Shown here piece by piece: positions 1-64,000 of a stretch of 64,000 bases of DNA (positions within the stretch are counted from its first letter, which is position 1; every line of letters starts with the position of its first letter). The stretch is taken from contig CM000150.2 of the NCBI GenBank assembly GCA_000004695.1, positions 1,504,001 to 1,568,000 on the forward strand, given 5' to 3'. The notes below the pieces were generated by a model. The model was not told where the DNA came from. It did not search any database and saw only the letters and a program-made list of their open reading frames with translations. A program made the position numbers and the translations under genes. This stretch comes from Dictyostelium discoideum. Lineage: Eukaryota.

Positions 1-1
1 T

Positions 2-2056
2 GATAGAGTTGATTTTCAAATTTCAATCATTGCAAATGGTCCAACTAGAGTTTTAAATATTAAAGAAAGAGATTTAAATGGTGATACCAATAATAATACA
101 ATTTCACCACAATTAAATTCAATTGAAACTTTTGGAATTACAAATGATCCAAATAATCCAAATAATCCAAATAATAATCCTAATAATAATGATAAATTAA
201 ATGTTAAATATGAATTTTCAATTGATCTTTCAAATATTGGTATTTCAATTATTAATAAAATTCCAACAAGAGAAGAAATTGTTTATTTATCAATTGATGG
301 TTTAAAATTGGAAGTAAAACAATCAAAATTGGATCAATATATTCAATTTAAAGTTGATGATCTTCAAATTGATGATCAACGTTATTCTACAAATTTCCCA
401 GTTTTTTTATGTCAATCAAAAAAAATTAATCATTCAATAAATCAACAACCTAATCAACAATCTTCATCACCACAATCAACTAATACAACAACAACAACAA
501 CAACAAATACAACAACAACAAATAATACAACTCAACAACAAAAATTAAAACCATTTTTACAATTTAGTGCAACTAGAACATTAAAATATTCAAATATTAT
601 GTTTTTTAGATATTTTTCAATTTTAATTCAAGAATTTGATATAAATTTAGATGAAGCATCAATTTTAAATGCATTATCATTTATAAATATAAATTTGAAT
701 AGTTTAAATGAACATTTTACACTTCATCCAACAATTACACAAGAAGAAATTCTAGAAACAAAGAATGCATCCAATATAGAGAATCATATGGTTTACTTTG
801 AAATGTTACATATTAATCCAGTTAAAATGAATTTATCATTCATTAGTTGTAAGAGTCCAAAAGAAACTCAAGCAATTCTTGGTGCTAGATCATTGGCTGA
901 ACTATTGATTGGTTTTAAATCAAATTCACCCTTTTTAAATATTGAAAGAGCACCCATCAAATTCAATGGTTTCATTTGGGAACATCCATTCCTCTCGACT
1001 AGACAAGTTATCGATGAAATATCATTACATTTCTCTTATCAAATGATGAGTCAAGCTCATAAAATTTTTGGTTCATTCGATTTCATTGGTAATCCAATTA
1101 GATTGGCCGAATCGTTAGGTAGTGGTTTTAAAGATTTTTTCCATGAACCTGCATTAGGTTTAGTTAAAAGTCCTCAAGATTTTGCTGCTGGTCTCTCAAA
1201 AGGTACCTCTAGTTTAATCAATAATTCAGTATTTGGTTTCGCTGATTCAACTTCAAAAATTACAGGTACCATTTCAAAAGGATTGGTTCAATTATCGCTG
1301 GATGATAGTTATATAAAAGAAAGACAAGAAAGTAATAAACAAAAACCAAAAGGAGTTAAAGAAGGTTTAGAATTTGGTTTCCGTGATTTTGGTGAGGGTG
1401 TTATTAAAGGAATTACTGGTATCATCGATGAACCCTACAAAGGTGCAACACAAGAGAAATCTTGGGAAGGTTTTTTCAAAGGTATTGGTAAAGGTGTTTT
1501 GGGTGTGGCAGTTAAACCAACGGTTGGAGTTTTCGATTTAGTTAGTAAAACATCTGAAGGTATTAAAAATTCAACCACTGTTGCAAAATCACTCTCTCAA
1601 ATTAAAAGACGTCGTATTCCAAGATATTTCCCAAGAGAAGGTACATTATCAACCTATAATCAATTTAAATCCATTGGTTCCTTTATACTTTATTCAAAGA
1701 TTGGTCCACCACCAACTCATGATTGGTATGTTTTTCATACTATTCTAAACTATAAAGATTTGATTTTAATTGGTAGCAATTATCATCTATTGTTAATTCG
1801 TTGTGCAAATCTTTCAATAAATGGTAATTTATCGGATTCTGAAATCATTTGGAAAGTTAAATTCTCTGAAATCATTCAAATTAAAAATATACCTTCCAAT
1901 TTTGGTTTCCAATTATTTGTAAATGTAAATGGTGTTGGTCAACCTCCAATCACTCTTTTAATTCCAACTCTAACTGAAGAAGTAAGAAATAGTGTTGTTA
2001 GAAAAATTACTGATTTAATTTTGTTGGAAAAAAGATTTGGTAATAATTTAGATTAG
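2..2056 (+). CDS. VPS13 family lipid-transfer protein, C-terminal part. The CDS enters from upstream of the window with no start codon here. Stop is TAG at 2054-2056.
   Basis: Frame 2 is open from window position 2. The translation GFFKGIGKGVLGVAVKPTVGVFDLVSKTSEGIKNSTT, together with FHEPALGLVKSPQDFAAGLSKGTSSLINNSVFGFADSTSKITGTISKGL, matches the conserved Vps13 C-terminal signature (yeast Vps13 has ..GFFKGVGKGLVGAVTKPVVGVFDLASNVSEGIRNTT..). Confidence 0.8.
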   Translation, partial: DRVDFQISIIANGPTRVLNIKERDLNGDTNNNTISPQLNSIETFGITNDPNNPNNPNNNPNNNDKLNVKYEFSIDLSNIGISIINKIPTREEIVYLSIDGLKLEVKQSKLDQYIQFKVDDLQIDDQRYSTNFPVFLCQSKKINHSINQQPNQQSSSPQSTNTTTTTTTNTTTTNNTTQQQKLKPFLQFSATRTLKYSNIMFFRYFSILIQEFDINLDEASILNALSFININLNSLNEHFTLHPTITQEEILETKNASNIENHMVYFEMLHINPVKMNLSFISCKSPKETQAILGARSLAELLIGFKSNSPFLNIERAPIKFNGFIWEHPFLSTRQVIDEISLHFSYQMMSQAHKIFGSFDFIGNPIRLAESLGSGFKDFFHEPALGLVKSPQDFAAGLSKGTSSLINNSVFGFADSTSKITGTISKGLVQLSLDDSYIKERQESNKQKPKGVKEGLEFGFRDFGEGVIKGITGIIDEPYKGATQEKSWEGFFKGIGKGVLGVAVKPTVGVFDLVSKTSEGIKNSTTVAKSLSQIKRRRIPRYFPREGTLSTYNQFKSIGSFILYSKIGPPPTHDWYVFHTILNYKDLILIGSNYHLLLIRCANLSINGNLSDSEIIWKVKFSEIIQIKNIPSNFGFQLFVNVNGVGQPPITLLIPTLTEEVRNSVVRKITDLILLEKRFGNNLD

Positions 2057-2379
2057 AAAATAAAAAAAATAAAATTTAAAAATTAAAGGATTTAGTAAGA
2101 TGATTGAGTTTTTTTTTTGAAATAATTATTATTTTGGTTGGATAATAGTTGCTTCTCTTTTATATACTTTTTTTTTTAATATTGATTATTCAGTGTTTAT
2201 CCATTATAGGAAATAAACAATTATATATATTATTTAATATCTGGATTTTAAAATGTAAAATAGTTTTAATTTTTAAATAACATATAAAACGAAAAATCAG
2301 TTTTCATTTTTAAATCACATATAAAAACATATTATCAATTTATGTATTCAGAATATTATAACCAATATATTTAATTTAC

Positions 2380-3950
2380 ATGTTTTGGTTTTTTTTTTTT
2401 TTTTTTTTTTTTTTATTTTTATTATGGAATGTAAAAAAATTGTTGGGAATCGAACCTTTTTTTTTTTTTTTTGATATAAATAAACTATTGTAGTATACAA
2501 TTAGTATGTTATTTTTATTTATTTATTTTAGGTTTTTTAATTTTTGTGAATTTAAAATGGTATGTTATTTTAGATTAGGTAATTAATAATTAATTGGTGG
2601 TGTAATTGTTGGAATTGGTTCATTAGTGTTTATGCTCCATTCTTTTTTAAATTTTTTGATTGTTTCGGACCATTGGGTTTCTTTTTGAGTTTTTGTGAGG
2701 TTGTTTTTAATTGAGTATTGGTTAAAGTTTGATAATGTTCTTGAATATTCCAATCTTTTTAGCTTGTGCCATTTTGATTTTAATATATCATAATCTAATG
2801 TTGTGTTGTTTATTTGGTTGTTCCAATTATCAATTGATTGAGTTATATTGATGTCAAATAATGATTTGCATAACCATATCCATATTTGGTGAATAACTAA
2901 TGAGATTATGTTCCAATATGCATGTGTTTTGACTAGATCAAGATTTGTGTTTATATAATTCCAGTTGAACCTGTATTTTTTATATTGTGCATTTTTTGCA
3001 AAATGAAAATTAATATTGATAGTTGGATCTGGTTTAAATGCTTTGTTGTTTATTTGTGGTTTATAAATGAGTGTGTATAATTTTGTTGTTTGGTTTTTTG
3101 TTAGTGACCAGTTTTTGTTTCCATTGCAATTTTTATATATAAAATATTTTAATTTGTCGTGGTTTATGAAGTTGATTGTGTGCTGACAATTGAAAAACAA
3201 ATGACCATAGGGGTCATTATTCATTTCATTTTTGCAAATGGGGCCAACTTTGTTGTGTAGATGATTAATTTGCATTGTATCACGGCCTTTTGGATCTTTT
3301 AATTTTTGAATTTTGACAAATAGTTGGTGGTATGTGTATTTCCATAATAGTTGTATTGATTGTTGGTGCGAAGTAAGAAGTAGATCTGAATATTTCTTGC
3401 CACCTCCGCCCATATTAAATTTAATATGGACACCACATAGTCTTTTGATTTGCATTGGTGATTGTTGAGTATTGTAGAGTAGATTTCTTTGAGTGTTGGT
3501 GGTAGTGAAATATTATTTGTGATTAATGTTTGAGAGGTTTGGTTTTTTATTAATATTGGTTGTAGGGTTTGAACTTTATCTTTTAGATGTCCAATTTGAG
3601 TTGCATAGTTTTCCCATTCTTTTTTAATTTTTATAAGGTATGGAGAAGAGATTGATTTGTTGATTATTTGATCCATCCAACTTATCATGTATATTGAATT
3701 GTTTGCAGATTTATGCATTTGTAAAAATCTGTTGTATATCCAAATCTTTTGAGCAACTTGTCGTAATTGTATATTCCAAAATACCCCAACCACCTTCTTT
3801 TAATGGTTTTAATGATCTATCATAACACATCAAAGGTATTTTTTCACGTGAATGGATGGTTAATGTGTTGTTTTCAATGGAATTGGTATTGAGAGAATTC
3901 ATAAACCATGAGATTAATTTATTAATTTGAATTTCTTCATCTTTTGTAAA
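2380..3950 (-). mobile_element. Degenerate, 5'-truncated non-LTR (TRE-like) retrotransposon remnant. Three overlapping minus-strand ORFs in different frames (2583-3455, 3299-3793, 3711-3902) mark a frameshifted ORF2 C-terminus.
   Basis: A coding-like minus-strand stretch of about 1.3 kb is broken by frameshifts. It contains a Cys/His motif, PICKNEMNNDPYGHLFFNCQH (H-x4-C), reminiscent of non-LTR ORF2 C-terminal domains. A plus-strand poly-T run at ~2388-2414 reads as an oligo(A) tail on the minus strand. The remnant lies about 100-140 bp downstream of the minus-strand tRNA-Trp gene at 4042-4128, which is where TRE3-type elements target. Confidence 0.4.
2445..2456 (-). promoter_or_regulatory. 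Orphan external B box (ggttcgattccc on minus) with no tRNA gene beside it.
   Basis: The sequence ttgttgggaatcgaacc is identical to the ex-B boxes at 3998-4009 and 7307-7318, and it is flanked by T runs. No tRNA-like sequence occupies the expected position at 2480-2570. Confidence 0.4.
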
Positions 3951-3997
3951 TTCTTCAAGTTAGAAATCAAAATAATGTTAAATTGAATAAATTTGTT

Positions 3998-4009
3998 GGG
4001 AATCGAACC
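3998..4009 (-). promoter_or_regulatory. External B box (GGTTCGATTCCC) 33 nt downstream of the tRNA-Trp 3' end.
   Basis: Dictyostelium tRNA genes typically carry an extra B box about 30-40 bp downstream. A pol III T-run terminator (TGTCATTTTTTT on minus) sits between the tRNA and this box. Confidence 0.6.
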
Positions 4010-4041
4010 TTTGATTTTAGAAAGTCTCTTAAAAAAATGAC

Positions 4042-4128
4042 AGACCCCTCAGGGAGTTGAACCCTGGACCAACTGCTAACTTCTAACGTTTTGGAGACAA
4101 TTACAATAAACCACTATGCTAAGGAGTC
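4042..4128 (-). tRNA. tRNA-Trp (anticodon CCA), 87 nt including a ~14-nt intron directly 3' of the anticodon loop.
   Basis: The minus strand reads GACTCCTTAGCATAGTGGTTTATTGTAATTGTCTCCAAAAC..GCAGTTGGTCCAGGGTTCAACTCCCTGAGGGGTCT. The acceptor stem GACTCCT pairs with AGGGGTC through one G-U pair. The T arm is CAGGG-TTCAACT-CCCTG with B box GGTTCAACTCC. The anticodon loop is CTCCAAA (CCA). The internal A box is TAGCATAGTGG. A T-run terminator and an ex-B box lie downstream. Confidence 0.7.
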
Positions 4129-4129
4129 T

Positions 4130-4385
4130 TTGAAAATTCACTGGATGAAACACTTTGTTAACACCTCATTTTTTTCGGTGAAACACTATGTTATGGAGTC
4201 ATTAATTTTTATGTCAATAACATGCTGGAATTTAGCTGGCGAAAATTAAAATTGAAAACCAATTGGATGACTCACTTTCCTAAGCCCTCATTTTTTTGGG
4301 TGAAACACTATGTTAAGAAGTCATTACTTTTTATGTCAATAATATGCTGAAATTAAGCTGGCAAATATTAATATTATACCTAGTT
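4130..4385. repeat. Degenerate tandem repeat of about 125 bp (about 2.3 units) derived from the tRNA-Trp 5' half and its 5' flank.
   Basis: The unit ggtgaaacactatgtta(t/a)g(g/a)agtcatta..tttttatgtcaataacatgctggaatttagctggcgaaaattaaaattgaaaaccaattggatgactcactttcctaagccctcattttttt is repeated. It contains several degenerate copies of the tRNA 5' motif cacTxTGcTAAGGAGTC. Confidence 0.6.
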
Positions 4386-4774
4386 ATAATAATTACAAAA
4401 AACAAATAGTTTTTTTTTTTAAAAAAAGAGGTATAAAAAAATTATATGGATTAATAATAATAAATTTTTTTGAATAACAATTAAATATTATTATTTTGGC
4501 GAATGCACATCACTTATTGAATTTCTTTTTTTATTTTTTATTTTTTTATATATACCCCATTGTAAAGCTTAATAAAGTAAAAAATATTAAATCCATTTAT
4601 CTAATTAATAGATGAAGTAAAAAAAAATTATATATCGTATAGTGATTTTTTAGTGTTCTATCTATACTAATAAATATTAATAATGAATATTAAAAATAAT
4701 TAAAATTAAATCATTGTTAAAAAAAAAAAAAAAATGAATTTAATCGTTCTGTTTTTTTTTTTTTAATTTTTATT

Positions 4775-5041
4775 TTCTCCAGCTAAATTCCAACATGTTA
4801 ATAGCTTAAAAAAATGAATGTATTAATTCTGTTTTTAGCTGGCAAAAATTAAAATTGAAAACCAACTGGATGGCACACTTTGCTAATGTCTCATTTTTTT
4901 AATTAGTTATCAACCTGAAAATAAACATAGTGGTTTATTGTATTTGTCTCCAAAAATGAGGGCTTAACAAAGTGTGCCATCCAGTTGGTTTTCAATTTTA
5001 ATTTTCGACAGCTAAAAACAGAATTAATACATTCATTTTTA
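4775..5041. repeat. Large imperfect inverted repeat (hairpin) built from the same repeat family. Arms are about 4807-4897 and 4951-5040. The ~55 bp spacer carries a plus-oriented partial tRNA-Trp copy (catagtggtttattgtatttgtctccaaaa).
   Basis: The reverse complement of 4951-5040 is nearly identical to 4807-4897 (aaaaatgaatgtattaattctgtttttagctggcaaaaattaaaattgaaaaccaactggatggcacactttgctaatgtctcattttt). Confidence 0.65.
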
Positions 5042-5431
5042 ATATTAATATTTTAAAATAATTTATTTAAACAAAGAATTAATAAGAGAAACAAAGAACA
5101 AAATAACAAAAAACAAAAATCTACAAAGAGTCAATTGATCAAAATAAGAGAAATGAGATTATTAATATTTTTTATAGTATTAAAATTAAATATATATAAA
5201 AAATAAAAAAAAAATTAACACTTTTTTTTCAAAATATCACAAATATATTTTTTTTTTTTTATGACTTCACACAAAAAAAAAGTAATTTTAAAAAAAAAGA
5301 ATTTTTTTCTTTTTTTTTTTTTTTTTTTTATTTTCTTCTAATTAATCCTCATATAAAATTAACACAAAAAAAAAAAACAACGACAACTTCACCTTTTTTT
5401 TATTTTATTATTCATCTAAAAAGATAAAAGA

Positions 5432-6298
5432 ATGTCAAAATTAGTCTCACAGTGGTTAAATGAATCATTCAAAGTTATCAGAAAGAGTCAAGTAATAAAA
5501 TATAAAGTACACTTAAAAAATGTAGACGATAGCATTAAAGAATATTTTGAAAAACCAGACACATTAATAAGAGTCAAAAAAGGTATGGTATTATTAACAG
5601 AAAATCTTGACTCAGTAAAATTTGCATCCTCTTGCTTTGACGAAGTGGAAGTGGAAAATTCAACAAAGATTAGTTTCCCATTAAAATTGAAACAACTGGA
5701 ATCTTTAGATTATTTGGATGCGATGCCTGAAGAACTCTCATCAAAGGTAGTCGAACGTCGAACATTTCCAAAAGAGATATCTTTCACCTTTGTTAATCTT
5801 GATGAGAAATGGGACACACATCAATTAACAAAGACTATAGAAAATCTTGATTTTCCCAAAAAAAAACTCCTACAAACCTATTACGCTCAGCATGAGCAAG
5901 AGCAAGAGCAAGAGCAAGAGCAAGAGCAAGAGCAAGAGCAAGAGCAAGAGCAAGAGCAAGAGCAACAGCAACAATTTATCCCCAGAACTAATAACTATGA
6001 AGATTTCAAAATATTACAAAAAAAACTAAGTAGACAGAAAATACAACAACAAATGATCAAAAAGGAAATCAAAAGAAGCTTCAAAAAAAACAAAAACAAA
6101 AATAACAACAACGACCACAAAAAGAACAAATTCGACAACAACGACCACAACAAGAACAAATTCGACAACAAATTCGACAACAACAAGATGAAAAAGAGTG
6201 ACAAGACGATAAAGAGGAAAAACAACACAAAAACAACACCAACCACAAGAACAACACAAACTACAAGAACAACACCAACAAAAAAAACACAAGAATAA
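5432..6298 (+). CDS. Hypothetical protein, 288 aa, with an (EQ)11 repeat and a lysine/asparagine-rich C-terminal tail.
   Basis: ATG-initiated intact ORF. The N-terminal 150 aa is non-repetitive (MSKLVSQWLNESFKVIRKSQVIKYKVHLKNVDD..) and the (GAGCAA)11 run at 5894-5962 is in frame. I recognise no domain. Confidence 0.5.
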   Translation: MSKLVSQWLNESFKVIRKSQVIKYKVHLKNVDDSIKEYFEKPDTLIRVKKGMVLLTENLDSVKFASSCFDEVEVENSTKISFPLKLKQLESLDYLDAMPEELSSKVVERRTFPKEISFTFVNLDEKWDTHQLTKTIENLDFPKKKLLQTYYAQHEQEQEQEQEQEQEQEQEQEQEQEQQQQFIPRTNNYEDFKILQKKLSRQKIQQQMIKKEIKRSFKKNKNKNNNNDHKKNKFDNNDHNKNKFDNKFDNNKMKKSDKTIKRKNNTKTTPTTRTTQTTRTTPTKKTQE

Positions 6299-7306
6299 CA
6301 AGAAAAACAAGAAAAGTAGCATGAACAACAACCACAGCAACATGTAAATTAAAAAATAGCAAAACAAAATATTAGTAACTTTTTATAATATTAAAATGAA
6401 TAAAATCTGAATGTATGGTTTGAAATCTTATTTATATAAACTCTCAAGTAAATTTTTTAAAAAAAAAATACCAGAAAGGCAGAGGAAAACGAATAAAACT
6501 TTGGAGGTTAGGTTTTTTTTTTTTAAATATAAAATCAGAAGTAATTGTGATGGTAAAGATAATAAATCATTTGTTCAAAATATTCACATTATTAAGTTTT
6601 ATTTGATCTATTAAAACTATTTATCATTAATATTTTATTAAGCAATAATTATAAAAAAACAATCTTTTTTGATTTAAATATAGGTGAGAATTCTCATTTT
6701 ATCAAGTGGTTTTATATATGTTTTTTTATAAGATTAAATAATTAAATAATAAAATTATGAAATTAATTTTTTTTTTTTTTTTTTTTTTCAGCACATTGAC
6801 CCACGAAGGCTGAGTTTGAACAACAGAGGTCTTTTAAATTTTAATCTTGTTGGATTTTTTTTTTTTTTTAATATTGAATAATAAGTGTTTATCCATTAAA
6901 GCAAATAAACAATAACTAATAGTTTTAGTTATTCATTTTCTTTAATTTTAATATTCAAATAAGGAATTTTAATAGTGTAGTAACTAATTTTTATTATTAT
7001 TATTATTAATATTGTTATCTTTTTTTAAAATATCGAGTTTTTAGATATGTTAAATATTAAATAAATTAATTTAATAAATCAAATAATATGATTATAATTG
7101 ATTAGATGAAATGGTATGATTTGGAAGAATCAGTTGATTCTTGCAAGTTAATTATCTTAATAATAGTATTTGTTTAAGGAAATCGTTTGGGTCTTTAAAA
7201 TTGTTCTGATCTTTTGAAAGAGTTAATTTACATGTTTTTTTTTTTTTTTTTATATATAAATATATATTCTGGAAATCAAATTAATGTTAAATTGAATAAA
7301 TTTGTT

Positions 7307-7318
7307 GGGAATCGAACC
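7307..7318 (-). promoter_or_regulatory. External B box for the second tRNA-Trp copy.
   Basis: Same sequence and the same 33-nt spacing as at 3998-4009. Confidence 0.6.
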
Positions 7319-7350
7319 TTTGATTTTAGAAAGTTTCTTAAAAAAATGAC

Positions 7351-7437
7351 AGACCCCTCAGGGAGTTGAACCCTGGACCAACTGCTAACTTCTAACGTTT
7401 TGGAGACAATTACAATAAACCACTATGCTAAGGAGTC
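7351..7437 (-). tRNA. tRNA-Trp (CCA) with intron, second copy. It is identical to 4042-4128 and lies inside a duplicated ~210 bp block (3963-4175 equals 7271-7483).
   Basis: The sequence gacccctcagggagttgaaccctggaccaactgctaacttctaacgttttggagacaattacaataaaccactatgctaaggagtc is identical to copy 1, and the flanks, including the ex-B box and the upstream cactttgctaagg(c/a)cctc motif, are conserved. Confidence 0.7.
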
Positions 7438-7924
7438 CTTGAAAAATCAATTGGATGAAACACTTTGCTAAGGCCTCAATTTTATTGGAAAACCCAAATT
7501 AATCAGAAAATTTCCAGATTTTTAACTTTTTAAAGTAAAATAAAAAATAGAAAGAAAATAAGATGAAAATTACAAACAACACCACAAATATTAAGCAACA
7601 CAAATGCCTACAAAAAATAAGCGAAATTGTGGATAAAACTCAAATAAAAAAAACAATTCAAATATGTCATCAACATCAATCACGAACCAGACGATAAAAT
7701 AAAAAAAGATTTAGAAAAAGTTTGGACAAAAAAGATGTTTAATCAAAAGTAATAATACAATTCAAAATTTGAAACAAAAAAAAAAAAAAAAAAAAAAAAA
7801 AAGTTAACTAACCCCTCTTTTAGAGACCCTGTAAAAAACTACAAATAAAATGAGATCAAGCAGGAGAAGCAACTAATAATTGCGTTATCCAATTCAAAAA
7901 AAAAAAAAAAAAAAAAGCCTCATT

Positions 7925-8090
7925 TTTTTGGAAACAAATACAATTACAATAAACCACTATGCTAAGGAGTCCTTGAAAACCAACTGGATGACACACTTTG
8001 CCAAGGTCTCATTTTTTGGGGTGAAACACTGTGCCAAGGAGTCATTACTTTTTATGTCAATAACATGCTGGAATCTAGCTGGCGAAAAAT
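7925..8090. repeat. Further copies (about 1.5 units) of the tRNA-Trp-derived ~125 bp repeat.
   Basis: The sequence caattacaataaaccactatgctaaggagtccttgaaaaccaactggatgacacactttgccaaggtctcattttttggggtgaaacactgtgccaaggagtcattactttttatgtcaataacatgctggaatctagctggcgaaaaat matches the 4130-4385 units. Confidence 0.6.
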
Positions 8091-8121
8091 AAAAAATAAA
8101 AAAAAACAGAATGATTACTTT

Positions 8122-8158
<37 letters not shown>

Positions 8159-8408
8159 CAAGGATTTAATTTTAATTATTTTTAATATTTATTAGTATAG
8201 ATAGAATACTAAAAAAATAATCAATATGATACAGAATTTTTTTTATTTTTTTGATGTCAAATTTGACGATGTTTTAATCACAAAAAATATCTTTTGAAAA
8301 AAAAAAAAAAAATCTTTTTTTTTTTTTTATTTTTTACTCACCAATTTTCTTTTTTTTTTATTTATAAATAATTTTTATAAACAAAAAAAAAAAAAAAAAG
8401 AAAAAGAA

Positions 8409-10206
8409 ATGAAATTTTCTTTATCTTTAATTTTTATAATAATTTCTGCAATTGTGAATGTAAACTCTCAAACAACTTGCAGATTTGCACCAACCTATAC
8501 ATTAAACGATATTATTAACTCTAATAATCAATCATTCATCAATGATGTATTATTTTGGGAAGGAAATGTATGTATGGAAATCAAAAAATTAATAAAAAAT
8601 AACAAAAAATATTAATAATTAATTTTTAAAATAAAAAAAAAAAAAAAGTTTCATTCAAATCAAGTTGGAGTAAATTATGAATGTGGATATACATATGATG
8701 GACATGAATTAAATTATATTACTGGAGAATTGGATTCACCATTACATGAATTCAGTGCACCATCAAAAGAATCAATTCATTTAGGAATGTTAGCATTGGC
8801 ATTGAATGAATGGGTTAATGAAGAACCGGAAAATTATAAAGCAATTAATTTTTTTCATCAAAACATAACTCGTACCACCACAGAACAAAACGAGATTCCA
8901 TATAGTGGTAATAGTAATTTTGACAATGCAATTACAATACTCTATAGAAAGATCAATACCTATCATCAATTTAATCAACGTTTTCCAGGATTTGGTGGAT
9001 TTCATCCATGGGTATCGGTTAATGATTCCGGTATTTTCTTATTAGATGGTTGGACCAACCAAGTACCAGGTTTGGATAATGGTGAAATGATTTGGGGACT
9101 TTATGCAGTATACAACCTATTAACCACTCAACCAACATTTATTAACAACTACCCCACACTCGGACCATTGTATGAAAAATATTTCCAAATATTAATTAAT
9201 AATGCAATGACAATATTCTATCAACCAAGTGGCTATATTAGTGCAGTTGTAGAAATCAATGATATCTATTCAACACCAACACCAAGCAATTATTTAAATC
9301 CAAGTGGATTATTAAATGATCCATATGAGGGTGAATTGTTGGTAGTGTTTATGGACTTGTTTTGCCAATGGCCATCTGAAGAGGCACGTGACCAAATTTG
9401 GATTAATAAAAGAGCATTATTACAATCAGTTGAATTCAATACCCATAGCAATACAAATATAACAGTTCAACGTGGTTGGTGGTTTTCATCACATGAACAA
9501 TGGAAATATTTAATGTTACCTTATCAAGAGATTGAAATTAATCAACGTGTTTTCCGTAATGGTGAAAGGGCAAGAACTTGGTTCTCCTCAATTAATAATT
9601 ATCCTGGTTTATTTGCTTCTGTAACAAATGTAACTGAAATCAATCAAAATAATGGCTACGTTAGTGCAACTGGTATTAGTGAAATTGCTTTTCAACAACA
9701 AGTTACCAATGCATTAATAACACCATATGCTTCATTTCCATTATTTTTAATTCATGATCAACCATCATTAGGTCTTTCTTGGTATTATACAATGTTAAAT
9801 GGTCCTTCAATGCAAAATCCATTTGGTAGTACTGAATCTGTTAATATAATTGGTACAGGTAAATAATTAATTAATTTATTACATATTTAAATCAAAAAAA
9901 TTCTTTTTTTTTTTTATTTTACTAATTTTATTTTTATTTTTATTTTTAGAAATTGCATCTGTAATTACTTGGGATTCAAAGATTACAACAGTTTTATCAA
10001 TGTTGGGTGGTATTTCAAATATTAATTTACAATTTTTAAAATCAAATGGATTATTTGAACGTTTTTCAACTGTAATTGATAGAGAATGGTCATTGGCTTT
10101 CCCAAATTTAAATGGTGAAAATTTACCATTTATGTATCCGTCACGAGATGTTACAATTCCAAAAATTTTAAATGATTTTACAAATTGTACATTAAAAAAG
10201 ATTTAA
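8409..10206 (+). CDS. Secreted protein of about 540 aa, unknown function, in 3 exons: 8409-8567, 8649-9858, 9950-10206.
   Basis: Exon 1 encodes a signal peptide (MKFSLSLIFIIISAIVNVNSQ). A GTATGT donor at 8568 and an AG at 8647-8648 keep frame into the 378-aa ORF. A second donor, gtaaat at 9859 (phase 1), with an acceptor tttag at 9945-9949, joins the ORF ending in TLKKI at 10206. I recognise no domain (..GFGGFHPWVSVNDSGIFLLDGWTNQVPGLDNGEMIWGLYAVYNLL..). Confidence 0.55.
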
Positions 10207-10263
10207 ATAAAAATAAGAATAATATTTTTAAACAATTATTTATAATAATAATAATAATATTTA

Positions 10264-11878
10264 TTATGATTCTAATGGTTTAATATCGTTATTAATATTA
10301 ACTTCAATTGAAAAGTCTATAACTAAACTATCATCTTTTAACCAAACTTCTGGTTTTTTTCCAGGTTCTGTTGATTTTATAAAATAATGACAACCAACTG
10401 ATTTTTCTTTATCCATAACTTTTTAAATAATCAAAGAAAAAAAAAAAAAAAAAAAGTTAATATATATTATTAGAAAAAAATAAACAATTATTTCCAATTT
10501 GATTAATTTTAATTAATAACTTACTTGATTTATTTTTAAAAATAAGATTTTTAGATTCATCTTTAAAATTAAGTAAAACAAATTTATAAAATACTTTAAT
10601 TGGATTAATTGAATCAGATTTTAAAAAAAGTGAAGTATATGAACCATCGTCTTTACCTTGTGGATAAATTACCAATTTAAATTTTTTATCATAAATTTTA
10701 AAAGATGGAGAAGTAATTTTTCTATATTTTCTTGATTCGGTTAAATAATTTGAAATTGACCATCTATTTTTATATTTAAGTAAACAACCATTAATAAAAT
10801 ATGAATTAACTTTTGAAACTTTTTCAAATAAATCATCAAATTTAATTCTTTCTTGTTGTTCTTTTTGTTCTTTTTGTTCTTTTTGTTCTTTTTGTTGTGG
10901 TTGTTGATTATCTTTTGGATATAAATCTAATTGAAGATTATTTAATTTTTTATCAATTTTAGATTCAAATTGATAAAATTTATCATAGAGTTGGTCACAT
11001 TTTGATTCAGTTTCAAGTTGTTCAAGTTTATTGATCTTATTTAAAAGATTTTCATATTTGATATTGGTTTCTTTGATTTGTAATGATTGAGATTCAATCA
11101 TTGAACCCATTGCAAGTGTATGATTAATTGAACTAAGATGTTGAGTTAAATTTGATTTTGGGAATCTATTTGATTGTTCACAACCATATATTTTGTATGG
11201 ACAATCGATCATTACCATTTGGCATTGTTTTTCAATGTGTGATTCTAATTGAGATCTCTCCAATTGAACGGTACATCCATTTTCACTGCATTTCACAATA
11301 AACTTTGGACATTCTTTATAATGATTCTCTAATGATCTTGATGTTATACCATCGGTATCACAATATCTACAATATTCTAATCTAAATTCACATTGTTCTT
11401 TTTCATGTTTTTCAACTTGATTTAATCTAATAATTTTATTACATCCAATAAATTTACATTTTATATGTGTAAATTTACATTGTTTTAAATGTTTTTCAAT
11501 TTCACCAATTGTTATAATATCTTTACATCCATTTTCTAAATCTTTGATTTTATTATTATTATTTTTATTTTCATCAATATATTTAAATGAATTTGGACAA
11601 TTAACTTTTATATTTAAAAAATCTTGTTCAATGAATCTATTTCTTGATAGTTCTGAAATTGATTTAACTATACATCTACATATCATACATTCTTTTTTTT
11701 TAAACAATGATTCTGCCCAACATGTTTTGCAAAACCAATGAATTTCTTTACATTGATAAATTTCTTTTTTATATACTGATTCATAACAAATTGAACATGA
11801 ATACTTTTCAATATTTACATCTTCATAAAAAATATCTGTTAAATTATATTGTATAAAATAATGTGTATATTCTGCCAT
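10264..11878 (-). CDS. TRAF-like protein with RING finger, TRAF-type zinc fingers, a coiled coil and a MATH domain. Two exons: 10525-11878 and 10264-10418.
   Basis: N-terminal C3HC4 RING (CSICYESV..CKEIHWFCKTCW..CMICR), then repeated C/H TRAF zinc-finger motifs, a coiled coil (KINKLEQLETESK) and a MATH-like C-terminus. The minus-strand GTAAGT donor at 10524-10519 and the AG at 10420-10419 splice in a final exon, IMDKEKSVGCHYFIKSTEPGKKPEVWLKDDSLVIDFSIEVNINNDIKPLES*, that completes the MATH domain. Confidence 0.75.
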
Positions 11879-12297
11879 ATGGTACTTAAGTTTTAAAAAG
11901 AAAATGAAAATTAAAAAAAAAAAAAAAAAAAAATTAAAAAAAATAATAAAAAAAATAAAAAAAAAAATAATAAAAATAAAAATAAAAATAAAACAAAAAT
12001 GGAAAATAAAAAAACTAAAAAATTATTCTTTTTTTAGTTGTGTAAAAAAAAAAAAAAATAAATACTTACTTTTTAGTTAACAATTTTAATTTATTCTTTG
12101 AAAAAAATAAAATTTCTTATTTTTTTCTCTTTTTTTTCTATGAAACCATAAAATAAATAAAGGAGAAAATTAATTCTTATACTTCAATTTACTTAAAAAG
12201 AAAAAAATAAAATAAAATACCTATTTTTAATTAATTATTTTTATTTATTAATTTAGTTTAAATTAATTTAATTAATTTAATTAATTTAATTTATTAT

Positions 12298-12343
<46 letters not shown>

Positions 12344-12723
12344 ATTAGTGGAATCTTTAATTAATTAAACACATTTTGTTGAAGAAGGAAAAAAAAAAAA
12401 AGTTAATCTTTTTATTTTTTTTAATTTTTTTTTTTTTTTTTTTTTTTTTACAATTTTTTTTTTTTTTTTTTTTTTTTTCATTTATTTTTACACAGAAGTG
12501 GTTGTTTAAATTATTTGAAGTTTTATATTTATATTTTTGATGGAATATCACAATAATTATACAAGTAAAAAAAATAAAAAGAAATAAGAAAAAAACCAAA
12601 CATCGATTAAACATTTTGTTTTGTTTTATTTTTTTAATTTTTTGTTTTTTCTAAAAAAAAAAAAAAAATAAAAAATAAAAAAAAAATAAAAAAAATTTCA
12701 ATCTACCATAAAAATAAAACAAA

Positions 12724-15586
12724 ATGAATAAAAAGGTATTTTTAAATAACTATTTAAATGAAAGAAAACAATTGAATGGTAATGAAATCAACAATAACAA
12801 CAATAACAACAACAATAACAATTACAACAATAATAACAATAATAATAATCTAAATAAGGATAAGGATAAAGATAAAGATAAAGAAAGAGATAAAGATAGA
12901 GAAAGAATTAAAGAAAGAACTAAAGAAAGAGGTGACAAAGAAAGAGATAGAGATAAAGAAAGAGACAGAGAGAGAAAGAAAGAAAAAGTTGAAAAACCTC
13001 AAGTTGCCGTCTTAAAACAAAGTGCTCAACATGTTAAACAACAAAGATTAAAAGAAAAAGAAAAAGGTAAAGAAAAGGAAAAAGATAAAGAAAAAGATAA
13101 GGAAAAAGATAAAGAAAGAGAAAGAGAAAAAGAAAAAGAAAAAGAAAAGGTAAAAGATAGAGAAAAAGAAAAAGAAAAAGAAAAAGAAAAAGAAAAAGAA
13201 AAGGTAAAAGATAGAGAAAAGGTAAAAGATAGAGAAAAGGAAAAAGAAAAAGAAAAAGAAAGAGACAAGCTCAAACCAAAAGATTCCAAAATTAAAGAAA
13301 GAGATATTGAAAAGGAAAAAGTAAGAGATAGAGAAAAAGAAAGAGAAAAAATTAGAGATAGAGAAAAAGATAAAAATAGTAACAATAATATTATTAAACC
13401 AAAAGAAAAAAAAGATGAAAGTATTGCAAAAACTCAAAAAAATATAACAATTAAAGAAAATGGCAATATAACCAGTAGTAGTAGTATTAGTAATAGTAGT
13501 AGTATTAATAATAATAATAATAATAAAATAATAAATAAGAGTGTTAGTACCAATGGTAATGGTAATAGTAGTAATAGTACAAATAATAATAACAGTAATG
13601 GTAGTAATGGTGTAGATATAAAAAAGAAACCAATTCTTGACTCAAAGAAAAGGGCATTACCATCATCATCATCAAAATCTCAAACTACATCAACTTCAAC
13701 TTCAACCTCAACTTCAAAATTATCAAAACCAATTGTGAAAAAGAAAAAAGATTCAAATTTAAAAAGGATTAAACTTTCAAATGGTGGTGTAGTTACAAAA
13801 TATAAGAGAAAGAAATCAAATAATGATAGTGGTAGCGATGATAGTAGTTATGATAGTAGTGATGATAGTAGCGGTAATGATAGTAGTAGTAGTGGTAGTA
13901 GCAGTAGTAGTGGTAGTGATGACAGCGATAATAGTAGTGATGATGATAGTGATAGCAGTGATGGCGATAGTAGTAGTGATAACGATGATGACAATGACAA
14001 AAATAGTAGTGGAAGTGATGATGACGAAGATGGTGATTCTAGTAGTTTCGATAGTAATTATAGTGGTTCATATGATAGTTTTAGTGACAGTAGCGAATGT
14101 GACGATAGTGATTGTTCATGTGGAAAAAAAAGAAAAAATAAACCCGATAGTAGTAATAGTAAATTAACAAATTTAAAAAAACCAATAACCAATGGTAACA
14201 CCACCGATAATTTAGACAATGGTTTAACAACATCATCAATAGTAGTTGACGATCAACAAAAAATTACAAATGAATATATTGAAAAACATTTAAATTCTGG
14301 TAAAGCGAACCCTGACTATTCTGATATTGCTGTCTTAATTCAAAAATCAAGAAATAAGAAATTTGGTTTCATTTCAAGAAGTAAGTATCATTCAATTTAT
14401 TAATAATATAAAATATATATTAATTAACTTTTTTTTATTATTCAGACTTTTTTATAGAAAGAACAGAGAAAATATTATACGAAATTGATGATATTGATAT
14501 TTGTAATTGTTCAAAAAGTAGTGGATCAGTTTGCGGTGATGATTGTTTAAATAGAGAATCATATGTAGAATGTAATATTGAACATTGTGAATTAGGTAAA
14601 AAATGTACGAATCAAAGATTTCAAAGAAAACAATATTCAAATATTAAACCTGCATTTGTAAGTCATATAATATAATTTTTTTTTTTTTTTTTTTAATAAT
14701 AACATATTAATGTTTATTTTTATTTTTTTATTTTTTTTTTATTTTTTTTTTATTCTAGACAGGTAAAAAAGGATGGGGATTAATTGCAAATGAAGACATT
14801 GAAGAAAAACAATTTATAATGGAATATTGTGGTGAAGTAATTAGTAAACAAACTTGTTTGAGAAGGATGAAAGAGGCAGAGAATGAAAAGTTTTTTTATT
14901 TCCTTACATTAGATTCAAAGGAATGTTTGGATGCAAGTAAGAGGGGTAATTTAGCAAGATTTATGAATCATAGTTGTGATCCAAATTGTGAAACCCAAAA
15001 ATGGACGGTTGGTGGTGAAGTAAAGATTGGAATTTTCGCAATTAAACCAATACCAAAAGGTACTGAATTAACATTTGATTATAATTATGAAAGATTTGGT
15101 GCACAGAAACAAGAATGTTATTGTGGTTCTGTAAATTGTCGTGGTTATTTAGGTCAGAAATCAAAATCATCCACTTCTACAACTCGTCCAAAACAAATCA
15201 CTCGTTGGAAGAATTCAATAGTTTTAAATCATAATCATCATGTTAAATATTTTTTAGGTGAACCAATCATTCCACATTCAAACCCTTCCTCCTCCTCTTC
15301 CTCTAGATCAGTATCAACTCTTTATAATAGTGAATTATCACCAGAGATGGAATTACAATTAATTAATTCAAAAAGAATATTCCTACATAGAAATGTTAGA
15401 AAATTGAAATCTTTTTATTTTAATGTTTTTAATTATTATAGTAGCGGTGGTGGTAGTGGTGGTAATAATAAAAAGTTAATTAATATAACTTCAACTTCAA
15501 CTTCAAATTCATCTTTAAATTCATCTTTAAATTCAAATATAAAATTAAAAAGAAAAAATAAAATTAGTGATATCTTCAATATTTGA
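12724..15586 (+). CDS. SET-domain histone-lysine N-methyltransferase with AWS-SET-postSET architecture (SET2/ASH1/NSD type, H3K36-like). Three exons: 12724-14380, 14446-14657, 14759-15586.
   Basis: Exon 1 is low complexity (KDKE/KEKE, S-rich, D/S-rich). Exon 2 encodes the Cys-rich AWS (CNCSKSSGSVCGDDCLNRESYVECNIEHCELGKKCTNQRF). Exon 3 encodes SET (GWGLIANEDIEEKQFIMEYCGEVI..NLARFMNHSCDPNCETQKW..IGIFAIKPIPKGTELTFDYNYE) and postSET (CYCGSVNCRGYLG). Both introns have GTAAGT donors and AG acceptors that preserve frame. Confidence 0.85.
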
Positions 15587-16066
15587 ATTTAAACAAAACA
15601 AAAAAAATCTGGAAAAAAAAAAAAAAAGATATTTTTAAAATTCAAAATTCAAATTTTTTAAAAAAAAAAAAAAAAAAGCACAACCGAAAAAAAAAAAATT
15701 AACCGGTATTAATTTATTTATTTTTATTTTTTTTTTTTTAATTTTTTTTTATTTTTTTTTTTTTTTTTTTTTTCACAACAAATTTTTTTTTTTTTTTTTT
15801 TTTTTTTTATTATTTTTATATTTTTATTACACATATCGCTTAAGGTAAGTTTTATATGGCAAAAAAGACATATGAAAAATAAAAATGAAAAAAAAAATAA
15901 AATAAAAAATAATATTGTTATTACACCTGCATCGATATTATAAGATATTTTATATTTTTTTATTTTTCTCTCTTTTATTTTGTGTTTATTTTTCAAACAA
16001 ATTTTCTTTTTTTTTTTTTTTTTTGTATAAGTAATAGGAAAAATAAATAAAAATAAAAAAAAAAAA

Positions 16067-16112
<46 letters not shown>

Positions 16113-16753
16113 CAACAAACATTAAACATAAAACAAATAATTTTTTTTTAAAAAAAAAAAAATAATAAAATCATAGTGAGCCTACCCAATAAAAAAAAAA
16201 AAAAGTAATATAAAAACTATAAAAATAAATTGGATACGATTTTTTTTTTTTTTTTTAAAAAAACACCACACATAATAAAATTAATTTATAAAAAGAATAT
16301 AGAATAAGTAATGAAATTTCCTTCTATTCCTTAGAATTTCTTTATTTCAAATAATGATTCTTAATTTTAATCGGAATTTCATTTTTTCTTGGAAATATTT
16401 TTTTAAATTATTAAGTTGTAAAAATTCTTCCAAATTTCCCAAAAACTATTACAATAAAAAAAATATTTAACTGAAATTTTTATTTCTTTTTTTTTTTATA
16501 TTTTTATAAATTTTTAATTATTTTTGTATTTGTTTTTTTTTTTTTTTCAAAAATTTTTTAAAATAAAATAAAATTTTTTTTTTTTTTCATTCATTATTTT
16601 TAATCCCAATTTTTCATTCAACACCCACATTAAAAAAATAAAAATCTTGTTTCACACAAAATTTCAGTATAATTTTAAATAACAAATAATTAACACCACA
16701 CTCTTATAAATTTATAAATTATAACAACAATAATAAATAGTATATTTTAAAAG

Positions 16754-17173
16754 ATGGCCCGTACAAAACAAACCGCACGTAAATCAACTGGTGCTAAAGT
16801 ACCACGTAAACACATTGGTTCTAAACAAGCCCATAAACAAACTCCAGTCTCTTCATCAAGTGGTGGTGTAAAGAAAGTACATCGTTTCAGACCAGGTACT
16901 GTCGCTCTTAGAGAAATCAGAAAATACCAAAAGAGTACCGATCTCTTAATTCGTAAACTCCCATTCCAACGTTTAGTCAGAGAAATCGCACAAGAATTCA
17001 AAACCGATCTTCGTTTCCAATCTGCCGCCATCGGTGCCCTTCAAGAAGCCTCTGAAGCTTACTTGGTTGGTTTATTCGAAGATACCAATTTATGTGCCAT
17101 CCACGCTAAACGTGTTACTATCATGCCAAAAGATATTCACTTAGCCAGACGTATCAGAGGTGAAAGATCATAA
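16754..17173 (+). CDS. Histone H3, the Dictyostelium-type H3 with an extended, divergent N-terminal tail.
   Basis: Translation is [139 protein letters not shown]. The histone fold is essentially canonical H3. The tail keeps K4, K9 and GGVKK (K36) but replaces the canonical AARKS K27 region with [11 protein letters not shown]. Confidence 0.95.
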
Positions 17174-17306
17174 AGAGTTTATTTTTATTTTTTAACAAAA
17201 AAAAAAAAAAAAAAAAAAAACAAAACTATTCAACTCATTTGTAAATTTTCATTAATATAATTCCATAAAAAAAAAAAGAAAAAAAAAAAAGAAAAAAAAA
17301 AAAAAG

Positions 17307-17337
<31 letters not shown>

Positions 17338-17690
17338 TTTTTTTTTAAATAAAGATAATGTTATTTAATTAATTTGTATATACAGCTTTTATTTTATTTT
17401 TTTAATATAAAAACCTTTTTTTTTTAATTTTTTTTTTTTTTATTTATTTTTTTCATTACAATTTCCAAAAATTTTGAAAATTTTTATTTTATTTTTATTT
17501 TTATTTTTTTTTTTTTCATTACAATTTCATATCCGATTATTACTTATTCAAATACAGATAGATAGAAAAAAAAAAAAAAAAAAAAATAAAATTAATATAG
17601 ACATAGTTGTATATATTTTTTTTTTTTTTTTTTTTTTTAAATCATTGCAATGATTAGATCGAAAAGTAATATATAATAATAATAAAAATA

Positions 17691-22501
<4,811 letters not shown>

Positions 22502-23024
22502 TCAAAACAATAATATCAAAAGCAATATTCAAAATAAAATAATAATAAAAAAAAAAAAAAATAATAATAATAAATAATAAATAATAACAAATAATAATAA
22601 ATAATAATAATAATAATAATAATAAAAATAAAAATAAAAATAAAATCATTTATTTGTGAAAATTAGTAGTATTCACAAGATATATGTTTTATCTGTATAA
22701 AAAAAATGTATAAAAAGTGGGGTGTAATTCCTAACTGTTTTTTTTTTTTTTTCTATTTTTAGAGCGAGAAAAGGTTGTTTTTTAAAATGTTTACTTTTTT
22801 TAATTTTTAAACATCAAATGAAGATTTACTTTATTTTATTTGAAAATATTTTTTAACAACAAGTTTAATTATTTTAATTTTTGTGTTTAAAAAAAAAAAA
22901 AAAAATAAAAAAAAAAAAGAAATAATAAAAAATTATATAATTATAAATTTGGTTAAAAAAAAAAATTATAATTACATCACACAAAAAAAATTATAATTAT
23001 AATCAAAACAAATTAATAAAAAAA

Positions 23025-23435
23025 ATGATTAATAGTTTTGTCTCTACAACTAAAAAAGTTACTACCTCCATCCCAACAAATGATATTTTTCCAATTAGAG
23101 AGGAATATACTGAAGATATTAGGTCAATGCTTCAAAATAATTTAAATCAATTTTTGGAAGTGGTAAAAAAAGAGGTACCAATGTTTTACCTTTATAAAGG
23201 TATTGAAGGTAGAGTTAAGGAAATTGAGTCAATGAATAGAAAATTGGTTACTAAAAATAAACATAGTTGGAAAGATGTTTCTGATTATTGTGGTGTTCAA
23301 ATTATTGTTCATCCTTTTAAAAATATAAAAGAAATCATTCATATGTTAAATCATTTAACAAAAAAACATAATTTCAAAATGTTTGTATTTTATTTAAAAA
23401 TTTATTATTTTATTATCTTATATTTATTTTTTATT

Positions 23436-23479
<44 letters not shown>

Positions 23480-24102
23480 CACAAAGAGTAAAAGAAGAAA
23501 ATATTTTACCAAAAGATTCTACATCATTTGGATATAGGGCAACTCATATTGATTCAATATTTAATGATTTAAAGGTCGAAATTCAAATAAGAACTATTTT
23601 TCAAGATATATGGGGACAATTGAGTCATCAACAATATGAAATTGCAAGATTAAATGGTTATGATAATGCCCATAATTTACCAAGAGATATTAGTCAAATA
23701 TCTTCTCTTTTGGAAATATCTGAAGTTCTTTCAGGTTTATTGGCAAGTAACCACTCTCAACCAATACCAACTTCTAAAGTTGAATCACCAGATCAAATGA
23801 AACTTTTGTTTGCTAAAAAATTTAAGTACGGAGGTCATATGACCAATTGGGAATTTGGAGTTCTTTTTGAAGTTTCAAAACTTGGTGGAATTAATTCACC
23901 ACATGAACTTGAAAAAAAGTGGATTGAATTTTCAAAAAAATTAAATAACCCACCAGAGTCAACGCCAAATGTAATTTTTAAATTTGCTCAATACTTATTT
24001 ATTGGAGAATCCTTTAATCCAAATATTATCACTGATTCAAAAGTATCTTATGAACTCCTTCATAAATTTAAAAATGTTTTGTCGAATATTCCATTAATAT
24101 GA
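23025..24102 (+). CDS. RelA/SpoT-family nucleotidyltransferase (alarmone-synthetase-type) domain protein of about 324 aa, with no HD hydrolase domain. Two exons: 23025-23380, 23487-24102.
   Basis: The spliced product reads ..YKGIEGRVKEIESMNRKLVTK..WKDVSDYCGVQIIVHPF..HNFK-I-VKEENILPKDSTSFGYRATHIDSIFNDLKVEIQIRTIFQDIWGQLSHQQYEIAR. This carries the RelA_SpoT synthetase signatures GRVK..S..K, D-x-x-G-[IV]-[QR]-I-I, PK..GY+S/A.H and E[IV]QIRT..W. The donor is gtttgt at 23381 (phase 2) and the acceptor is AG at 23485-86, removing a T-rich intron. Confidence 0.7.
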
Positions 24103-24261
24103 AAAAAAATAAAAAAAATAAAAATAAATCGTTTTGTCAGTTTTAAAAAAATCTTCAAATCAATTTTCGTTGCTTGTGTTTCGTTAAATTTCAAAAAAAA
24201 AAAATTTTGATTTTTTTTTTTTTTTTTTTTTTTGACAGTGCTCTAGATAAAATATATAAAA

Positions 24262-24973
24262 ATGACAACAAATAAACCATCATTCAGTTACTTTAAAGTT
24301 TTAGTTCTTGGTCAACTTCCAAGATTCACTTTAAATTATTTTGGTACCGATTTTACTGATAATTATGTCGAGTCAATTGATGATGAATTCAGAAAAACCC
24401 TTAAATTTGGTCAATTACCATTATTTGTTGACTCAGATGGTTTCAGATTAACTCAAACAGATGCTATTTGTAAGTTTACCCTTTATATATATTTTTATAC
24501 CTATATATTTAATCTCTAATTTATTTTATTTTTTATTTTTAATTATTTAAAAAAAAAAAAAAAAAAAAAAAGGTAAATACATTGCCGCTAAACATGATTT
24601 CCTTGGAAAATCAATTAAAGAAAGAGCAATCGTTGATGAAACAATCGCTGCAGTTCATGATGATGTTATTATTCCAGGTTATAAAGTTGGTAAAGGTGTT
24701 GAAGATAAAAAAGTTATTGACACAATCATTTCAAGACATTTCACAACTTTTGAAAATGTTTTAGCTGAAAACAAATTCATTGCTGGTGGTGATAACTATA
24801 CTCTTGCTGATTTATATGTTTTTGTTGCTTACCACTATTATAAACATTTAGGACATTCTGAAAAGTTCCAAAATAAATTCCCACATTTGGAAGCTTTACA
24901 AGCTCATTTCGAATCAAATAAAGGTATTGCTGAATATATCAAAAATAGACCAGATTCTGGTAGAGGTATTTAA
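24262..24973 (+). CDS. Glutathione S-transferase-like protein of about 203 aa. Two exons: 24262-24469, 24573-24973.
   Basis: Exon 1 ends ..[23 protein letters not shown], a GST N-domain motif. A GTAAGT donor at 24470 and an AG at 24571-72 join it to a GST C-terminal domain ([67 protein letters not shown]). The ORF-track entry 24582-24764 is an alternate-frame artefact. Confidence 0.7.
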
Positions 24974-25142
24974 ATAATAAAATAAAATAAATATTAAAAA
25001 CAAATAAAATACAAAATATATATAAATAAATAAATAAATATATAATGATTACATTTTAATATATATATATAATTTCTTTATTTTTATTTTTATTTTTTCT
25101 AATTACATAATAAATTTTATTCTTTTTTTTTTTTTTTTTTTT

Positions 25143-27470
25143 TTAACAACAAGATTTTTTCATTTTATAAGGAACTTGTAATTTAATTTCAGTACTAATT
25201 ACTAAAAGTTGTTCTAATTTAAAGTGTTGACCAGTTGTTGGGATATTTACTTTAATTGGTTTTAAACCCATCATTTGACTACTTGAATCTTCATTTGTAT
25301 CAAAACTTGAAAGTTGAGGTTGAGCAACATTTGATATGTATGATTGTTGTTGAGGTATGAAAGCTTGTTGTTGGGGCATTACATTTGATGAGTATGAATT
25401 AGGAGCACCTAAACCTTCAAAATCATTATCATCAGCATCATTGGTTTGATCATTTGAAAATCTAAAGATCTCTTTTGCATTTCCAGTGAATTCACCATAT
25501 TTATAATCGGTTGGAAGGTAAAGAGATATTGATAGTGTACTAATTGGAATATCTATTTGTGGGAAAACTACACCAAAAGTACCAACATTTAAAAATTCGA
25601 AATCACGAGTATGTTTATAGACCAATTCAACTTTAAAAGTTTTTTGAACACCAGAGGATGTACCAGAGGATTTATTCAATGGAATCATTAAACAACCTTG
25701 ATCATCTATGGCTGGTTTAACTGCTTTTTTAGAGACAATTGTACTCCAAATTTCAAATTGATGTGGAATTGTAACACGAATATATTGTTGTTGTTCATTA
25801 CGAATAGTGAATAAACATTTGGTCAACATTGCACCCTCTGAGCTACAAGTAGCAGTGAAATGAGCACTTGGACAAAATGCAACCAATACTGGTAAATCTT
25901 GATGTTTAATAACTTTGAATGATAATGCATACTTTGGTACAAGGAATTTATAGGATAATAATAATGGACCAGATGACATTGAAACTAGTTCCGATGGTAA
26001 TTCACTCTTATCGATTAATGTTAAATTATCACGTGTCAATGATTCAACTTCAACGTTTGCTGTCGATTCAACAGCCAAGTAACCTTTTTCACGTGAAATT
26101 TCAATACCAGAACAACGAATACCTTTTGAAATATTAATGGTACCTGATGTTGAATCCATTTCAATCTCTGCTGAAATTGTTAAACTAAATGATGACTCTA
26201 CTGATGATGTTAATTGAACCTTTATTAATTGATCTTTATTTGGTTCAGGTGTTGATATTTCTATGAGATTTGGTGATAAACAATCCCAACGTTTAATATT
26301 ATAACCATCAACACTAAGTACTTTAATATTACTACCAACCAATATATCAAATGATGAAACACTACCACTAACTACAGTATATACAATATTTGAAAGTATC
26401 ATAATTACACCTTCACCAACTGAACAAAGTGTATTTTGTTCAACATTTAATTTAGTTGCTTCAATTGGTTTAATTTGAGAAGCAGCAGCAGCGGCGGCAG
26501 CAGCTTTACCTTTTTCAGTTGAGCCAGTTGAAGAACTTAAATCAATTTGATTGATTTTTTGTTGTTGTTGTTGTTGTTCATTTTTATTTTCAGCATCAGT
26601 CCATTGAATTTTTAAATAATTTGTTGGTTGGAATGGACATTTTTTAATTGTATGTGTATATTGTTTACCATCGATTTCAACTTGTTTATATTTTAAATGA
26701 TCAACATTATCTCTAACTAAAGGTTCGACAACATCAACATTAACTTTTCTAGGTACAGAGATTTCTAAATGATTAAAAGTTGCCTTTGGTAAAGCAATAC
26801 CAACACCATTCTTTTTTGGTGTTAAAAAGTTTGCTAAAACATTCAACTCTACATTATAGGTACCAACTCTATCACAAAATAAACTATGAGCATCTTGATA
26901 AATACCAATACATGATTCATCATCATTTTTACCACTGAATTGAATTGATGATGATGTTATACAAACTGTTGATGGTAATAATGGTATTTGAACTTGATCA
27001 CAATTATTATTCTTATTATTATTATTATTATCTTTTGAATTTGGTTCAGGGAAAACATGAATTTCAAAATTACATTTAAAAGATACATTAAAATCTTCAA
27101 CATTTGCAATATATGATGATTTTTCAATTGAGTATGGAATTGATGATTCTTTATTACTATTCTCTTTTAAATATTCTAACCAATCTTTTAAAGGTAATTT
27201 AATTTTAACTTCTTTTGAATTTGGATGCTCTGTAATTGATAATAATTGTTTCTCTTGTACTTTAGTTGCATTTATTACTTTTCCTCCATAATTACTTGCT
27301 GACCATGTATTAGAGTTACAATAAAGATCTTGAAATTTTTGTTGTGGTTGTTGAACATTTACTGTGGATTTCATTGAACTTTTTGAAATGAAATGTCTAT
27401 CATCATCACTACCACTATCATTATCATTGTAACTACTACCACCACCACTACTATATTTTGATCTTGCCAT
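25143..27470 (-). CDS. Hypothetical protein, 775 aa, with short polyN, polyQ and polyA tracts and ending ..KKSCC.
   Basis: ATG-initiated intact ORF of mostly non-repetitive composition. I recognise no domain. The terminal CC could be a geranylgeranylation-type motif, which is speculative. Confidence 0.55.
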   Translation of the reverse strand: MARSKYSSGGGSSYNDNDSGSDDDRHFISKSSMKSTVNVQQPQQKFQDLYCNSNTWSASNYGGKVINATKVQEKQLLSITEHPNSKEVKIKLPLKDWLEYLKENSNKESSIPYSIEKSSYIANVEDFNVSFKCNFEIHVFPEPNSKDNNNNNKNNNCDQVQIPLLPSTVCITSSSIQFSGKNDDESCIGIYQDAHSLFCDRVGTYNVELNVLANFLTPKKNGVGIALPKATFNHLEISVPRKVNVDVVEPLVRDNVDHLKYKQVEIDGKQYTHTIKKCPFQPTNYLKIQWTDAENKNEQQQQQQKINQIDLSSSTGSTEKGKAAAAAAAASQIKPIEATKLNVEQNTLCSVGEGVIMILSNIVYTVVSGSVSSFDILVGSNIKVLSVDGYNIKRWDCLSPNLIEISTPEPNKDQLIKVQLTSSVESSFSLTISAEIEMDSTSGTINISKGIRCSGIEISREKGYLAVESTANVEVESLTRDNLTLIDKSELPSELVSMSSGPLLLSYKFLVPKYALSFKVIKHQDLPVLVAFCPSAHFTATCSSEGAMLTKCLFTIRNEQQQYIRVTIPHQFEIWSTIVSKKAVKPAIDDQGCLMIPLNKSSGTSSGVQKTFKVELVYKHTRDFEFLNVGTFGVVFPQIDIPISTLSISLYLPTDYKYGEFTGNAKEIFRFSNDQTNDADDNDFEGLGAPNSYSSNVMPQQQAFIPQQQSYISNVAQPQLSSFDTNEDSSSQMMGLKPIKVNIPTTGQHFKLEQLLVISTEIKLQVPYKMKKSCC

Positions 27471-27705
27471 ATTTTATTAATAACTAATTTGTATTATTTA
27501 TTATTTATTATTATTTATTATTTTTATTGTAGTTGACTCAACAAAAAAAAAATAAAAAAAAAATAATCAATAAAATAAAAAAAAAAAAAATAATAAAAAA
27601 AAAAATTAAATTAAAAAAAAAAAAATAAAAAAAAAAAAAAAAAAAATCTTAGTTTTTTCTGTAAAAAAAAAATAAAAATAAAATTATTCTGTGAATTTGT
27701 GTGGT

Positions 27706-27746
<41 letters not shown>

Positions 27747-28114
27747 GGTTGCAAATAAGATTTAAAAAACAAAGCTTAGTTTTTTTTTTTTTATGGAAAA
27801 TATGTTGTTTTTAAATAAATTAAACAATTTTTATTTATTTTTATTTATTTTTAAATAAAACCTTTAATTTTTTGCAATCTTTAATCATTATTTTTTTTAA
27901 TTTTTTTAATTTTTTTAAATTTCAAATCATACTTTCGTAAATTAAACAAAAAAAATAAAATAATATAAAATTTAATTTTTTTTTTTTTTTTTTGTTAATA
28001 ATAAAGACCCAAGATATTTTTATCCTAAAAAATTACGCAACATTTAACCAAAGATATTTTTTCTTCAACAAACTAAAAATAAAATATCTTTTAAAAAATG
28101 TCAAAAATTATAAT

Positions 28115-28170
<56 letters not shown>

Positions 28171-28258
28171 ATAAACAAACAAAAAATTCTTTTTTTTTTT
28201 TTTTAAAAAATAAAAAATAAAAAATAAACAAACAAATAAAATAAATTTTAAAAAAATA

Positions 28259-28503
28259 ATGATGATATCTTTAAAATCAAATTATATAATTGTATTTATT
28301 TTTTTCATAATTCAAATATTAAAAGTATTTGGAGATAGTGACTTCAGTTTATATGCAGTTACAACCAATCCAGTTGGCACATATGTAACAGTTGTTGATA
28401 CATTTTATAATAAATTTTTAGCAAATACTTCATTAAATTTAAATGACTTAAACATTCAAAGTTTTTTAACCGTTGATTCAGGTTTAAATCTTGTATGTAT
28501 AAA

Positions 28504-28534
<31 letters not shown>

Positions 28535-28571
28535 AATAACAAAATCAATAATTATTATTTAAATTCTCCAA

Positions 28572-28619
<48 letters not shown>

Positions 28620-29436
28620 ATAGATATCATTACTTTGTCAAGATTCAAATAATACAAATTATTTAGTTACTGCAGATGTTAAAACTGGTGAAATTGAAAA
28701 AAGTAAAGGAATTCAAAATGATGGTTTTAATATTACAAATAATAATAATTATATTTATTCAAATGATACAGATGATATTTTTTTACCAACATGCTCAAAT
28801 GGTGAATTAACAATTTTACATTGGAATTTCAATGAACAATCAGATTATGTCAATCAATTTGCAGTTAATGGTATTTCTGATACTGATTCAAGTTATCAAC
28901 CAAAATGTACATTGTCATCAAATAATGGTTTATATGTATTTTATAAATCAAGTGATATTGACAATCCAAGTAAACTCGTATTATTAGATTTAAATAATAC
29001 TGATAGTGGTTCATTTTCATTATCATCATCATCATCTTCATTACAACCAGTACTACCAACAATTGAAATTTACACATTTAATGGTTTTAAGGCTGACAAT
29101 GTTGAGATGATATATGTTGATAACCAAGATAGTAATGTTGTTTATGTAATTTATAATTCTGATGGTACTACACGTTCATGTACTCTCCTTCTCAATGAAA
29201 GAACCCCAATTTGTAAAAACGCATATTTTGACTACCCTTTGAATCCATATAATTATAATTATAATCCATTCTTCTTAACAAGTGATCTAGTAGGATTCGT
29301 TTCAATTCAATCAACATCACCAACTCAATTATTATTTGGACTTTGGGAATTAAATTTTGAAGGTGACTCTGCAACTCAAACTGATAATTTATGGCAATCA
29401 AAAAATCCTTCAAATTACACCTATTTTAAAAATTAA
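28259..29436 (+). CDS. Secreted glycoprotein family member A, about 349 aa. Two exons: 28259-28492, 28624-29436.
   Basis: Exon 1 reads MMISLKSNYIIVFIFFIIQILKVFGDSDFSLYAVTTNPVGTYVTVVDT.. with a signal peptide. A GTATGT donor at 28493 and a tatag acceptor at 28622-23 join exon 2 (ISLLCQDSNNTNYLVTADVKTGEIEKSKGIQNDGFNI..WQSKNPSNYTYFKN). It has many N-x-S/T sites and is a paralog of the genes at 32630 and 34303. Confidence 0.65.
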
Positions 29437-29585
29437 ATTATAATAATATTATTTAATTTAAAAATCAAATCACTATATTTAAAAAATTAAAAAAATAAAT
29501 TCATTTAATTATTTAAATTTCAAAATTTTTATTCATTATTATTACATAATATATTTTTTTATTGTGATAGTTTTTTATTTGTTTA

Positions 29586-31463
29586 TTAATAAGAATATGA
29601 AATAGAAGAGGAAGATGATGTGGAACGGGAGGAAGATGATGTGGAGGATGAAGAAGTAAAAGATGGAATGGTTAAACCTAATTTTTTACAATGTTGATTA
29701 CATTTATGTGATTGAAAGAATTTAATTATACCAGGTTTACCAAGGTTACAACTTCCAAATCTTAATGTATCAGTGGAATGAATTGCTGGATCAGTTAATA
29801 AATAACCTTTTGAGGTTTTGACACCTTGAATATCGACTACAATTGCTTTATTTTTTGATTCTTGATATGTCCAATGAGAGAATGTTTGAAGTATTTCAGA
29901 CATTGCATCATCTTTTAACCAACCACAATTACTATTGTATTTTTGATATTCACCATTGATAAATGTTTCAATCCCAAAATACATTGGTTTTTCAGAATGT
30001 TTCATTTGTAAGACTTTTGCAACAGTGAATGTAATTTGATGTTCACTCGAAGTTAATGATAATTGTTTATTAAATTCAAGTGCAAATTTTGCAGCAACAG
30101 TTTGACATTCCATTGATTCAAAATATCTTTTCTTTGAATTTTCTCTACCACCAATATATTTTGATTGTTTAAGAACTACTTTCTTACCATGTTCGTCAAT
30201 TCCTAAATAAGCTAATCTACAAGCACCGTGTGAGAATGGATTTGGAGCAATTTTAATTGAAATGGTAATTTCATTTAATTTCATTTCATAGGATGATGAT
30301 AAACATGTAACAATATCTGATGGCATTTTAAATTTTGTTTGTAACATTTGAATATATGGTAATTCACCAAAATCAATATCCATATTGGTATTAATTTCAA
30401 ATTCACGTTCACTACGTTGTTTACCTGTTGAGCCATCAATGTTGTGACCTAAATATTGTTCAGTCAATACTGATCTTGACACTGAAATACTTTCTTCAAT
30501 TGAAATAAAAATTCTTTCATTCATTTTTGAAGTTTCTTTTGAATCGAATGAATTTATTGATTTCTTATTTCTTGATATTTCTTTAGTTTTTTTATCAAAA
30601 AAATCAATCATTTGACCTGTTTCTTTAAGATTAATATGGCCAAAATAGTAGTTGATATTTAATGAAATTATATCAGTTAATAAATCATCTAATTTAATAC
30701 CATTTGGATCACCACCTGGATAAGAATCAGCCATTGAATGGTATTCAGTACCATGGCAAGGGGCATCAGCGATATGAATTACAACTCTAGTTGAATTTGG
30801 CCTCCATTTCATTGATTTAATTAAATCCATACCTCCAAATACATCTTCAGGACCATCAGCACCACCACCTGCTCTAATTTCAGAAACAAATCTAACAAAT
30901 TCTACAGTGGAACGAGAGAATTGAAAAGTTGAACATCTGTTTGATGCTACATCGAAATCAGTATAACGAATAAAACCAAATTCAATATCTAAAAATGAAT
31001 GTTTTAATTTTAATGCTTCTTGTAATTTTACAATATCACTCTTTATTTGTTCAATATATGGATCCATTGAACCAGTACAATCAACAATAAATAATAAATC
31101 AACACACTCCGATGCTCTAATTGCTTTAAATGTTAATTTAATTTCTTCATTTCTTTTTTCAATTTTTTTTTCTTTTTCTTTTGCAAGTGTTATTGAATCT
31201 TTTGTAGTAGTTGTTTTTTCATCTCTTGGGGTACTACCATAAACCATTCTTAATGCACTTTCATCTGATATATGTGTTTTACTACCACCTGAACTTAAAC
31301 CACTTCTTGATGCATCAGTTTTTAATGATGTTGGCACTTTTCTTGTTCCAAGTGAAGTTTTTGATAATGAATTTGAAATTGAATCCATATCTGAAACATT
31401 AACTCTTCCGGATGGCTTTGTTTTTGATTCTTTTTCAGTTGACAAAACATACTTTGATTCCAT
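29586..31463 (-). CDS. vwkA: von Willebrand factor A domain plus alpha-kinase domain protein (VwkA-type), 625 aa.
   Basis: The vWA signature DLLFIVDCTGSMDPYI is in the N-terminal half. The C-terminal alpha-kinase catalytic domain shows GACRLAYLG..KKVVLKQSKY..ECQTVAAKFALEFN..KPMYFGIETFINGEYQKYNSNCGW..AIVVDIQGVKTSKGYLLTDPAIHS..FGSCNLGKPGIIKFFQSHKCNQHCKKLGL. The architecture matches the described Dictyostelium vWA alpha-kinase. The symbol is given from memory of that architecture and is not verified. Confidence 0.7.
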   Translation of the reverse strand: MESKYVLSTEKESKTKPSGRVNVSDMDSISNSLSKTSLGTRKVPTSLKTDASRSGLSSGGSKTHISDESALRMVYGSTPRDEKTTTTKDSITLAKEKEKKIEKRNEEIKLTFKAIRASECVDLLFIVDCTGSMDPYIEQIKSDIVKLQEALKLKHSFLDIEFGFIRYTDFDVASNRCSTFQFSRSTVEFVRFVSEIRAGGGADGPEDVFGGMDLIKSMKWRPNSTRVVIHIADAPCHGTEYHSMADSYPGGDPNGIKLDDLLTDIISLNINYYFGHINLKETGQMIDFFDKKTKEISRNKKSINSFDSKETSKMNERIFISIEESISVSRSVLTEQYLGHNIDGSTGKQRSEREFEINTNMDIDFGELPYIQMLQTKFKMPSDIVTCLSSSYEMKLNEITISIKIAPNPFSHGACRLAYLGIDEHGKKVVLKQSKYIGGRENSKKRYFESMECQTVAAKFALEFNKQLSLTSSEHQITFTVAKVLQMKHSEKPMYFGIETFINGEYQKYNSNCGWLKDDAMSEILQTFSHWTYQESKNKAIVVDIQGVKTSKGYLLTDPAIHSTDTLRFGSCNLGKPGIIKFFQSHKCNQHCKKLGLTIPSFTSSSSTSSSSRSTSSSSSISYSY

Positions 31464-32365
31464 TTTTTATTTTGATTCAATAATATTTTTTTAAGTTTTT
31501 AAACAAAACTTAAAATATGAATTTTTGAATTAATTTATACCATAGAGAAATTCATTTTTTTTTATTTTTTTATTTTTATAAATAATAATTTAAATTTAAT
31601 TCAAAAAAATACTTTTTTTACTTAAAAAATTAAAAAAAAAAAATTAAGTTTTTCTGATCATCGAGATATTTTTTAAGCTTAAAAATATTGCAACAGTCTT
31701 TATGTTTAATTATCAAAATAAATTATAATGTTCATAAATTAAAAAAAAAATGAATAAAATTGTAGATCAGGTTGGCTTTTGAATACAATTGTAGATGCAA
31801 TACAAAAAAAAAAAAAAAAAAAAAAAAGTAGATGATCAAGAAGTAAAAATGGAATTGTTAACCTAAGAGTTTAATTAATTGATAATTGTCTGGCGATTGA
31901 AACTTTATTATATTTGTATAAATGGACCTTTTTTTTTTTTTTTTTTTTTTCACTCCAAACCAAAGAATTTAAACAAATAAAATGAAATAGAATTATTTCA
32001 AAAACAAAGATATTAAAAGATTTTAGAGAAAAAAAAAGGAAAATTGAAAAAAAAAATTAAAAAAAAAAAATTTAAAAAAAAAATAAAAAAAAAAAAAACT
32101 AGATATTAAATAATATAGAAAAAAGAATTTATAAGTGGTTGCTTTTTAAGAATGTAGTGAAAAGGTTAGAAAGTTTTACTCAAAAATTTAAATTTTTATC
32201 TAAATTTTTTTTTCCCTTCTCATTACTATCATTTTTTTAGAAGCTTTAGTTTATTTTTATCTTGTGGTAGAATAAAATTAAAAAAAAAAAAAAATATCTT
32301 TTTTTTTTAATTTTCTGATACATTGATTTTTATAATAAATATTTGGTGCATTGCTTTTTAATTAT

Positions 32366-32400
32366 AAAAAATCTTCGTTTGATTCCAATTACCTCACAGA
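32366..32400 (+). promoter_or_regulatory. Conserved upstream element aaatcttcgtttgattccaattacctcacaga about 230 bp 5' of paralog B. A near-identical copy lies at 34009-34040, 5' of paralog C, and each is followed by a TATAAATA box.
   Basis: 32366-32400 and 34009-34040 differ at one position. The downstream ttagaatg(g/a)cct..attataattctattc and (g/a)gtataaataaaaa elements are also conserved between the two promoters. Confidence 0.5.
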
Positions 32401-32629
32401 ATGGAATTATAAATAAAATTTTTTTTTTTTATTTTTTTTTTTACTTTTTTTTTTTAGAATGGCCTATTAGAATTATAATTCTATTCCCACTTATATCATA
32501 TCTTTATTATTTTTTTTTTTTTTTTTTTTTTTTTTTTGGTATAAATAAAAATTTTAAAGATCACTAAGTTATTTTTCAAATAAAAAATAAAAATATAAAA
32601 AATAAATAAATTTAAATAAAAAAATAATA

Positions 32630-33772
32630 ATGATATCTTTAAAATCAAATTATATAATTTCTATAATTTTTTTCATTTTACAAATATTGAGAGTGTTTGG
32701 CGATAGTGATTTCAGCTTATATTCAGTCACATCCAACCCAGTTGGTTCATATGTAACAATAGTTATTCCATTTTATAATCAGGTTATAGCAAACACTTCA
32801 TTAAATTTAGATGGTTTAAACATTCAAAGCTTTTTAACAGTTGATCAAGGTGTAAATGTGGTATGTGTTAAAAAATAAATTAAAAAATAATAAATAATTA
32901 TTAATATTCTCCTAATAATTAAAAAAAAAAAAAAAAAAAAAAAATTATAGATATTATTACTTTGTCAAGATTCAAAAAATTCAAATTATTTAGTTATTGC
33001 AGATGTTAAAACTGGTGAAATTAAAAAGAGTAAAGGAATTCAAAATGATGGTTTTAATATTAAAAATAATAATAATTATATTTATTCAAATGTCACAGAT
33101 GATATTTATTTACCAACATTTTCAAATGGTGAATTAACAATTTTACATTGGAATTTCAATGAACAATCGGATTACGCCAATCAATTAACAGTTAATGGTA
33201 TTTCCGATATTGACCCAACTTATCAACCAAAAGGTGTAATAACATCAAATAATGGTTTATATATATTTTATAAATCAATCGATAATAATAATAATAATAA
33301 TAATAATAATAGTACAAGTAAACTCGTATTATTTAATTTAAATAATACTGATAGTAGTTCATTATCATCATCTTCATTACAACCAGTACTACCAACAATC
33401 GAAATTTACACATATAATGGTTTTGAAGCAGACAATGTTGAAATGATATATATAGATAATGAAGATAATAATATCGTTTATGCAGTATATAATACAAATG
33501 GAACTACACGTTCATGTACTCTCCTTTTCAGTGAACAAAACTCAATTTGCCAAGATGCATATTTTGACTATAATTTAAATCCAAATAATTATAACTATAA
33601 TCCATATTTTATCACAAGTGATTTATCATCATTTGTCTCATTACAATCAACTTCACCAACTCAACTAGTATTTGGAGTTTGGTCATTAGATTTTGGAGCT
33701 GATACAACAACCCTAATCTATAATTTATGGCAATCAACAAACCCATCAAATATCACCTATTTTAAAAATTAA
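32630..33772 (+). CDS. Secreted glycoprotein family member B. Two exons: 32630-32860, 32951-33772.
   Basis: Same exon structure as A, with a GTATGT donor at 32861 and a tatag acceptor at 32949-50. The protein reads MISLKSNYIISIIFFILQILRVFGDSDFSLYSVTSNPVGSYV.. / ILLLCQDSKNSNYLVIADVKTGEIKKSKGIQNDGFNIKNNNNYIYSN..WQSTNPSNITYFKN. Confidence 0.65.
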
Positions 33773-33887
33773 ATAATGCTATTGTTTTTTTGATTTAATT
33801 TAAATCAACATGGTTAAATTTAAAAAAAAAAATTAAGAAAAAAAAAATTAAATGAAATAAAAAATTTAATTTTATTGAAGCTTTAAA

Positions 33888-33921
<34 letters not shown>

Positions 33922-34302
33922 CTAATAAACAGTTTGATTGGTTTGAATTACGAAATTTTTTTTTTTTTCTATTTTTTTTTTTTTTTTCTGAAAACCATTA
34001 AAATTTTTAAAAATCTTCGTTTGATTCCAATTACCTCATAGAATTAAAATATCTTCGATGCGGTTTCCATTTTTTTTTTTTTTCGTTTTATTATTTTTTA
34101 GAATGACCTTTATTATAATTCTATTCTCATTTTAATCATTCGTTTATATTTTAGTATAAATAAAAAATTATTTTTGTTTTAAATTATTATCCAAAAAATA
34201 TAAAAATAAAAAACAATTCAAAAAAAGACACAATAAAAATAAAAAAAAACAATAATAATAAAATAATAAATAAATTAATTTATATAAATCAAATAAAAAA
34301 TA

Positions 34303-35435
34303 ATGATATCTTTAAAATCAAATTTTATAGTTGCAACAGTATTTTTCATTATACAAATATTAAAAGTATTTGGAGAATATGATTTTGGTTTATATGCAGT
34401 CACATCAAATCCGGTTGGTTCATATGTAACAGTTGTTGATACATTATATAATCAAGTATTAGCAAACACTTCATTAAATTTAAATGGTTTAAATGTTCAA
34501 AGCCTTTTAGAAGTAGATTCTAATTTAAATGTCGTATGTATTAAAATATTAAAAAAAAAAAAATATATCATCAATAATTATTAGTATTATTCTCTAATGA
34601 TAAAAAAAAAAAAAAAAAAAAATTATAGATTACATTACTTTGTCAAGATTCAAAAAATTCAAATTATTTAGTTATTGCAGATGCTAAAACTGGTGAAATT
34701 AAAAAGAGTAAAGGAATTCAAAATGATGGTTTTAATATTAAAAATAGTAATAACTATATTTATTCAAATGCCACAGATGATATTTATTTACCAACATTTT
34801 CAAATGGAGAATTAACAATTTTACATTGGAATTTCAACGAACAATCAGATTATGCCAATCAATTAACAGTTAGTGGTGTTTCCGATATTGACCCAACCTA
34901 TCAACCAAAAGGTGTATTATCATCAAAAAACATTTTATATTTATTTTATAAATCAAATGATAATAACAGTCCAAGTAAACTCGTATTATTAGATGTAAAT
35001 ACTACTGATAGTGGTTCATCATCATCATCATCGTCGCCATCATATTCATTACAACCATTCGAAACTTACTCATTTAATAGTTTTGAAGCAGATAATGTTG
35101 AAATGATATACATTGATGGTGAAGAGGGTTCTAATATTGTCTATGCAGTTTATAATACCAATGGAACTACACAAGCATGTTCTTTTGTTCTCAGTGAACA
35201 AAACTCAACTTGTCAATATATTCCTCTTGAAATTAATTTAAATCCACAAAATTATAATTATAACCCTTATTTCATCACAAGTGATTTATCATCATTTGTT
35301 ACATTACAATCAACATCGTCAAATCAATTAGTATTTGGACTTTGGGAATTAAATTTTGGTGCTGATTCACCAACTCAAATCTATAATTTATGGCAATCAA
35401 CAAACCCATCAAATATCACCTATTTTAAAAATTAA
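34303..35435 (+). CDS. Secreted glycoprotein family member C. Two exons: 34303-34533, 34629-35435.
   Basis: GTATGT donor at 34534 and tatag acceptor at 34627-28. Exon 2 ends ..LWQSTNPSNITYFKN*, and the promoter architecture is conserved with B. Confidence 0.65.
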
Positions 35436-35504
35436 ATAATATTATTTATTTTATTAAAAATTAATAAAAATATCTTTTTTTTTAATATATATAGTTTTAT
35501 TTTT

Positions 35505-35539
<35 letters not shown>

Positions 35540-35639
35540 AATTATATGCTTTTTATTTAATGAAAATATCTCTGAAATGGTTCCCATTTTATTTTTTTTT
35601 ATATTTTTTTTTTTTTAAACCAGTTTATTTTTCAAATGG

Positions 35640-35916
35640 AATAACTCAGGCATGTTCTTTTGTTCTCAGTGAACAAAACTCAATTTGTCAAGATACTTAT
35701 TCTCTTGAAATCAATTTAAATCCAAATAATTATAACTATAATCCATATTTTATCACAAGTGATTTATCATCATTTGTTACATTACAAACATCAACTACTC
35801 AATTATTTTTTGGACTTTGGTCATTAAATTTTGGTGCTGATACAACAACCCAAGTCGATAATATTTATGGAAATCAACAAACCCATCAAATACCACCTAT
35901 TTTAAAAATTAAATAA
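35640..35916 (+). pseudogene. Truncated 3' fragment of a fourth family member (D), with a 1-bp deletion frameshift near the end.
   Basis: NGITQACSFVLSEQNSICQDTYSLEINLNPNNYNYNPYFITSDLSSFVTLQ..FGLWSLNFGADTTTQ aligns to the last ~90 codons of paralogs B and C. There is no signal-peptide exon and no upstream homology. Caaataccacctat here versus caaatatcacctat in B and C shifts the frame before the shared stop. Confidence 0.6.
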
Positions 35917-35972
35917 TATTATTTATTTAGTTAAAAATAAAATTATTATAATTGAATTTAAAACTATTAATG

Positions 35973-36024
<52 letters not shown>

Positions 36025-36281
36025 AATTAATAAAATTTAATAATTAAATTCTTTTCAAAGTATAACTATTTCTTTAATAGGAAAAACCATATGTTATTAT
36101 TATTATAAAAAATTTTTTTAATAAAACTATTTTATTATTAAACATATTTCTTTTTTTTTTTTTTTTTTTTTTACAATTTATTAAAATTTATTAAAACTAT
36201 ATTCTAAAAAAAGAAAAAAAAAATGTAAAAAAATAATTTTAATTTTTAAAAATCAAATAGCCTCAACAATAATACCTTTCA

Positions 36282-36314
<33 letters not shown>

Positions 36315-36788
36315 AAAAAAAAATAGAAATAAAAAAAAATAAAAAAAAAATTGTAACTGATTTTAAAATTAACATAATTATTATTATTTTTTTTTTTTCT
36401 AAAAAAAAAACCACAAATATGAAAAAAATGATTAAAAAAAATAAAATAACCAATCAAATTAGGAAGGTAACAAAAAAACAAAACTTTTAATCAATGCAAA
36501 AAAAAAAAAAACTGAAAATACAATGTTTTTTTTTTATTTTTTTAATAATATATTAAATTAAATTTTTAATTTTATAATAATAAAAAAAATGGGATTTTAA
36601 TAAAATCTGAAAATTGATTTTTTTTTAAGTATAAAAGGTTATTTTTAAAATTAATTTCCAGTGTCATTTGTCAAATAATTAAATTACAAACAAACAAATA
36701 AATAATATATATATTTAAAAAAAAAAAAAAAAAAAAATAATCAAATAGTCAAATACATTAGAAAATAAACATTATTGTAAAATCAAAA

Positions 36789-38162
36789 ATGTATCGAATT
36801 TTAAAATCATTTATACTATTATCATTAGTAAATATGTCTTTATCACAAAAGATTGGTAAATTAACACCAGAAGTACATCCTCCAATGACATTCCAAAAAT
36901 GCTCAGAAGGTGGCTCATGTGAAACAATTCAAGGTGAGGTTGTAGTTGATGCAAATTGGAGATGGGTACACTCTGCACAAGGTCAAAACTGTTACACTGG
37001 TAATACTTGGAATCCAACCATTTGTCCAGATGATGAAACATGTGCTGAAAACTGTTATTTGGATGGTGCAAACTATGAAAGTGTCTATGGTGTTACCACT
37101 AGCGAAGATTCAGTTCGTTTGAATTTCGTTACTCAAAGTCAAGGTAAAAACATTGGTTCTCGTTTATTCCTCATGTCAAATGAATCAAATTACCAATTAT
37201 TCCATGTACTTGGTCAAGAATTCACTTTTGATGTTGATGTTTCCAATCTCGATTGTGGTCTCAATGGTGCACTCTACTTAGTCTCAATGGATAGCGATGG
37301 TGGTTCTGCTCGTTTCCCAACAAATGAAGCCGGTGCTAAATATGGTACTGGTTATTGTGATGCCCAATGTCCAAGAGATCTTAAATTTATTAGTGGTTCT
37401 GCAAATGTTGATGGTTGGATTCCATCAACTAATAATCCAAATACTGGATATGGTAATCTTGGTTCATGTTGCGCTGAAATGGATCTTTGGGAAGCAAACA
37501 ATATGGCAACTGCTGTAACTCCACATCCATGTGATACTTCAAGCCAAAGCGTATGTAAGAGTGATTCATGTGGTGGTGCTGCTTCTTCAAATAGATATGG
37601 TGGTATTTGCGATCCAGATGGTTGTGATTACAATCCATACCGTATGGGTAACACCAGTTTCTTTGGTCCAAACAAAATGATTGATACCAACTCTGTAATT
37701 ACTGTTGTAACTCAATTCATTACTGACGATGGTTCATCCGATGGCAAATTAACCTCAATCAAGAGATTGTATGTACAAGATGGTAACGTTATCTCTCAAT
37801 CAGTATCAACCATTGATGGTGTCGAAGGTAATGAAGTCAATGAAGAATTTTGTACTAACCAAAAGAAAGTATTTGGTGATGAAGATTCCTTCACTAAACA
37901 TGGTGGTCTTGCTAAAATGGGTGAAGCCTTAAAGGATGGTATGGTTCTTGTTCTTAGTCTTTGGGATGATTACCAAGCCAACATGTTATGGCTCGATAGT
38001 TCATATCCAACAACTTCATCTCCAACAGATCCAGGTGTTGCTCGTGGATCTTGTCCAACTACCTCTGGTGTTCCATCTAAAGTTGAACAAAATTATCCAA
38101 ATGCATACGTTGTCTACTCTAATATTAAAGTCGGTCCAATCGATTCAACATATAAAAAATAA
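36789..38162 (+). CDS. cbhA: Glycoside hydrolase family 7 cellobiohydrolase (Cel7/CBH I-like), 457 aa, secreted, single exon.
   Basis: A signal peptide is followed by the GH7 catalytic core: [108 protein letters not shown]. The EMDLWE motif holds the catalytic Glu residues. The symbol is a best guess for the Dictyostelium GH7 gene. Confidence 0.85.
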
Positions 38163-38256
38163 TTTTTTAAAAATAATATAATTTTATAAAAAATTATTAA
38201 ATAAATAAAAAAAAAAAAAAAAAAAAAAAATATTAAAAAAAAAAAAAAAAATTTGT

Positions 38257-40719
38257 TTATTTGTTTATTATTTTTGATAAATAATTTTTTAAATATCTAT
38301 GAGAAATTATATTTAAATTTATATCTAATAACCATTGAGATAAAATATTTTGATAATTAGAATTTAAATAAATAAAAATTTCAATTTTACCAGAATCTGC
38401 ACAACTTTGAAATACATTAAATAAAAATGATTTAATTTTTGGTAATTTTGACAAACTTGAATCATTATTTAATAATGGTAAATAGTTTTCAATTAATAAT
38501 TGCACAAATTTAATTGATCCATTATCTTCTAATTTACCTACAGACTTTGAAATTAAATCCATTTCATCAGCTGTTGAACCAAAATTATGACTTTCAAGTA
38601 ATGAATTATCAATTTCTCCATTTTGTTGTTTTAAATAATATAATAATGGTTTGTTACTATCGTGAAAGTTGGTTTTACCAATTACCATTTGTGAAAAAAA
38701 TTGAATTTTAAATAATTCATCGAATCTTTGTGAAAGGAATAAAAAGTTACAATATTTTATGATTGATAATCTACAAATACCACTTTTGAAAATATCATCA
38801 TTTCTATATTCATAAATCCAATTAAATAATTCAATTTGATGTTTTTGATCAACCAATAATGTTATTCTATAAGTATATGTTAAATTTTTAATTAATGGTG
38901 ATTTGTTTATTAAGTCTTTAATAATTTGTAAATCTGAATCTGATCTAACTTGATTTAACCATGATTCTAAATTATTGAAAGTATATTTTGATTTGAAAAA
39001 GCCAGTTGGTTCATTTACCATATAATTTATAACAACCAATGGAACTTTATTATTTTCAACTTTTGTAAATAATCCACAAACTAAATTTGAATCTTTCATA
39101 ATATTTGTATCTGATAATAATAAGTCTTTAAACTTTTCTAATAAATCAATTCTACCATTTAAATAAAGTATTGATGTTTTTGGATCCAATAAATGATCTT
39201 TAAAACCATTATTAAATAAATATTCTAACATTTCAATTGATTTTATGTATGAGAAAGTATAAAATCTAAAAATATCAATGTATTCTGTTATTCTTGGTGA
39301 TAAATCCTTATCACCACTACCATCACCACCACTACTACCACCACTACTACCACTACTACTACCAAAACTACTAATACCATTATTGTTTGTCTTTTTTACC
39401 TTTTCTATATATTTTGATAAAATTTCAATATTATCATATCTAATTAATAAAAGAAATAAAACCAATGGACCAAAATTACAAACATTCATTATGAAATCTA
39501 ATTTCTGTTTTTCATCTTTTTCACAATTTGAAAATATAGTTGTTTCATCATTTAAACTTGCATTTATTGAATCTGCATTAAACCATTGATTTAAAAATCT
39601 AAAATTTGCAAAATCTAAACATAAATTAAATAAAGACCTAATTGATTTTACTCCTTTACTAAATTCAATATTAATTTGAATGCTTTCTTTATTTAAATCA
39701 AAATCATCAACATTATAAATAATATTATATCTTAAACTTGATTCATTATTATAATCTATATAAAACTTGTACAACTTTTTAATTGATTCATTCTCTTTGT
39801 AAATTTGATTTTTTAAAAATAAATTTGGTAATGTTAATTTTAATTCTGATTTTGTAAATTGAGATTTAAAAATTTCCAATTCTTCAATAGTTGGTGATTG
39901 TTGTATAAATGATGATAAATTTGGATGTAATACCATATATTTACAAGTACTAATAAATCTTCCAAAACTTAAAGGTGGTCTTCTTTGATTTAATAAATTT
40001 GATTGATCATATGGATCTCTATAATAATTTGGTAATTTAATATTATTTTCATTATTTTCATTATTTTCATTATTTTTAAACTTTTCATTTAAATAATTTA
40101 ATAATTTAAATTTTATATCTTTATCTTTTAAAACTTCATTCCATTTTTTAGTTGATATAATTTCTTCGTATTCTTTTTGATTTAAATGTGGCAATATTAA
40201 ATTAACAATTTCTTTTGATGAATTAACCAATAGTGATATATTAAATGTTTCAATATTTGGTTTAAATTCATGATATTTAATTAATACTTTTAATGCTGAT
40301 TTAGATTTACTTTTCAATATAAATCTAACTAATTTATCAAATTGTTTCTTTTCATTATTATTATTATTATTTGTTGGTTGTTTTGTAATGAAATATAATG
40401 AATAATTTGAAAATAAGGATTTAAAAAAAAATTGGTTTTCATTTTTATAAGTTTCAATTAATATTTGAATTACATCTGGTTCAGATTTATCTTCATTAAA
40501 ATCTTCATATGATTGAAATCCTTTAGATAGATTTTTAGGAATTTCAAAAATTAAATAATTATTATTTAAAATTTTTTCTTTTACTAATTCTTTCATTAGA
40601 TTTTTATTTTTATTTTTACTTTCTTTTAAAATTGAATAAATTGATATTAAATTTGGTCTATCATATTTTACAAAATAAAATATTTTTCTAAACAAATATT
40701 GATTTTTAAGTATTTCCAT
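38257..40719 (-). CDS. Hypothetical protein, 820 aa.
   Basis: ATG-initiated intact ORF with typical AT-rich Dictyostelium codon usage and a short Gly/Ser tract (SSGSSGGSSGGDGSGD). I recognise no domain. Confidence 0.5.
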   Translation of the reverse strand: MEILKNQYLFRKIFYFVKYDRPNLISIYSILKESKNKNKNLMKELVKEKILNNNYLIFEIPKNLSKGFQSYEDFNEDKSEPDVIQILIETYKNENQFFFKSLFSNYSLYFITKQPTNNNNNNEKKQFDKLVRFILKSKSKSALKVLIKYHEFKPNIETFNISLLVNSSKEIVNLILPHLNQKEYEEIISTKKWNEVLKDKDIKFKLLNYLNEKFKNNENNENNENNIKLPNYYRDPYDQSNLLNQRRPPLSFGRFISTCKYMVLHPNLSSFIQQSPTIEELEIFKSQFTKSELKLTLPNLFLKNQIYKENESIKKLYKFYIDYNNESSLRYNIIYNVDDFDLNKESIQINIEFSKGVKSIRSLFNLCLDFANFRFLNQWFNADSINASLNDETTIFSNCEKDEKQKLDFIMNVCNFGPLVLFLLLIRYDNIEILSKYIEKVKKTNNNGISSFGSSSGSSGGSSGGDGSGDKDLSPRITEYIDIFRFYTFSYIKSIEMLEYLFNNGFKDHLLDPKTSILYLNGRIDLLEKFKDLLLSDTNIMKDSNLVCGLFTKVENNKVPLVVINYMVNEPTGFFKSKYTFNNLESWLNQVRSDSDLQIIKDLINKSPLIKNLTYTYRITLLVDQKHQIELFNWIYEYRNDDIFKSGICRLSIIKYCNFLFLSQRFDELFKIQFFSQMVIGKTNFHDSNKPLLYYLKQQNGEIDNSLLESHNFGSTADEMDLISKSVGKLEDNGSIKFVQLLIENYLPLLNNDSSLSKLPKIKSFLFNVFQSCADSGKIEIFIYLNSNYQNILSQWLLDINLNIISHRYLKNYLSKIINK

Positions 40720-40904
40720 TTGTTATTATTTTTAAATTTATATATGTATAATAAAAAGTATAATAATAAAAAATACAATAAAAAAAAAGTTTTAATATTG
40801 CATGAAATCAATTTTTTAAAATTAAAAAAAAAAAAAAAATAGTGTTGTGTGATTGTTCTAAGTTTTTGATATTTTTTTTCAGAAAAAAAGGATATAAAAA
40901 AAAT

Positions 40905-40970
40905 ATCTGAGTGCGTTAGACCCCCTACAGAAAACGCCTTGATCCTGACCCCCTACACCAAAGCTAAAAC
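40905..40970. ncRNA. Candidate small ncRNA or conserved element. This is an isolated GC-rich island of about 65 bp in an AT-rich intergenic region, with an internal direct repeat gaccccctaca x2.
   Basis: The sequence gagtgcgttagaccccctacagaaaacgccttgatcctgaccccctacaccaaagctaaaac is about 50% GC against about 15% around it. The motif ccctacag loosely resembles the conserved motif of Dictyostelium class I RNAs. No upstream DUSE-like element was evident. Confidence 0.25.
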
Positions 40971-41100
40971 AAATTTAAATCAAAAAAAAAAAAAAATTCA
41001 AATAAAAAAAAAAAAAAAATCACTTAATAAGAAAAAAACACACAAATAAAACGAATATATATTTATTTATTTATTATTATCATTATTTTTCATTATTTTG

Positions 41101-41135
<35 letters not shown>

Positions 41136-41974
41136 ATTTGGTGAGTTTTGAAATAATAAATTGAAAAATTGGTATATCTATGGCCAATTAATTAAAATAA
41201 AAAAGTAAAGAAAAATAAAAAAGAATAAAATAAAATAAAATAAAATAAAAGAGATAGACAATTGAAAATAAATAAAAAAAATAAATAAAAAAAATAAATA
41301 AAAAAAAGATAATTCTAAAGTGGATTCAAAATCGTTTATTTTATTTTTATTTTTATTTTAAATTTGTCACCTTTCATTTATACAATTAATTTCGTGAAAA
41401 AAATAATATTTTCAAAATTTATTTATTTTTTATTTATTTATTTTTATTTTTTTATTTTTATTTTTTTTTTTTACATTTATTATTTTATTTATAATTTTAT
41501 TTATTATTATTCTTTTTTTATTTTAATTTTTAATTTTTTTTTTTTATTTTATTTTATTCATTTTTATTTTTTATTTATTTTTTTTTGTTTTTATTATTTA
41601 TTATTATTTTTTTTTTTTTTTTTTTTTTTTTTATTTTTTATTTTTTTTTTTTTAATTTTGAGAAGAATCCGGAATGTTGTGGGAATGTAAAAAATTAAAA
41701 AAAAATAAAAAAAAAATAAAAAAAATAAAATTAAAAGAATTAAAAAAAAAATAAAAAAAAATAAAAAAAAATAAAAAAAAATTAAAATTTTAAAAAAAAT
41801 TAATTTCTTTTTTTTTAAAAACTAATATAAATTAAAAAAAAAAAAATTTTATTTTAATTAAATTCACACTCATACATATTCATATATATATAATACAGAT
41901 AAAATAATATTATTTTAAATATTACTCTTTTTTAGCGCAATTTTTTTTTTTTTTTTCCAACAACCAACCACAAA

Positions 41975-42631
41975 ATGGCATCATCATCCTCAGCAAATAT
42001 TTTTTCATTCCAAACTTATGCAAAAGATAAACAAAATGTAAATGGAAACTATGACTACAGCGATAGCGATTGCAGTGAAGATAGTTTCGATGAGTACTCA
42101 TCCCAAGAAATTAATCAATTAGATAAATTAGATAGACCAAAAGTTAGTAAAACTGGAAATGTTATTCCAATTACTACCAAGGACTATGAAGCAGCCAAAG
42201 CATATAAACAAGCCAAAAAATTAAAGCAACTACAACAACAACAACAACAAACATCTGAAGAAGATGACCAAGATAGTACTACTACCACCACATGTATATA
42301 CGATTTAATTACCAAAGGTAAAAAGTTAACAAAATTAGAAAAGGAATCCATAGCCAACGAAGAGACAGCCTCAAGGGATAAACTTATTAGCTCAACAAAG
42401 GTTGTAAAGAGAATTATCTATGATGAAAAATTAAAGGATAAAATAGATGAATTTGTAATTACATATCAATGTAATGGTACCGATAAAATCAACTCTTGTC
42501 CTCTTAAAAACTTTGATAGAATTCCTTGTAGGAATAATATTACAGAAATTAAATATGGTAAAGATAATCAAATAGTTTGGTGTAAAGCCGATAAAATTTA
42601 TGATAGTGATTTTTCTTTTTTATCAGAATGA
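41975..42631 (+). CDS. Hypothetical protein, 218 aa.
   Basis: ATG-initiated intact ORF of mostly complex composition (MASSSSANIFSFQTYAKDKQNVNGNYDYSDSDCSEDSFDEY.. ..ITYQCNGTDKINSCPLKNFDRIPCRNNITEIKYGKDNQIVWCK). I recognise no domain. Confidence 0.45.
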   Translation: MASSSSANIFSFQTYAKDKQNVNGNYDYSDSDCSEDSFDEYSSQEINQLDKLDRPKVSKTGNVIPITTKDYEAAKAYKQAKKLKQLQQQQQQTSEEDDQDSTTTTTCIYDLITKGKKLTKLEKESIANEETASRDKLISSTKVVKRIIYDEKLKDKIDEFVITYQCNGTDKINSCPLKNFDRIPCRNNITEIKYGKDNQIVWCKADKIYDSDFSFLSE

Positions 42632-42945
42632 TAAAAAAAAAAAATAATAATAATAAATATAATAATTATATTAATATTTAATAATACCATACATATATAT
42701 TTTCAAAGGTATTATAAATATATATATAAAAAAAAGCATTGTAAATAAAAAAAAAAACAAAATATTTTTTTTTTTTTTTTTTTTAAAACTTTTAAAAAAA
42801 TAAAAAAAATAAAATAAAATAAAGTTGTAAAAGAATTTCATTCTTTTTTCTTTTTTTTTCTTTTTTTTTAAATTATAATTTAAACAAACTTTTTATTATT
42901 TTATTTTACTTTTCTTTTCTTTTATTATTATTATTATTTTTTATT

Positions 42946-43314
42946 TTATCCATTTAAACCTTCTGCATTTGCAATATTGAAAAGAAAAGTACTCATACCA
43001 TTTGGTAATTTTCTAGTTTCTAAAGATTCTAAAGTGATTGATGATTTACCAGTTTCTTCATTTGTTTCTTTTAAAGATTCTAATTTTGTTAATAATTCTT
43101 TCATTTTCAAATTTAAACCTTTAATAACATTTTGATCTGTAATTTCTTCATCATCTAATGAATCTAATAAAAATCTTAATACATCCTTATGAAATGAACC
43201 TAAAATAAATTGATCTTTTGATTGTGATGATACTGAAACTTCTTTTGAACTTACTATAAAAATAAATATATAAATTTAGATTAAAATTATTTAATATATA
43301 TTATTATTATTATA

Positions 43315-43366
<52 letters not shown>

Positions 43367-44194
43367 TTAAAATACATTACAATCAACTAAAATATCATAT
43401 AAATCTTCTCTTGATTTTATTGAAGAATCAGTGAAACCAGCACAATAAACACCAGTTGAAACCAAATCTTTTAATTCCAAATCAGAGATTGTAACGAATG
43501 GACGTAAAATATTCCAATTTTGACGATGAAATACAAAGAGTGGTAAAGCTCTAATTACTTTTAAAAGTGATGATAACTTTTCAGAGTAAACAACAATACG
43601 TTTTTTCATTGCCATAGCAGACCAAATTAAAATGATCTCTTCACCAAATAATTGAATGATATCTTTAATTGAAGTTTGTAAATAGCTTCTACGTACATCG
43701 AATGATGAATCGACAAATTTACCCATTGAACCAACATCGAATTGACCTCGGTTGAAAACACGTAGTTGGCATTCCAACAATTTCGAACAATCACCAGTTT
43801 GTTTATAAACTGATGACATTATTTGTGCTAATGATCCATACTTTTCAGGATTGAATTGATTTCTTACCAATACCAATGAGAATGCTACAACTCTTTTTAA
43901 ACTATCAGGTACATTAATTTGAGTTATTGAACCATCTTCTTTATTAATTTGTTGGGTTTCAACTGATGTTGTATATATATAAATCCATGAGTTTTTAAAT
44001 TTACTAAAGCTAAATTGTAATGATATCTTTTCTTGTAATAAGCTTGTTCTATTTAATATAACACTCTTTAAATCTTCTGTTATAGTTGGAAAACACCATG
44101 ACATTAAAACATCTGAATTTTGATCTTTTTCAAATATTGTAATTGAATCTTCTAATGATATTGATGTTGCCATTTTCTTTTTTTTTTTTTTCAA
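42946..44194 (-). CDS. Hypothetical conserved protein of about 390 aa, probably in two exons: 43381-44194 and 42946-43253.
   Basis: The 275-aa ORF is complex and non-repetitive (..LVLVRNQFNPEKYGSLAQIMSSVYKQTGDCSKLLECQLRVFNRGQFDVGSMGKFV..GVYCAGFTDSSIKSREDLYDILVD). A minus-strand GTAATG donor overlaps its last codons, and an acceptor tatag follows 127 nt later. That opens a clean 102-codon frame (LSSKEVSVSSQSKDQFILGSFHKDVLRFLLDSLDDEEITDQNVIKGLNLKMKELLTKLESLKETNEE..FNIANAEGLNG*) running to a stop at 42946. An alternative acceptor ttttag about 60 nt further also works. I am not sure which model is right, and read-through to the stop at 43367 cannot be excluded. Confidence 0.45.
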
Positions 44195-44560
44195 TTAACA
44201 AATAAATAAATAAACAAATAAATAAATTAATTATACAAATAAATTAAAAAAATAAAATAATAAAAAAAAAAATAATATTAAAAAAAAAAAAAAAAAAAAT
44301 TTTCTTCAGAAAAAGAAAAAAAAGATTTTTATTTTTTTTTATTTTTTTTATTTTTTTTATTTTTTATTTTTATTATTGCTAAATAAAAACATTCAAATTT
44401 AGCATTTTTTTAATTGTTTTTTTTATTTTAAAGAACAACGAAAAGGGAAAAAAAATTTATATAAAAATAGATTTTAATAAAAAAAAAAAAAAAATTACAG
44501 ATCATTTTGTGTATTTTTGAGTGCTCAATTTTATATATTAAAATTAAATAAAACTAAATC

Positions 44561-44604
<44 letters not shown>

Positions 44605-44694
44605 GAAAACTTTGGAATTAGATTTATTTATTTGATTTTCTATTTTTATTTCTATTTTTATTTCTATTTTTATTTCTATTTTTTTTTTTTTTTT

Positions 44695-46155
44695 TTAATT
44701 TGTATTTTTATAAACATTTTTCGATGGAAATATATCAATTATCAAAAGATTATTTAAATTATTTGGTTTTATTGATAATGTAATTAATACTTCATCATTA
44801 TGATTATTTTTATTTTCTAATATTTTATTGTTTTTTATAATTTTGAAAATTGAATCATAAACGTAATTGAAAGGAATTTTATAATTTTCATTTTGTTGTT
44901 GTATTTTTTCATTTTCATTATCATTATTATTATTATTTATTTTAGTTTCTTCAATTAATTTATCGTAATCTTGAATGATAAAATTTGAAACTTTATTAAA
45001 GATTAAATAATTTAAAATCTTTTCAATTGCACGGAAATTTTCATTTGGATAAAGTGTATTCATTTTTTGGAAAATGATTTCAGAAACTTGTGATTTCAAT
45101 TCAATCGATAGAATTGATAGATGGTTTTCCCTGCAAAATGAATTCTCAATCTCTTTAATAATTTGAAGTTTTGAATTTGATTTTGATAGTGGTAAAAATG
45201 GTAAACTTTCAGTCACCAATTTCGAAAACTTACTATCACCATAAATACTCTTAAACATTGCAGTTGCCTTCCTCTTTAATTCTAAAATACTTTGATTATA
45301 AGTCATACCCTCCTTATCAAAATCCGATGTCAATATATAAGTTCCTAATGATGTATTAATTTTAGTGGTAGTAGTTTTCTTTTCGTCAGAAATTGTAATT
45401 GTTGCACCATCTAAAAATGGTTCAATTACACTTATGATGTATGGATCAATTTTTTGAATTTCGTCAAATACAATCACACTGTATGGACATTCTATAAGTT
45501 TATTAATGATTGTATTATATAGTTTATCTCTAAGATGTTGAATTTTAATATTTAAATATTCTTGATCTTCTATTTTTGTATTTTCATTGTTATCATTATT
45601 ATTTGTTGGTGGCTGTTGTTCAATTATTCTAAATTCTTCACCATTTATTAATAATAAACCATCACCTTCTAAACCACTACCATTTTCAAATAATACTCTT
45701 GAGACTAATTTTGATGATAATGTTTTACCAATACCGTGATCTCCAAAAAGGTGCATTACAACCTTAGTATCTGGATGTAAATATTTCCTATATATTATAG
45801 ATTCAATTTCTTTGATTGCATCATCTTGAAATGAAACGAATCCTTCAAAATATTGCTTAAATGATTTTAATAATTCATTTTTATCTTTTTTAAATTTACA
45901 ATTATTATTATTATTATTATTATCTTTATTATTATTATTATTAAAGTAGGTACCAAATAATGACCCAATATAATTTTTATAATTTTCATCATTATTTAAT
46001 TTATTATTATAATATATTTCTTTACAGTCACCAAATATTTTATTCACATAAATAGAATCATCATCATTTTTTATTTTATCATTATTTTGTGCTGAATATG
46101 ATTTTAAAAATAAAATCGATATAAATAGTAATTGGAGATAAAAATACCTTCCCAT
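44695..46155 (-). CDS. Torsin-family AAA+ ATPase, 486 aa, with signal peptide.
   Basis: N-terminal signal peptide MGRYFYLQLLFISILFLKSYSAQ. The torsin-type Walker A context is LHPDTKVVMHLFGDHGIGKTLSSKLVSRVLFENG and the Walker B/sensor region is SVIVFDEIQKIDPYIISVIEPFLD. This is the typical torsin layout of an ER-lumenal AAA+ protein. Confidence 0.75.
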   Translation of the reverse strand: MGRYFYLQLLFISILFLKSYSAQNNDKIKNDDDSIYVNKIFGDCKEIYYNNKLNNDENYKNYIGSLFGTYFNNNNNKDNNNNNNNCKFKKDKNELLKSFKQYFEGFVSFQDDAIKEIESIIYRKYLHPDTKVVMHLFGDHGIGKTLSSKLVSRVLFENGSGLEGDGLLLINGEEFRIIEQQPPTNNNDNNENTKIEDQEYLNIKIQHLRDKLYNTIINKLIECPYSVIVFDEIQKIDPYIISVIEPFLDGATITISDEKKTTTTKINTSLGTYILTSDFDKEGMTYNQSILELKRKATAMFKSIYGDSKFSKLVTESLPFLPLSKSNSKLQIIKEIENSFCRENHLSILSIELKSQVSEIIFQKMNTLYPNENFRAIEKILNYLIFNKVSNFIIQDYDKLIEETKINNNNNDNENEKIQQQNENYKIPFNYVYDSIFKIIKNNKILENKNNHNDEVLITLSIKPNNLNNLLIIDIFPSKNVYKNTN

Positions 46156-46729
46156 TATTTAAGTGTAATATTTAAAAAAAAATAAAAAATTAAACCCCCC
46201 TTTCCTGTTATATATAAATTAAAAAAAAAAAAATGGTATAATATTTGTTTATTTGAATTTCGATGATTATTAAATGTAAACAATATATATATATATATAT
46301 AATATATCTAAATTGGGTGGGTTGTTTTTTTTTTATTATGTGTTTGTGTGGGTGTGAGTGTGATTAAAATTTAAGGAAAATTAAAAAATTTAAAAAAAAA
46401 AAAAAAAAAATTTTTAAAAAAAATAATTAAAAAAAATAAAAAAATAATAGTTGTAATTTTACATTATGTTTTTAAAAAAAAAAAAAAATAATTCAATATC
46501 CAAAACAATAATAATCAAATGCTTTGAAGAAAAATATTCATTTATTTTAAATCTTACATAATTTTTTTTTTTTTCTAATCTTGTAGATAATTAATATACA
46601 AAATAATTAGGATGTCAACCAAAATTTAATTAAAGTCAGTTATTGTATAAAAATAATATAAAATTTTGCTATACTAAAATGTAATTATAAACAAAAATAA
46701 AAGGTAAAAAAAATAATTTTATAAAATGA

Positions 46730-46773
<44 letters not shown>

Positions 46774-46994
46774 CTTAAATTTAAATCTAAACAATAAATT
46801 TTTATTTATTTATTTTTAATAATTTACCACTTACCTATAATGTAAAATATATAACGATAATATATTTAAAATAAATACATTACATTTTTTACATTTGATA
46901 TTTTTATTTATTGTTGAAAAAAAAAAAAAAAAATAATATTAATAATAATTAAAAAAATAAAAAAATAAAAATAATTTTTGTATATATATTAAAA

Positions 46995-50960
<3,966 letters not shown>

Positions 50961-51030
50961 TAATAAAAATAATAATCAAAAAAGTAATCAAAAAAAAAAA
51001 AAAAAAAATAATAAAAATAACAACAGAATT

Positions 51031-51067
<37 letters not shown>

Positions 51068-51188
51068 AAGTTGTCCAAAATAGATCAACACGACGACAAA
51101 GAATCTTTTCAAATCTTAAAATGAACCAAAAAAAAAAAAAAAAAAAGTTTTTTTTTTTTTGATTTTTTTTTTTTTTTTTTTTTTTTTT

Positions 51189-51219
<31 letters not shown>

Positions 51220-51989
51220 GAATTTTTATTTTTTATTTTTTTTTTTTTTTTCAATTTTTATTTTTAATCAGTCCTCGTTTTTTATATATATATACTATCT
51301 TTTTTATTTTTTTACTTTTTCCATTTTTATTTTTATTTTTATTTTTTTTTTTATATTATCCAATAATTTTCTATATTAAATAAAATCATTAATTTTCTAT
51401 TTATATAATATATATTTTTTAAAAAAAATAAAAAAAAAAAACTTACGCTTGTTCAATTACCTGTATAACACATATATTAAAATATAAACCCAATTTGTGT
51501 ATATTCAAAAAAAAAAAAAAAAACCTAACAAAAAATAAAAATAAAAAACACAAGAGTCTTATTTTTATTTGTATTCAACTGGTAAGTTATATTTATTTAT
51601 TTTCTTTATTATTATTTTTTTTTTTATTTTATTTTTTTTGTTTTATTTTTTGCAAATAGCAACTTCCATATATCTTTTTTTTTTTTTTTTTTTTTTTTGG
51701 CAATCATCGTTTTTTTTTTTATGATTTTCAACCATTTTTTTTTTTTTTAAAATTTTATTTTTTATTTTTATTTTTTTTTTTTTTCGTCACACAAAACCCA
51801 AAAAAAAAAAAAAAAAAAAAATACACATATACAAAAAGTACTTATATGGATTATTATTATTTTTATTAATTTAATATCCCAACCATATTGCTTTCATTGT
51901 TCCAAGATATTTGTAAATTTACCAACACCACTATTATTTATCATTTAAATTCCTCATGTTCATTTTTTTAATAATCTTCAAAAAGCCCC

Positions 51990-52031
<42 letters not shown>

Positions 52032-52074
52032 TTCTTCATCAACACTTTTTTTTTATATCTTTTTTTAACAACCA

Positions 52075-52112
<38 letters not shown>

Positions 52113-52729
52113 ATTTCTCACTTGTGATAGTTTTTTTTTGTTTTTTTTTTTTAATTTTTTTTTAATTTTTTTTTTTTTTTATCAAAATTAAATTAAACTA
52201 ACTTTTTTTTTTTTTTTTTTTTTCTCTCTCTTTGCCCTTCAACCTTCACATATAACATATATATTTATATATAAAATCAATATATTAACAAAAAAAAAAA
52301 AAAACAATAATTTATTCCAATCAAAATTTTTTTTTTTTTTTTTTTTTCTTTCAATATTATAAAACATTCTTTATAATAATTTTCAAACTAAATAGAAAAA
52401 CTGTAGTTTTGTTTTTTACTATTACCTTCAAACCTATTTTTAATTTAATTTATTCAATAGACGTTCAAGTAAGTAAAATTTTTTTTTTTATTTTCTTCCT
52501 TTTCCACTTAATATTTCAACGCAATGACTAATATGTATTTTTTTTTTTTTTTTTAAAATAAATTTTTTTATTTTTTTATAAAAAAAAAAAATTTGTTTTT
52601 TTATTTTTTTTATTTTTTTGTTCCTAAAATTTTTTTTTTTATTTTTTTTTTTTAGTTTTTTTTATATTTCGATTTTACAAATTCTCTTTTTTTTTATTTT
52701 AAACTTTTAATTTTCATATACATATAAAG

Positions 52730-53482
52730 ATGACAACCAATAAAGACGTAGAGTGCTTAGTTGAACCTACCTCAAATATTTCAATCACAGAAGAAAATAA
52801 AAATGTAACATCTGAAACAACAACCACCACTAATAATACACAAAATAAAGAAACAGAAACAACAGATAATATAAATAAAGAAGAAACAGCAGATAAAGAA
52901 AATAAAGAAGAGCAACAACAAGAAGAAAATCCAGAAAATTTAATTAAACATCCTCTTCAAAATAGATGGTCGTTATGGTACGATTATCAAAGTGGTAAAA
53001 TCAATCCAGAACATTGGGTTGACTCTTTAAAAAAAGTCATTAGCTTTGATTCAGTTGAAGACTTTTGGTGTGTATTTAACAATCTTCCAAACGTATCAAA
53101 TTTAAAACAAGGTAGCAGCTACCATTTATTCAAAGATGATATCGAACCAAAATGGGAACACGAATCAAATAAGAGAGGTGGAAAATGGTTTGTTATGGTC
53201 AAAGATAAGAGTCGTTGTGATAATCAATGGCTTCAAAGTGTCATGGCTTGTGTTGGTGAAACCTTTGACTCTAGTGATGAGATTTGTGGTATCGTTTATA
53301 ACTCTAGAAAGAATGGTGATAAAATAAGTGTTTGGACAAAGACTGCTCAAGATGAAAAAGCAACTCGTGATGTTGGTAATTGTCTCAAAAAGATTTTAGA
53401 AATTGATCAAACTATTCAATATACTCCACATGAAGATTTTATTAGATCTTCAAAAGGTTCAAAGAATTTATATGAATGTTAA
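52730..53482 (+). CDS. Eukaryotic translation initiation factor 4E (cap-binding protein), 250 aa, with a Thr/Glu-rich N-terminal extension.
   Basis: HPLQNRWSLWYDYQ..SVEDFWCVFNNLPNVSNLKQGSSYHLFKDDIEPKWEHESNKRGGKWFVMV..WLQSVMACVGETFD..ICGIVYNSRKNGDKISVWTK carries the cap-binding Trp residues and the eIF4E fold signature. Confidence 0.9.
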   Translation: MTTNKDVECLVEPTSNISITEENKNVTSETTTTTNNTQNKETETTDNINKEETADKENKEEQQQEENPENLIKHPLQNRWSLWYDYQSGKINPEHWVDSLKKVISFDSVEDFWCVFNNLPNVSNLKQGSSYHLFKDDIEPKWEHESNKRGGKWFVMVKDKSRCDNQWLQSVMACVGETFDSSDEICGIVYNSRKNGDKISVWTKTAQDEKATRDVGNCLKKILEIDQTIQYTPHEDFIRSSKGSKNLYEC

Positions 53483-53657
53483 ATAAATTATTAAAAAAAA
53501 AAAAAATAATAAAAAAAAAAAAAAAAAAATTAAAATAATAAATAAATAATAATAAATAATAATAATAATAAATAATAATCATTAAAAAAATCATTATTAA
53601 ATATTAAAATTATCGACAAATCAAAAAATCAAATAACACAATAGTTTAATCAAATAA

Positions 53658-53689
<32 letters not shown>

Positions 53690-54029
53690 AAAAAAAAAAA
53701 GATACAAAAAAAAAAATAAAAAAAAAATAATAAAAAAAAATAAATAAAAAAATTTTTAAAAAAAAAAAAAAGATTTGTTAATTTCACAATTATTTTTATC
53801 ATTGATCAGATTTTATAAATTAAAAGAGTTTTGGAATAAATTTGGGAAAAATTTTATTTTTATTTTTATTTTTTTTATTTTTATTTTATTTTTTATTTAA
53901 TTTTATTTATTTTTTATTTTAATTTATTTTTTTTTAAAGGAAAAATTATTCTATTTTTATTTTTATTTTTATTTGGCTTTTTTTAACCAATCTATATTAT
54001 TTGAATCAAATCAAAAAAATAAATTTTTG

Positions 54030-54064
<35 letters not shown>

Positions 54065-54252
54065 AAAAAAAAGTGCCAAAAAATTAAAAAAATAAAAAAT
54101 AAATAAAATAAAAAAAAAAAGGGTGAAAAATTAAAAAAAAAAAAAAATATAACACTTAACTTATTTTAAAAAAAAAATTATATACATATATATCATTATT
54201 TGAAGAAAAAAAAAAAAAAAAAAAAAAAATTATAAAAAAAAAAAAAAAAAAA

Positions 54253-56700
54253 ATGGAATATAACGAAGAATCATTAGAGATTCTAAATAAACTTATTCAT
54301 GTTTATAAAGAATATTTCAATGATAATAAAATTGGTAGAATTTCATTAAATGAAGAGGAAGAAGAGGATAAAGATCAAGAAGAAGAACAACAACAAAAAC
54401 AACAACAAGAAGAGGAAGAAGAAATAGTGAATGAAAATAAAAATAAAACAATAATAATTTTAAAAGAATTAAATGAAAATAATATTATAAAACATTCACT
54501 TGAATTTATTTGTGAAAAGAATAATAATCAAATATCAGACTTTCAAATAATACAATCTAGAGAGACAACATTAACAATTGTAACATTACTTTGTAATTTA
54601 ATGAGACACCAATCAAATTTATTCAATCAATTAGAATTGGATGAATTTTATAAAACCATTTTATTCATGTTAAAAGAGTTATTAACATCATCAATGTCAT
54701 CATCTGCATCTTCATCCTCATCTTTATCATTTGATGACGATGGCAACCCCTCATCATCGTCATCACCAAAACATACTTCAGCAACAGCAGCAGCAGCAAC
54801 AACAACAACAGTAGGAAGTAACGGTGAACATATTATATCACCAGTAATTAATAGAATTAAAAAGAGTAGTACAGGTGGTAATATTAGATTATCAACAAAT
54901 AATACACAAAGTAATAATCCAAGACAGCAATTATATAATATCGTATCGGTGACATTATTAGGTACAGTTTGTTTATTATTCCCATCGAATCAACAATTAT
55001 TAATAGAATCAATGCCATATCTTTTAGAAATTGGTCGTTATAAATCACAAACTCAAACTTTAGTTTTATCAACAATTTCTTCTGAAATCATTAATAGACC
55101 AAAAGTTTTATCAAATTATGTTTTACAATTTATAAATGTAAATATATATAAAATATTTTTTTTTTTAAAAAAATATAATATGTATACTAATTATTATTTT
55201 TATATATTTATATAGTTTTCAAAAGAAAATTCAAATGTATTTTCAAGTATTACAAATTTATATCAATATAATCAAACAGATTTTGAAAATAATATAAAGG
55301 TATTAGTTGATTGTTTTAAAGAACCAGAGAATAGAGTTGGTATTTTATCAATTTTATCAGAGATATCAAAGAGATCACCATTGGTTTTAATACCATACAT
55401 TTCAGATTTAAAATTATCATTATCACAAATTTCAATCTCTAGTCAATTTACAATTATAATAAAATCATTAGCTTCAAAATATCCAAATTCAATTTCACCA
55501 ATTGTTGATGATATTATGAAAGTTTTAGATAATGTTATAAATAGTAAATCATCATCATCAACAAATACAAATACAACTACAACAACAACAACATCACCAT
55601 CAATATGTTCATCTTATTCTTTACCAGAGATATTAGGTATGTGCGGACCTGATAAAACATTTGAAGCATTTAATTATTTATATTCATTATTAAAGAGACA
55701 ACAAGAGAAAAATACAATACCAACCATTGATGATAGTAATATTGTAGTTTCAACATTAAAGGGTTTAAAAGCAATTCAAAAAACATCACCATTCTTAATT
55801 AATATGAATGATCCATTATTTCAAAAATATAGTAGTTCAAGTGGTCGTAATAGTAATGAATTAATATCTTCATTTACAAATTCTTTAGTTGATGATTTAT
55901 TATCTTCAAATTCAAATTCAAATTCAAATTCAAATAATAATAATAATAATAATAGTAATAATAATAATAATATAGAGAACAATAATAATATAAATAATAA
56001 TATAAATAGTAATAATAATTTAGAATTAATAGATGAAAAATTAAAATCATTATTAATTGAAGATAATAATAATAATAATAATATTAATAATAATTATGAA
56101 AATTTAAGAAAATATTTTACATCAAATAATAAGTTTGTTTTATTATCATTTGATATATTATTATCATTAACTAATTTACCAAGTCATTCAACAATTAATG
56201 ATAATGATAATGAAATTATATTTACATTTATTAATGGTGATAGAAAATCAAATCTTGTAATTCAATTAGTTAATGAAAATTTAACAAAAATTAGTCATTG
56301 GGTAAAAATTAATTATTTACAATCAATTGTAAATTTAAAAACTTTTTTATCAATTCAACAATTAATTCAAATTTATAGAATAATAAATAATAAAAAAAAT
56401 GAAAATGAAGAAAAAGAAAAAGAAAAAGAAAAAGAAAAAGAAAAAGAAAAAGAAAAAGAAAAAGAAAAAGAAAAAGAAAAAGAAAAAGAAAAAGAAAATG
56501 AAAAAGAAGATCAAGATGAAAAATCAACATTTGAAATTAATTATTATAGTATTATATGTAATCCATTTTTAAATTCAAAGATAATTTTAGAATTAAATCA
56601 AGATATTAATAATATTCATAAAGATTTAATTAGAAGGAATAATGTAGCACCACCAACAAATTCTGATAATCCACCAACAATTATAGTTGATGTTGTAAAA

Positions 56701-56735
<35 letters not shown>

Positions 56736-56984
56736 TAATAATTTAATAAAAGTACCATCATCTTCAAATAGTAATAGTGGTAATGATAATGGTAATGGTA
56801 ATGGTGATAGCGGATCATTATCAAATTCTACAACCAATACATCAATTTCATCATTTTTACAAAGTCGTTATCAAGGTTCATTAGTAAAGAAATCAAAATA
56901 TCTTGGTAGAAAAACACCACTATGGTGTAGTTTATCTGATAATGCTTTAATTGGTTATAATAAGAAATTCGATACGTCAAATCC

Positions 56985-57062
<78 letters not shown>

Positions 57063-57540
57063 TAATAATAATAATAATAATAATAATAGTAATAATAATA
57101 ATACAACTACAACCAATAATTCATCAAATTCAATAAATGATAATGAAAATAGTGGTAGTAGTAGTAGTAGTAAATATGTAATTAAAATACCTTATGGTGA
57201 TATTATAGAGATTTTACATTCAAAGAAAAAAGAGAATTCATTTTTAGTATCAACTGATAAGAGAAAATATTTATTCACTGCAAGTAATCCACAAGAAAAA
57301 GGTGAATGGATTCAACAATTAGAAGCAATGATCAGAAATTCATCTGATAATCAAAATAATCAAAATAATCAACAACAACAACAACAAAATGATGATAGTG
57401 ATGAAGTTTTATCAAACTCTTCTTCAACAATTACATCACCTGTAACTTCACCAAATTTAAAATCCGAAAATGGTAAAAATACTCATAAAAGATTAAAGTT
57501 TAGTTTTTCACAATACATAAACTTTAAAAAGAAAAATTAA
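54253..57540 (+). CDS. PH-domain-containing protein of about 1070 aa. Two exons: 54253-55137, 55216-57540. The C-terminal PH domain is interrupted by a polyN insertion.
   Basis: A gtaaat donor at 55138 (phase 0) and a tatag acceptor at 55214-15 join the two ORFs in frame. The C-terminal region reads GSLVKKSKYLGRKTPLWCSLSDNALIGYNKK-[polyN/low complexity]-KYVIKIPYGDIIEILHSKKKENSFLVSTDKRKYLFTASNPQEKGEWIQQLEAMI, which is a PH-domain pattern. (GAAAAA)16 at 56409-56497 gives a KEKE tract. Confidence 0.6.
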
Positions 57541-58899
57541 AATTAATTTTATAAAGTAATAAATAAATTTCTTAACAAAGAAAAAAAAAAAATAATAAAA
57601 AAAAAAAAAAAAAAAAATTAAAAAAATAAAATGTGTTAATTATTAAATTTAATATTCCATTAATATTCAATTAACTTTATTCTTTTCCAAATAAAAAATA
57701 AATATAAAAAAAAAAAAAAATACCAAAAAAAAAAAAATCTGTTAAAATGCAATTGAAATTTCAATTTGAGAGAATTATTTTTTTTTTTTTTATATTATTA
57801 GAATTTTTTAATTAACACTAAATGGAACCCACATGGTTCCGCCAACTCGATGTGTTGTTTTAAAAATAATTTTTTTTTTTTTTTGGTGGTTTTTTTTTTT
57901 TTTCATTAAAAAATTTTTTTTCAACAACACAACCACACCCTTTGTGATTGAATGCGCAATAAAAATAAAAACAATAAAAACAAAAAAATAAAAATAAAAA
58001 TAAAAAAATAAAAAATATACAAAAAAATAAAAAAAAAACAAAACAAAACAAAAAAAAAAAAAAAAATTCAGATTTCATTTTAACCGCAAGATTTTTTTTT
58101 TTTTAAAAAAATATATATTTTTTTTTCTTTTTCTTTTTCTTTTTTTTTTTTTTTTTTCTTTTTTTTTTTTTTTTATAATTTTTTTTTAATTTTCATTTTT
58201 TTTTTTCATAAGAAAAAACATATTCTTAATAAAAACATTGTTATTTATAGAATAGTAAAGTATGACAATAAAAGAACTATTTTAAAAAAAATAAAAAAAA
58301 CTAATCATTTCACAACATTATTTTTTTTTTTTTTTAGGTTTATTTTTTTTTTTTTATTTTTTTATTTTTTATTTTTTTTTTTTTGGCAAAATAAAATAAT
58401 TTTTTTTTTTTTTTTTATTTTATTTTTTTTTTTTAAATTGTAATTATCATAAAATATCAATAATTTTATATCTAAAATATCACACACACCCACTCTCACA
58501 CTTATATTTCCTCACTCAAACCCCCAAAAATAAACACAAACTTATCCAACAATTATTTTATATTAATATTAAAATTTATTTCAAAATAGATTTAAAAATT
58601 TAAACTAAAGCATAGAGGTATATCTTATTTTTCTTTTTTTATTTTTTTTTTATTTTTATTTTTTTTTACTTTAATAAAAAAAAAAAAAAAAAAAAAAATA
58701 ATTTAAGGACAAAAACAATCAACAAAATAAAGGTAAGTTTTTTTTTTTTTTTTTTCTTACACACCACTACCTAAAAAATAAATAAAATAGAAAAAGATAA
58801 AGAAAAAGAAAAAGAAAAAAAAAAAAAAACACCATTATACAATAATTCATACATTCATAATTTTATATATAATTATAATTATATATACTATTGGTTCAT

Positions 58900-58931
<32 letters not shown>

Positions 58932-59061
58932 TTTAAAAAATATTAATTTTTTTTTCTATTTTAATTTTTTTCTTTTTTTTTATCTATTATTATCATTTTT
59001 TATTTTTTTTATTTTTTATTTTTTATTTTTTTTTTTTTTAATATATTAAATTATAAAAGAA

Positions 59062-60438
59062 ATGGGAAATATAAATTCAATTTGTTTAAATAATAATGGA
59101 AAATATAGAATTGATTCAATTTCATGTTCATTAGAAGGATGTAAATTAAATAGTAAAGAATTGGTTGAAAATATGGTAGCATTAGTTGATAAATATCCAT
59201 TAACACAACTTTTAATTATAAGGGAATGTAAATTGAAACAAATACCAGTTAATATAACCAATTTATCAAATTTAAGTGAATTAATATTAAGTGATAATAA
59301 GTTATCACAATTACCATGGTCATTACCACCACCATTTAAACCTAATACATTATTATCAATGGCATCAATTACCAATGAGAATTTGGTTAGATTGGATTTA
59401 TCAAATAATCGATTTACAGAGTTCCCTTCAAGTGTATTTGTTTTACCAAATTTGAAACAATTAATACTATGTAATAATCAACTCACCAATATGAATGTAA
59501 CATTATGCGGAGGAACATCAAATAATAATGGAGCGCATCAACCACATATAGCATGCCAATTGGAGGAGTTGAAATTGTCAAATAACAATTTCACAATATT
59601 TCCCTCAATCATAGGTGACCAATTAACAACCTTGAAATCATTGGATCTCTCTGGAAACACTATAACCTCATTACCAAACTCGTTCTCAAATTTGGTGTCT
59701 TTGACATCATTGAATTTAAAATCCAATAAATTCACTTGTTTTCCACCAAGTCTTTGCACATTGGATAAATTGGTACATTTAAATCTATCATGTAATCAAA
59801 TACTAGTCAGTCCATCAGATCATACATTGGGTGTGAGTTTATTACCATCCTTGGAGAAACTGGAATTACAACATAATCGTTTCGCTCATTTTCCAATGGA
59901 CATTTTAGAGATTGTCTCGTTGAGAGTATTAAAACTTCAAGATAACGATATTGATAAAATACCAGATAAAATCGGTAACCTTTTAAATTTGAATGAATTA
60001 TTTTTATCAGAGAATAAAATCACTCAATTACCTTCAACCATTGGTGAACTAATAAATTTAAGAAAACTTTATTTAGAATATAATAAAATCGGTTCATTAC
60101 CACAAGAATTTTCAAAACTTTCAAAATTAAATATTTTAATACTTCATAATAATGATTTAAAATTTGTACCAGATCAATTACATTCACTATCACAATTATT
60201 AAGATTATCATTAGATGAGAATCAATTATCTTCATCTGATCAAAAATTAATTAAATCTGAAGGTTCTTTAGCATTAATAAAAAGAAAAAATAAATTAAAT
60301 TATGGTAGTACAATGAATGGTACTGGTACAACAAGTTCAAGTGGTTCTGCTAGTACTAGTACTCATGGTTCAATTAATAAAACAACTGATATTTTATTAT
60401 CAAGTGTTACTTTAAATAATAGTATACTTAATCAAATA

Positions 60439-60496
<58 letters not shown>

Positions 60497-63400
60497 GTAG
60501 TAACAATAATAGTGGTACAAATAGTTTAAGTAGTACACCAAATGGTACAGGTAAATCAAAAAAGAAATTAACTCATTTAACAATTTCAAGATCATTATTT
60601 CGTGGTAATTCATCAAATTTAGAGAGTGAAAAAGAAGATTTTATAAATAAAAAACAACAACAACAACAGCAACAGCAACAACAACAACAACAACAGCAAC
60701 AGCAACAACAACAACAACAACAGCAACAACAACAACAACAACAACAGCAACAACAACTTGGATCAACAGCATCACCATCAACAGCATCACCAATAACAAG
60801 TCATATTACAGTGAATAGTACAGTTTTAGACTTTGAAGATGATATACAGAAAATGCAATTAGGTTTAGAGGCATTATCAAATTTAGAGACGAGTATTGGT
60901 AGTAATAATAGCGGTGGTGGTGATAGTATGAATGGTAGTGGTGGTAATATTAATAATAGTGGTGGTAGTGGTAGTGGTTGTGGTACTATTAGTGGTAGCA
61001 CTACAAAACAAAGAAGAGGTAGTGTTTTCTTACCACCAACAAATGCATTTAAATTATCACCAAATGTGGTTAGTTCAAGTTATAATACATTACCAGCATC
61101 TGTAATGAGTGGTTTATTACAGCAACAGAATCTTGAGAATGGTGGTGTTGGTAGTGGATCAGGATCAGGCTCACCAATAATTAGTGCAAATAGTATATGT
61201 AATAGTAATAGTAGTAGTAGTAATTCATTATTAAAACCTCCAATTATCAATACAACCAATTTAAGTACATCACCAAATTTATTAAGTCAATCTTCAACAA
61301 GTTTTTTAAATTTACCACCATTAAATCAATCTTCAACAAATTCATTTTTACCACCACAACACCAACACCACCACCACCATTCAAATTTATCACAATCATT
61401 ATCAATTAATAATTTAGCACATCGTTTACCAACTTCATTATCATCATCATCACTATCATCAAATAATACCTATGATAGTTTACAATTCCAACAACAACAA
61501 CAACACCATCACCACAATCATAATAATCATCAAAATTCAAATCAACCATTAGCAACAATTGTACCATCATTTTCAAAATTTAAAAACTCATTTGATCAAT
61601 TATTAGAAGAACAAGATTTTAGTAAAAAGAAAAGAGAAACACTTCAAAAATTATCAAAAGAACAAAAATGGAATTTATTACTTCAATATAGAAATTCAAC
61701 TTTAAATATGTTAAATATGAAAGAGCATTCAAATAATAGTAATAATAATCAATCAATTAAAAATTCAACTATAATAGCATCAACAACAACAACAACAACA
61801 ACAAATGGTGAATCATTGGATGGTTCATCAATTCAACAACAAATTACAAAAAATTCAAATTTTCAATCATCAAGATTTTATATTGATAATTTAACAAGTA
61901 AAACAGATATTTCATTAGTAAAAGAAGTTCATGACTTTTTAAAAGAAAGTGGACCAGAGGTATCAATATTTATTGGTATGGGTGGTATTGAAAGTTTATT
62001 AGGAATTTTACAATTTAATTTAGATAATGCGCAATTACAATTTGATGAAGAAAAAGTTGGTTATTGTTTATTATGTTTAAAGATATTGGTTGAATGTACA
62101 GCGAAATCAGTGATTACAACTAATAACTCATTGAATTTAGTTACCATGTTTTTGACATCTGCAAGTAAATATATCATTGATATCATCATTGATATCTATG
62201 ATGAACTGCTAAGATTACAAGTTATTGGTGTTAGTGTTGTATTGGATTCATTAATTAATTTTCAAAAAGTGAAAGGATTGAGTTCACCTTACGTACCATT
62301 GGTTGCATTACTAAGAAATCCAATCATTGAAATGCCAACTAAAACAACGGTTTTCAAAATTATCAACTTTTTAATCTACTCATTTAGTGTGCTTGAAGAG
62401 AGATTCTCTGTAATTTGCTCACTATTAAAAGTTGGTATTTTAGAAGTGATTGGTATGTTTAGAGCACTACCTCATACATCATATAGTTTAAGATTTGAAT
62501 TGGATCTATTCGAAGAGGTATTGGATAGTGATGAGAGTGAATTGGTAAAGAAAATCGGTAGAAAAGAGGTGTTAAAGAGAATGAGTAATGAAGATAATGA
62601 TCTCTCTAAACAATCATCAAAACAATCAATGGATTTCGTTAGGGTTGTAATGGTTTCTGCGGGTTATGGTGATTTAAAGATTGATTTAGATGAGAGAACT
62701 TCCTATGCCAATGTTATAGATTTCATTCAATCAAATTATCAAATCAAGTATAGCATTGATAGATATGGTTTATTCGTACCTGCAATTGGGTCATTGGTAT
62801 TGGATGGTTCAATTTTACAATCATCAGGCTCACAATCACGTTGGGTTGATCCAAGTAAATCATTGATTGACAATGGACTAAGCAATGAAATCGTTGAATT
62901 CAAAATGAAACCAATGCAAATTCAAGTACTTCAATCAGTGGTGGTGGTGGTGGCTACCAATCATCAAAAGGAAGATATTATTAAAGAGTTTACAATTGAT
63001 CCACAATTGAAATGTTTTGAAATCGTTCAATATCTTCGTACAAGATTAGATAGTTCTTCACCAGCTTTTCAAAGAAAGATTTCAGTTCTAACAGAGGATG
63101 AAGATGAAGATTATGAATCAGACATCTATGGCGTCTATTGTTTTAGTAGTTTAGAAAGTTATGATCAAGGTAGTTGGTATCCATTGAATTCCAGATTCTT
63201 GGATTTCAATCCAACCAATACTCCAACCATTATTGATGTTAAACTTATGGAAAGACCCCTACGTGTACTATTTAGTGGTACTGAAAAGCTAATGAAATTC
63301 AATCCATACGTACCGGTTTCAGAGTTAATCAAAGAGATAAAGAATGAAATTCATTTGAAAATTAATATCGAAGATTATGGTATCTCTTATGTACCAAATG

Positions 63401-64000
63401 TTTCAAGTTCAAATCTATCATCATTAATCATAGAGGAGACATGGTTAGATCCAACCAAAACACTATTGGATCATAATGATATGAAATGTTCAGTTGTACA
63501 ATTTAAATTTAAACCACGTACTGTATCAGTTATGGTATTGGTTGAAAGTGGTATTGAAATACCAACCACTGACACTCCTTATCAATTTGTAAATACTAAT
63601 TCAATCTCTGAAATCATTGAAAAGATTTGTACACCACATCAATTGAATCCTCTATCACATTCACTCTATATTTCCGATTGTCAAGGTCAGAAAATTAAAC
63701 TATTATCACGTCAAAATTGTTTACGTGATCAACAAGTTAACAATGGTGATCATTTAATAATAACTTCAAAACAAAAGGATCTTCCATCAGATTTCAATGT
63801 TTGGGATGAACCAAACGATTCAAGTGAAACCATTACCTATTCAAAGGATCGTAGAGTTTCTTCTGTAACCTTAAATAAATTAATTGAAAAGTTAACATCA
63901 CCAGAGTATACTCAAGATAGTGAAATGAAAACTATATTCCTAAGTTCCTATCGTTCAATTATAACACCATCGGTGCTATTAAGTAAACTTATGGAAAGAC
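59062..64000 (+). CDS. Leucine-rich-repeat plus RasGEF-N (REM) domain protein, N-terminal ~1645 codons. The CDS continues beyond the window end, so the RasGEF catalytic domain is expected downstream.
   Basis: Starts at ATG 59062 (MGNINSICLNNNGK..). About 12 LRRs follow (LSNLSELILSDNKLSQLP, LVRLDLSNNRFTEFP, LKSLDLSGNTITSLP, LNELFLSENKITQLP, LRKLYLEYNKIGSLP..), then polyN/polyQ/Ser-rich linkers and a conserved globular region. The window ends in a RasGEF N-terminal motif, LNKLIEKLTSPEYTQDSEMKTIFLSSYRSIITPSVLLSKLMER. I found no Roc P-loop, so it is not a Roco kinase. It is absent from the ORF track because there is no in-window stop. Confidence 0.7.

Follow-up and report, generated by a model that had tools for sequence, protein, structure and literature searches.

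The window analysed here, a 64-kb stretch of the Dictyostelium discoideum genome, has a GC content of ~22%, and its open reading frames are rich in Asn/Gln runs. Within it ARAGORN found exactly two tRNA genes, both tRNA-Trp(CCA) and both on the minus strand, one at 4042-4128 (copy A) and the other at 7351-7437 (copy B). The two copies are 100% identical to each other over their 87 nt, intron included, and each scores 44.8 bits against the Rfam family RF00005 (gathering score 29) with the anticodon CCA. ARAGORN and Rfam agree in this with an earlier note, written from the letters of the window, which had proposed two identical intron-containing tRNA-Trp(CCA) genes at these positions. In the Rfam covariance-model alignment a 14-nt insertion directly follows CUCCAA in the anticodon loop. 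One A of this insertion is nucleotide 38 and belongs to the exon, so we read the intron as 13 nt (AACGTTAGAAGTT; 4078-4090 in copy A and 7387-7399 in copy B, minus strand) at the canonical 37/38 site; its place 3' of the anticodon had been recognised before, and it is the length, then given as about 14 nt, that had to be corrected. C32 has a possible pairing partner in a G three nucleotides before the 3' splice site, in line with a rule for such introns, and excision would fall, by the standard pathway, to the tRNA splicing endonuclease and ligase. For comparison, syntenic loci were retrieved via the neighbouring genes from D. cf. discoideum (L003), a divergent D. discoideum strain (L004), D. 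firmibasis (L005) and D. purpureum (L006).

Both genes carry an A box of the form TRGCNNAGTGG, a B box of the form GTTCRANYC and a T-run terminator. By sequence inspection, the A box of copy A is TAGCATAGTGG (4111-4121) and its B box GGTTCAACTCC (4053-4063), both on the minus strand. Extended, the internal B box reads GTCCAGGGTTCAACTC in both genes and fits the published GTCnnnnGTTCRAnYC (PMC3159450). The T-run terminators and external B boxes of the earlier note were also found: a T7 run preceded by GTCA lies at 4031-4037 after copy A and at 7340-7346 after copy B, on the minus strand as are the genes, and the external B-box core, GGTTCGATTCC, begins at the 33rd nucleotide after each gene. 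The full 17-nt external box of copy A (GGTTCGATTCCCAACAA; 3993-4009, core 3999-4009, minus strand) is 32 nt past the gene end and 54 nt past the internal B box, and that of copy B (7302-7318, core 7308-7318, minus strand) is likewise 32 nt past the gene end. The external-box pattern occurs three times in the window, with 0 expected by chance, and the box holds the same position in four lineages. In its consensus, its strand and its distance of a few tens of bp from the gene it agrees with the Dictyostelium external B box, which has been described ~41 bp downstream in 66% of D. discoideum tRNA genes (PMC3159450). In its anatomy each gene is a standard RNA polymerase III unit: the A and B boxes are internal, the terminator is a T7 run, and a B box of the external kind typical of Dictyostelium follows ~54 nt past the internal one. 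In an alignment of 7 copies from 4 lineages, 74 of 74 exon positions are invariant and the intron varies at 3 positions. The earlier note had held that a pseudogene, or a functional tRNA-Trp of another sequence elsewhere in the genome, would speak against its call; the invariance of the exons in these 7 copies came out for function. Judged by exon conservation and promoter anatomy, both loci are functional nuclear tRNA-Trp(CCA) genes. Exact-pattern scans of metagenome and genome contigs with the tRNA 5' half and 3' half gave no match.

Each gene has a retrotransposon beside it. Downstream of copy A lies a 5'-truncated non-LTR retrotransposon of the TRE3 type (2457-3962, minus strand, in the orientation of the tRNA gene), with its poly(A) at 2457-2472 and its 5' end 80 nt downstream of the gene. 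TRE3 elements are described as inserting ~100 bp downstream of tRNA genes (PMC5006619), and the present element agrees with them in position and in its poly(A). An ORF2 with reverse transcriptase also marks the family: the open reading frame at 2586-3455 is 100% identical to DDB_G0268440 of D. discoideum AX4, and protein relatives carry the reverse transcriptase domain PF00078. Pfam found no domain on the TRE3 ORF fragments or on the neighbouring ORFs of the window. In another D. discoideum assembly (loci L001 and L002), copies 95% identical to this multi-copy element lie in the same orientation downstream of two tRNA-Val genes and one tRNA-Gly gene. Directly 3' of the TRE3 poly(A) is an orphan third copy of the 17-nt external B box (2440-2456, minus strand), and this copy and the box at 3993-4009 bracket a 30-nt segment, TRE3 and the poly(A) in the manner of a 17-bp target-site duplication. 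The divergent strain, which has no TRE3 at copy A, carries only one external B box there, and this box adjoins the downstream flank that follows the orphan copy in the window.

Copy B has a retrotransposon on its 5' side. This is the 5'-truncated tail of a TRE5-A element (7489-7916, plus strand), placed 51 nt from the gene in head-to-head orientation and made up of a B-module (~7494-7769), a C-module (~7824-7907) and a poly(A) at 7896-7916. It is flanked by a target-site duplication of 15-16 nt, the proximal copy of which (CCAATAAAATTGAGGC; 7473-7488, minus strand) has its distal partner at 7917-7931 (CCAAAAAAATGAGGC). Compared with an element adjoining a tRNA-Leu gene in L002, in which the B-module is duplicated with one on each side of an ORF, the tail is 94.6% identical to the B-module and 86% identical to the C-module. 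TRE5 elements insert ~50 bp upstream of tRNA genes with their 5' end always facing the tRNA 5' end (PMC5391098), and the position and orientation of TRE5-A relative to tRNA genes have also been published in PMC3159450; by position, B and C modules, poly(A) and target-site duplication the tail belongs to this family. The insertion is absent at copy B of the divergent strain. In D. cf. discoideum a TRE5-A element sits at about -46, but it was inserted independently and is flanked by a separate target-site duplication of 17 bp. Both elements of the window would be later insertions by tRNA-gene-targeted retrotransposons, TRE3 at 80 nt downstream of copy A and TRE5-A at ~50 nt upstream of copy B.

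BLAST aligned a block around copy A (3963-4173) with one around copy B (7272-7483), both on the minus strand, at 95.3% identity over 212 columns, and the ungapped core of this block, 3963-4140 against 7272-7449, is 98% identical. The earlier note had described a unit of ~210 bp duplicated 3.3 kb apart, which stands, with about 50 bp of 5' flank, which is closer to 45 bp. The limits of the block coincide with the retrotransposons, its 3' limit in copy A being the TRE3 junction at 3962/3963 and its 5' limit in copy B the TRE5-A junction at 7488/7489. The ends of the ~210-bp unit are thus retrotransposon junctions and therefore not the boundaries of a mobile or amplifying unit. Moreover, BLAST found lower-identity homology beyond both inserts, at 4097-4251 against 7940-8094 (87.7%) and at 2168-2221 against 6860-6913 (90.7%), together with an inverted match of 74% between 4620-4817 and 8244-8042. 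Overall, the outer flanks of the two copies are only 74-90% identical with many indels and are far more diverged than the core. Because homology resumes beyond the inserts, and in more diverged form, we read the true duplicated segment as about 1 kb long and old. A simple 3.3-kb tandem duplication was rejected, since the genes that flank and separate the two copies share no similarity in BLAST.

The comparison with other lineages bears on the age of the pair and on its near-identity. Both tRNA-Trp genes occupy the same two intergenic intervals in the window, in D. cf. discoideum and in the divergent strain, and the outer flanks are orthologous to those of D. cf. discoideum (2111-2225 against 8343-8449 for copy A; 7141-7464 against 11542-11840 for copy B). 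In D. firmibasis a lone copy stands between the outer genes, and the ORF that lies between copies A and B elsewhere is missing; at the syntenic position in D. purpureum there is no tRNA-Trp gene. In the alignment of seven sequences the trailers are lineage-specific, yet they are the same in both paralogs of each lineage. Among the variable sites of the block in four sequences, 22 are alike in paralogs, 0 are alike in orthologs and 1 is of the ABBA type. Flank states that are shared by paralogs and exons that do not vary, combined with synteny, lead us to propose gene conversion together with purifying selection. This pattern indicates that the near-identity of the pair would be explained by gene conversion between the paralogs, and the high-identity block is read accordingly as the putative conversion tract.

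One part of the block fits this explanation less well. The 30-nt segment at 3963-3992, which we call S1, is common to both copies (7272-7301 in copy B), yet in copy A it lies inside the apparent target-site duplication of TRE3. That S1 might be the 5' end of TRE3 was rejected, other TRE3 copies having a different sequence upstream of that point. The presence of S1 in both copies is not fully explained by simple conversion, and it may have originated in an aborted conversion, as filler copied from the paralog, or by 5' transduction.

Around the two genes we found a set of short modules, most of them derived from the 5' part of the tRNA. Directly 5' of each gene is module Y, of 39-40 nt, which is colinear with tRNA positions 1-40; the best Y copy scores 11, equal to the maximum among 19,292 random 40-mers of the window (null mean -6.1, sd 4.1). 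The earlier note had seen in this flank a degenerate copy of the tRNA 5' half, which is correct but understated, units of 33-50 nt from the tRNA 5' end being arranged here in local arrays. At copy A, all on the minus strand, Y (4129-4167) adjoins the gene and is followed outwards by X (4168-4200), also derived from the tRNA 5' half, and by Z (4201-4240), a 40-nt module that accompanies X and Y; then come a second Y (4251-4289), a second X (4290-4322) and a second Z (4323-4362), the Y and X again derived from the tRNA 5' half, so that the array at 4129-4362 consists of a ~122-nt unit twice in tandem. At copy B, also on the minus strand, Y (7438-7477) forms the 5' leader that adjoins the gene, and past TRE5-A the array continues over 7922-8083 with a long form of X (7922-7971), the first 32 nt of which match the tRNA 5' end perfectly, and with Y (7972-8010), X (8011-8043) and Z (8044-8083). 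The order of the modules is therefore Z-X-Y-Z-X-Y-tRNA at copy A and Z-X-Y-Xlong-[TRE5-A]-Y-tRNA at copy B. Further out from copy A, an inverted module duplication spans 4810-5040, its arms (4810-4898 and 4952-5040) being 93% complementary; by sequence match it contains Y at 4854-4892 on the minus strand and at 4958-4996 on the plus strand, and a tRNA 5' fragment lies at 4926-4957 on the plus strand. The X modules are decayed copies of the tRNA 5' end, in units of 33-50 nt placed in tandem or inverted. The modules keep an A-box-like core, TAGCA(A/T)AGTG, and stop short of the B box.

The arrays differ between lineages. In the divergent strain, two units adjoin copy A directly and copy B is preceded by a tandem run of seven units of ~34 nt; in D. 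firmibasis the tRNA-derived sequence is an inverted fragment. D. cf. discoideum has five longer tRNA-Trp pseudogene units, each of which also holds the first part of the intron, a T run and what remains of the 3' acceptor strand, and some of these units are flanked by short inverted sequences and recur at a spacing of ~550 bp. The 33-50-nt unit that derives from the tRNA 5' end and contains the A box may thus behave like a fast-evolving minisatellite, with 2 to at least 7 units, differing among lineages of the D. discoideum complex. We also considered that the 5'-half units could be retro-copies of a released 5' exon; this was rejected, as the units of D. cf. discoideum run on past the exon into ~8 nt of intron and still show traces of the 3' acceptor strand and of the T run. 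Having this intron sequence, the units go back to DNA or to the unspliced precursor transcript, and not to spliced tRNA. No B box, poly(A) tail or target-site duplication was seen in the modules, which is why we read them as local partial duplications with fast turnover. They would be decaying partial copies of the gene 5' end, made by repeated local tandem or inverted duplication, possibly through slippage or unequal exchange, and are most likely non-functional by-products and not a vehicle that spreads the gene.

Taken together, we consider it very probable that the locus holds a functional pair of tRNA-Trp genes that arose by an old local duplication, was homogenised by conversion, later received TRE insertions and is surrounded by local, decaying partial copies. 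The duplication, of ~1 kb, would predate the split of the lineages of the D. discoideum complex; a core of about -45 to +80 around the gene would be homogenised by conversion between the paralogs, and purifying selection would keep the exons fixed. Other readings of the pair itself were weighed against this account. We think it extremely unlikely that one or both copies are pseudogenes. Such a reading could point to the U13-U22 mismatch that the Rfam alignment places in the D stem, and to the discriminator base, which is U73 in both genes where eukaryotic tRNA-Trp usually has A73. It could also point to the minimum-free-energy folds of the precursor and of the spliced tRNA, which have z-scores of -0.4 and -0.9 and form no cloverleaf, although uninformative folds of this kind are usual for unmodified tRNA sequences. 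Against it are the Rfam score, far over the threshold despite the intron, the intact A box, B box and terminator, and the exons, which do not vary at any of the 74 positions in the 7 copies of 4 lineages while the intron and the flanks change. A duplication made very recently, or one made separately by each lineage, could also account for the near-identity of the pair, in place of conversion in an old pair. Genes that are 100% identical and a core that is 98% identical are what such an origin predicts, it would equally yield sites that are alike in paralogs, and D. firmibasis has a single copy only. However, three lineages have the genes in the same two intergenic intervals, their outer flanks being orthologous, and between copies A and B the outer flanks, at 74-90% identity with many indels, have diverged far beyond the core. 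Independent duplication appears to be disfavoured by these two points only, synteny and the diverged outer flanks, and we regard recent or repeated duplication as improbable.

The modules allow two further readings. The earlier note suggested that the tRNA gene is embedded in, and perhaps amplified with, a family of tRNA-derived repeats, that is, that a mobile element of a SINE-like or MITE-like kind carries the gene and amplifies it. Several modules derived from the tRNA 5' end around both genes, some of them inverted, are compatible with this idea, as are the short inverted flanks and the ~550-bp spacing of the pseudogene units in D. cf. discoideum. The evidence goes against it on several counts, and we judge it very unlikely. 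Every module copy in the 64-kb window lies within 1 kb of the two genes, and no X, Y or Z module was found in the ~60 kb that make up the rest of the window, at two unrelated D. discoideum tRNA loci or at the D. purpureum locus. The ends of the supposed unit are the TRE3 and TRE5-A junctions, which are absent in the divergent strain, and homology continues past the inserts. Both gene positions are syntenic across three lineages, and the identity of the genes would come from conversion. The modules are local, have neither a B box nor a poly(A) tail and are not flanked by target-site duplications; in the loci examined, they did not show the complete internal promoter of a tRNA-derived SINE, with both of its boxes, or its 3' tail, duplicated target sites and dispersal, and the inverted arrangements in the window and in D. 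cf. discoideum are inverted duplications of the modules themselves, again with no target-site duplications seen over this local coverage. Alternatively, the upstream modules could be functional, as an extra A box, in the positioning of TFIIIB or as a leader that pairs within the precursor, and be kept by selection. At both copies the proximal module does lie directly against the gene, the window and D. cf. discoideum agree without variation at about 16 of 37 leader positions, and the A-box-like core is retained. At the same time, the leader sequence and the type of module differ by lineage, the ACTFIW leaders ending in AAAAAAAGAT without a Y module and the D. firmibasis leader being unrelated; the number and orientation of modules vary freely and their sequences decay, and the conversion tract accounts for what conservation the leader shows inside a lineage. 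A function of this sort thus seems unlikely, and decaying partial copies of the gene 5' end remain the reading that we prefer.

The changes on the 3' side of the gene may be informative for the origin of external B boxes. In D. cf. discoideum, copy A is followed by a perfect 55-nt tandem re-copy, which takes in the B box, the terminator and the spacer and leaves two external B boxes. It shows that the B box and the external B box do undergo unequal exchange. The lineage-variable arrays of partial copies and this re-copy hint at how external B boxes could arise. A wider proposal, that Dictyostelium tRNA genes sprout partial tandem copies of both halves of their promoter, is one we put forward tentatively and hold to be rather doubtful. 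If it were general, the external B boxes found genome-wide, at 66% of tRNA genes, would go back to tandem duplications of a partial kind at Pol III genes, with stalled replication forks as a possible setting. The arrays of partial tRNA-Trp copies that vary among lineages, and the 55-nt re-copy in the sister lineage, might be of interest to specialists.

The main features of the locus have already been published for D. discoideum, and the pair is an ordinary one of a known kind. Beyond annotation it has little import, but it offers a clean worked example of Pol III anatomy, of tRNA-homing retrotransposons and of paralog homogenisation. Peffley and Sogin (Biochemistry, 1981) reportedly described, for D. 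discoideum, a tRNA-Trp gene whose 13-bp intervening sequence adjoins the anticodon and whose flanking DNA is repetitive; the present genes share with it the tRNA-Trp identity, the 13-bp anticodon-adjacent intron and the flanking repeats, a likeness that does not imply that it is the same locus. The D. discoideum genome paper is said to mention many identical tRNA gene pairs. For the serine tRNA genes of Schizosaccharomyces pombe, Amstutz et al. are said to have reported in 1985 intergenic conversion of dispersed tRNA genes. As in that system, homogenisation here takes in the paralogs with their short flanks and leaves the outer flanks to diverge; unlike it, conversion is proposed here from a comparison of lineages (22 against 0 sites) and not from genetics, and the copies are linked, 3.3 kb apart. 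With tRNA-derived SINEs the modules have in common sequence from the 5' part of a tRNA, A box included, but they lack the B box, the LINE-like or poly(A) tail and the target-site duplications, and their copies, in tandem or inverted, occur only at this locus in the DNA examined. The pair otherwise resembles the D. discoideum tRNA genes already described (PMC3159450, PMC5391098, PMC5006619), with internal A and B boxes, an extra B box downstream, TRE5-A ~50 bp upstream and head-to-head, TRE3 ~80-100 bp downstream, and poly(A) tails and target-site duplications, and the sole addition to these is the upstream array of partial 5'-end copies, for which we found no description in the Dictyostelium literature searched. 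Finally, the Entamoeba tRNA gene arrays (PMC2652664) are likewise amoebozoan tRNA genes beside fast-evolving short tandem repeats; they are long tandem units of whole genes with microsatellite-like spacers, whereas here there are two genes and the repeats are partial copies of the gene.

At the syntenic locus of D. cf. discoideum (L003), we found that the 3' end of copy A, the counterpart of one of the two identical tRNA-Trp(CCA) genes of the window, has been re-copied as a perfect tandem with a period of 55 nt (L003 8535-8645, minus strand). The repeated segment begins with the B box and takes in the 3' strand of the acceptor, the T run and the spacer. This re-copy results in two external B boxes there (in the window, one lies 32 nt after each gene), and it suggests that external B boxes can originate or multiply through partial tandem duplication. 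A third, orphan external B box lies in the window at 2440-2456, directly 3' of the poly(A) of TRE3, the 5'-truncated retrotransposon downstream of copy A. The 17-mers at 2440-2456 and 3993-4009 bracket the 30-nt segment S1, TRE3 and its poly(A) in the manner of a target-site duplication. S1 (3963-3992) is not TRE3 sequence and is also present at copy B (7272-7301); it may be filler from the paralog, the trace of an aborted conversion, or the product of 5' transduction.

Partial copies of the gene itself lie at the syntenic loci L003, L004 and L005. In strain ACTFIW (L004), seven tandem units of ~34 nt, with the sequence GACT(C/T)CTTAGCAT(A/T)G(T/C)GTTTCACCTAAAAAAA(G)AT, occupy 9330-9570 on the minus strand, ~300 bp upstream of copy B, and two further units abut copy A directly (L004 5320-5393). 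The source of these units is tRNA-Trp positions 1-20, and the array behaves like a minisatellite, varying among lineages. D. cf. discoideum carries five tRNA-Trp pseudogene units (L003 9143-9213, 9262-9314, 14303-14355, 14852-14905 and 15408-15461), each made of the 5' half with the start of the intron, an acceptor remnant and the T run, with the T arm deleted; two are arranged in a 118-nt tandem, the other three are spaced ~550 bp apart, and short inverted sequences, CCACTTTCGTTACACAATT for example, border some of the five units. In D. firmibasis (L005), part of the tRNA-Trp 5' end recurs in inverted orientation (GTGAAACCACTATGCTAAGCCCC, 9525-9550) ~75 nt upstream of the single gene, which places the making of partial copies before the A/B duplication.

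This species lacks the whole interval between the tRNA copies. In the window, that interval holds an 89-nt inverted repeat (4810-4898 and 4952-5040; arms 93% complementary, spacer 53 nt) composed of Y and Z modules, short repeats found by the two genes, with a reversed tRNA-Trp 5' fragment at its centre (4926-4957); the repeat could fold into a large hairpin or cruciform. The interval further contains a 288-aa ORF (5432-6298, plus strand). Its sole detectable homolog, from D. cf. discoideum, covers 53% of the query at 80% identity, and the ORF may represent a gene restricted to this lineage that originated, or was acquired, along with the duplication. The outer part of this old duplication is marked by a 54-nt block downstream of both copies (TTGTTTATTTCCTATAATGGATAAACAC..., 2168-2221 versus 6860-6913, 90.7% identity), kept in D. 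cf. discoideum and strain ACTFIW too. Each of the seven gene copies examined has U73 as its discriminator base (window positions 4042 and 7351 for copies A and B); in eukaryotic tRNA-Trp, A73 is usual.

Follow-up and report, generated by a model that had tools for sequence, protein, structure and literature searches.

Upstream of a tRNA-Trp gene of Dictyostelium discoideum lies an array of repeats that resemble the beginning of the gene itself, together with a long inverted repeat. This raises the question of whether such DNA belongs to a mobile tRNA-derived family, is the end of a known transposon, specifies a hairpin RNA, or was copied from the gene next to which it stands. We analysed a stretch of 64,000 nucleotides from an AX4-like D. 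discoideum, here called the window, and compared it with the orthologous loci from eight other assemblies (fetched loci of about 21 kb each). The array probably results from lineage-specific, strain-polymorphic partial duplications, at the DNA level, of the head of the tRNA-Trp gene at a locus hit by retrotransposons (probability roughly 0.7), each copy consisting of the immediate 5' flank plus the first ~24 to ~40 bases of the gene. An earlier note had proposed, from the window's sequence, either a SINE-like family or a pol III locus subject to recurrent abortive duplication or templated repair; its interpretation as a whole is partly supported.

Two tRNA-Trp genes and the arrays upstream of them

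The window contains two tRNA-Trp(CCA) genes on the minus strand, so that "upstream" corresponds to higher plus-strand coordinates. Gene #1 (4042–4128), which has a 13-nt intron and is intact in the window, was found by ARAGORN and by Rfam (RF00005, 44.8 bits). Gene #2 (7351–7437), found by both, is identical to it, and the interval 7272–7483 around gene #2 shares 95% identity with 3963–4173. A pattern search located an extra B box, GGTTCGATTCC, on the minus strand 33 bp downstream of gene #1 (3999–4009); the motif recurs behind gene #2 (7308–7318) and in a third copy at 2446–2456. The B-box pattern GGTTCRANNCC has five matches in the 64-kb window (at 2446, 3999, 4053, 7308 and 7362; 0.19 expected), and all five belong to the two tRNA-Trp genes and the extra B boxes. 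A protein record look-up for positions 2583–3455 returned no entry. At the orthologous locus of the outgroups a tRNA-Trp gene is flanked by VPS13-like and GH162 genes.

The units of ~125 bp that the earlier note had described upstream of gene #1 are real: Tandem Repeats Finder (TRF) reports a 122-bp unit in 1.9 copies with an 85% match at 4142–4375, and by BLAST positions 4130–4253 are 84% identical to 4252–4375. Each 122-bp unit probably carries two decayed tRNA heads, the second of them inside a segment of ~48 bp that we call U. All parts of this array were assigned to the minus strand. Read in the tRNA sense, U1 (4129–4176) comprises an A-run, next a decayed head psi' (GAGGTGTTAACAAAGTGTTTCATCC, 4143–4167) and last 14 nt of native 5' flank. 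It is followed by psi copy b (GACTCCATAACATAGTGTTTCACC, 4177–4200), which matches tRNA positions 1–24 at 19/25, and by a first copy of a segment V (4201–4250) with 94% identity to 8043–8094. The series then repeats as U2 (4251–4298, psi' at 4265–4289), psi copy c (GACTTCTTAACATAGTGTTTCACC, 4299–4322) and a second copy of V, with which the TRF tandem repeat ends (4323–4375). A 25-nt core of U has six matches inside 4130–8000 and zero elsewhere in the 64 kb, against 0.01 expected, and is thus repeated above chance. Agreement of individual psi' copies with the tRNA head is low (14–18 of 25 positions), the background maximum being 17/25 in 120 kb, and their assignment leans on register and on clearer orthologous copies.

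The copies stop at about tRNA position 24 or 38 and lack the 3' half of the gene. They hold an A-box-like TAGCATAGTG, and the GGTTCRANNCC search of the 64-kb window found no B box in or beside the psi and psi' copies or the two longer heads, f and d, described below. Transcription of the copies as tRNA-like genes is not expected, since they have neither a B box nor a 3' half. An A-run follows every copy, for which an alternative reading is an oligo(A) tail. On the plus strand the units are traversed by an open frame of 52–70 aa, and a protein search with 58 aa of it gave zero matches. We also considered a derivation of the 3' part of U from the 3' half of the tRNA, on the basis of a shared 8-mer (CAGTTGGT, shuffle p ~0.023) present in 3 of 6 copies, and set it aside.

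Related units recur upstream of gene #2, as had been noted, at 7438–7488 and 7918–8094. This second array is split by a retroelement. U5 (7438–7488, minus strand; psi' at 7453–7477) adjoins the gene, and its last 16 nt (7473–7488) are one copy of a target-site duplication (TSD) whose second copy lies at 7918–7932 (GCCTCATTTTTTTGG versus GCCTCAATTTTATTGG at 7473–7488; 15–16 bp). Between the two copies is a 5'-truncated TRE5-A-type 3' end of 429 bp with B and C modules (7489–7917, plus strand), identified by the rules for size, position and orientation (PMC3159450, PMC5391098). TRE5-A inserts ~47 bp (range 37–211) upstream of tRNA genes with its 5' end toward the 5' end of the gene (PMC5391098), and its 3' end comprises a B-module of 290 bp and a C-module of 134–137 bp (PMC3159450). 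The insert conforms to these rules: it begins 51 bp upstream of gene #2 with its 5' end toward the gene and its poly(A) end distal, its size accommodates B and C, it has an internal A-run (7772–7802) and an A21 tail (7896–7916), and it is flanked by the TSD. A protein search for relatives of TRE5-A ORF1, for which the query was a 44-aa ORF in the putative B-module, gave zero matches. The tRNA-head units differ from this insert in that they are not TRE5-A sequence and have the opposite orientation.

Beyond the insert, all on the minus strand, lies a long tRNA head, f (7931–7971), whose positions 1–32 are identical to the gene and are followed by a 6-nt duplication and an A-to-T change common to fragment d of the palindrome; f terminates in the A-run of the anticodon loop. 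Next come U6 (7972–8019, psi' at 7986–8010), psi copy g (GACTCCTTGGCACAGTGTTTCACC, 8020–8043) and the segments V (8044–8094) and X (8095–8130), a T-run and W (8154–8244). In all D. discoideum strains, L003 and L005 included (we number the orthologous loci with the prefix L), V-X-W is native single-copy intergenic DNA upstream of the GH162 gene. The order U6-f-U5-gene #2 is exactly the one that a single tandem duplication of –50 to +38 would leave, which supports duplication. Heads f and d have both the derived GTATTTGT change and the junction with U (CCAAAAA..ATGAGG) in common, which argues that one was copied from the other and not separately from the gene.

These features bear on whether the units could be the terminus of a known transposon, such as the LTR and primer-binding site of DGLT-A, a TRE5 A-module, or the terminal repeat of DDT or thug. 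Both DGLT-A and TRE5 are found upstream of tRNA genes (PMC5633606), and downstream of each U on the plus strand lies tRNA-complementary sequence, in the manner of a primer-binding site. [quoted passage not shown] The units are also unlike the TRE5-A B and C modules present at the locus, and the adjoining V-X-W is single-copy in all D. discoideum strains. Thug-S, which we considered as the identity of the hairpin, was rejected: the literature describes it as a DNA transposon with an intron (PMC4894637), which likewise counts against a thug terminus for the units. We regard a known terminus as highly improbable. The earlier note had named this outcome as the one that would explain the units without a tRNA-derived origin; in a comparison that covered the TRE5-A B and C modules and the DGLT-A site, the unit is no TRE5-A B or C module and lacks the DGLT-A site.

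Distribution among strains and species

A single tRNA-Trp gene, unaccompanied by any partial copy in its orientation, is present in each of D. firmibasis, D. citrinum, D. dimigraforme and D. cf. discoideum ACTFIZ. Partial copies are present in all four D. discoideum assemblies and in D. cf. discoideum ACTFIY, always upstream of the gene and always in its orientation, the sole exception being the inverted copy in the palindrome of the AX4-like lineage. Unit length and copy number vary by strain (35 bp x 6.7, 72–122 bp, or ~550 bp). L003 has one repeat of period 35 in 6.7 copies and one of period 36 in 2.8 copies (TRF), L005 has three 35-nt units, and L006 has five copies, three of them at ~550-bp spacing. 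Head-to-tail copy number is therefore strain-variable, as in a polymorphic tandem repeat or minisatellite. It is the absence of the units from the outgroups and their variability at the orthologous loci that settle how they are to be interpreted.

A clean 35-bp minisatellite is still present in wild strains. The unit of L003 and L005 reads GACTyCTTAGCATAGTGTTTCACCT followed by AAAAAAA(G)AT, and the 5' flank of the gene in both, aaaaaaagatGACTCC, is the same as the spacer of the unit, which indicates that flank and gene head were copied together, as DNA. In every D. discoideum assembly both loci have a psi-like copy that begins 38–40 nt upstream of the gene start, and this copy is thus older than the duplication into two genes. 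The copies in L006 reach about position 45–47, inside the intron, so that neither spliced tRNA nor a cleaved 5' exon can have been their template. As with minisatellites, tandem duplications and truncated tRNA pseudogenes elsewhere, the units stand head to tail, vary in number and length among strains, show graded divergence (U copies are 75–91% alike) and include no promoter-complete gene; they are distinguished by being built from the start of an active tRNA gene and its 5' flank and by being stacked on the live gene. Such gene-head repeats on a live tRNA gene are undescribed in Dictyostelium in the papers searched, and a search for literature on repetitive DNA at Dictyostelium tRNA-Trp genes yielded nothing relevant among them.

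The same comparison bears on a dispersed, SINE-like family. The units resemble tRNA-derived SINEs in their tRNA origin and their A-box-like motif, they are multi-copy and adjoin pol III genes, and the orthologous site of D. firmibasis does hold a SINE-like element: an A-tailed element of 176 bp (L002, 9520–9695) flanked by TSDs that starts with 16 nt of tRNA-Trp and lies 63 bp upstream of the gene. That element was examined as kin of the D. discoideum units and rejected, as only the 16-nt piece is common to both and Rfam does not recognise it as a tRNA. Unlike SINEs, the units have no B box within or nearby, no LINE-related tail and no TSDs, comprise the 5' part of the tRNA only, and abut head to tail in tandem with their source gene, always upstream of it. 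They have 0 copies outside 4130–8100 in the 64 kb, 0 outside the VPS13–GH162 interval in the nine ~21-kb loci, and are missing from the four outgroup assemblies, so that in the available sequence they are not dispersed. An exact-pattern scan of JGI metagenome contigs and GTDB genomes with the U core was empty, as expected for a eukaryotic sequence. In the sequence covered, a SINE-like family is thus not supported, and we consider it very unlikely.

Retroelements have entered the locus repeatedly. Independent TRE5-A-type insertions with differing 5' truncations are present in the window, L001, L003, L005 and L006, and a TRE3-like element lies downstream at the locus. In the sister assembly L001 gene #1 is split by a 701-bp TRE5-A 3' fragment whose 5' junction falls at tRNA position 36/37, and the TRE5-A-type copies of L001 and L006 run upstream into an ORF that ends just before the A-run. 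Such repeated insertion, including inside gene #1 of L001, demonstrates that the locus is unstable.

We also considered an RNA-mediated origin, in which fragments or 5' halves of pre-tRNA-Trp were reverse-transcribed by TRE5-A or other non-LTR machinery, inserted ~50 bp upstream and later duplicated. The homology of f and d ends at CTCCAAAA with more A's following, the long copies have their start in the TRE5-A target window (PMC5391098), ~50 bp upstream of where the next tRNA begins, TRE5-A fragments occur in every array, and the L001 junction at 36/37 and the A-tailed D. firmibasis element with its tRNA-Trp start could be read in the same way. The copies, however, are oriented like the gene with the A-run proximal to it, opposite to the strict orientation of TRE5-A (PMC5391098). 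The short units contain the 5' flank of the gene, those of L006 run into the intron and beyond, f and d have a derived mutation in common, and the units lack TSDs. We judge an origin through RNA unlikely.

A palindrome of the AX4-like lineage

The inverted repeat that had been reported as near-perfect was confirmed, with its arms adjusted to 4810–4898 and 4952–5040 (89 nt, 93% complementary, spacer of 53 nt). It is preceded on the plus strand by an inverted copy (4620–4817) of the W-X-V block found upstream of gene #2 at 8042–8244 (BLAST, 73.5% over 219 nt). The left arm (4810–4898, plus strand) consists of the reverse complement of X, then the 3' part of V, then U3; the right arm (4952–5040, minus strand) consists of the reverse complements of U4 and of the 3' part of V, followed by X. 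The spacer (4899–4951, plus strand) joins a V-like fragment to fragment d, the plus-oriented partial tRNA-Trp that had been recognised there. Fragment d (4926–4955 by BLAST) is the reverse complement of 4089–4118 over 30 nt at 97%, spans the D-arm to the anticodon loop and extends into the right arm. The spacer junction of L001 reads ...ctggaatTTAGCatagtgg..., in which TTAGC is common to V and the tRNA. The arms are 93% alike and the U copies 75–91%, which suggests copies of graded ages.

The palindrome is found only in the window and L001 and is absent from L003, L005, L006 and L009. The presence of the same array and palindrome in two independent assemblies excludes an assembly artefact. Two near-identical assemblies differ by 14 substitutions, nine of which cluster at the palindrome centre, the opposite of what constraint would produce. 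Inverted duplication by fold-back or template switching at short microhomologies is known to make palindromes. The present one resembles such products in its long near-perfect arms, asymmetric centre, 5-nt TTAGC junction, lineage specificity and centre-clustered changes, and differs in that its 53-nt spacer exceeds that of typical cruciform-prone palindromes.

Folding is predicted to be very stable, at –83 kcal/mol as DNA (z = –17.3, 0/200 shuffles as good) and –118 kcal/mol as RNA (z = –17.6), and D. discoideum makes hairpin miRNAs, some of them repeat-derived (PMC6161686). On this basis we weighed a functional locus for a hairpin or miRNA-like RNA, or a regulated cruciform, as a source of small RNAs. 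Palindromes prone to cruciform extrusion have only a very short spacer between their long, near-perfect arms; the 53 nt found here are unfavourable to extrusion from duplex DNA, and hairpin formation would plausibly be confined to single-stranded DNA or RNA. Further evidence against a function comes from the restriction of the palindrome to the AX4-like lineage, from the T-runs in its arms, from the substitutions at its centre, and from Rfam, where the sole match (mir-5014, RF04241) scores 33.3 bits, far below its gathering score of 101. A full-text search of 8 million papers with the arm, U and tRNA-head sequences gave zero matches, so that the arms appear in no searched paper text. A small-RNA or cruciform function accordingly seems most improbable.

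Probable order of events and significance

The other proposal of the earlier note, abortive duplication or templated repair recurring at a pol III locus, fits well with the strain-variable units, the inclusion of the gene's own 5' flank, the shared derived substitution and the TTAGC junction. From these features we infer both an order of events and a molecular mechanism. In the D. discoideum lineage, copies would have accumulated upstream of a single tRNA-Trp gene, and local duplication of the gene with its flanks would then have given two genes 3.3 kb apart, the copies being carried along. Tandem duplications of ~35 bp (flank plus positions 1–24) may first have produced the psi and psi' copies. 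A tandem duplication of ~90 bp, from about –50 to +38 and joined in A-runs (the AAAA of the anticodon loop and the A-run at about –50), may then have given rise to the long copy f. A 122-bp tandem duplication of U-psi-V would account for 4130–4375. In the AX4-like lineage only, a block of X, the 3' part of V, U and a long tRNA head would have been inverted and joined at the TTAGC microhomology to form the palindrome. Finally, TRE5-A and a TRE3-like retrotransposon would have landed in the array and its surroundings more than once. Slippage, unequal exchange and template switching at a pol III gene most likely left the array behind as a scar without function. Such a gene is a target of retrotransposons, and tRNA genes are in general replication-pause sites.

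Two observations sit less easily with this reading. The endpoints of the copies recur at ~24 and at 38–47 (anticodon loop, intron), and the retroelement junction of L001 lies at 36/37; this recurrence hints at a mechanism more specific than random slippage. The long copies also start ~50 bp upstream of the next gene start, the TRE5-A target position. It is conceivable, though unlikely, that an active pol III gene of D. discoideum is unstable in a specific, recurrent way and that the head arrays record this, with breakpoints at ~+24 (the end of the A box) and at ~+37 to +47. Such instability might arise from transcription-replication conflict or from repair of nicks made by the TRE5-A endonuclease. 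It would leave a "gene-head minisatellite" that is polymorphic among strains, together with a fragile palindrome, mutating at its centre, in the laboratory lineage; the TRE5-A copy that splits gene #1 of L001 at 36/37 would be the same hotspot acting.

On the preferred reading of local DNA duplication, the locus represents no new class of element. Tandem repeats at tRNA genes are also found in another amoebozoan, Entamoeba, where tRNA genes lie amid fast-evolving tandem repeats (PMC2652664). There, entire functional tRNA genes are repeated in arrays across the genome, whereas here gene heads only are repeated, at one locus. Across the D. discoideum clade the locus shows units of four different sizes, a single palindrome, no fewer than four insertions of TRE5-A type, a single TRE3-like insertion and one tRNA gene knocked out, the last in a near-isogenic assembly. 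Users of the chromosome 1 reference should be aware of 9 differences at the palindrome centre between two assemblies that are nearly identical elsewhere. The locus is relevant to target choice by TRE5-A, since decayed A-box copies and extra B boxes sit in the target window. If the reading is true, the tRNA-Trp locus became a nest of rearrangements, and the array, with no function of its own, would be a clean, datable case of a tRNA gene shedding partial copies in a compact AT-rich genome.

tRNA-Trp genes and retroelements at the locus

ARAGORN and Rfam identify two intron-containing tRNA-Trp(CCA) genes of identical sequence in the window (22.7% G+C), both on the minus strand: gene #1 at 4042-4128 and gene #2 at 7351-7437. 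The gene is present twice together with its flanks (3963-4173 versus 7272-7483, 95% match), and the region singled out in the earlier note lies 5' of gene #1. A GH162-family gene at 8408-9866 falls in a 90%-identity cluster shared with D. discoideum AX4 DDB_G0268130, which marks the window as AX4-like. Between the tRNA-Trp genes lies a 288-aa low-complexity gene (5432-6298, plus strand) without a Pfam domain. It was found only in assemblies with the duplicated tRNA gene (the sister assembly L001, wild D. discoideum L003 and L005, and L006, D. cf. discoideum ACTFIY), and not between the VPS13-like and GH162 genes of D. firmibasis, D. citrinum and D. dimigraforme.

Retroelements sit on both sides of these genes. 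Upstream of gene #2, a 429-bp insert (7489-7917) begins at a distance of 51 bp; its 5' end is toward the gene, and it has an A21 end and a 15-16-bp target-site duplication on both sides. This fits the published rules for TRE5-A, which inserts ~47 bp upstream of tRNA genes in strict orientation and whose 3' end combines a B-module of 290 bp with a C-module of 134-137 bp (PMC5391098, PMC3159450). Downstream of gene #1 is a 5'-truncated non-LTR retrotransposon (2440-3962, minus strand) that is missing from strain L003. Its ORFs (2583-3793, minus strand) carry a Cys/His motif and have, by tblastx, a weak and collinear resemblance to an APE and RVT_1 element in L009, and its poly(A), the T-run at 2460-2472, adjoins a second copy of an extra B box (2446-2456). 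By position the element is TRE3-like. L003 also has a transposon-like, AT-rich insertion of ~1.1 kb with long terminal inverted repeats (L003 5404-6530), absent from the window, with tRNA-head repeats on one side and the remains of a TRE5-A C-module on the other.

L001 (GCA_054883475.1) matches the window at 100% over the left 4.1 kb and at 99.6% over the right 12.2 kb. Its gene #1 is split, with positions 17-36 replaced by a 701-bp TRE5-A-type 3' fragment (L001 7981-8681, corresponding to window 4093-4112). This 5'-truncated fragment comprises an ORF end, an A-run and then the B and C modules; it is associated with a 20-bp target deletion, has no target-site duplication and does not occupy the canonical -47 position. 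The extra B box at 3999-4009, ~85-115 bp downstream of the insertion point, may have directed the insertion into gene #1.

Tandem units and copies of the tRNA head

The tandem units described in the earlier note upstream of gene #1 were recovered by TRF as a 122-bp unit repeated 1.9 times (4142-4375, 85% match). A conserved 25-nt core of the ~48-nt segment U occurs six times, all within 4130-8000 and with no further occurrence in the 64-kb window (expected 0.01 for 64 kb searched); pairwise identity among the six U copies is 75-91%. Each U consists of an A-run, a weaker head copy (psi') and native 5' flank. In tRNA sense, with the retroelement removed, the order upstream of gene #2 is the segment V, the short head copy psi(g), A-run, psi', a 14-nt tail, the long head copy f, A-run, psi', a 15-nt tail and gene #2. 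The psi copies (GACTCCTTrrCAyAGTGTTTCACC) correspond to tRNA positions 1-24. Single psi' copies (consensus GAGGCCTTAGCAAAGTGTkTCATCC) agree with the tRNA head at no more than 14-18 of 25 positions, against a background maximum of 17/25; we assign them because of their register within the repeats and because L003 and L005 have an unmistakable head copy at this position, with its start 38-40 nt before the gene. The two long copies, f (7931-7971) and d (within the palindrome spacer), follow the gene sequence through to the A-run of the anticodon loop, where they end. They have in common a derived A-to-T change (GTATTTGT) and an identical junction with U.

The units could be read as a SINE-like, tRNA-derived family, one of the two origins proposed earlier. 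This is not supported: the head copies contain no B box, the units carry no target-site duplications, and no dispersal was seen, as judged on the 64-kb window and the orthologous loci. DGLT-A as a source of the units is excluded by its primer-binding site. ORFs of 42-70 aa cross the units in a conserved plus-strand frame (4091-4249, 4222-4350 and 7880-8092), and three head copies yield the peptide motifs NHYAKES, THFAKVS and KHCAKES; the ORFs match no database proteins, and the conserved frame is probably due to chance. The 8-mer CAGTTGGT of the U tail (window 4854-4870, 4980-4996 and 7972-7988), present in only 3 of the 6 U copies, is shared with the tRNA 3' half (shuffling p ~0.023).

Comparison across assemblies

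The interpretation of the units is decided by comparative evidence, for which the orthologous locus was taken from eight other assemblies via protein look-ups. Between the VPS13-like and GH162 genes, just one tRNA-Trp gene is present in D. firmibasis, D. citrinum, D. dimigraforme and D. cf. discoideum ACTFIZ, with no same-orientation partial head copies at the locus. Two tRNA-Trp genes with partial heads are found in all four D. discoideum assemblies and in ACTFIY. Every partial head lies upstream of a gene and is gene-oriented, except for the inverted copy in the AX4-like palindrome. L003 contains minisatellites of 35 nt x 6.7 (9342-9570) and 36 nt x 2.8 (5297-5403), and L005 roughly three 35-nt units (9505-9606). 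In these strains each unit joins ~24 nt from the start of tRNA-Trp to 10 nt of its 5' flank, the spacer AAAAAAA(G)AT being the 5' flank of the gene itself. L006 has five longer head copies that reach position ~45-47, into the intron (2143-2358 and 7303-8506), three of them spaced at ~550 bp and two at 118 bp; the direct repeat TATCACCCAA brackets one head copy.

A separate 176-bp element lies on the plus strand 63 bp upstream of the orthologous gene in D. firmibasis (L002 9520-9695), with its 5' end toward the gene. Its first 16 nt are identical to tRNA-Trp positions 6-21, and it contains GGTTCAAGTCT, which resembles a B box, along with an internal A12 and a terminal A13. Direct repeats of 17-18 nt, ACTCAAGTTGG(G)TGGGGG, flank the element. 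It has the look of a SINE-like retroposon; no SINE is described in the two dictyostelid genome/transposon papers checked for that word.

Origin of the units and the palindrome

We consider it likely (probability about 0.7) that the units are DNA-level tandem duplications of the flank and gene head, which originated in the D. discoideum lineage and are still strain-variable. This reading rests on the flank sequence, and in L006 intron sequence, held by the copies, on the derived mutations common among them, on their lack of B boxes and target-site duplications, and on their confinement to the upstream side of the gene. Of the two earlier proposals, the one that invoked duplication, or templated repair, at a pol III locus is supported. 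The order U6-f-U5-gene #2 is the product expected of one tandem duplication, which would have spanned about -50 to +38 with its junction in two A-runs. Origin by retro-copying is attractive given the A-runs at the copies and the -50 position, but it is contradicted by their orientation, by their flank and intron content, by the dependence of TRE5-A on its C-module and by the reported absence of processed pseudogenes (PMC3159450). Two things keep tandem duplication from a higher rating: its endpoints recur (about +24, and +37 to +47), which hints at a mechanism more specific than random slippage, and the evidence on dispersal covers the window and the orthologous loci.

The inverted repeat noted earlier is borne out, with 89-nt arms at 4810-4898 and 4952-5040 (93% complementary) around a 53-nt spacer, as is the plus-oriented tRNA piece in that spacer (30 nt of tRNA-Trp, 97%). 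Among the assemblies compared the palindrome occurs only in the window and L001, and it would be a later inverted duplication, in the AX4-like lineage, of a block made of the intergenic segment X, the 3' part of V, U and the long head. The window and L001 differ by 14 substitutions over 12.2 kb; nine fall at the centre of the palindrome (4887-4967), and in 9/9 the L001 base is that of the paralogous V or tRNA sequences; in the L001 version the inverted junction sits within TTAGC, common to both sides. Either mutations have clustered at the palindrome centre, or one of the assemblies contains base-calling errors. The fold is strong (z = -17) both as DNA and as RNA; a functional role as hairpin RNA lacks support. 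The feature is real, a rearrangement scar that is probably functionless and of modest interest.

Follow-up and report, generated by a model that had tools for sequence, protein, structure and literature searches.

The open reading frame at positions 16754..17173 (+) of the 64 kb stretch of DNA analysed here (the window) is the single-copy gene of histone H3a, which in Dictyostelium discoideum is the major nucleosomal H3 and is H3.3-like. The explanation that best accounts for the data as a whole, and that we hold to be very probable, combines this identity with a constrained, lineage-specific tail, with a set of inferred consequences for the readers and writers of that tail, and with a SET-to-H3a gene order that has been retained as microsynteny. 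The H3a gene itself, its three-serine insertion, its dominance among the H3 proteins and its missing S28 have all been published already.

The coding sequence is one unbroken, intronless ORF of 139 aa plus a stop codon, as seen in the ORF listing and its translation, and the product is identical to H33A_DICDI (EAL73153.1) at 139 of 139 residues. The published qPCR primers for H3a each match the window once, at 16799-16818 (+) and 16878-16896 (-), and the paper that supplied them names the gene DDB_G0267402; the primers and the full-length identity therefore place ORF 16754..17173 as the H3a gene of the model organism. The protein matches PF00125 (Histone) with an E value of 1.5e-47 over residues 7-135 and is 83% identical to human H3.1 and H3.3, as expected of a core histone H3; the canonical histone fold claimed for it in the earlier note is thus borne out, and the tail reads exactly as that note had given it when translated from the ORF. 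Besides H3a, tblastn found no second H3 gene and no H4, H2A or H2B gene in the 64 kb window, which has 22.7% G+C and many poly-N and poly-Q ORFs, as is usual for Dictyostelium.

Within the histone fold, translation and alignment place the segment S86-A-A-I-G-A-L-Q93 at 17012..17035 (+). It carries the AAIG of human H3.3, not the SAVM of H3.1, and a serine in the tail aligns with S31 of H3.3, so that the protein is H3.3-like. Human H3.3 and H3a have in common the fold, the AAIG chaperone-recognition motif, the serine at the S31-aligned position, tail residues 1-12, lysines K14, K18, K23, K27, K36 and K37, and the lack of a downstream stem-loop element; however, human H3.3 is a replacement variant, whereas H3a is the bulk H3 in Dictyostelium. 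For the stem-loop, the evidence in H3a is weak: neither the histone 3' stem-loop nor any other Rfam family matched at E<=1 in 15500..18800.

Hsu et al. 2012 (PMC3424546) count three H3 genes in Dictyostelium, each present in a single copy. H3b makes up ~32% of total H3, so that H3a accounts for ~68%, and H3c is barely expressed (PMC3424546). H3a forms the upper gel band owing to its three-serine insertion, within which phosphorylation has been detected; residues 1-19 are identical across the three variants, all of which were described as H3.3-like, and the variants do not fit the scheme of replication-dependent and replication-independent H3s (PMC3424546). A deletion of H3a was not obtainable, though the locus can be targeted (PMC3424546; PMC8758696). 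S10 and S28 are both conserved in H3b, and S10 only in H3a (Brustel et al. 2022, PMC8758696); in H3b, S10/S28 are ADP-ribosylated (PMC8758696), and ~90% of K9 acetylation, together with the detectable R2 asymmetric dimethylation, sits on this variant (PMC3424546, PMC8758696).

The D. discoideum H3b tail is given as ...KHLGNKSSQK27S28FPSTQGLK36KTHRF in Suppl. Table 2 of a preprint (Grau-Bové et al., bioRxiv 10.1101/2021.11.30.470311), and the H3b-type paralogs of other dictyostelids resemble it. H3b (EAL72769) is like H3a in its H3.3-like fold, in tail residues 1-19 and in having no ARKS at K27. Unlike H3a, it keeps the K27-S28 "KS", has lost the GGV before K36 (TQGLKKT), has no serine insertion, is dispensable at its ~32% of H3 (PMC3424546) and adjoins no SET gene. 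The earlier note had proposed an alignment with the other H3s of the organism; among the dictyostelid H3a-type and H3b-type sequences that we aligned, none has ARKS at position 27 (H3b has SSQKS), the H3c protein (EAL72896) lying outside this comparison.

Residues 1-30 of H3a align without gaps with human H3.1 and H3.3. Relative to human H3, the tail keeps A1-G12, K14, P16-K18, K23, A25, K27 and P30, with K4 and R8-K9-S10 among the unchanged sites, and carries the substitutions G13A, A15V, Q19H, L20I, A21G, T22S, A24Q, R26H, S28Q and A29T. Human KAARKSAP has thereby become KQAHKQTP, and AARKS has become QAHKQ. By the gap-free alignment, the former ARKS module of K27 is A25-H26-K27-Q28 (16829..16840, +), and AHKQ is common to all H3a-type orthologs. 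The ARKS around K27 that marks a PRC2/E(z) substrate is absent from Q24-A25-H26-K27-Q28, where the lysine is present and R26 and S28 are gone, replaced by histidine and glutamine. The PAT of canonical H3 then gives way to PVSSSS, with V31 and four serines (S32-S35) at 16847..16861 (+) amounting to a net insertion of three residues. GGVKK follows, in the K36 module G36-G37-V38-K39-K40-V41-H42-R43 (16862..16885, +); because of the three-residue insertion, canonical K36 is K39 in H3a numbering. Canonical P38 is replaced by V and Y41 by F, which changes the K36 site at +2 and +5.

The description of the tail in the earlier note holds for the preservation of K4, K9 and GGVKK in the alignment to human H3, and for the serine-rich insertion, which consists of three extra serines before GGVKK. 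Its statement that the K27 region had been replaced is right as regards the ARKS motif, which is now AHKQ, but lysine 27 itself is retained and it is the neighbours that have changed. The K36 context, which the note had taken as preserved, is kept in part: GGVKK stands, but P38V and Y41F do not fit.

Codon comparisons indicate that this tail is constrained and has been kept rather than decaying. The identical H3a protein is encoded in 8 Dictyostelium contigs, and the seven compared differ synonymously only, by 6 to 15 changes per CDS. Against Polysphondylium violaceum, the H3a CDS has 36 synonymous and 3 nonsynonymous codon changes, and tail codons 19-43 have 6 synonymous and 0 nonsynonymous changes; purifying selection thus acts on the unusual tail. 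Five other dictyostelids have a matching H3a-type tail (D. purpureum, P. violaceum, Cavenderia fasciculata, Acytostelium subglobosum and one EukProt species). Their H3a-type orthologs all end the tail segment in GGVKKVHR(F/Y), and their tails differ solely in the short serine stretch, which reads SS, QSG, SSSS or SSSSS; its length among dictyostelids thus varies from 2 serines (or Q-S in Acytostelium) up to 5. Residues 1-18 of H3a can be described as a canonical tail, and residues 19-41, as judged from these alignments, as a lineage-specific segment under purifying selection in dictyostelids.

The H3 of Pelomyxa schiedti (Archamoebae; P0072) has the same derived H19, I20, S22, A25-H26-K27 and GGVKK as H3a; unlike H3a, it has no serine insertion (at that place it is a residue short of the canonical length) and keeps P38, G13 and A15. 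Since the AHK state is common to Pelomyxa, the R26H change appears to predate Dictyostelia, and the serine insertion and P38V look dictyostelid-specific; few taxa were compared on both points.

The structure of the gene is less uniform among orthologs. The H3a CDS is intronless in the window and in P. violaceum, and is interrupted after approximately codon 120 in D. purpureum (10001..10890 of locus L008) and at approximately codon 100 in A. subglobosum (10001..10550 of locus L010); with the D. discoideum CDS unbroken, any H3a intron must lie outside it. About 5 kb downstream of H3a in the D. purpureum locus, the final 28 codons of H3 recur at 15813..15896 (-) with 71% identity; this second copy may represent a fragment of a gene, a further H3 exon or an artefact of assembly.

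Upstream of H3a lies a gene of the KMT3 (SET2/NSD/ASH1) family at 12724..15586 (+), which we modelled as three exons (12724..14380, 14446..14657 and 14759..15586) encoding 898 aa with an in-frame AWS-SET. The exons are joined in one frame by two short AT-rich introns with GT/AG ends. The ends of this model are approximate: an exact-sequence look-up gave no database match, and a homolog search yielded fragments and orthologs but no annotated AX4 protein. In related assemblies, the genes called at this place range from 842 to 949 aa. The AWS-SET-postSET catalytic core, delimited by SETD2 alignment and tblastn/tblastx, spans 14487..15165 (+) and is broken by the intron at 14658..14758. Pfam identifies AWS (7.4e-13) and SET (1.6e-29) in the protein, and a post-SET CxCxxxxC follows (CYCGSVNC, aligned to SETD2), which is the domain order of KMT3 enzymes. 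The core is ~50% identical to the human SETD2 catalytic domain, contains all of the GWG, NHSC, ELTFDY and CxCxxxxC motifs, and is conserved in the D. purpureum, P. violaceum and A. subglobosum loci (L008, L009 and L010; tblastn/tblastx).

Compared with solved structures, the SET protein matched SETD2 best (7e-64, 219 bits), then NSD2 (3e-61, 211 bits), NSD3 (8e-56, 193 bits), NSD1 (1e-54, 189 bits), ASH1L (7e-54, 187 bits) and Set2 (1e-50, 176 bits). Set1/MLL-type enzymes and EZH2 scored far lower, at 95 and 91 bits at best (~1e-24 to ~1e-26, with 6e-26 as the best value), and among named homologs SETD2, NSD2 and set2 come closest. An H3K36-type (KMT3) SET family member, nearer to KMT3 than to other SET families, is a fair description of the predicted protein. 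The earlier note had placed an H3K36-type SET gene here, and at the family level the domain order and the SETD2 match agree with it.

The upstream gene resembles SETD2, Set2, NSD and ASH1L in its AWS-SET-postSET core and catalytic motifs and differs from them in having no detected SRI, WW, PWWP or PHD domain and a long low-complexity N terminus. At E<=1, Pfam found no family besides AWS and SET in the C-terminal 372 aa and none at all in the N-terminal 559 aa, a search that a divergent SRI could have escaped; with no detectable SRI, the predicted enzyme may not be the transcription-coupled Set2 ortholog, and there may be another KMT3 gene elsewhere in the D. discoideum genome. The N-terminal ~550 aa (12724..14380), in which Pfam found no match, consist of low-complexity sequence with (K/R)(D/E)K repeats (KDKE), poly-Asn and acidic Ser/Asp runs.

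Between the stop codon of the SET gene and the ATG of H3a lies an AT-rich intergenic spacer of 1167 bp (15587..16753), which presumably contains the H3a promoter. The two genes are on the same strand, head to tail and not divergent, so their proximity is not explained by a common promoter. The same tandem in the same orientation is found in seven assemblies of the D. discoideum complex and in D. purpureum, P. violaceum and A. subglobosum, with spacers of 0.5-1.8 kb across these loci (808 bp in P. violaceum and 546 bp in A. subglobosum, whose SET core is 66% identical). In one more dictyostelid, an H3a-type gene and the SET ortholog bear the consecutive numbers gene11341 and gene11342, and the pair is probable there too. 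When positions 3001-32000 of the window were compared by tblastx, SET and H3a were the only genes in common with P. violaceum and A. subglobosum, over ~20 kb for A. subglobosum and a shorter stretch for P. violaceum; D. purpureum shares the SGL_GH162 gene further upstream as well. As the other neighbours differ, the pair has been conserved while its surroundings changed. We did not find this linkage described in the literature examined, and the observation may be new, if modest.

As a control, the H3b-type genes adjoin no SET gene; their neighbours in both C. fasciculata (L011) and Tieghemostelium lacteum (L013), members of two dictyostelid groups, are a Ribosomal_L35Ae gene and a protein kinase gene, at ~3.9-7.6 kb. 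H3b keeps unrelated neighbours, and the retention of neighbours by H3 genes therefore occurs without an obvious functional link. A genome-wide background rate of pair retention was not found in the literature. The SET-to-H3a tandem is most simply regarded as retained microsynteny.

Directly downstream of H3a, a long gene for a Q/N-rich protein (17691..18584 and 18728..22501, +) ends in a C-terminal HP1/CBX-type chromodomain. This domain (~22322..22468) matches Pfam Chromo at 5e-14, has its best solved matches in CBX3 and HP1 at ~3e-12, and carries the aromatic residues F, W and Y at the three cage positions, as read from the sequence. With the SET gene upstream and the chromodomain gene downstream, H3a in D. 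discoideum has a KMT3-type "writer" on one side and a chromodomain "reader" on the other. The H3a-chromodomain adjacency occurs only in the D. discoideum-complex loci (L001-L007) and not in D. purpureum, P. violaceum or A. subglobosum. Further downstream lies a RelA_SpoT gene (PF04607, alarmone-synthetase type) of 323 aa at ~23025..24102 (+), made up of ORFs 23025..23537 and 23620..24102. Every Dictyostelium locus has this gene ~6 kb downstream of H3a (at ~16-17.7 kb in L001-L007), followed by a GST gene. RelA/SpoT-type genes are unusual among eukaryotes other than plants.

The status of K27 methylation in this organism is mixed. According to one statement in the preprint already cited, D. discoideum is among the organisms that "lack EZH1/2 orthologs" (Grau-Bové et al., bioRxiv 10.1101/2021.11.30.470311), and our literature search found no second source for the absence of PRC2. 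The same preprint reports the detection of H3K27me3 by mass spectrometry in D. discoideum (bioRxiv 10.1101/2021.11.30.470311), and "no K27 methylation" is therefore not established. The earlier note had assumed a lineage without PRC2-type K27 methylation; the reported absence of EZH1/2 agrees with that assumption, and the mass spectrometry does not. The combination of EZH absence and H3K27me3 detection is, on the evidence of those statements in the preprint, already published.

KAARK(mod)SAPAT, the canonical context, is what commercial antibodies to H3K27me3 and H3K27ac are made to recognize. This epitope is on neither H3a (AHKQ) nor H3b (SQKS), and K9 is the sole ARKS site on H3a; cross-reaction is therefore a real concern, and it is plausible that commercial anti-K27 antibodies recognize K9 marks in Dictyostelium. 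Such antibodies, together with anti-H3K36me3, were used for Dictyostelium ChIP-seq by Wang et al. 2021 (PMC8094536), in whose supplements there are no site-level mass-spectrometry rows for K27 or K36. The anti-H3K27me3 ChIP was uninformative, a result for which low specificity of the antibody or a similar localisation is mentioned in the paper (PMC8094536). An H3K36me3 ChIP signal was reported in the same study, with an antibody raised against the canonical epitope (PMC8094536). The published Dictyostelium K27 ChIP-seq should accordingly be read with caution. We did not find the epitope argument in the literature examined, and its novelty is modest.

Several other readings of these data have to be weighed against the one proposed here. 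It could be supposed that this ORF represents a divergent, minor or pseudogenised H3 and that a canonical H3 elsewhere forms bulk chromatin, a prospect that the earlier note had itself raised. We consider this exceedingly improbable: H3a is the upper, more abundant H3 band and apparently essential (PMC3424546, PMC8758696), the barely expressed H3c has the same residues 1-19 as the other two variants (PMC3424546), H3b has SSQKS and not ARKS in the preprint's table, and H3a is under strong purifying selection. A divergent, minor or pseudogenised copy is thus ruled out by the published protein quantification and the synonymous excess. A stronger reading of the tail would be that PRC2 was lost and the K27 region then decayed, leaving no K27 methylation and a functionally empty stretch. 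The preprint's statement that EZH1/2 orthologs are missing, the lack of ARKS at K27 in the dictyostelid H3s compared and the uninformative anti-H3K27me3 ChIP (PMC8094536) all speak for such a decay, but all H3a-type sequences have K27, and across dictyostelids the region has stayed the same while synonymous sites turned over, which amounts to constraint. Moreover, H3K27me3 was seen by mass spectrometry according to the same preprint, and the AHK state shared with Pelomyxa suggests that the change is older than Dictyostelia; decay is therefore unlikely, and we retain the reading of a constrained tail.

The gene order invites the further idea that selection keeps SET and H3a adjacent as a writer and its substrate, either because they have their regulation or their chromatin domain in common or because the enzyme is coadapted to the K36 context of H3a, with K36 methylation being largely H3a-specific. 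This would fit with the same order and orientation, at spacers of 0.5-1.8 kb, from the D. discoideum complex through D. purpureum and P. violaceum to A. subglobosum, with the consecutive gene11341 and gene11342, with the finding that SET and H3a are the sole genes that the window has in common with P. violaceum and with A. subglobosum in the compared stretches, and with the H3b-type paralogs, which have lost GGV (Q/A/S-G-L-K-K-T) and have no SET neighbour. However, the head-to-tail arrangement provides no common promoter, and H3b has kept its Ribosomal_L35Ae and protein kinase neighbours from C. fasciculata to T. lacteum. We regard a selected writer-substrate pair as improbable and favour neutral microsynteny over selected linkage. 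A joint version, in which the pair is selected, K36 methylation is specific to H3a as the sole GGVKK variant and K27 in AHKQ is methylated by a non-PRC2 enzyme, is distinctly doubtful.

Under our preferred reading, that of a constrained tail beside a neutrally retained SET gene, several functional consequences can be envisioned. On H3a, the readers and writers of ARKS would be confined to K9/S10, including HP1- and Polycomb-type chromodomains, E(z)-type enzymes, S28 kinases and KS-directed serine ADP-ribosylation, and H3b, which keeps K27-S28, would take the S28 functions. K27 of H3a would be open to acetylation, or to methylation by a non-PRC2 enzyme, and any K27 methylation would have to come from an enzyme other than E(z). 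K39 (canonical K36) lies in what would be a KMT3-recognized context and is probably methylated by a SET2-family enzyme, for which the neighbouring SET gene would be the obvious first candidate; H3b, with GLKK, may be a poorer KMT3 substrate than H3a. H3a and H3b would in this way partition the tail functions between them. Methylation of H3a K36 by the neighbouring SET enzyme is putative, as is any function of the adjacency.

In conclusion, the conserved SET-to-H3a linkage points to a concrete candidate K36 methyltransferase, and the single-copy, replaceable H3 genes make Dictyostelium suited to asking what K27 does, and which enzymes modify it, without PRC2. If the joint version were true, the histone code would be rewired and divided between variants in a lineage that has no Polycomb.

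Follow-up and report, generated by a model that had tools for sequence, protein, structure and literature searches.

Among the closest described systems to the gene examined here are RelQ (SAS1/YjbM) and RelP (SAS2/YwaC), small alarmone synthetases (SASs) that are the housekeeping (p)ppGpp synthetases of Firmicutes. They are homotetrameric proteins of about 200–230 aa, with short C-terminal helices forming the tetramer. Solved structures of RSH enzymes have defined how the donor is held. The adenine ring of the ATP donor is sandwiched by two arginine residues, which are R78 and R112 in S. aureus RelP (SaRelP), R241 and R269 in RelSeq, and R64 and R95 in FaRel2 (PMC5794853, PMC7983052, PMC11782079). 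In SaRelP, the phosphates are bound by K80, S84, K88, and R91, Mg2+ is coordinated by D107 and E174, and the ribose is contacted by H190 (PMC5794853). Besides the two arginines, the active-site residues include D264, E323, and Y308 in RelSeq (PMC7983052) and K66, S70, K74, D90, E145, Q147, and Y128 in FaRel2 (PMC11782079). The adenine contacts in FaRel2 are R64, G93, R95, E145, and Q147, of which R95 can contact the acceptor adenine as well (PMC11782079).

For Dictyostelium, Atkinson, Tenson and Hauryliuk described in 2011 divergent SASs without an assignable subgroup ('divRel[S]') from D. discoideum and D. purpureum, while their supplementary file 5 gives 'divRel[S], divRel[S], Mesh1[H]' for each of the two species (PMC3153485). 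Their text is inconsistent on a Dictyostelium SAH, but their table has Mesh1 present (PMC3153485). The same authors proposed horizontal transfer from bacteria and speculated about extracellular ppGpp signalling, and according to a review that they cite, the reporting of ppGpp in Dictyostelium is old and was not reproduced (PMC3153485). The 2011 study holds no residue-level, structural, or domain analysis of the Dictyostelium divRel[S] (PMC3153485). A full-text literature search for DDB_G0268136, the gene analyzed here, returned no paper, and the literature on Dictyostelium ppGpp, Mesh1, or SAS yielded no functional study or enzyme assay.

We take DDB_G0268136 to be the same object as a divRel[S] of the 2011 catalogue. 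The two are equated by count, as exactly two PF04607 proteins were found in D. discoideum (DDB_G0268136 and DDB_G0292546) and two entries are listed; DDB_G0268136 is also what that label denotes, an RSH protein with only a SYNTH domain that falls into no named subgroup. Because the gene has been public since 2011 (PMC3153485), our finding is a correct rediscovery, not a new object, and specialists have been aware of the gene for fifteen years. The additions made here are incremental: a residue-level diagnosis with the clade-wide loss of one arginine, a C-terminal domain with a remote bacterial counterpart, the conservation of the intron, selection statistics, and a wider membership of the eukaryotic clade. 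Whether non-plant eukaryotes synthesize (p)ppGpp-type alarmones, and by which enzyme, is an unsettled question. Since Dictyostelium is genetically tractable and has two synthetase-like genes together with a Mesh1-type hydrolase, the question is directly testable there, and the residue-level points (the lost Arg, the other catalytic residues kept, the C-terminal domain, and a secreted-looking paralogue) provide concrete constructs and predictions for doing so.

Gene structure and splicing

The window analyzed is a stretch of 64,000 nucleotides from the nuclear genome of D. discoideum. ORF and splice enumeration placed DDB_G0268136 at positions 23025–24102 on the plus strand as a gene of two exons (Table 1), in agreement with a first-pass annotation made from the letters of the window. 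Between 22500 and 24700 the sequence is extremely rich in AT, broken by short stretches of higher GC. An in-frame stop precedes the ATG at 23025, which is the first start after it, and the ORF scan showed that 24102 is the end of a second ORF in a frame other than the one opened at 23025. We enumerated all GT..AG pairs between the two ORFs, with an open frame to the stop at 24100–24102 as the criterion. Only two combinations keep the frame, and both use the acceptor at 23485/6: the donor at 23381 gives a protein of 323 aa and the donor at 23345 one of 311 aa. The shorter form was dropped because it skips L108, N116, F117, and K118, which are invariant in orthologues, and because the 323-aa product matches, at 100% identity from end to end, the NCBI entry 'hypothetical protein DDB_G0268136 [Dictyostelium discoideum AX4]', which is named 'RelA/SpoT domain-containing protein' in UniProt and placed on a contig of 4.92 Mb. 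The first estimate of about 324 aa was thus off by one residue for an otherwise correctly described small two-exon protein. The intron, with a GC content of about 10% compared with 25–33% in the exons, is real and conserved, but it is not quite the typical Dictyostelium intron that had been claimed, as its donor is GTTTGT and not of the usual GTAAGT type.

Table 1. Positions in the window of the features of DDB_G0268136
Feature	Position	Strand	Description
Exon 1	23025–23380	+	356 nt; aa 1–118 and two bases of codon 119; N-terminal helix, strand beta1 R63-x-K65, helix S69/K73, strand beta2 D87-Y-C-G90-V-Q92
Intron	23381–23486	+	106 nt, phase 2, GTTTGT...AAAG, 94% A+T, between NFK and IV
Exon 2	23487–24102	+	616 nt including TGA stop 24100–24102; G-loop Y135/H139, catalytic strand E150-I-Q152-I-R154-T155, H166, C-terminal helical region
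Pfam RelA_SpoT match	23208–23631, interrupted by the intron	+	aa 62–167; Pfam profile
Full SYNTH fold	23112–23751	+	about aa 30–207; predicted fold
Asp87 codon GAT	23283–23285	+	counterpart of the Mg2+-coordinating Asp (SaRelP D107, FaRel2 D90)
Gln92 codon CAA	23298–23300	+	position of the second adenine-stacking Arg, DxxGxR; alignments to RelP/RelQ
Glu150 codon GAA	23578–23580	+	EIQIRT motif; counterpart of the Mg2+-coordinating catalytic Glu (SaRelP E174, RelSeq E323)
C-terminal helical domain	23752–24099	+	about aa 208–323; five helices after the long helix 185–207

Family and fold assignment

The first-pass annotation had placed the product in the RelA/SpoT family on the basis of four motifs, GRVKEIESMNRK, DYCGVQIIV, PKDSTSFGYRATH, and EIQIRTIFQDIWGQLSH, and had noted that no HD hydrolase domain accompanies them. 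All four motifs are present in the spliced protein. In a profile search, Pfam PF04607 (RelA_SpoT) was matched significantly, with 54.5 bits where the gathering cut-off is 27 and an E value of 1.7e-14, over profile positions 1–105 of 113. It is the sole Pfam match, with no HD, TGS, or ACT domain detected, and TIGR00691 (spoT_relA) reaches only 26 bits against a cut-off of 499. Among PDB sequences, phmmer found RSH enzymes only, RelP/RelQ-type SASs at E values of about 1e-6 and, with weaker scores, long Rel proteins. From an alignment of 58 sequences, AlphaFold2 gave a model with a mean pLDDT of 84.9, for which the best 50 Foldseek matches in the PDB were all RSH enzymes, with RelQ/RelP nearest and a top E value of 3e-9. 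The predicted SYNTH nucleotidyltransferase fold can be superimposed on those of solved RSH synthetases. The protein is not of low complexity, and its match to the RelA_SpoT family is far above chance. Together, these results support DDB_G0268136 as a stand-alone RelA/SpoT synthetase-type gene with SAS architecture (SYNTH without HD, TGS, or ACT), which carries in addition an unclassified helical domain of about 115 aa, and, with the intron, synteny, selection, and neighboring genes described below, as a real amoebozoan nuclear gene.

Within the family, DDB_G0268136 is a member of the RSH SYNTH group that is not an orthologue of RelQ/RelP, not a long RSH, and not a fused toxSAS of the CapRel type. 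The RelQ/RelP equivalog NCBIfam NF053588 (GTPPhKinYjbM) reaches 34.7 bits where 320 are required, and the identity to RelQ and RelP is 17–24%. Compared with these two enzymes, the 323-aa protein is eukaryotic and has an intron in its gene, a G-loop longer by two residues, Gln in place of the second adenine-stacking Arg, and a different C-terminus, where the extra helical domain occupies the place of the short tetramer-forming helices.

Active site and donor pocket

The residues expected to bind substrates and metal are well preserved. R63, K65, S69, K73, D87, G90, Y135, H139, E150, Q152, R154, T155, and H166 do not vary among six orthologues, and in family alignments of 58 and 178 members each of them is conserved to at least 90%. 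DDB_G0268136 thereby has the Mg2+ ligands, the RxKx3Sx3K phosphate motif, and the Tyr and His of the G-loop. The column of D87 is Asp in 176 of the 178 aligned proteins and that of E150 is Glu in 177. The equivalents of the FaRel2 adenine contacts are all kept save R95.

The exception lies at position 92, which together with that of R63 makes up the adenine sandwich; here SaRelP R112, RelSeq R269, and FaRel2 R95 are replaced by Gln. The Gln at the DxxGxR position was seen in alignments to 3l9d, 2be3, and 6fgk. This substitution had been noticed in the first-pass annotation, but the residue was taken there for a catalytic Arg, whereas its role in the solved complexes is to stack on the donor adenine (PMC5794853, PMC7983052, PMC11782079). 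Members of the D. discoideum complex have Gln at this position, and D. purpureum has Ala. Arg occupies this column in 154 of the 178 aligned proteins; in the eukaryotic clade defined below it is replaced (Q/A/S/D) in 15 of 16 members, and the single Arg-retaining member is a GC-balanced eukaryote with the motif DYCGIRLVL. Among bacterial relatives, Gln and other residues in place of Arg are found sporadically. This distribution suggests that the donor-site Arg was lost within the eukaryotic clade, after acquisition of the gene. Because the replacement residue varies, it appears to be unconstrained itself, which favors the relaxation of one contact over a new function specific to Gln. The variability at position 92 would fit relaxed constraint at a single site better than a dead enzyme.

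Judging from the pattern of residues kept and lost, DDB_G0268136, a divergent divRel[S] protein, is probably an active Mg2+-dependent pyrophosphokinase with an altered donor pocket. ATP would be held in the donor site by R63, K65, S69, K73, D87, E150, and Q152; ATP would be the donor, since the two beta5 residues that read the adenine, E150 and Q152, are retained. The 3'-OH of a purine nucleotide, itself stacked on the G-loop residue Tyr135, would receive the beta,gamma-pyrophosphate, and the resulting (p)ppGpp- or (p)ppApp-type nucleotide could be degraded by the Mesh1-type hydrolase catalogued in the D. discoideum genome. The loss of Arg at position 92 (Gln here, Ala, Ser, or Asp in relatives) would loosen or re-shape the donor pocket and not abolish catalysis, although activity could be severely reduced because the missing Arg sandwiches the ATP adenine in every cited solved RSH donor complex. 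The ppGpp reports that were not reproduced and the G-loop, longer by two residues than that of RelP/RelQ, also speak against an active enzyme. A guanine nucleotide, an adenine nucleotide, and tRNA are candidate acceptors, among which the sequence and the predicted fold do not discriminate.

The same loss can be read differently. If the protein were a pseudoenzyme, the SYNTH fold would still bind nucleotides without transferring pyrophosphate, and the protein would serve as a sensor or scaffold with the C-terminal domain as its functional part. Such a role would agree with the disappearance of a near-universal donor Arg that stacks on the ATP adenine in all cited complexes, with the historical difficulty of confirming ppGpp in Dictyostelium, and with the distribution of constraint along the protein, since constraint on the C-terminal half (dN/dS 0.08–0.14) is no weaker than that on the SYNTH half (0.13–0.33). 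We nevertheless consider a pseudoenzyme unlikely. No variation is seen across the clade in D87, E150, the basic residues and Ser that bind phosphate, or the Tyr and His of the G-loop, which would be unusual for a pseudoenzyme, and the residue that replaces Arg has not become fixed, with non-Arg variants found in bacterial members too.

C-terminal helical region and bacterial relatives

The AlphaFold2 model has six helices of high confidence at about aa 185–318, and a separate model of aa 180–323 gave identical helices with a pLDDT of 77. No convincing match among solved structures was found for this region (about aa 180–323). Conservation of the domain extends to dictyostelid orthologues and to the 'long' members of the eukaryotic clade. 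In an hhalign comparison with 95 bacterial RelA_SpoT proteins of 300–380 aa, the first 88 columns of the region aligned with the C-terminal part of the bacterial proteins at a probability of 92% and an E value of 6e-7, and the last ~50 residues of the Dictyostelium domain lay outside the alignment. The comparison suggests remote homology between this region and the C-terminal part of the bacterial RelA_SpoT proteins of ~330 aa; for the distal helices homology is only suggested, because part of the alignment is a long helix that belongs to the SYNTH domain. We infer that the C-terminal domain is a regulatory or interaction module.

The nearest non-eukaryotic relatives, with E values of about 1e-11 and 20–25% identity, are proteins of 300–380 aa with a C-terminal extension. 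Those of ~320–350 aa resemble DDB_G0268136 in length and in their two-part layout and are its best non-eukaryotic sequence matches, but they retain the Arg, and they are themselves uncharacterised. One of them, a 332-aa 'GTP pyrophosphokinase' of Enterobacter cloacae (P0023), is encoded next to an AAA_21/DUF4435 gene on the margin of a P2/186-like prophage remnant, and its closest solved structures are likewise RelP/RelQ.

The first-pass annotation had left the choice between SAS and toxSAS architecture open. By analogy with the latter, DDB_G0268136 might be a toxSAS-like or immune effector that modifies the 3'-CCA end of tRNA or makes (p)ppApp, is restrained by its C-terminal region in a CapRel-like manner, and originates from a solitary bacterial SYNTH-CTD gene of a defence island. 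That the best non-eukaryotic relatives are the extended proteins and not the ~210-aa RelP/RelQ, that the C-terminal regions are linked by hhalign, and that the E. cloacae relative lies where it does would all accord with this origin. In addition, as the FaRel2 Arg at the position of Q92 contacts the acceptor adenine, its loss could re-tune the choice of acceptor. PADLOC also returned a weak match to the RelA_SpoT-containing candidate PDC-S33 (E value of 7e-13), but this match is generic and no stronger than that to Pfam, and we did not accept it as evidence for a role in defence. A toxSAS-like effector nonetheless seems quite unlikely to us, for several of the distinguishing features are missing. 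Neither an adjacent antitoxin or immunity gene nor a fused pseudo-Zn-finger domain (pZFD) was found at the locus. CapRel (PDB 7ZTB), a fused toxSAS tRNA pyrophosphokinase, ends in a pseudo-Zn-finger, whereas the C-terminus of DDB_G0268136 is helical, and no YxxY switch was identified in it. Furthermore, toxSASs keep both adenine-stacking arginines (R64 and R95 in FaRel2, PMC11782079), whereas DDB_G0268136 has only R63, and its nearest solved structures are the housekeeping RelQ/RelP. The SAS part of the earlier proposal therefore stands, and the toxSAS part has no direct support.

A eukaryotic clade

When 1.84 billion representative proteins were searched with a profile, 946 matched at E values of 1e-3 or below, but only 12 at 1e-10 or below. 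The close relatives are eukaryote-like and comprise the second D. discoideum paralogue, DDB_G0292546, related proteins from Tieghemostelium lacteum and D. firmibasis, a second copy in D. purpureum, a 729-aa EukProt protein, and several environmental or transcriptome sequences. One environmental sequence (L011), with a GC content of 50%, is split by pyrimidine-rich introns and adjoins a gene with a phosphodiesterase-like HDxDHPG motif; we regard it as eukaryotic because of its introns and this neighbor. Another protein (P0028) joins an SAS-like region to an adenosine deaminase, but each domain is cut short where the two meet, and we therefore took it as a possible merged gene model and set it aside as a functional clue.

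In a neighbor-joining tree with the 70 nearest bacterial-type proteins, the eukaryotic sequences formed one clade in 50 of 50 bootstraps. The phylogeny envisaged in the first-pass annotation as a test of horizontal transfer thus recovered the eukaryotic clade but not its bacterial sister: the tree resolved neither a bacterial sister nor the internal order, the former in agreement with Atkinson 2011. The D. discoideum paralogue DDB_G0292546, a protein of 237 aa, bears a predicted signal peptide and looks secreted. A more far-reaching scenario would have one bacterial SYNTH-CTD gene give rise to the entire eukaryotic clade (dictyostelids together with soil and transcriptome eukaryotes), which would then have discarded the Arg and changed its chemistry, either in donor geometry or toward an acceptor of the tRNA-CCA type, or become an amoebal stress or immune effector with a C-terminal sensor, while the paralogue would act outside the cell or in the phagosome; we regard this as a long shot.

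Orthologues, intron conservation, and selection

Orthologues share 91% identity with DDB_G0268136 in D. cf. discoideum, 86% in D. citrinum, 75% in D. dimigraforme, 74% in D. firmibasis, and 45% in D. purpureum. The genomic loci of D. cf. discoideum, D. citrinum, D. firmibasis, and D. purpureum were compared with that of D. discoideum, and in each of the four the intron lies at the identical codon position and phase (between NFK and IV, phase 2). The GTTTGT donor is kept in D. firmibasis, and the D. purpureum orthologue has a second intron within the DYCGAA motif, before its last Ala. Nei-Gojobori dN/dS values for species pairs with unsaturated dS are 0.13–0.24, with constraint in both halves of the protein. 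DDB_G0268136 is under purifying selection and resident in a eukaryotic genome, and the first-pass view of it as a host gene is borne out by the conserved intron, synteny, selection, and the surrounding genes. Contamination of the assembly by bacteria or a chance likeness of motifs in an AT-rich ORF, for which nothing speaks except the bacterial flavor of the family, has practically no probability and is excluded by the spliceosomal intron at a conserved position in five species, the exon and intron composition typical of Dictyostelium, syntenic eukaryotic neighbors, dN/dS well below 1, and the strong Pfam and fold statistics. Upstream, the syntenic gene encodes a chromodomain protein or histone H3; downstream lie a GST gene and a gene for a 775-aa protein. 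The remainder of the 64-kb window contains eukaryotic genes, including those with SET, TRAF/MATH, alpha-kinase, GH7, and VPS13 C-terminal domains.

A clade that extends beyond dictyostelids

A homologue of the SAS-like protein DDB_G0268136, split by introns, was found at L011:858-2267 on a Logan contig (SRR10009857, GC 50%) that derives from a GC-balanced eukaryote. The predicted product contains the C-terminal domain and keeps the second adenine-stacking arginine of the ATP donor site (DYCGIRLVL), the position occupied by Gln92 in DDB_G0268136, and the adjoining gene encodes a phosphodiesterase-like HDLDHPG motif. This homologue shows that the eukaryotic SAS-like clade extends beyond dictyostelids, and we infer that the donor-site arginine was lost inside the clade.

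A short and possibly secreted paralogue

A second SAS-like paralogue, shorter at ~200-246 aa and encoded outside the window, is represented by P0177, P0176 and P0032 (D. discoideum DDB_G0292546 and its close relatives), together with P0031 from D. firmibasis and P0030 (DLAC_09015) from Tieghemostelium lacteum. These proteins do not have the C-terminal domain, and the missing arginine is replaced by serine. The hydrophobic, signal-peptide-like N-terminus of most copies, such as MNISRLSTGILFYILIYCNAKA, suggests that the paralogue is secreted or lumenal, and recalls the exported alarmone synthetases described in bacteria (PMC12691689).

Other relatives

The 729-aa EukProt protein P0028 (gene2007-2470_t) combines an SAS-like domain, plus a portion of the C-terminal domain, with an ADGF-type adenosine deaminase (PF08451, partial match; PF00962, E 7e-25). 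Each of the two parts is truncated where they join, and P0028 may have arisen from the merging of gene models, not from a true fusion. A real fusion would tie the SAS-like family to adenosine metabolism.

A bacterial relative of 332 aa, comprising RelA_SpoT plus a C-terminal domain, was located in Enterobacter cloacae and its relatives (L005/L006/L007:6001-6999), where a P2/186-like prophage remnant with a CI repressor, CP76 and an integrase ends. An AAA_21/DUF4435 gene adjoins it, an arrangement that typifies prophage defence hotspots.

In D. purpureum (GL870991.1), the SAS-like gene has an inverted, tail-to-tail duplicate (L001:9237-10386, minus strand) with 88% nucleotide identity. The duplicate carries two frameshifts near the PRELHQISSLLEI region, and its annotated model (P0010, DICPUDRAFT_76642) leaves out the IRT motif. 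Most likely the duplicate is a pseudogene or reflects an assembly error.

Genomic surroundings in the window

Directly upstream of the SAS-like gene lies a very long ORF with abundant poly-Q, poly-N and poly-T/S tracts and, at its end, a chromodomain (PF00385, E 5e-14); its synteny is kept in related species. The downstream neighbour resembles a glutathione S-transferase gene and contains an AT-rich intron, and GST_N/GST_C matches were obtained for the syntenic gene of D. firmibasis and D. citrinum. The five remaining protein-coding genes listed are ordinary eukaryotic genes. The two tRNA-Trp(CCA) genes are 3.3 kb apart and, at 89 nt each, longer than is usual for tRNAs.

Features of the window around the SAS-like gene
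Feature	Window position	Strand	E value
tRNA-Trp(CCA)	4041-4129	-	
tRNA-Trp(CCA)	7350-7438	-	
TRAF/MATH protein	10457-11878	-	
SET-domain protein	14819-15586	+	
Histone H3	16754-17173	+	1.5e-47
ORF of 1257 aa	18728-22501	+	
Glutathione S-transferase-like gene	24262-~25050	+	
Alpha-kinase with VWA domain	29586-31463	-	
GH7 cellobiohydrolase	36789-38162	+	2e-203

Follow-up and report, generated by a model that had tools for sequence, protein, structure and literature searches.

The gene cluster and its disabled fourth copy

The window analysed here is a 64-kb stretch of Dictyostelium discoideum AX4 chromosome 1 that holds a small, young gene family, with three working genes (A, B and C) and one dead copy (D). 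The cluster is genuine, though of a fairly ordinary kind. The three working genes are annotated as hypothetical, and the arrangement is as follows:

28259-29436, + strand: paralog A (DDB_G0268142); exon 1 28259-28492, intron 28493-28623, exon 2 28624-29436; 348 aa
29586-31463, - strand: vwkA (DDB_G0268144), a vWA alpha-kinase of 625 aa, located between A and B and outside the family
32630-33772, + strand: paralog B (DDB_G0268146); exon 1 32630-32860, intron 32861-32950, exon 2 32951-33772; 350 aa
34303-35435, + strand: paralog C (DDB_G0268148, Q55FE8); exon 1 34303-34533, intron 34534-34628, exon 2 34629-35435; 345 aa
35559-35617, + strand: promoter remnant of D, homologous to the C upstream sequence 34042-34100 (78% over 59 bp)
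35560-35916, + strand: annotated ORF DDB_G0268150 (Q55FE7), with its start inside the promoter remnant
35621-35913, + strand: coding remnant of D, approximately the last 97 codons, frameshifted via a 2-bp AT insertion near 35862-35863

All three two-exon models translate free of stops and share a GTATGT...TTATAG intron, in phase 0 and at the homologous codon in each, in agreement with a preliminary description of the DNA that listed three intact two-exon paralogs. Protein identities of 76% (A/B), 71% (A/C) and 77% (B/C) likewise match the 70-80% it gave for the mature regions, and the product of B is 100% identical to P0001. Exon 1, which had been called a signal-peptide exon, does encode the signal peptide but in addition some 54 mature residues. 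The tandem array is real as a local family of signal-peptide proteins, with adjacent same-strand paralogs of common exon structure and flanks and one disabled copy, but it is interrupted by vwkA on the minus strand. This order, with vwkA inside the array between A and B, is the same in L005 and L006. No additional family copies were found in the 64-kb window.

The fourth copy was originally described as the last ~90 codons of a gene, truncated and carrying a 1-bp deletion. While D is indeed disabled, its coding homology extends from 35621 rather than 35640, and the actual lesion is the 2-bp AT insertion, as defined by comparison with the alleles of D in two further strains, with the same effect on the frame as a 1-bp deletion. 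Rather than a mere 3' fragment, D is an internally deleted complete fourth gene with a promoter remnant, and a near-full-length, disabled allele is present in strain GCA_054859385. An internal deletion would have joined the promoter remnant to the last ~97 codons, with the 2-bp insertion following. Box1 of the upstream module (see below) has been lost from D in AX4. The entry DDB_G0268150/Q55FE7, named a 'transmembrane protein', needs correction: it represents a pseudogene, and its N-terminal residues come from translation of the promoter remnant; dictyBase already flags DDB_G0268150 as a pseudogene.

Upstream regions and expression

The upstream regions of the three intact genes contain the following features:

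27471-28258, + strand: upstream region of A, common to the divergent gene DDB_G0268140; A-specific promoter
32370-32547, + strand: promoter module of B, with box1 at 32370-32396, TTTTAGAATGGCCT at 32452-32465 and GTATAAATA at 32539-32547; -260 to -91 relative to the ATG
32468-32486, + strand: palindrome TAGAATTATAATTCTA of the B module, with box3
34012-34162, + strand: promoter module of C, with box1 at 34012-34038, TTTTAGAATGACCT at 34096-34109 and GTATAAATA at 34154-34162; -291 to -149 relative to the ATG
34112-34126, + strand: box3 of the C module, with a tail TTTTAATCAT at 34130-34139

The module consists of four blocks, i.e. box1 (AATCTTCGKTTGATTCCAAT), TTTTAGAATGA, ATTCTATTCYCA and GTATAAATA. 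An exact 27-mer, AATCTTCGTTTGATTCCAATTACCTCA, is found at 32370-32396 (B) and 34012-34038 (C), together with TTTTAGAATGRCCT at 32452 (B) and 34096 (C) and ATTATAATTCTATTC at 32472 (B) and 34112 (C). Overall, 32360-32513 and 34002-34152 display 75% identity over 159 bp (E 3e-25). The sharing first reported for B and C is therefore genuine, but spans ~155-180 bp instead of 200 bp, and the 27-mer lies ~3 nt from the positions given for it (32366/34009). Within the window, the 16-mer core of box1 occurs in exact form only at the B and C sites.

The same four blocks have been conserved where D. citrinum and D. firmibasis carry a single-copy gene, with the module located 150-300 bp upstream of the ATG in single-copy species; its presence there shows that it did not arise with B and C. 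Footprints were obtained for 13 promoters from 7 genomes, with a degenerate form in D. firmibasis. The block order is box1-AGAAT-ATTCTATTC-TATA. In the ancestral promoter, box1 AATCTTCGKTTGATTCCAAT is accompanied by two to three copies of YAGAATK, by ATTCTATTCYCA and by GTATAAATA, the last of these invariant, all at 90-300 bp upstream of the ATG. Judged by sequence comparison, the module of B and C is the ancestral promoter of the family, and the earlier proposal that gene and promoter were duplicated as one unit is borne out.

Two other readings of the segment were considered. Because the C module lies 240 bp past the stop codon of B, its position at C alone would be compatible with a 3'UTR or terminator belonging to the copy before it. 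However, the upstream neighbour of B, vwkA, is transcribed away from the module, and in single-copy species the module precedes the sole gene, the neighbour being the divergent DDB_G0268140; hence the segment is a promoter, as the preliminary description had it. With nothing similar after the stop codons of A or C, and with a TATA box, invariant and 90-150 bp from the ATG, at the end of the module, an origin as 3'UTR is extremely unlikely. The similarity between B and C could also be a neutral residue of duplication devoid of regulatory function, given that 75% identity over 159 bp is the expectation for unconstrained DNA at the B/C dS of 0.27. Evidence of constraint therefore comes from the cross-species blocks, whose limits were set with the alignment in view. 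D. citrinum (dS 0.42 to B) retains the blocks in their order and at a similar distance from the ATG, as does, recognisably, D. firmibasis (dS 0.6-0.7), whereas the AT-rich DNA around them cannot be aligned. In citrinum a single base of the box1 core is different, and the box1 16-mer with <=3 mismatches gives ~3 chance matches per 128 kb searched. A purely neutral origin thus appears improbable.

The conserved blocks may be transcription-factor sites that give condition-dependent expression. A search of Rfam at E <= 1 yielded no match in 27000-37000, and RNA folding z-scores for the module (-1.6 and -0.8) do not indicate a structured RNA.

None of the four family blocks is present in the upstream region of A, nor in any A-type promoter, which confirms the view that the promoter of A is unrelated. 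This region, conserved across all three A orthologues of D. discoideum, has a sole TATA-like site (28118-28125) and no relation to the B/C module. Given that the module is found in D. citrinum and D. firmibasis, A must be the changed copy. Its ancestral module has been lost and its upstream region is now a different one, and its product has acquired an additional pair of cysteines.

In published RNA-seq data, vegetative TPM is highest for A (10.5/10.3), followed by C (3.3/2.6) and the barely expressed B (0.56/0.52, ~0.5 TPM), and is 0 for D, which has zero reads and is labelled _ps. The paralogs are 80-93% identical in places, so multi-mapping reads are a consideration for these values. Across development, A ranges from 5 to 14 units. 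Expression of A is repressed on K. pneumoniae (logFC -2.64, adj.P 1.7e-9), and that of C is induced on B. subtilis (logFC +3.38, adj.P 0.0017), the assignment to B. subtilis being inferred from list length. On these data, A is the copy constitutively expressed in growth and development, with repression on K. pneumoniae, and B and C are near-silent in standard conditions, with C responding to B. subtilis. The different promoter, together with the different expression level and response, supports the regulatory divergence proposed for A; where subfunctionalisation had been suggested, the present data fit sub- or neo-functionalisation alike.

History of the family

The searches run here recovered homologues from D. 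discoideum, D. citrinum and D. firmibasis and from no other species, and the family is young and restricted to this clade. Across 8 Dictyostelium genomes, the two-exon structure and phase-0 intron are kept in all 17 intact copies. A single copy is present in D. firmibasis and in one D. citrinum assembly, two copies in another assembly of D. citrinum and in two of cf. discoideum, and three copies plus the pseudogene in three D. discoideum assemblies. The array is always located between DDB_G0268140 and a GH7 cellulase gene; this synteny is not conserved in D. purpureum and T. lacteum. No paper on the family was retrieved when the main texts of the literature were searched by gene and UniProt identifiers.

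Orthologues of each of A, B, C and D are present in all three D. discoideum assemblies, and A, B and C are grouped in the tree by orthology across these assemblies. For A and the first D. citrinum copy, exon-wise distances do not settle orthology. The ancestral gene would have been single and placed between DDB_G0268140 and the GH7 cellulase gene, as is still the case in D. firmibasis, with repeated local duplication of the promoter plus two-exon gene unit leading to A, B, C and D in D. discoideum. Paralog dS values of 0.27-0.36 (B/C 0.27) are three times those of the flanking genes between AX4 and wild strains (0.09-0.10), and similar to the discoideum-citrinum divergence (0.27-0.28). With this divergence, and with orthologues of A to D in three assemblies, the duplications are not 'recent' as had been assumed.

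Could the paralogs have been kept alike by ongoing gene conversion, the duplications being much older than dS suggests? Over codons 77-155 the pS between paralogs is only 0.08-0.24, and in one cf. discoideum gene, a B/C mosaic, exon 1 resembles C and exon 2 resembles B. However, pS in the same codons is also low between B and the orthologue in D. citrinum (0.13-0.19), a result left unexplained by conversion between paralogs, and the orthologous groups formed by A, B and C are clean. Conversion is not required for the 90-93% identical start of exon 2, the orthologue comparison giving equally low pS, and we consider it a possible but doubtful contributor. It could further be argued that A, B and C are partly or wholly decaying, non-functional ORFs, and the family annotation noise: expression of B and C is very weak, a domain match is lacking, no A, B or C protein was detected in one life-cycle proteome (the supplement has no entries for family members), and dN/dS is several-fold above that of neighbouring genes (0.27-0.67 for the family versus 0.06-0.19 for flanking genes). 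Yet dN/dS is below 1 in every orthologous comparison (0.27 for B), 17 copies are open with a conserved intron, and both C and A respond significantly to bacteria. Genuine decay at this locus looks different, with deletions and stop codons in D and in exon-1 relics. Hence, annotation noise is a very unlikely account of the family.

The locus is thus probably a birth-and-death tandem array, in which a young clade-restricted family of predicted secreted propellers has kept the ancestral promoter in B and C and diverged in regulation. For the study of promoter evolution it is a compact natural experiment, with ancestral (B, C) and replaced (A) promoters and matching expression differences. Furthermore, box1, which is short and deeply conserved, makes a candidate cis-element for an organism with few defined transcription-factor sites.

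Predicted proteins and comparison with known systems

A, B and C each have a single N-terminal hydrophobic segment (KD19 1.8-2.0, with a maximum of 1.26 elsewhere) and a C-terminus that is not hydrophobic. Four sequons are invariant in 17/17 copies, as are three cysteines, C266 and C277 among them; paralog A has an extra cysteine pair (C135/C173) that is specific to it. We predict the three to be secreted proteins and glycoproteins. The preliminary description had them 'rich in N-glycosylation sites', but the 6-7 N-X-S/T sequons observed do not exceed the expectation from composition (shuffle mean 8.5-9.8). It recognised no domain, and indeed no Pfam family, NHL included, was matched by A, B or C.

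The proteins are predicted to be all-beta, with 6-7 blades in a domain of ~320 aa (model pLDDT 60). With moderate confidence, the modelled fold can be described as a single-domain beta-propeller of ~345 aa with either 6 or 7 blades. At the sequence level no match was obtained to the WD40 repeat profile (GH...WD motifs). A single-sequence phmmer search did suggest the NHL/'Pizza' six-bladed propeller (E 8e-10), yet no individual stretch passed. All 'Pizza' PDB matches came from one query segment (aa 212-257) against identical repeats, and were rejected as repeat-inflated because they are absent when the family profile is used. That profile, searched against 1.84 billion representatives, recovered only family members, fragments and four weak repeat proteins (LYLFWKANDSS-type blades, DUF6242/neuraminidase-like). 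The latter match a single blade motif only, and were not accepted as homologues.

The proteins would enter the secretory pathway, be N-glycosylated at the four invariant sequons and presumably serve, while the amoebae feed on bacteria, as lectin-like binding propellers outside the cell or in the endolysosomal system. A bolder reading, speculative and on the whole unlikely, is that A, B and C are new clade-confined secreted propellers that discriminate or handle bacterial prey, with an ancestral promoter, made up of box1 and AGAAT repeats, that is a dedicated Gram-positive/stress response element and with A rewired to constitutive expression. If true, the fast evolution, copy turnover and opposite K. 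pneumoniae and B. subtilis responses would be signs of an amoebal 'innate-immunity-like' recognition locus. Should the family act on bacteria, the few recognition factors known from amoebae would gain a new group. In practical terms the gain is modest; it includes a predicted fold and an evolutionary history for three 'hypothetical proteins'.

Group-4 dictyostelids have a further family of ~324-aa signal-peptide, beta-rich proteins, the DICPUDRAFT_148002 family (P0036-P0039), which resembles A/B/C in size, signal peptide, the single intron and short motifs (DPTTGEISKN versus DVKTGEIKKSKG). In D. purpureum, a member is located 5 kb from the DDB_G0268140 orthologue, whereas D. citrinum and D. 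firmibasis possess both this family and A/B/C. Homology was suggested by a weak tblastn match, but hhalign probabilities of 38% (single sequence) and 16% (profile-profile) do not support the link.

Secreted or periplasmic single-domain propellers are known in the seven-bladed Photorhabdus lectins PHL/PLL (6fhx, 5c9o) and in TolB (7mx5), and on the modelled structure the likeness of A/B/C to these lies in the fold only. The bacterial proteins belong to a different kingdom and have 8-11% sequence identity to A/B/C, and neither a single protein nor the family profile matches them at the sequence level. For PLL/PHL the TM is ~0.5 at 9% identity, with a model pLDDT of 60.

Other tandemly duplicated, lineage-specific secreted gene families occur in the Dictyostelium genome. 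The A/B/C family differs from these in having no recognised domain, and is otherwise alike, with head-to-tail copies, a short single intron, an AT-rich TATA-box promoter and pseudogene relics.

Gene models, selection and copy-number history

The window (G+C 20-25%, extended poly-A/T tracts, short GTATGT...ATAG introns) holds the paralogs A (DDB_G0268142), B (protein 100% identical to DDB_G0268146 of D. discoideum AX4) and C (DDB_G0268148, Q55FE8), followed by an ORF spanning the decayed copy D (DDB_G0268150, Q55FE7; database label 'transmembrane protein'), the last two identified by exact look-up. The preliminary description of this locus was confirmed overall, with small coordinate corrections, and its three two-exon paralogs (28259-29436, 32630-33772 and 34303-35435) translate cleanly into stop-free models of 348, 350 and 345 aa with 71-77% pairwise protein identity. 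Phase-0 GTATGT...TTATAG introns (131, 90 and 95 bp in A, B and C) interrupt the homologous codon. No family copy besides D was found by tblastn in the 64-kb window.

Features of the array and its surroundings
Upstream of the array: DDB_G0268140, 775-aa ORF
28540-28575 (A), 32888-32915 (B), 34570-34600 (C): conserved intron motif regions
28624-28860 (A), 32951-33190 (B), 34629-34865 (C): segment of low synonymous divergence, codons ~77-155
29586-31463, minus strand: vwkA, alpha-kinase, 625-aa ORF, between A and B
35559-35617: promoter remnant of D, from alignment with C and other D alleles
35621-35913: coding remnant of D, last ~97 codons, from the same alignment
Following the array: GH7 glycoside hydrolase gene

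The motif AATAATTATTA..TATTCTCYAA is conserved in the introns of A, B and C, about 25-50 nt upstream of the 3' splice site; the branch-point region probably falls within it.

The locus was retrieved from seven other Dictyostelium assemblies, and the open frame and intron position are kept in all 17 intact copies rebuilt. Family dN/dS is 0.27-0.57 for orthologues and 0.38-0.47 for paralogs, compared to 0.03-0.19 at similar dS for the GH7 and G0268140 neighbours, which indicates purifying selection on the family with protein evolution 4-5x faster than that of the neighbours. Codons ~77-155 show unusually low synonymous divergence (pS 0.08-0.24), among the paralogs and likewise when B is compared with the orthologue from D. 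citrinum, which suggests that constraint on the nucleotide sequence or a mutational cold spot, and not just gene conversion, is at work.

A single gene lies between G0268140 and GH7 in D. firmibasis and one D. citrinum assembly, while two are present in another assembly labelled D. citrinum and in two 'cf. discoideum' assemblies. The order A-vwkA-B-C-D is seen in 3/3 D. discoideum assemblies, window included. In a neighbour-joining tree rooted on the firmibasis gene, A, B and C each group by orthology across D. discoideum assemblies, and the B/C split precedes the cf. discoideum lineages. The duplications, described at first as recent and local, are indeed local. They are not recent, since paralog dS (B/C 0.27, A/B 0.33, A/C 0.36) exceeds the flanking-gene dS of 0.09-0.10 between AX4 and other D. 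discoideum assemblies (0.27-0.28 for D. citrinum).

Only in D. discoideum sensu stricto does vwkA lie between A and B. In one cf. discoideum assembly, a stop-containing A-type exon 1 and a fragment of the vwkA 3' end remain at this place (L007, 8689-8847 and 8896-9212). Their shared position argues that the A-vwkA-B order predates that lineage and was eroded there. The single-copy citrinum assembly likewise retains a relic, exon 1 of the first citrinum copy. A cf. discoideum gene (L002, 6484-7602) is a B/C mosaic, with a C-like exon 1 (87-89% identity) and a B-like exon 2 (93%), a sign that paralogs there underwent recombination or conversion. Taken as a whole, the array follows the usual birth-and-death pattern, with copies recombining now and then.

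Upstream module of B and C

A segment common to B and C had been reported upstream of both genes, with an unrelated promoter at A. The former is evident from the 75% identity over 159 bp between 32360-32513 and 34002-34152 (E 3e-25), which stands well clear of the low-complexity background in other intergenic comparisons. The latter also stands, as none of the module's elements occurs upstream of A and its blocks are absent from 3/3 A-type promoters. In an alignment of 13 B-, C- and D-type promoters, four blocks are conserved and the T-rich DNA between them cannot be aligned; the blocks were delimited after viewing the alignment, which weakens any formal statistic.

Conserved blocks in the 13-promoter alignment
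Block 1: AATCTTCGKTTGATTCCAAT, then YAGAAT
Block 2: TTTTAGAATGA
Block 3: ATTCTATTCYCA..TTTAATCAT
Block 4, invariant: GTATAAATA

Box1, the first block (B 32370-32396; C 34012-34038), lies 230-300 bp upstream of the ATG in all B-, C- and D-type copies. It carries 0-2 mismatches in those of D. discoideum, and 1-5 in those of cf. discoideum and D. citrinum. The D. firmibasis upstream region has the same block order (ATTCG-TTGATTCCA, TTTAGAATGG, ATTCCATTCTCACTTTGATCCT, GTATAAATA), and a degenerate version is all that precedes the first gene in the two-copy citrinum assembly. A perfect 16-nt palindrome, TAGAATTATAATTCTA (32468-32483), is confined to B-type promoters; of the motif YAGAATK, the B module has three copies and the C module two.

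The bulk B/C identity of 75% is the value that a dS of 0.27 predicts for neutral DNA; the case for function would hence rest on cross-species retention of the blocks rather than on B/C similarity. The alternative named at the outset, that the module is the 3'UTR of the preceding copy, is ruled out because vwkA, upstream of B, is divergently transcribed and because the module precedes the sole gene in single-copy species. No Rfam match and no unusual RNA folding were seen in the module region. These comparisons identify the 'duplicated promoter' as the promoter ancestral to the family, with short blocks of deep conservation, which A has lost.

Published data provide transcript support for A, C and B, with vegetative TPM of 10.5/10.3, 3.3/2.6 and 0.56/0.52, respectively, and 0 for 'DDB_G0268150_ps, pseudogene' (Kin et al. 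2018, PMC6198379 supplement). In mature cup, stalk and spore cells all values are close to zero. The same supplement reproduces Parikh 2010 data, in which A stays at 5-14 units throughout the stages from 0 to 24 h (prestalk 4.3, prespore 1.0). On K. pneumoniae, A is down (logFC -2.64, adj.P 1.7e-9; Lamrabet et al. 2020, PMC7078664). C is up (logFC +3.38, adj.P 0.0017) in a list of >130 induced genes from the same study; with published totals of 372 up-regulated genes for B. subtilis and <=113 for any other condition, we infer that this list is the B. subtilis comparison. These responses and the baseline A > C > B fit constitutive activity of the A promoter and condition-dependent activity of the ancestral one, a pattern compatible with either sub- or neo-functionalisation.

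Decayed copy D

AX4 D was placed in an alignment with C and the D alleles from two further strains. In GCA_054859385, D is nearly full-length, with box1, TATA box, ATG and exon 1, yet deletions and a stop disable it. One large deletion, present in both AX4 and GCA_054859355, joins a promoter remnant to the last ~97 codons; box1 is additionally gone from AX4. An extra AT in AX4 (GATAATATTTATGG; other alleles GATAATTTATGG) causes the frameshift detected by tblastn. D is therefore a frameshifted remnant as first proposed, although with a promoter remnant and ~97 rather than ~90 codons, and an extra AT instead of a 1-bp deletion. NCBI and UniProt list DDB_G0268150/Q55FE7 (35560-35916) as a 118-aa 'transmembrane protein'. 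Its annotated ATG (35560) sits within the promoter remnant, and translation of poly-T accounts for its poly-Phe 'transmembrane' N-terminus. In a dictyBase-derived table the ORF already carries the label _ps and has zero reads.

Predicted protein and family origin

The A, B and C proteins contain a single hydrophobic segment, at the N-terminus (residues ~2-22, ending VFG), and no other hydrophobic stretch or hydrophobic C-terminus, so that each protein is likely to be soluble, to enter the secretory pathway and to have its signal peptide cleaved. The suggested richness in N-glycosylation sites was not borne out, with 6-7 sequons per protein compared to 8.5-9.8 in shuffled N/S/T-rich sequence. 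Sequons N55, N124, N208 and N344 (B numbering) and cysteines C82, C266 and C277 are nevertheless invariant in 17/17 copies. All three A-type orthologues, and no other family member, have extra cysteines C135 and C173 (28661-28663 region), which may form an additional A-specific disulfide.

No domain had been recognised at first in these proteins, and a Pfam search gave no match. Among 1.84 billion cluster representatives, the family profile hit nothing beyond family members, fragments and four weakly matching repeat proteins. The AlphaFold2 model from the family alignment is all-beta with ~22 strands (pLDDT 60, pTM 0.63); the predicted fold is a six- or seven-bladed beta-propeller of no assigned family. 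Single-sequence matches to designed 'Pizza' propellers vanish with the family profile, so the family was not placed in the NHL group.

Synteny around the locus is not maintained in D. purpureum or T. lacteum. DICPUDRAFT_148002 (D. purpureum L008, 17498-18553), ~5 kb from the G0268140 orthologue, belongs to a ~324-aa signal-peptide, beta-rich family sharing short motifs with A/B/C. That family is separate, better conserved and also present in D. citrinum and D. firmibasis; its weak similarity to A/B/C did not hold up in profile-profile comparison, with probabilities of 38%, then 16%. As far as these searches see, A/B/C would be confined to the D. discoideum/citrinum/firmibasis clade.

The array is an ordinary kind of feature: its genes and pseudogene are already annotated, the beta-propeller is a common fold and such tandem families are common in the D. 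discoideum genome. Function in A, B and C is inferred. New here are the predicted fold assignment, the reconstruction of D, and the identification of the 'duplicated promoter' as ancestral and lost by A, with matching expression differences.
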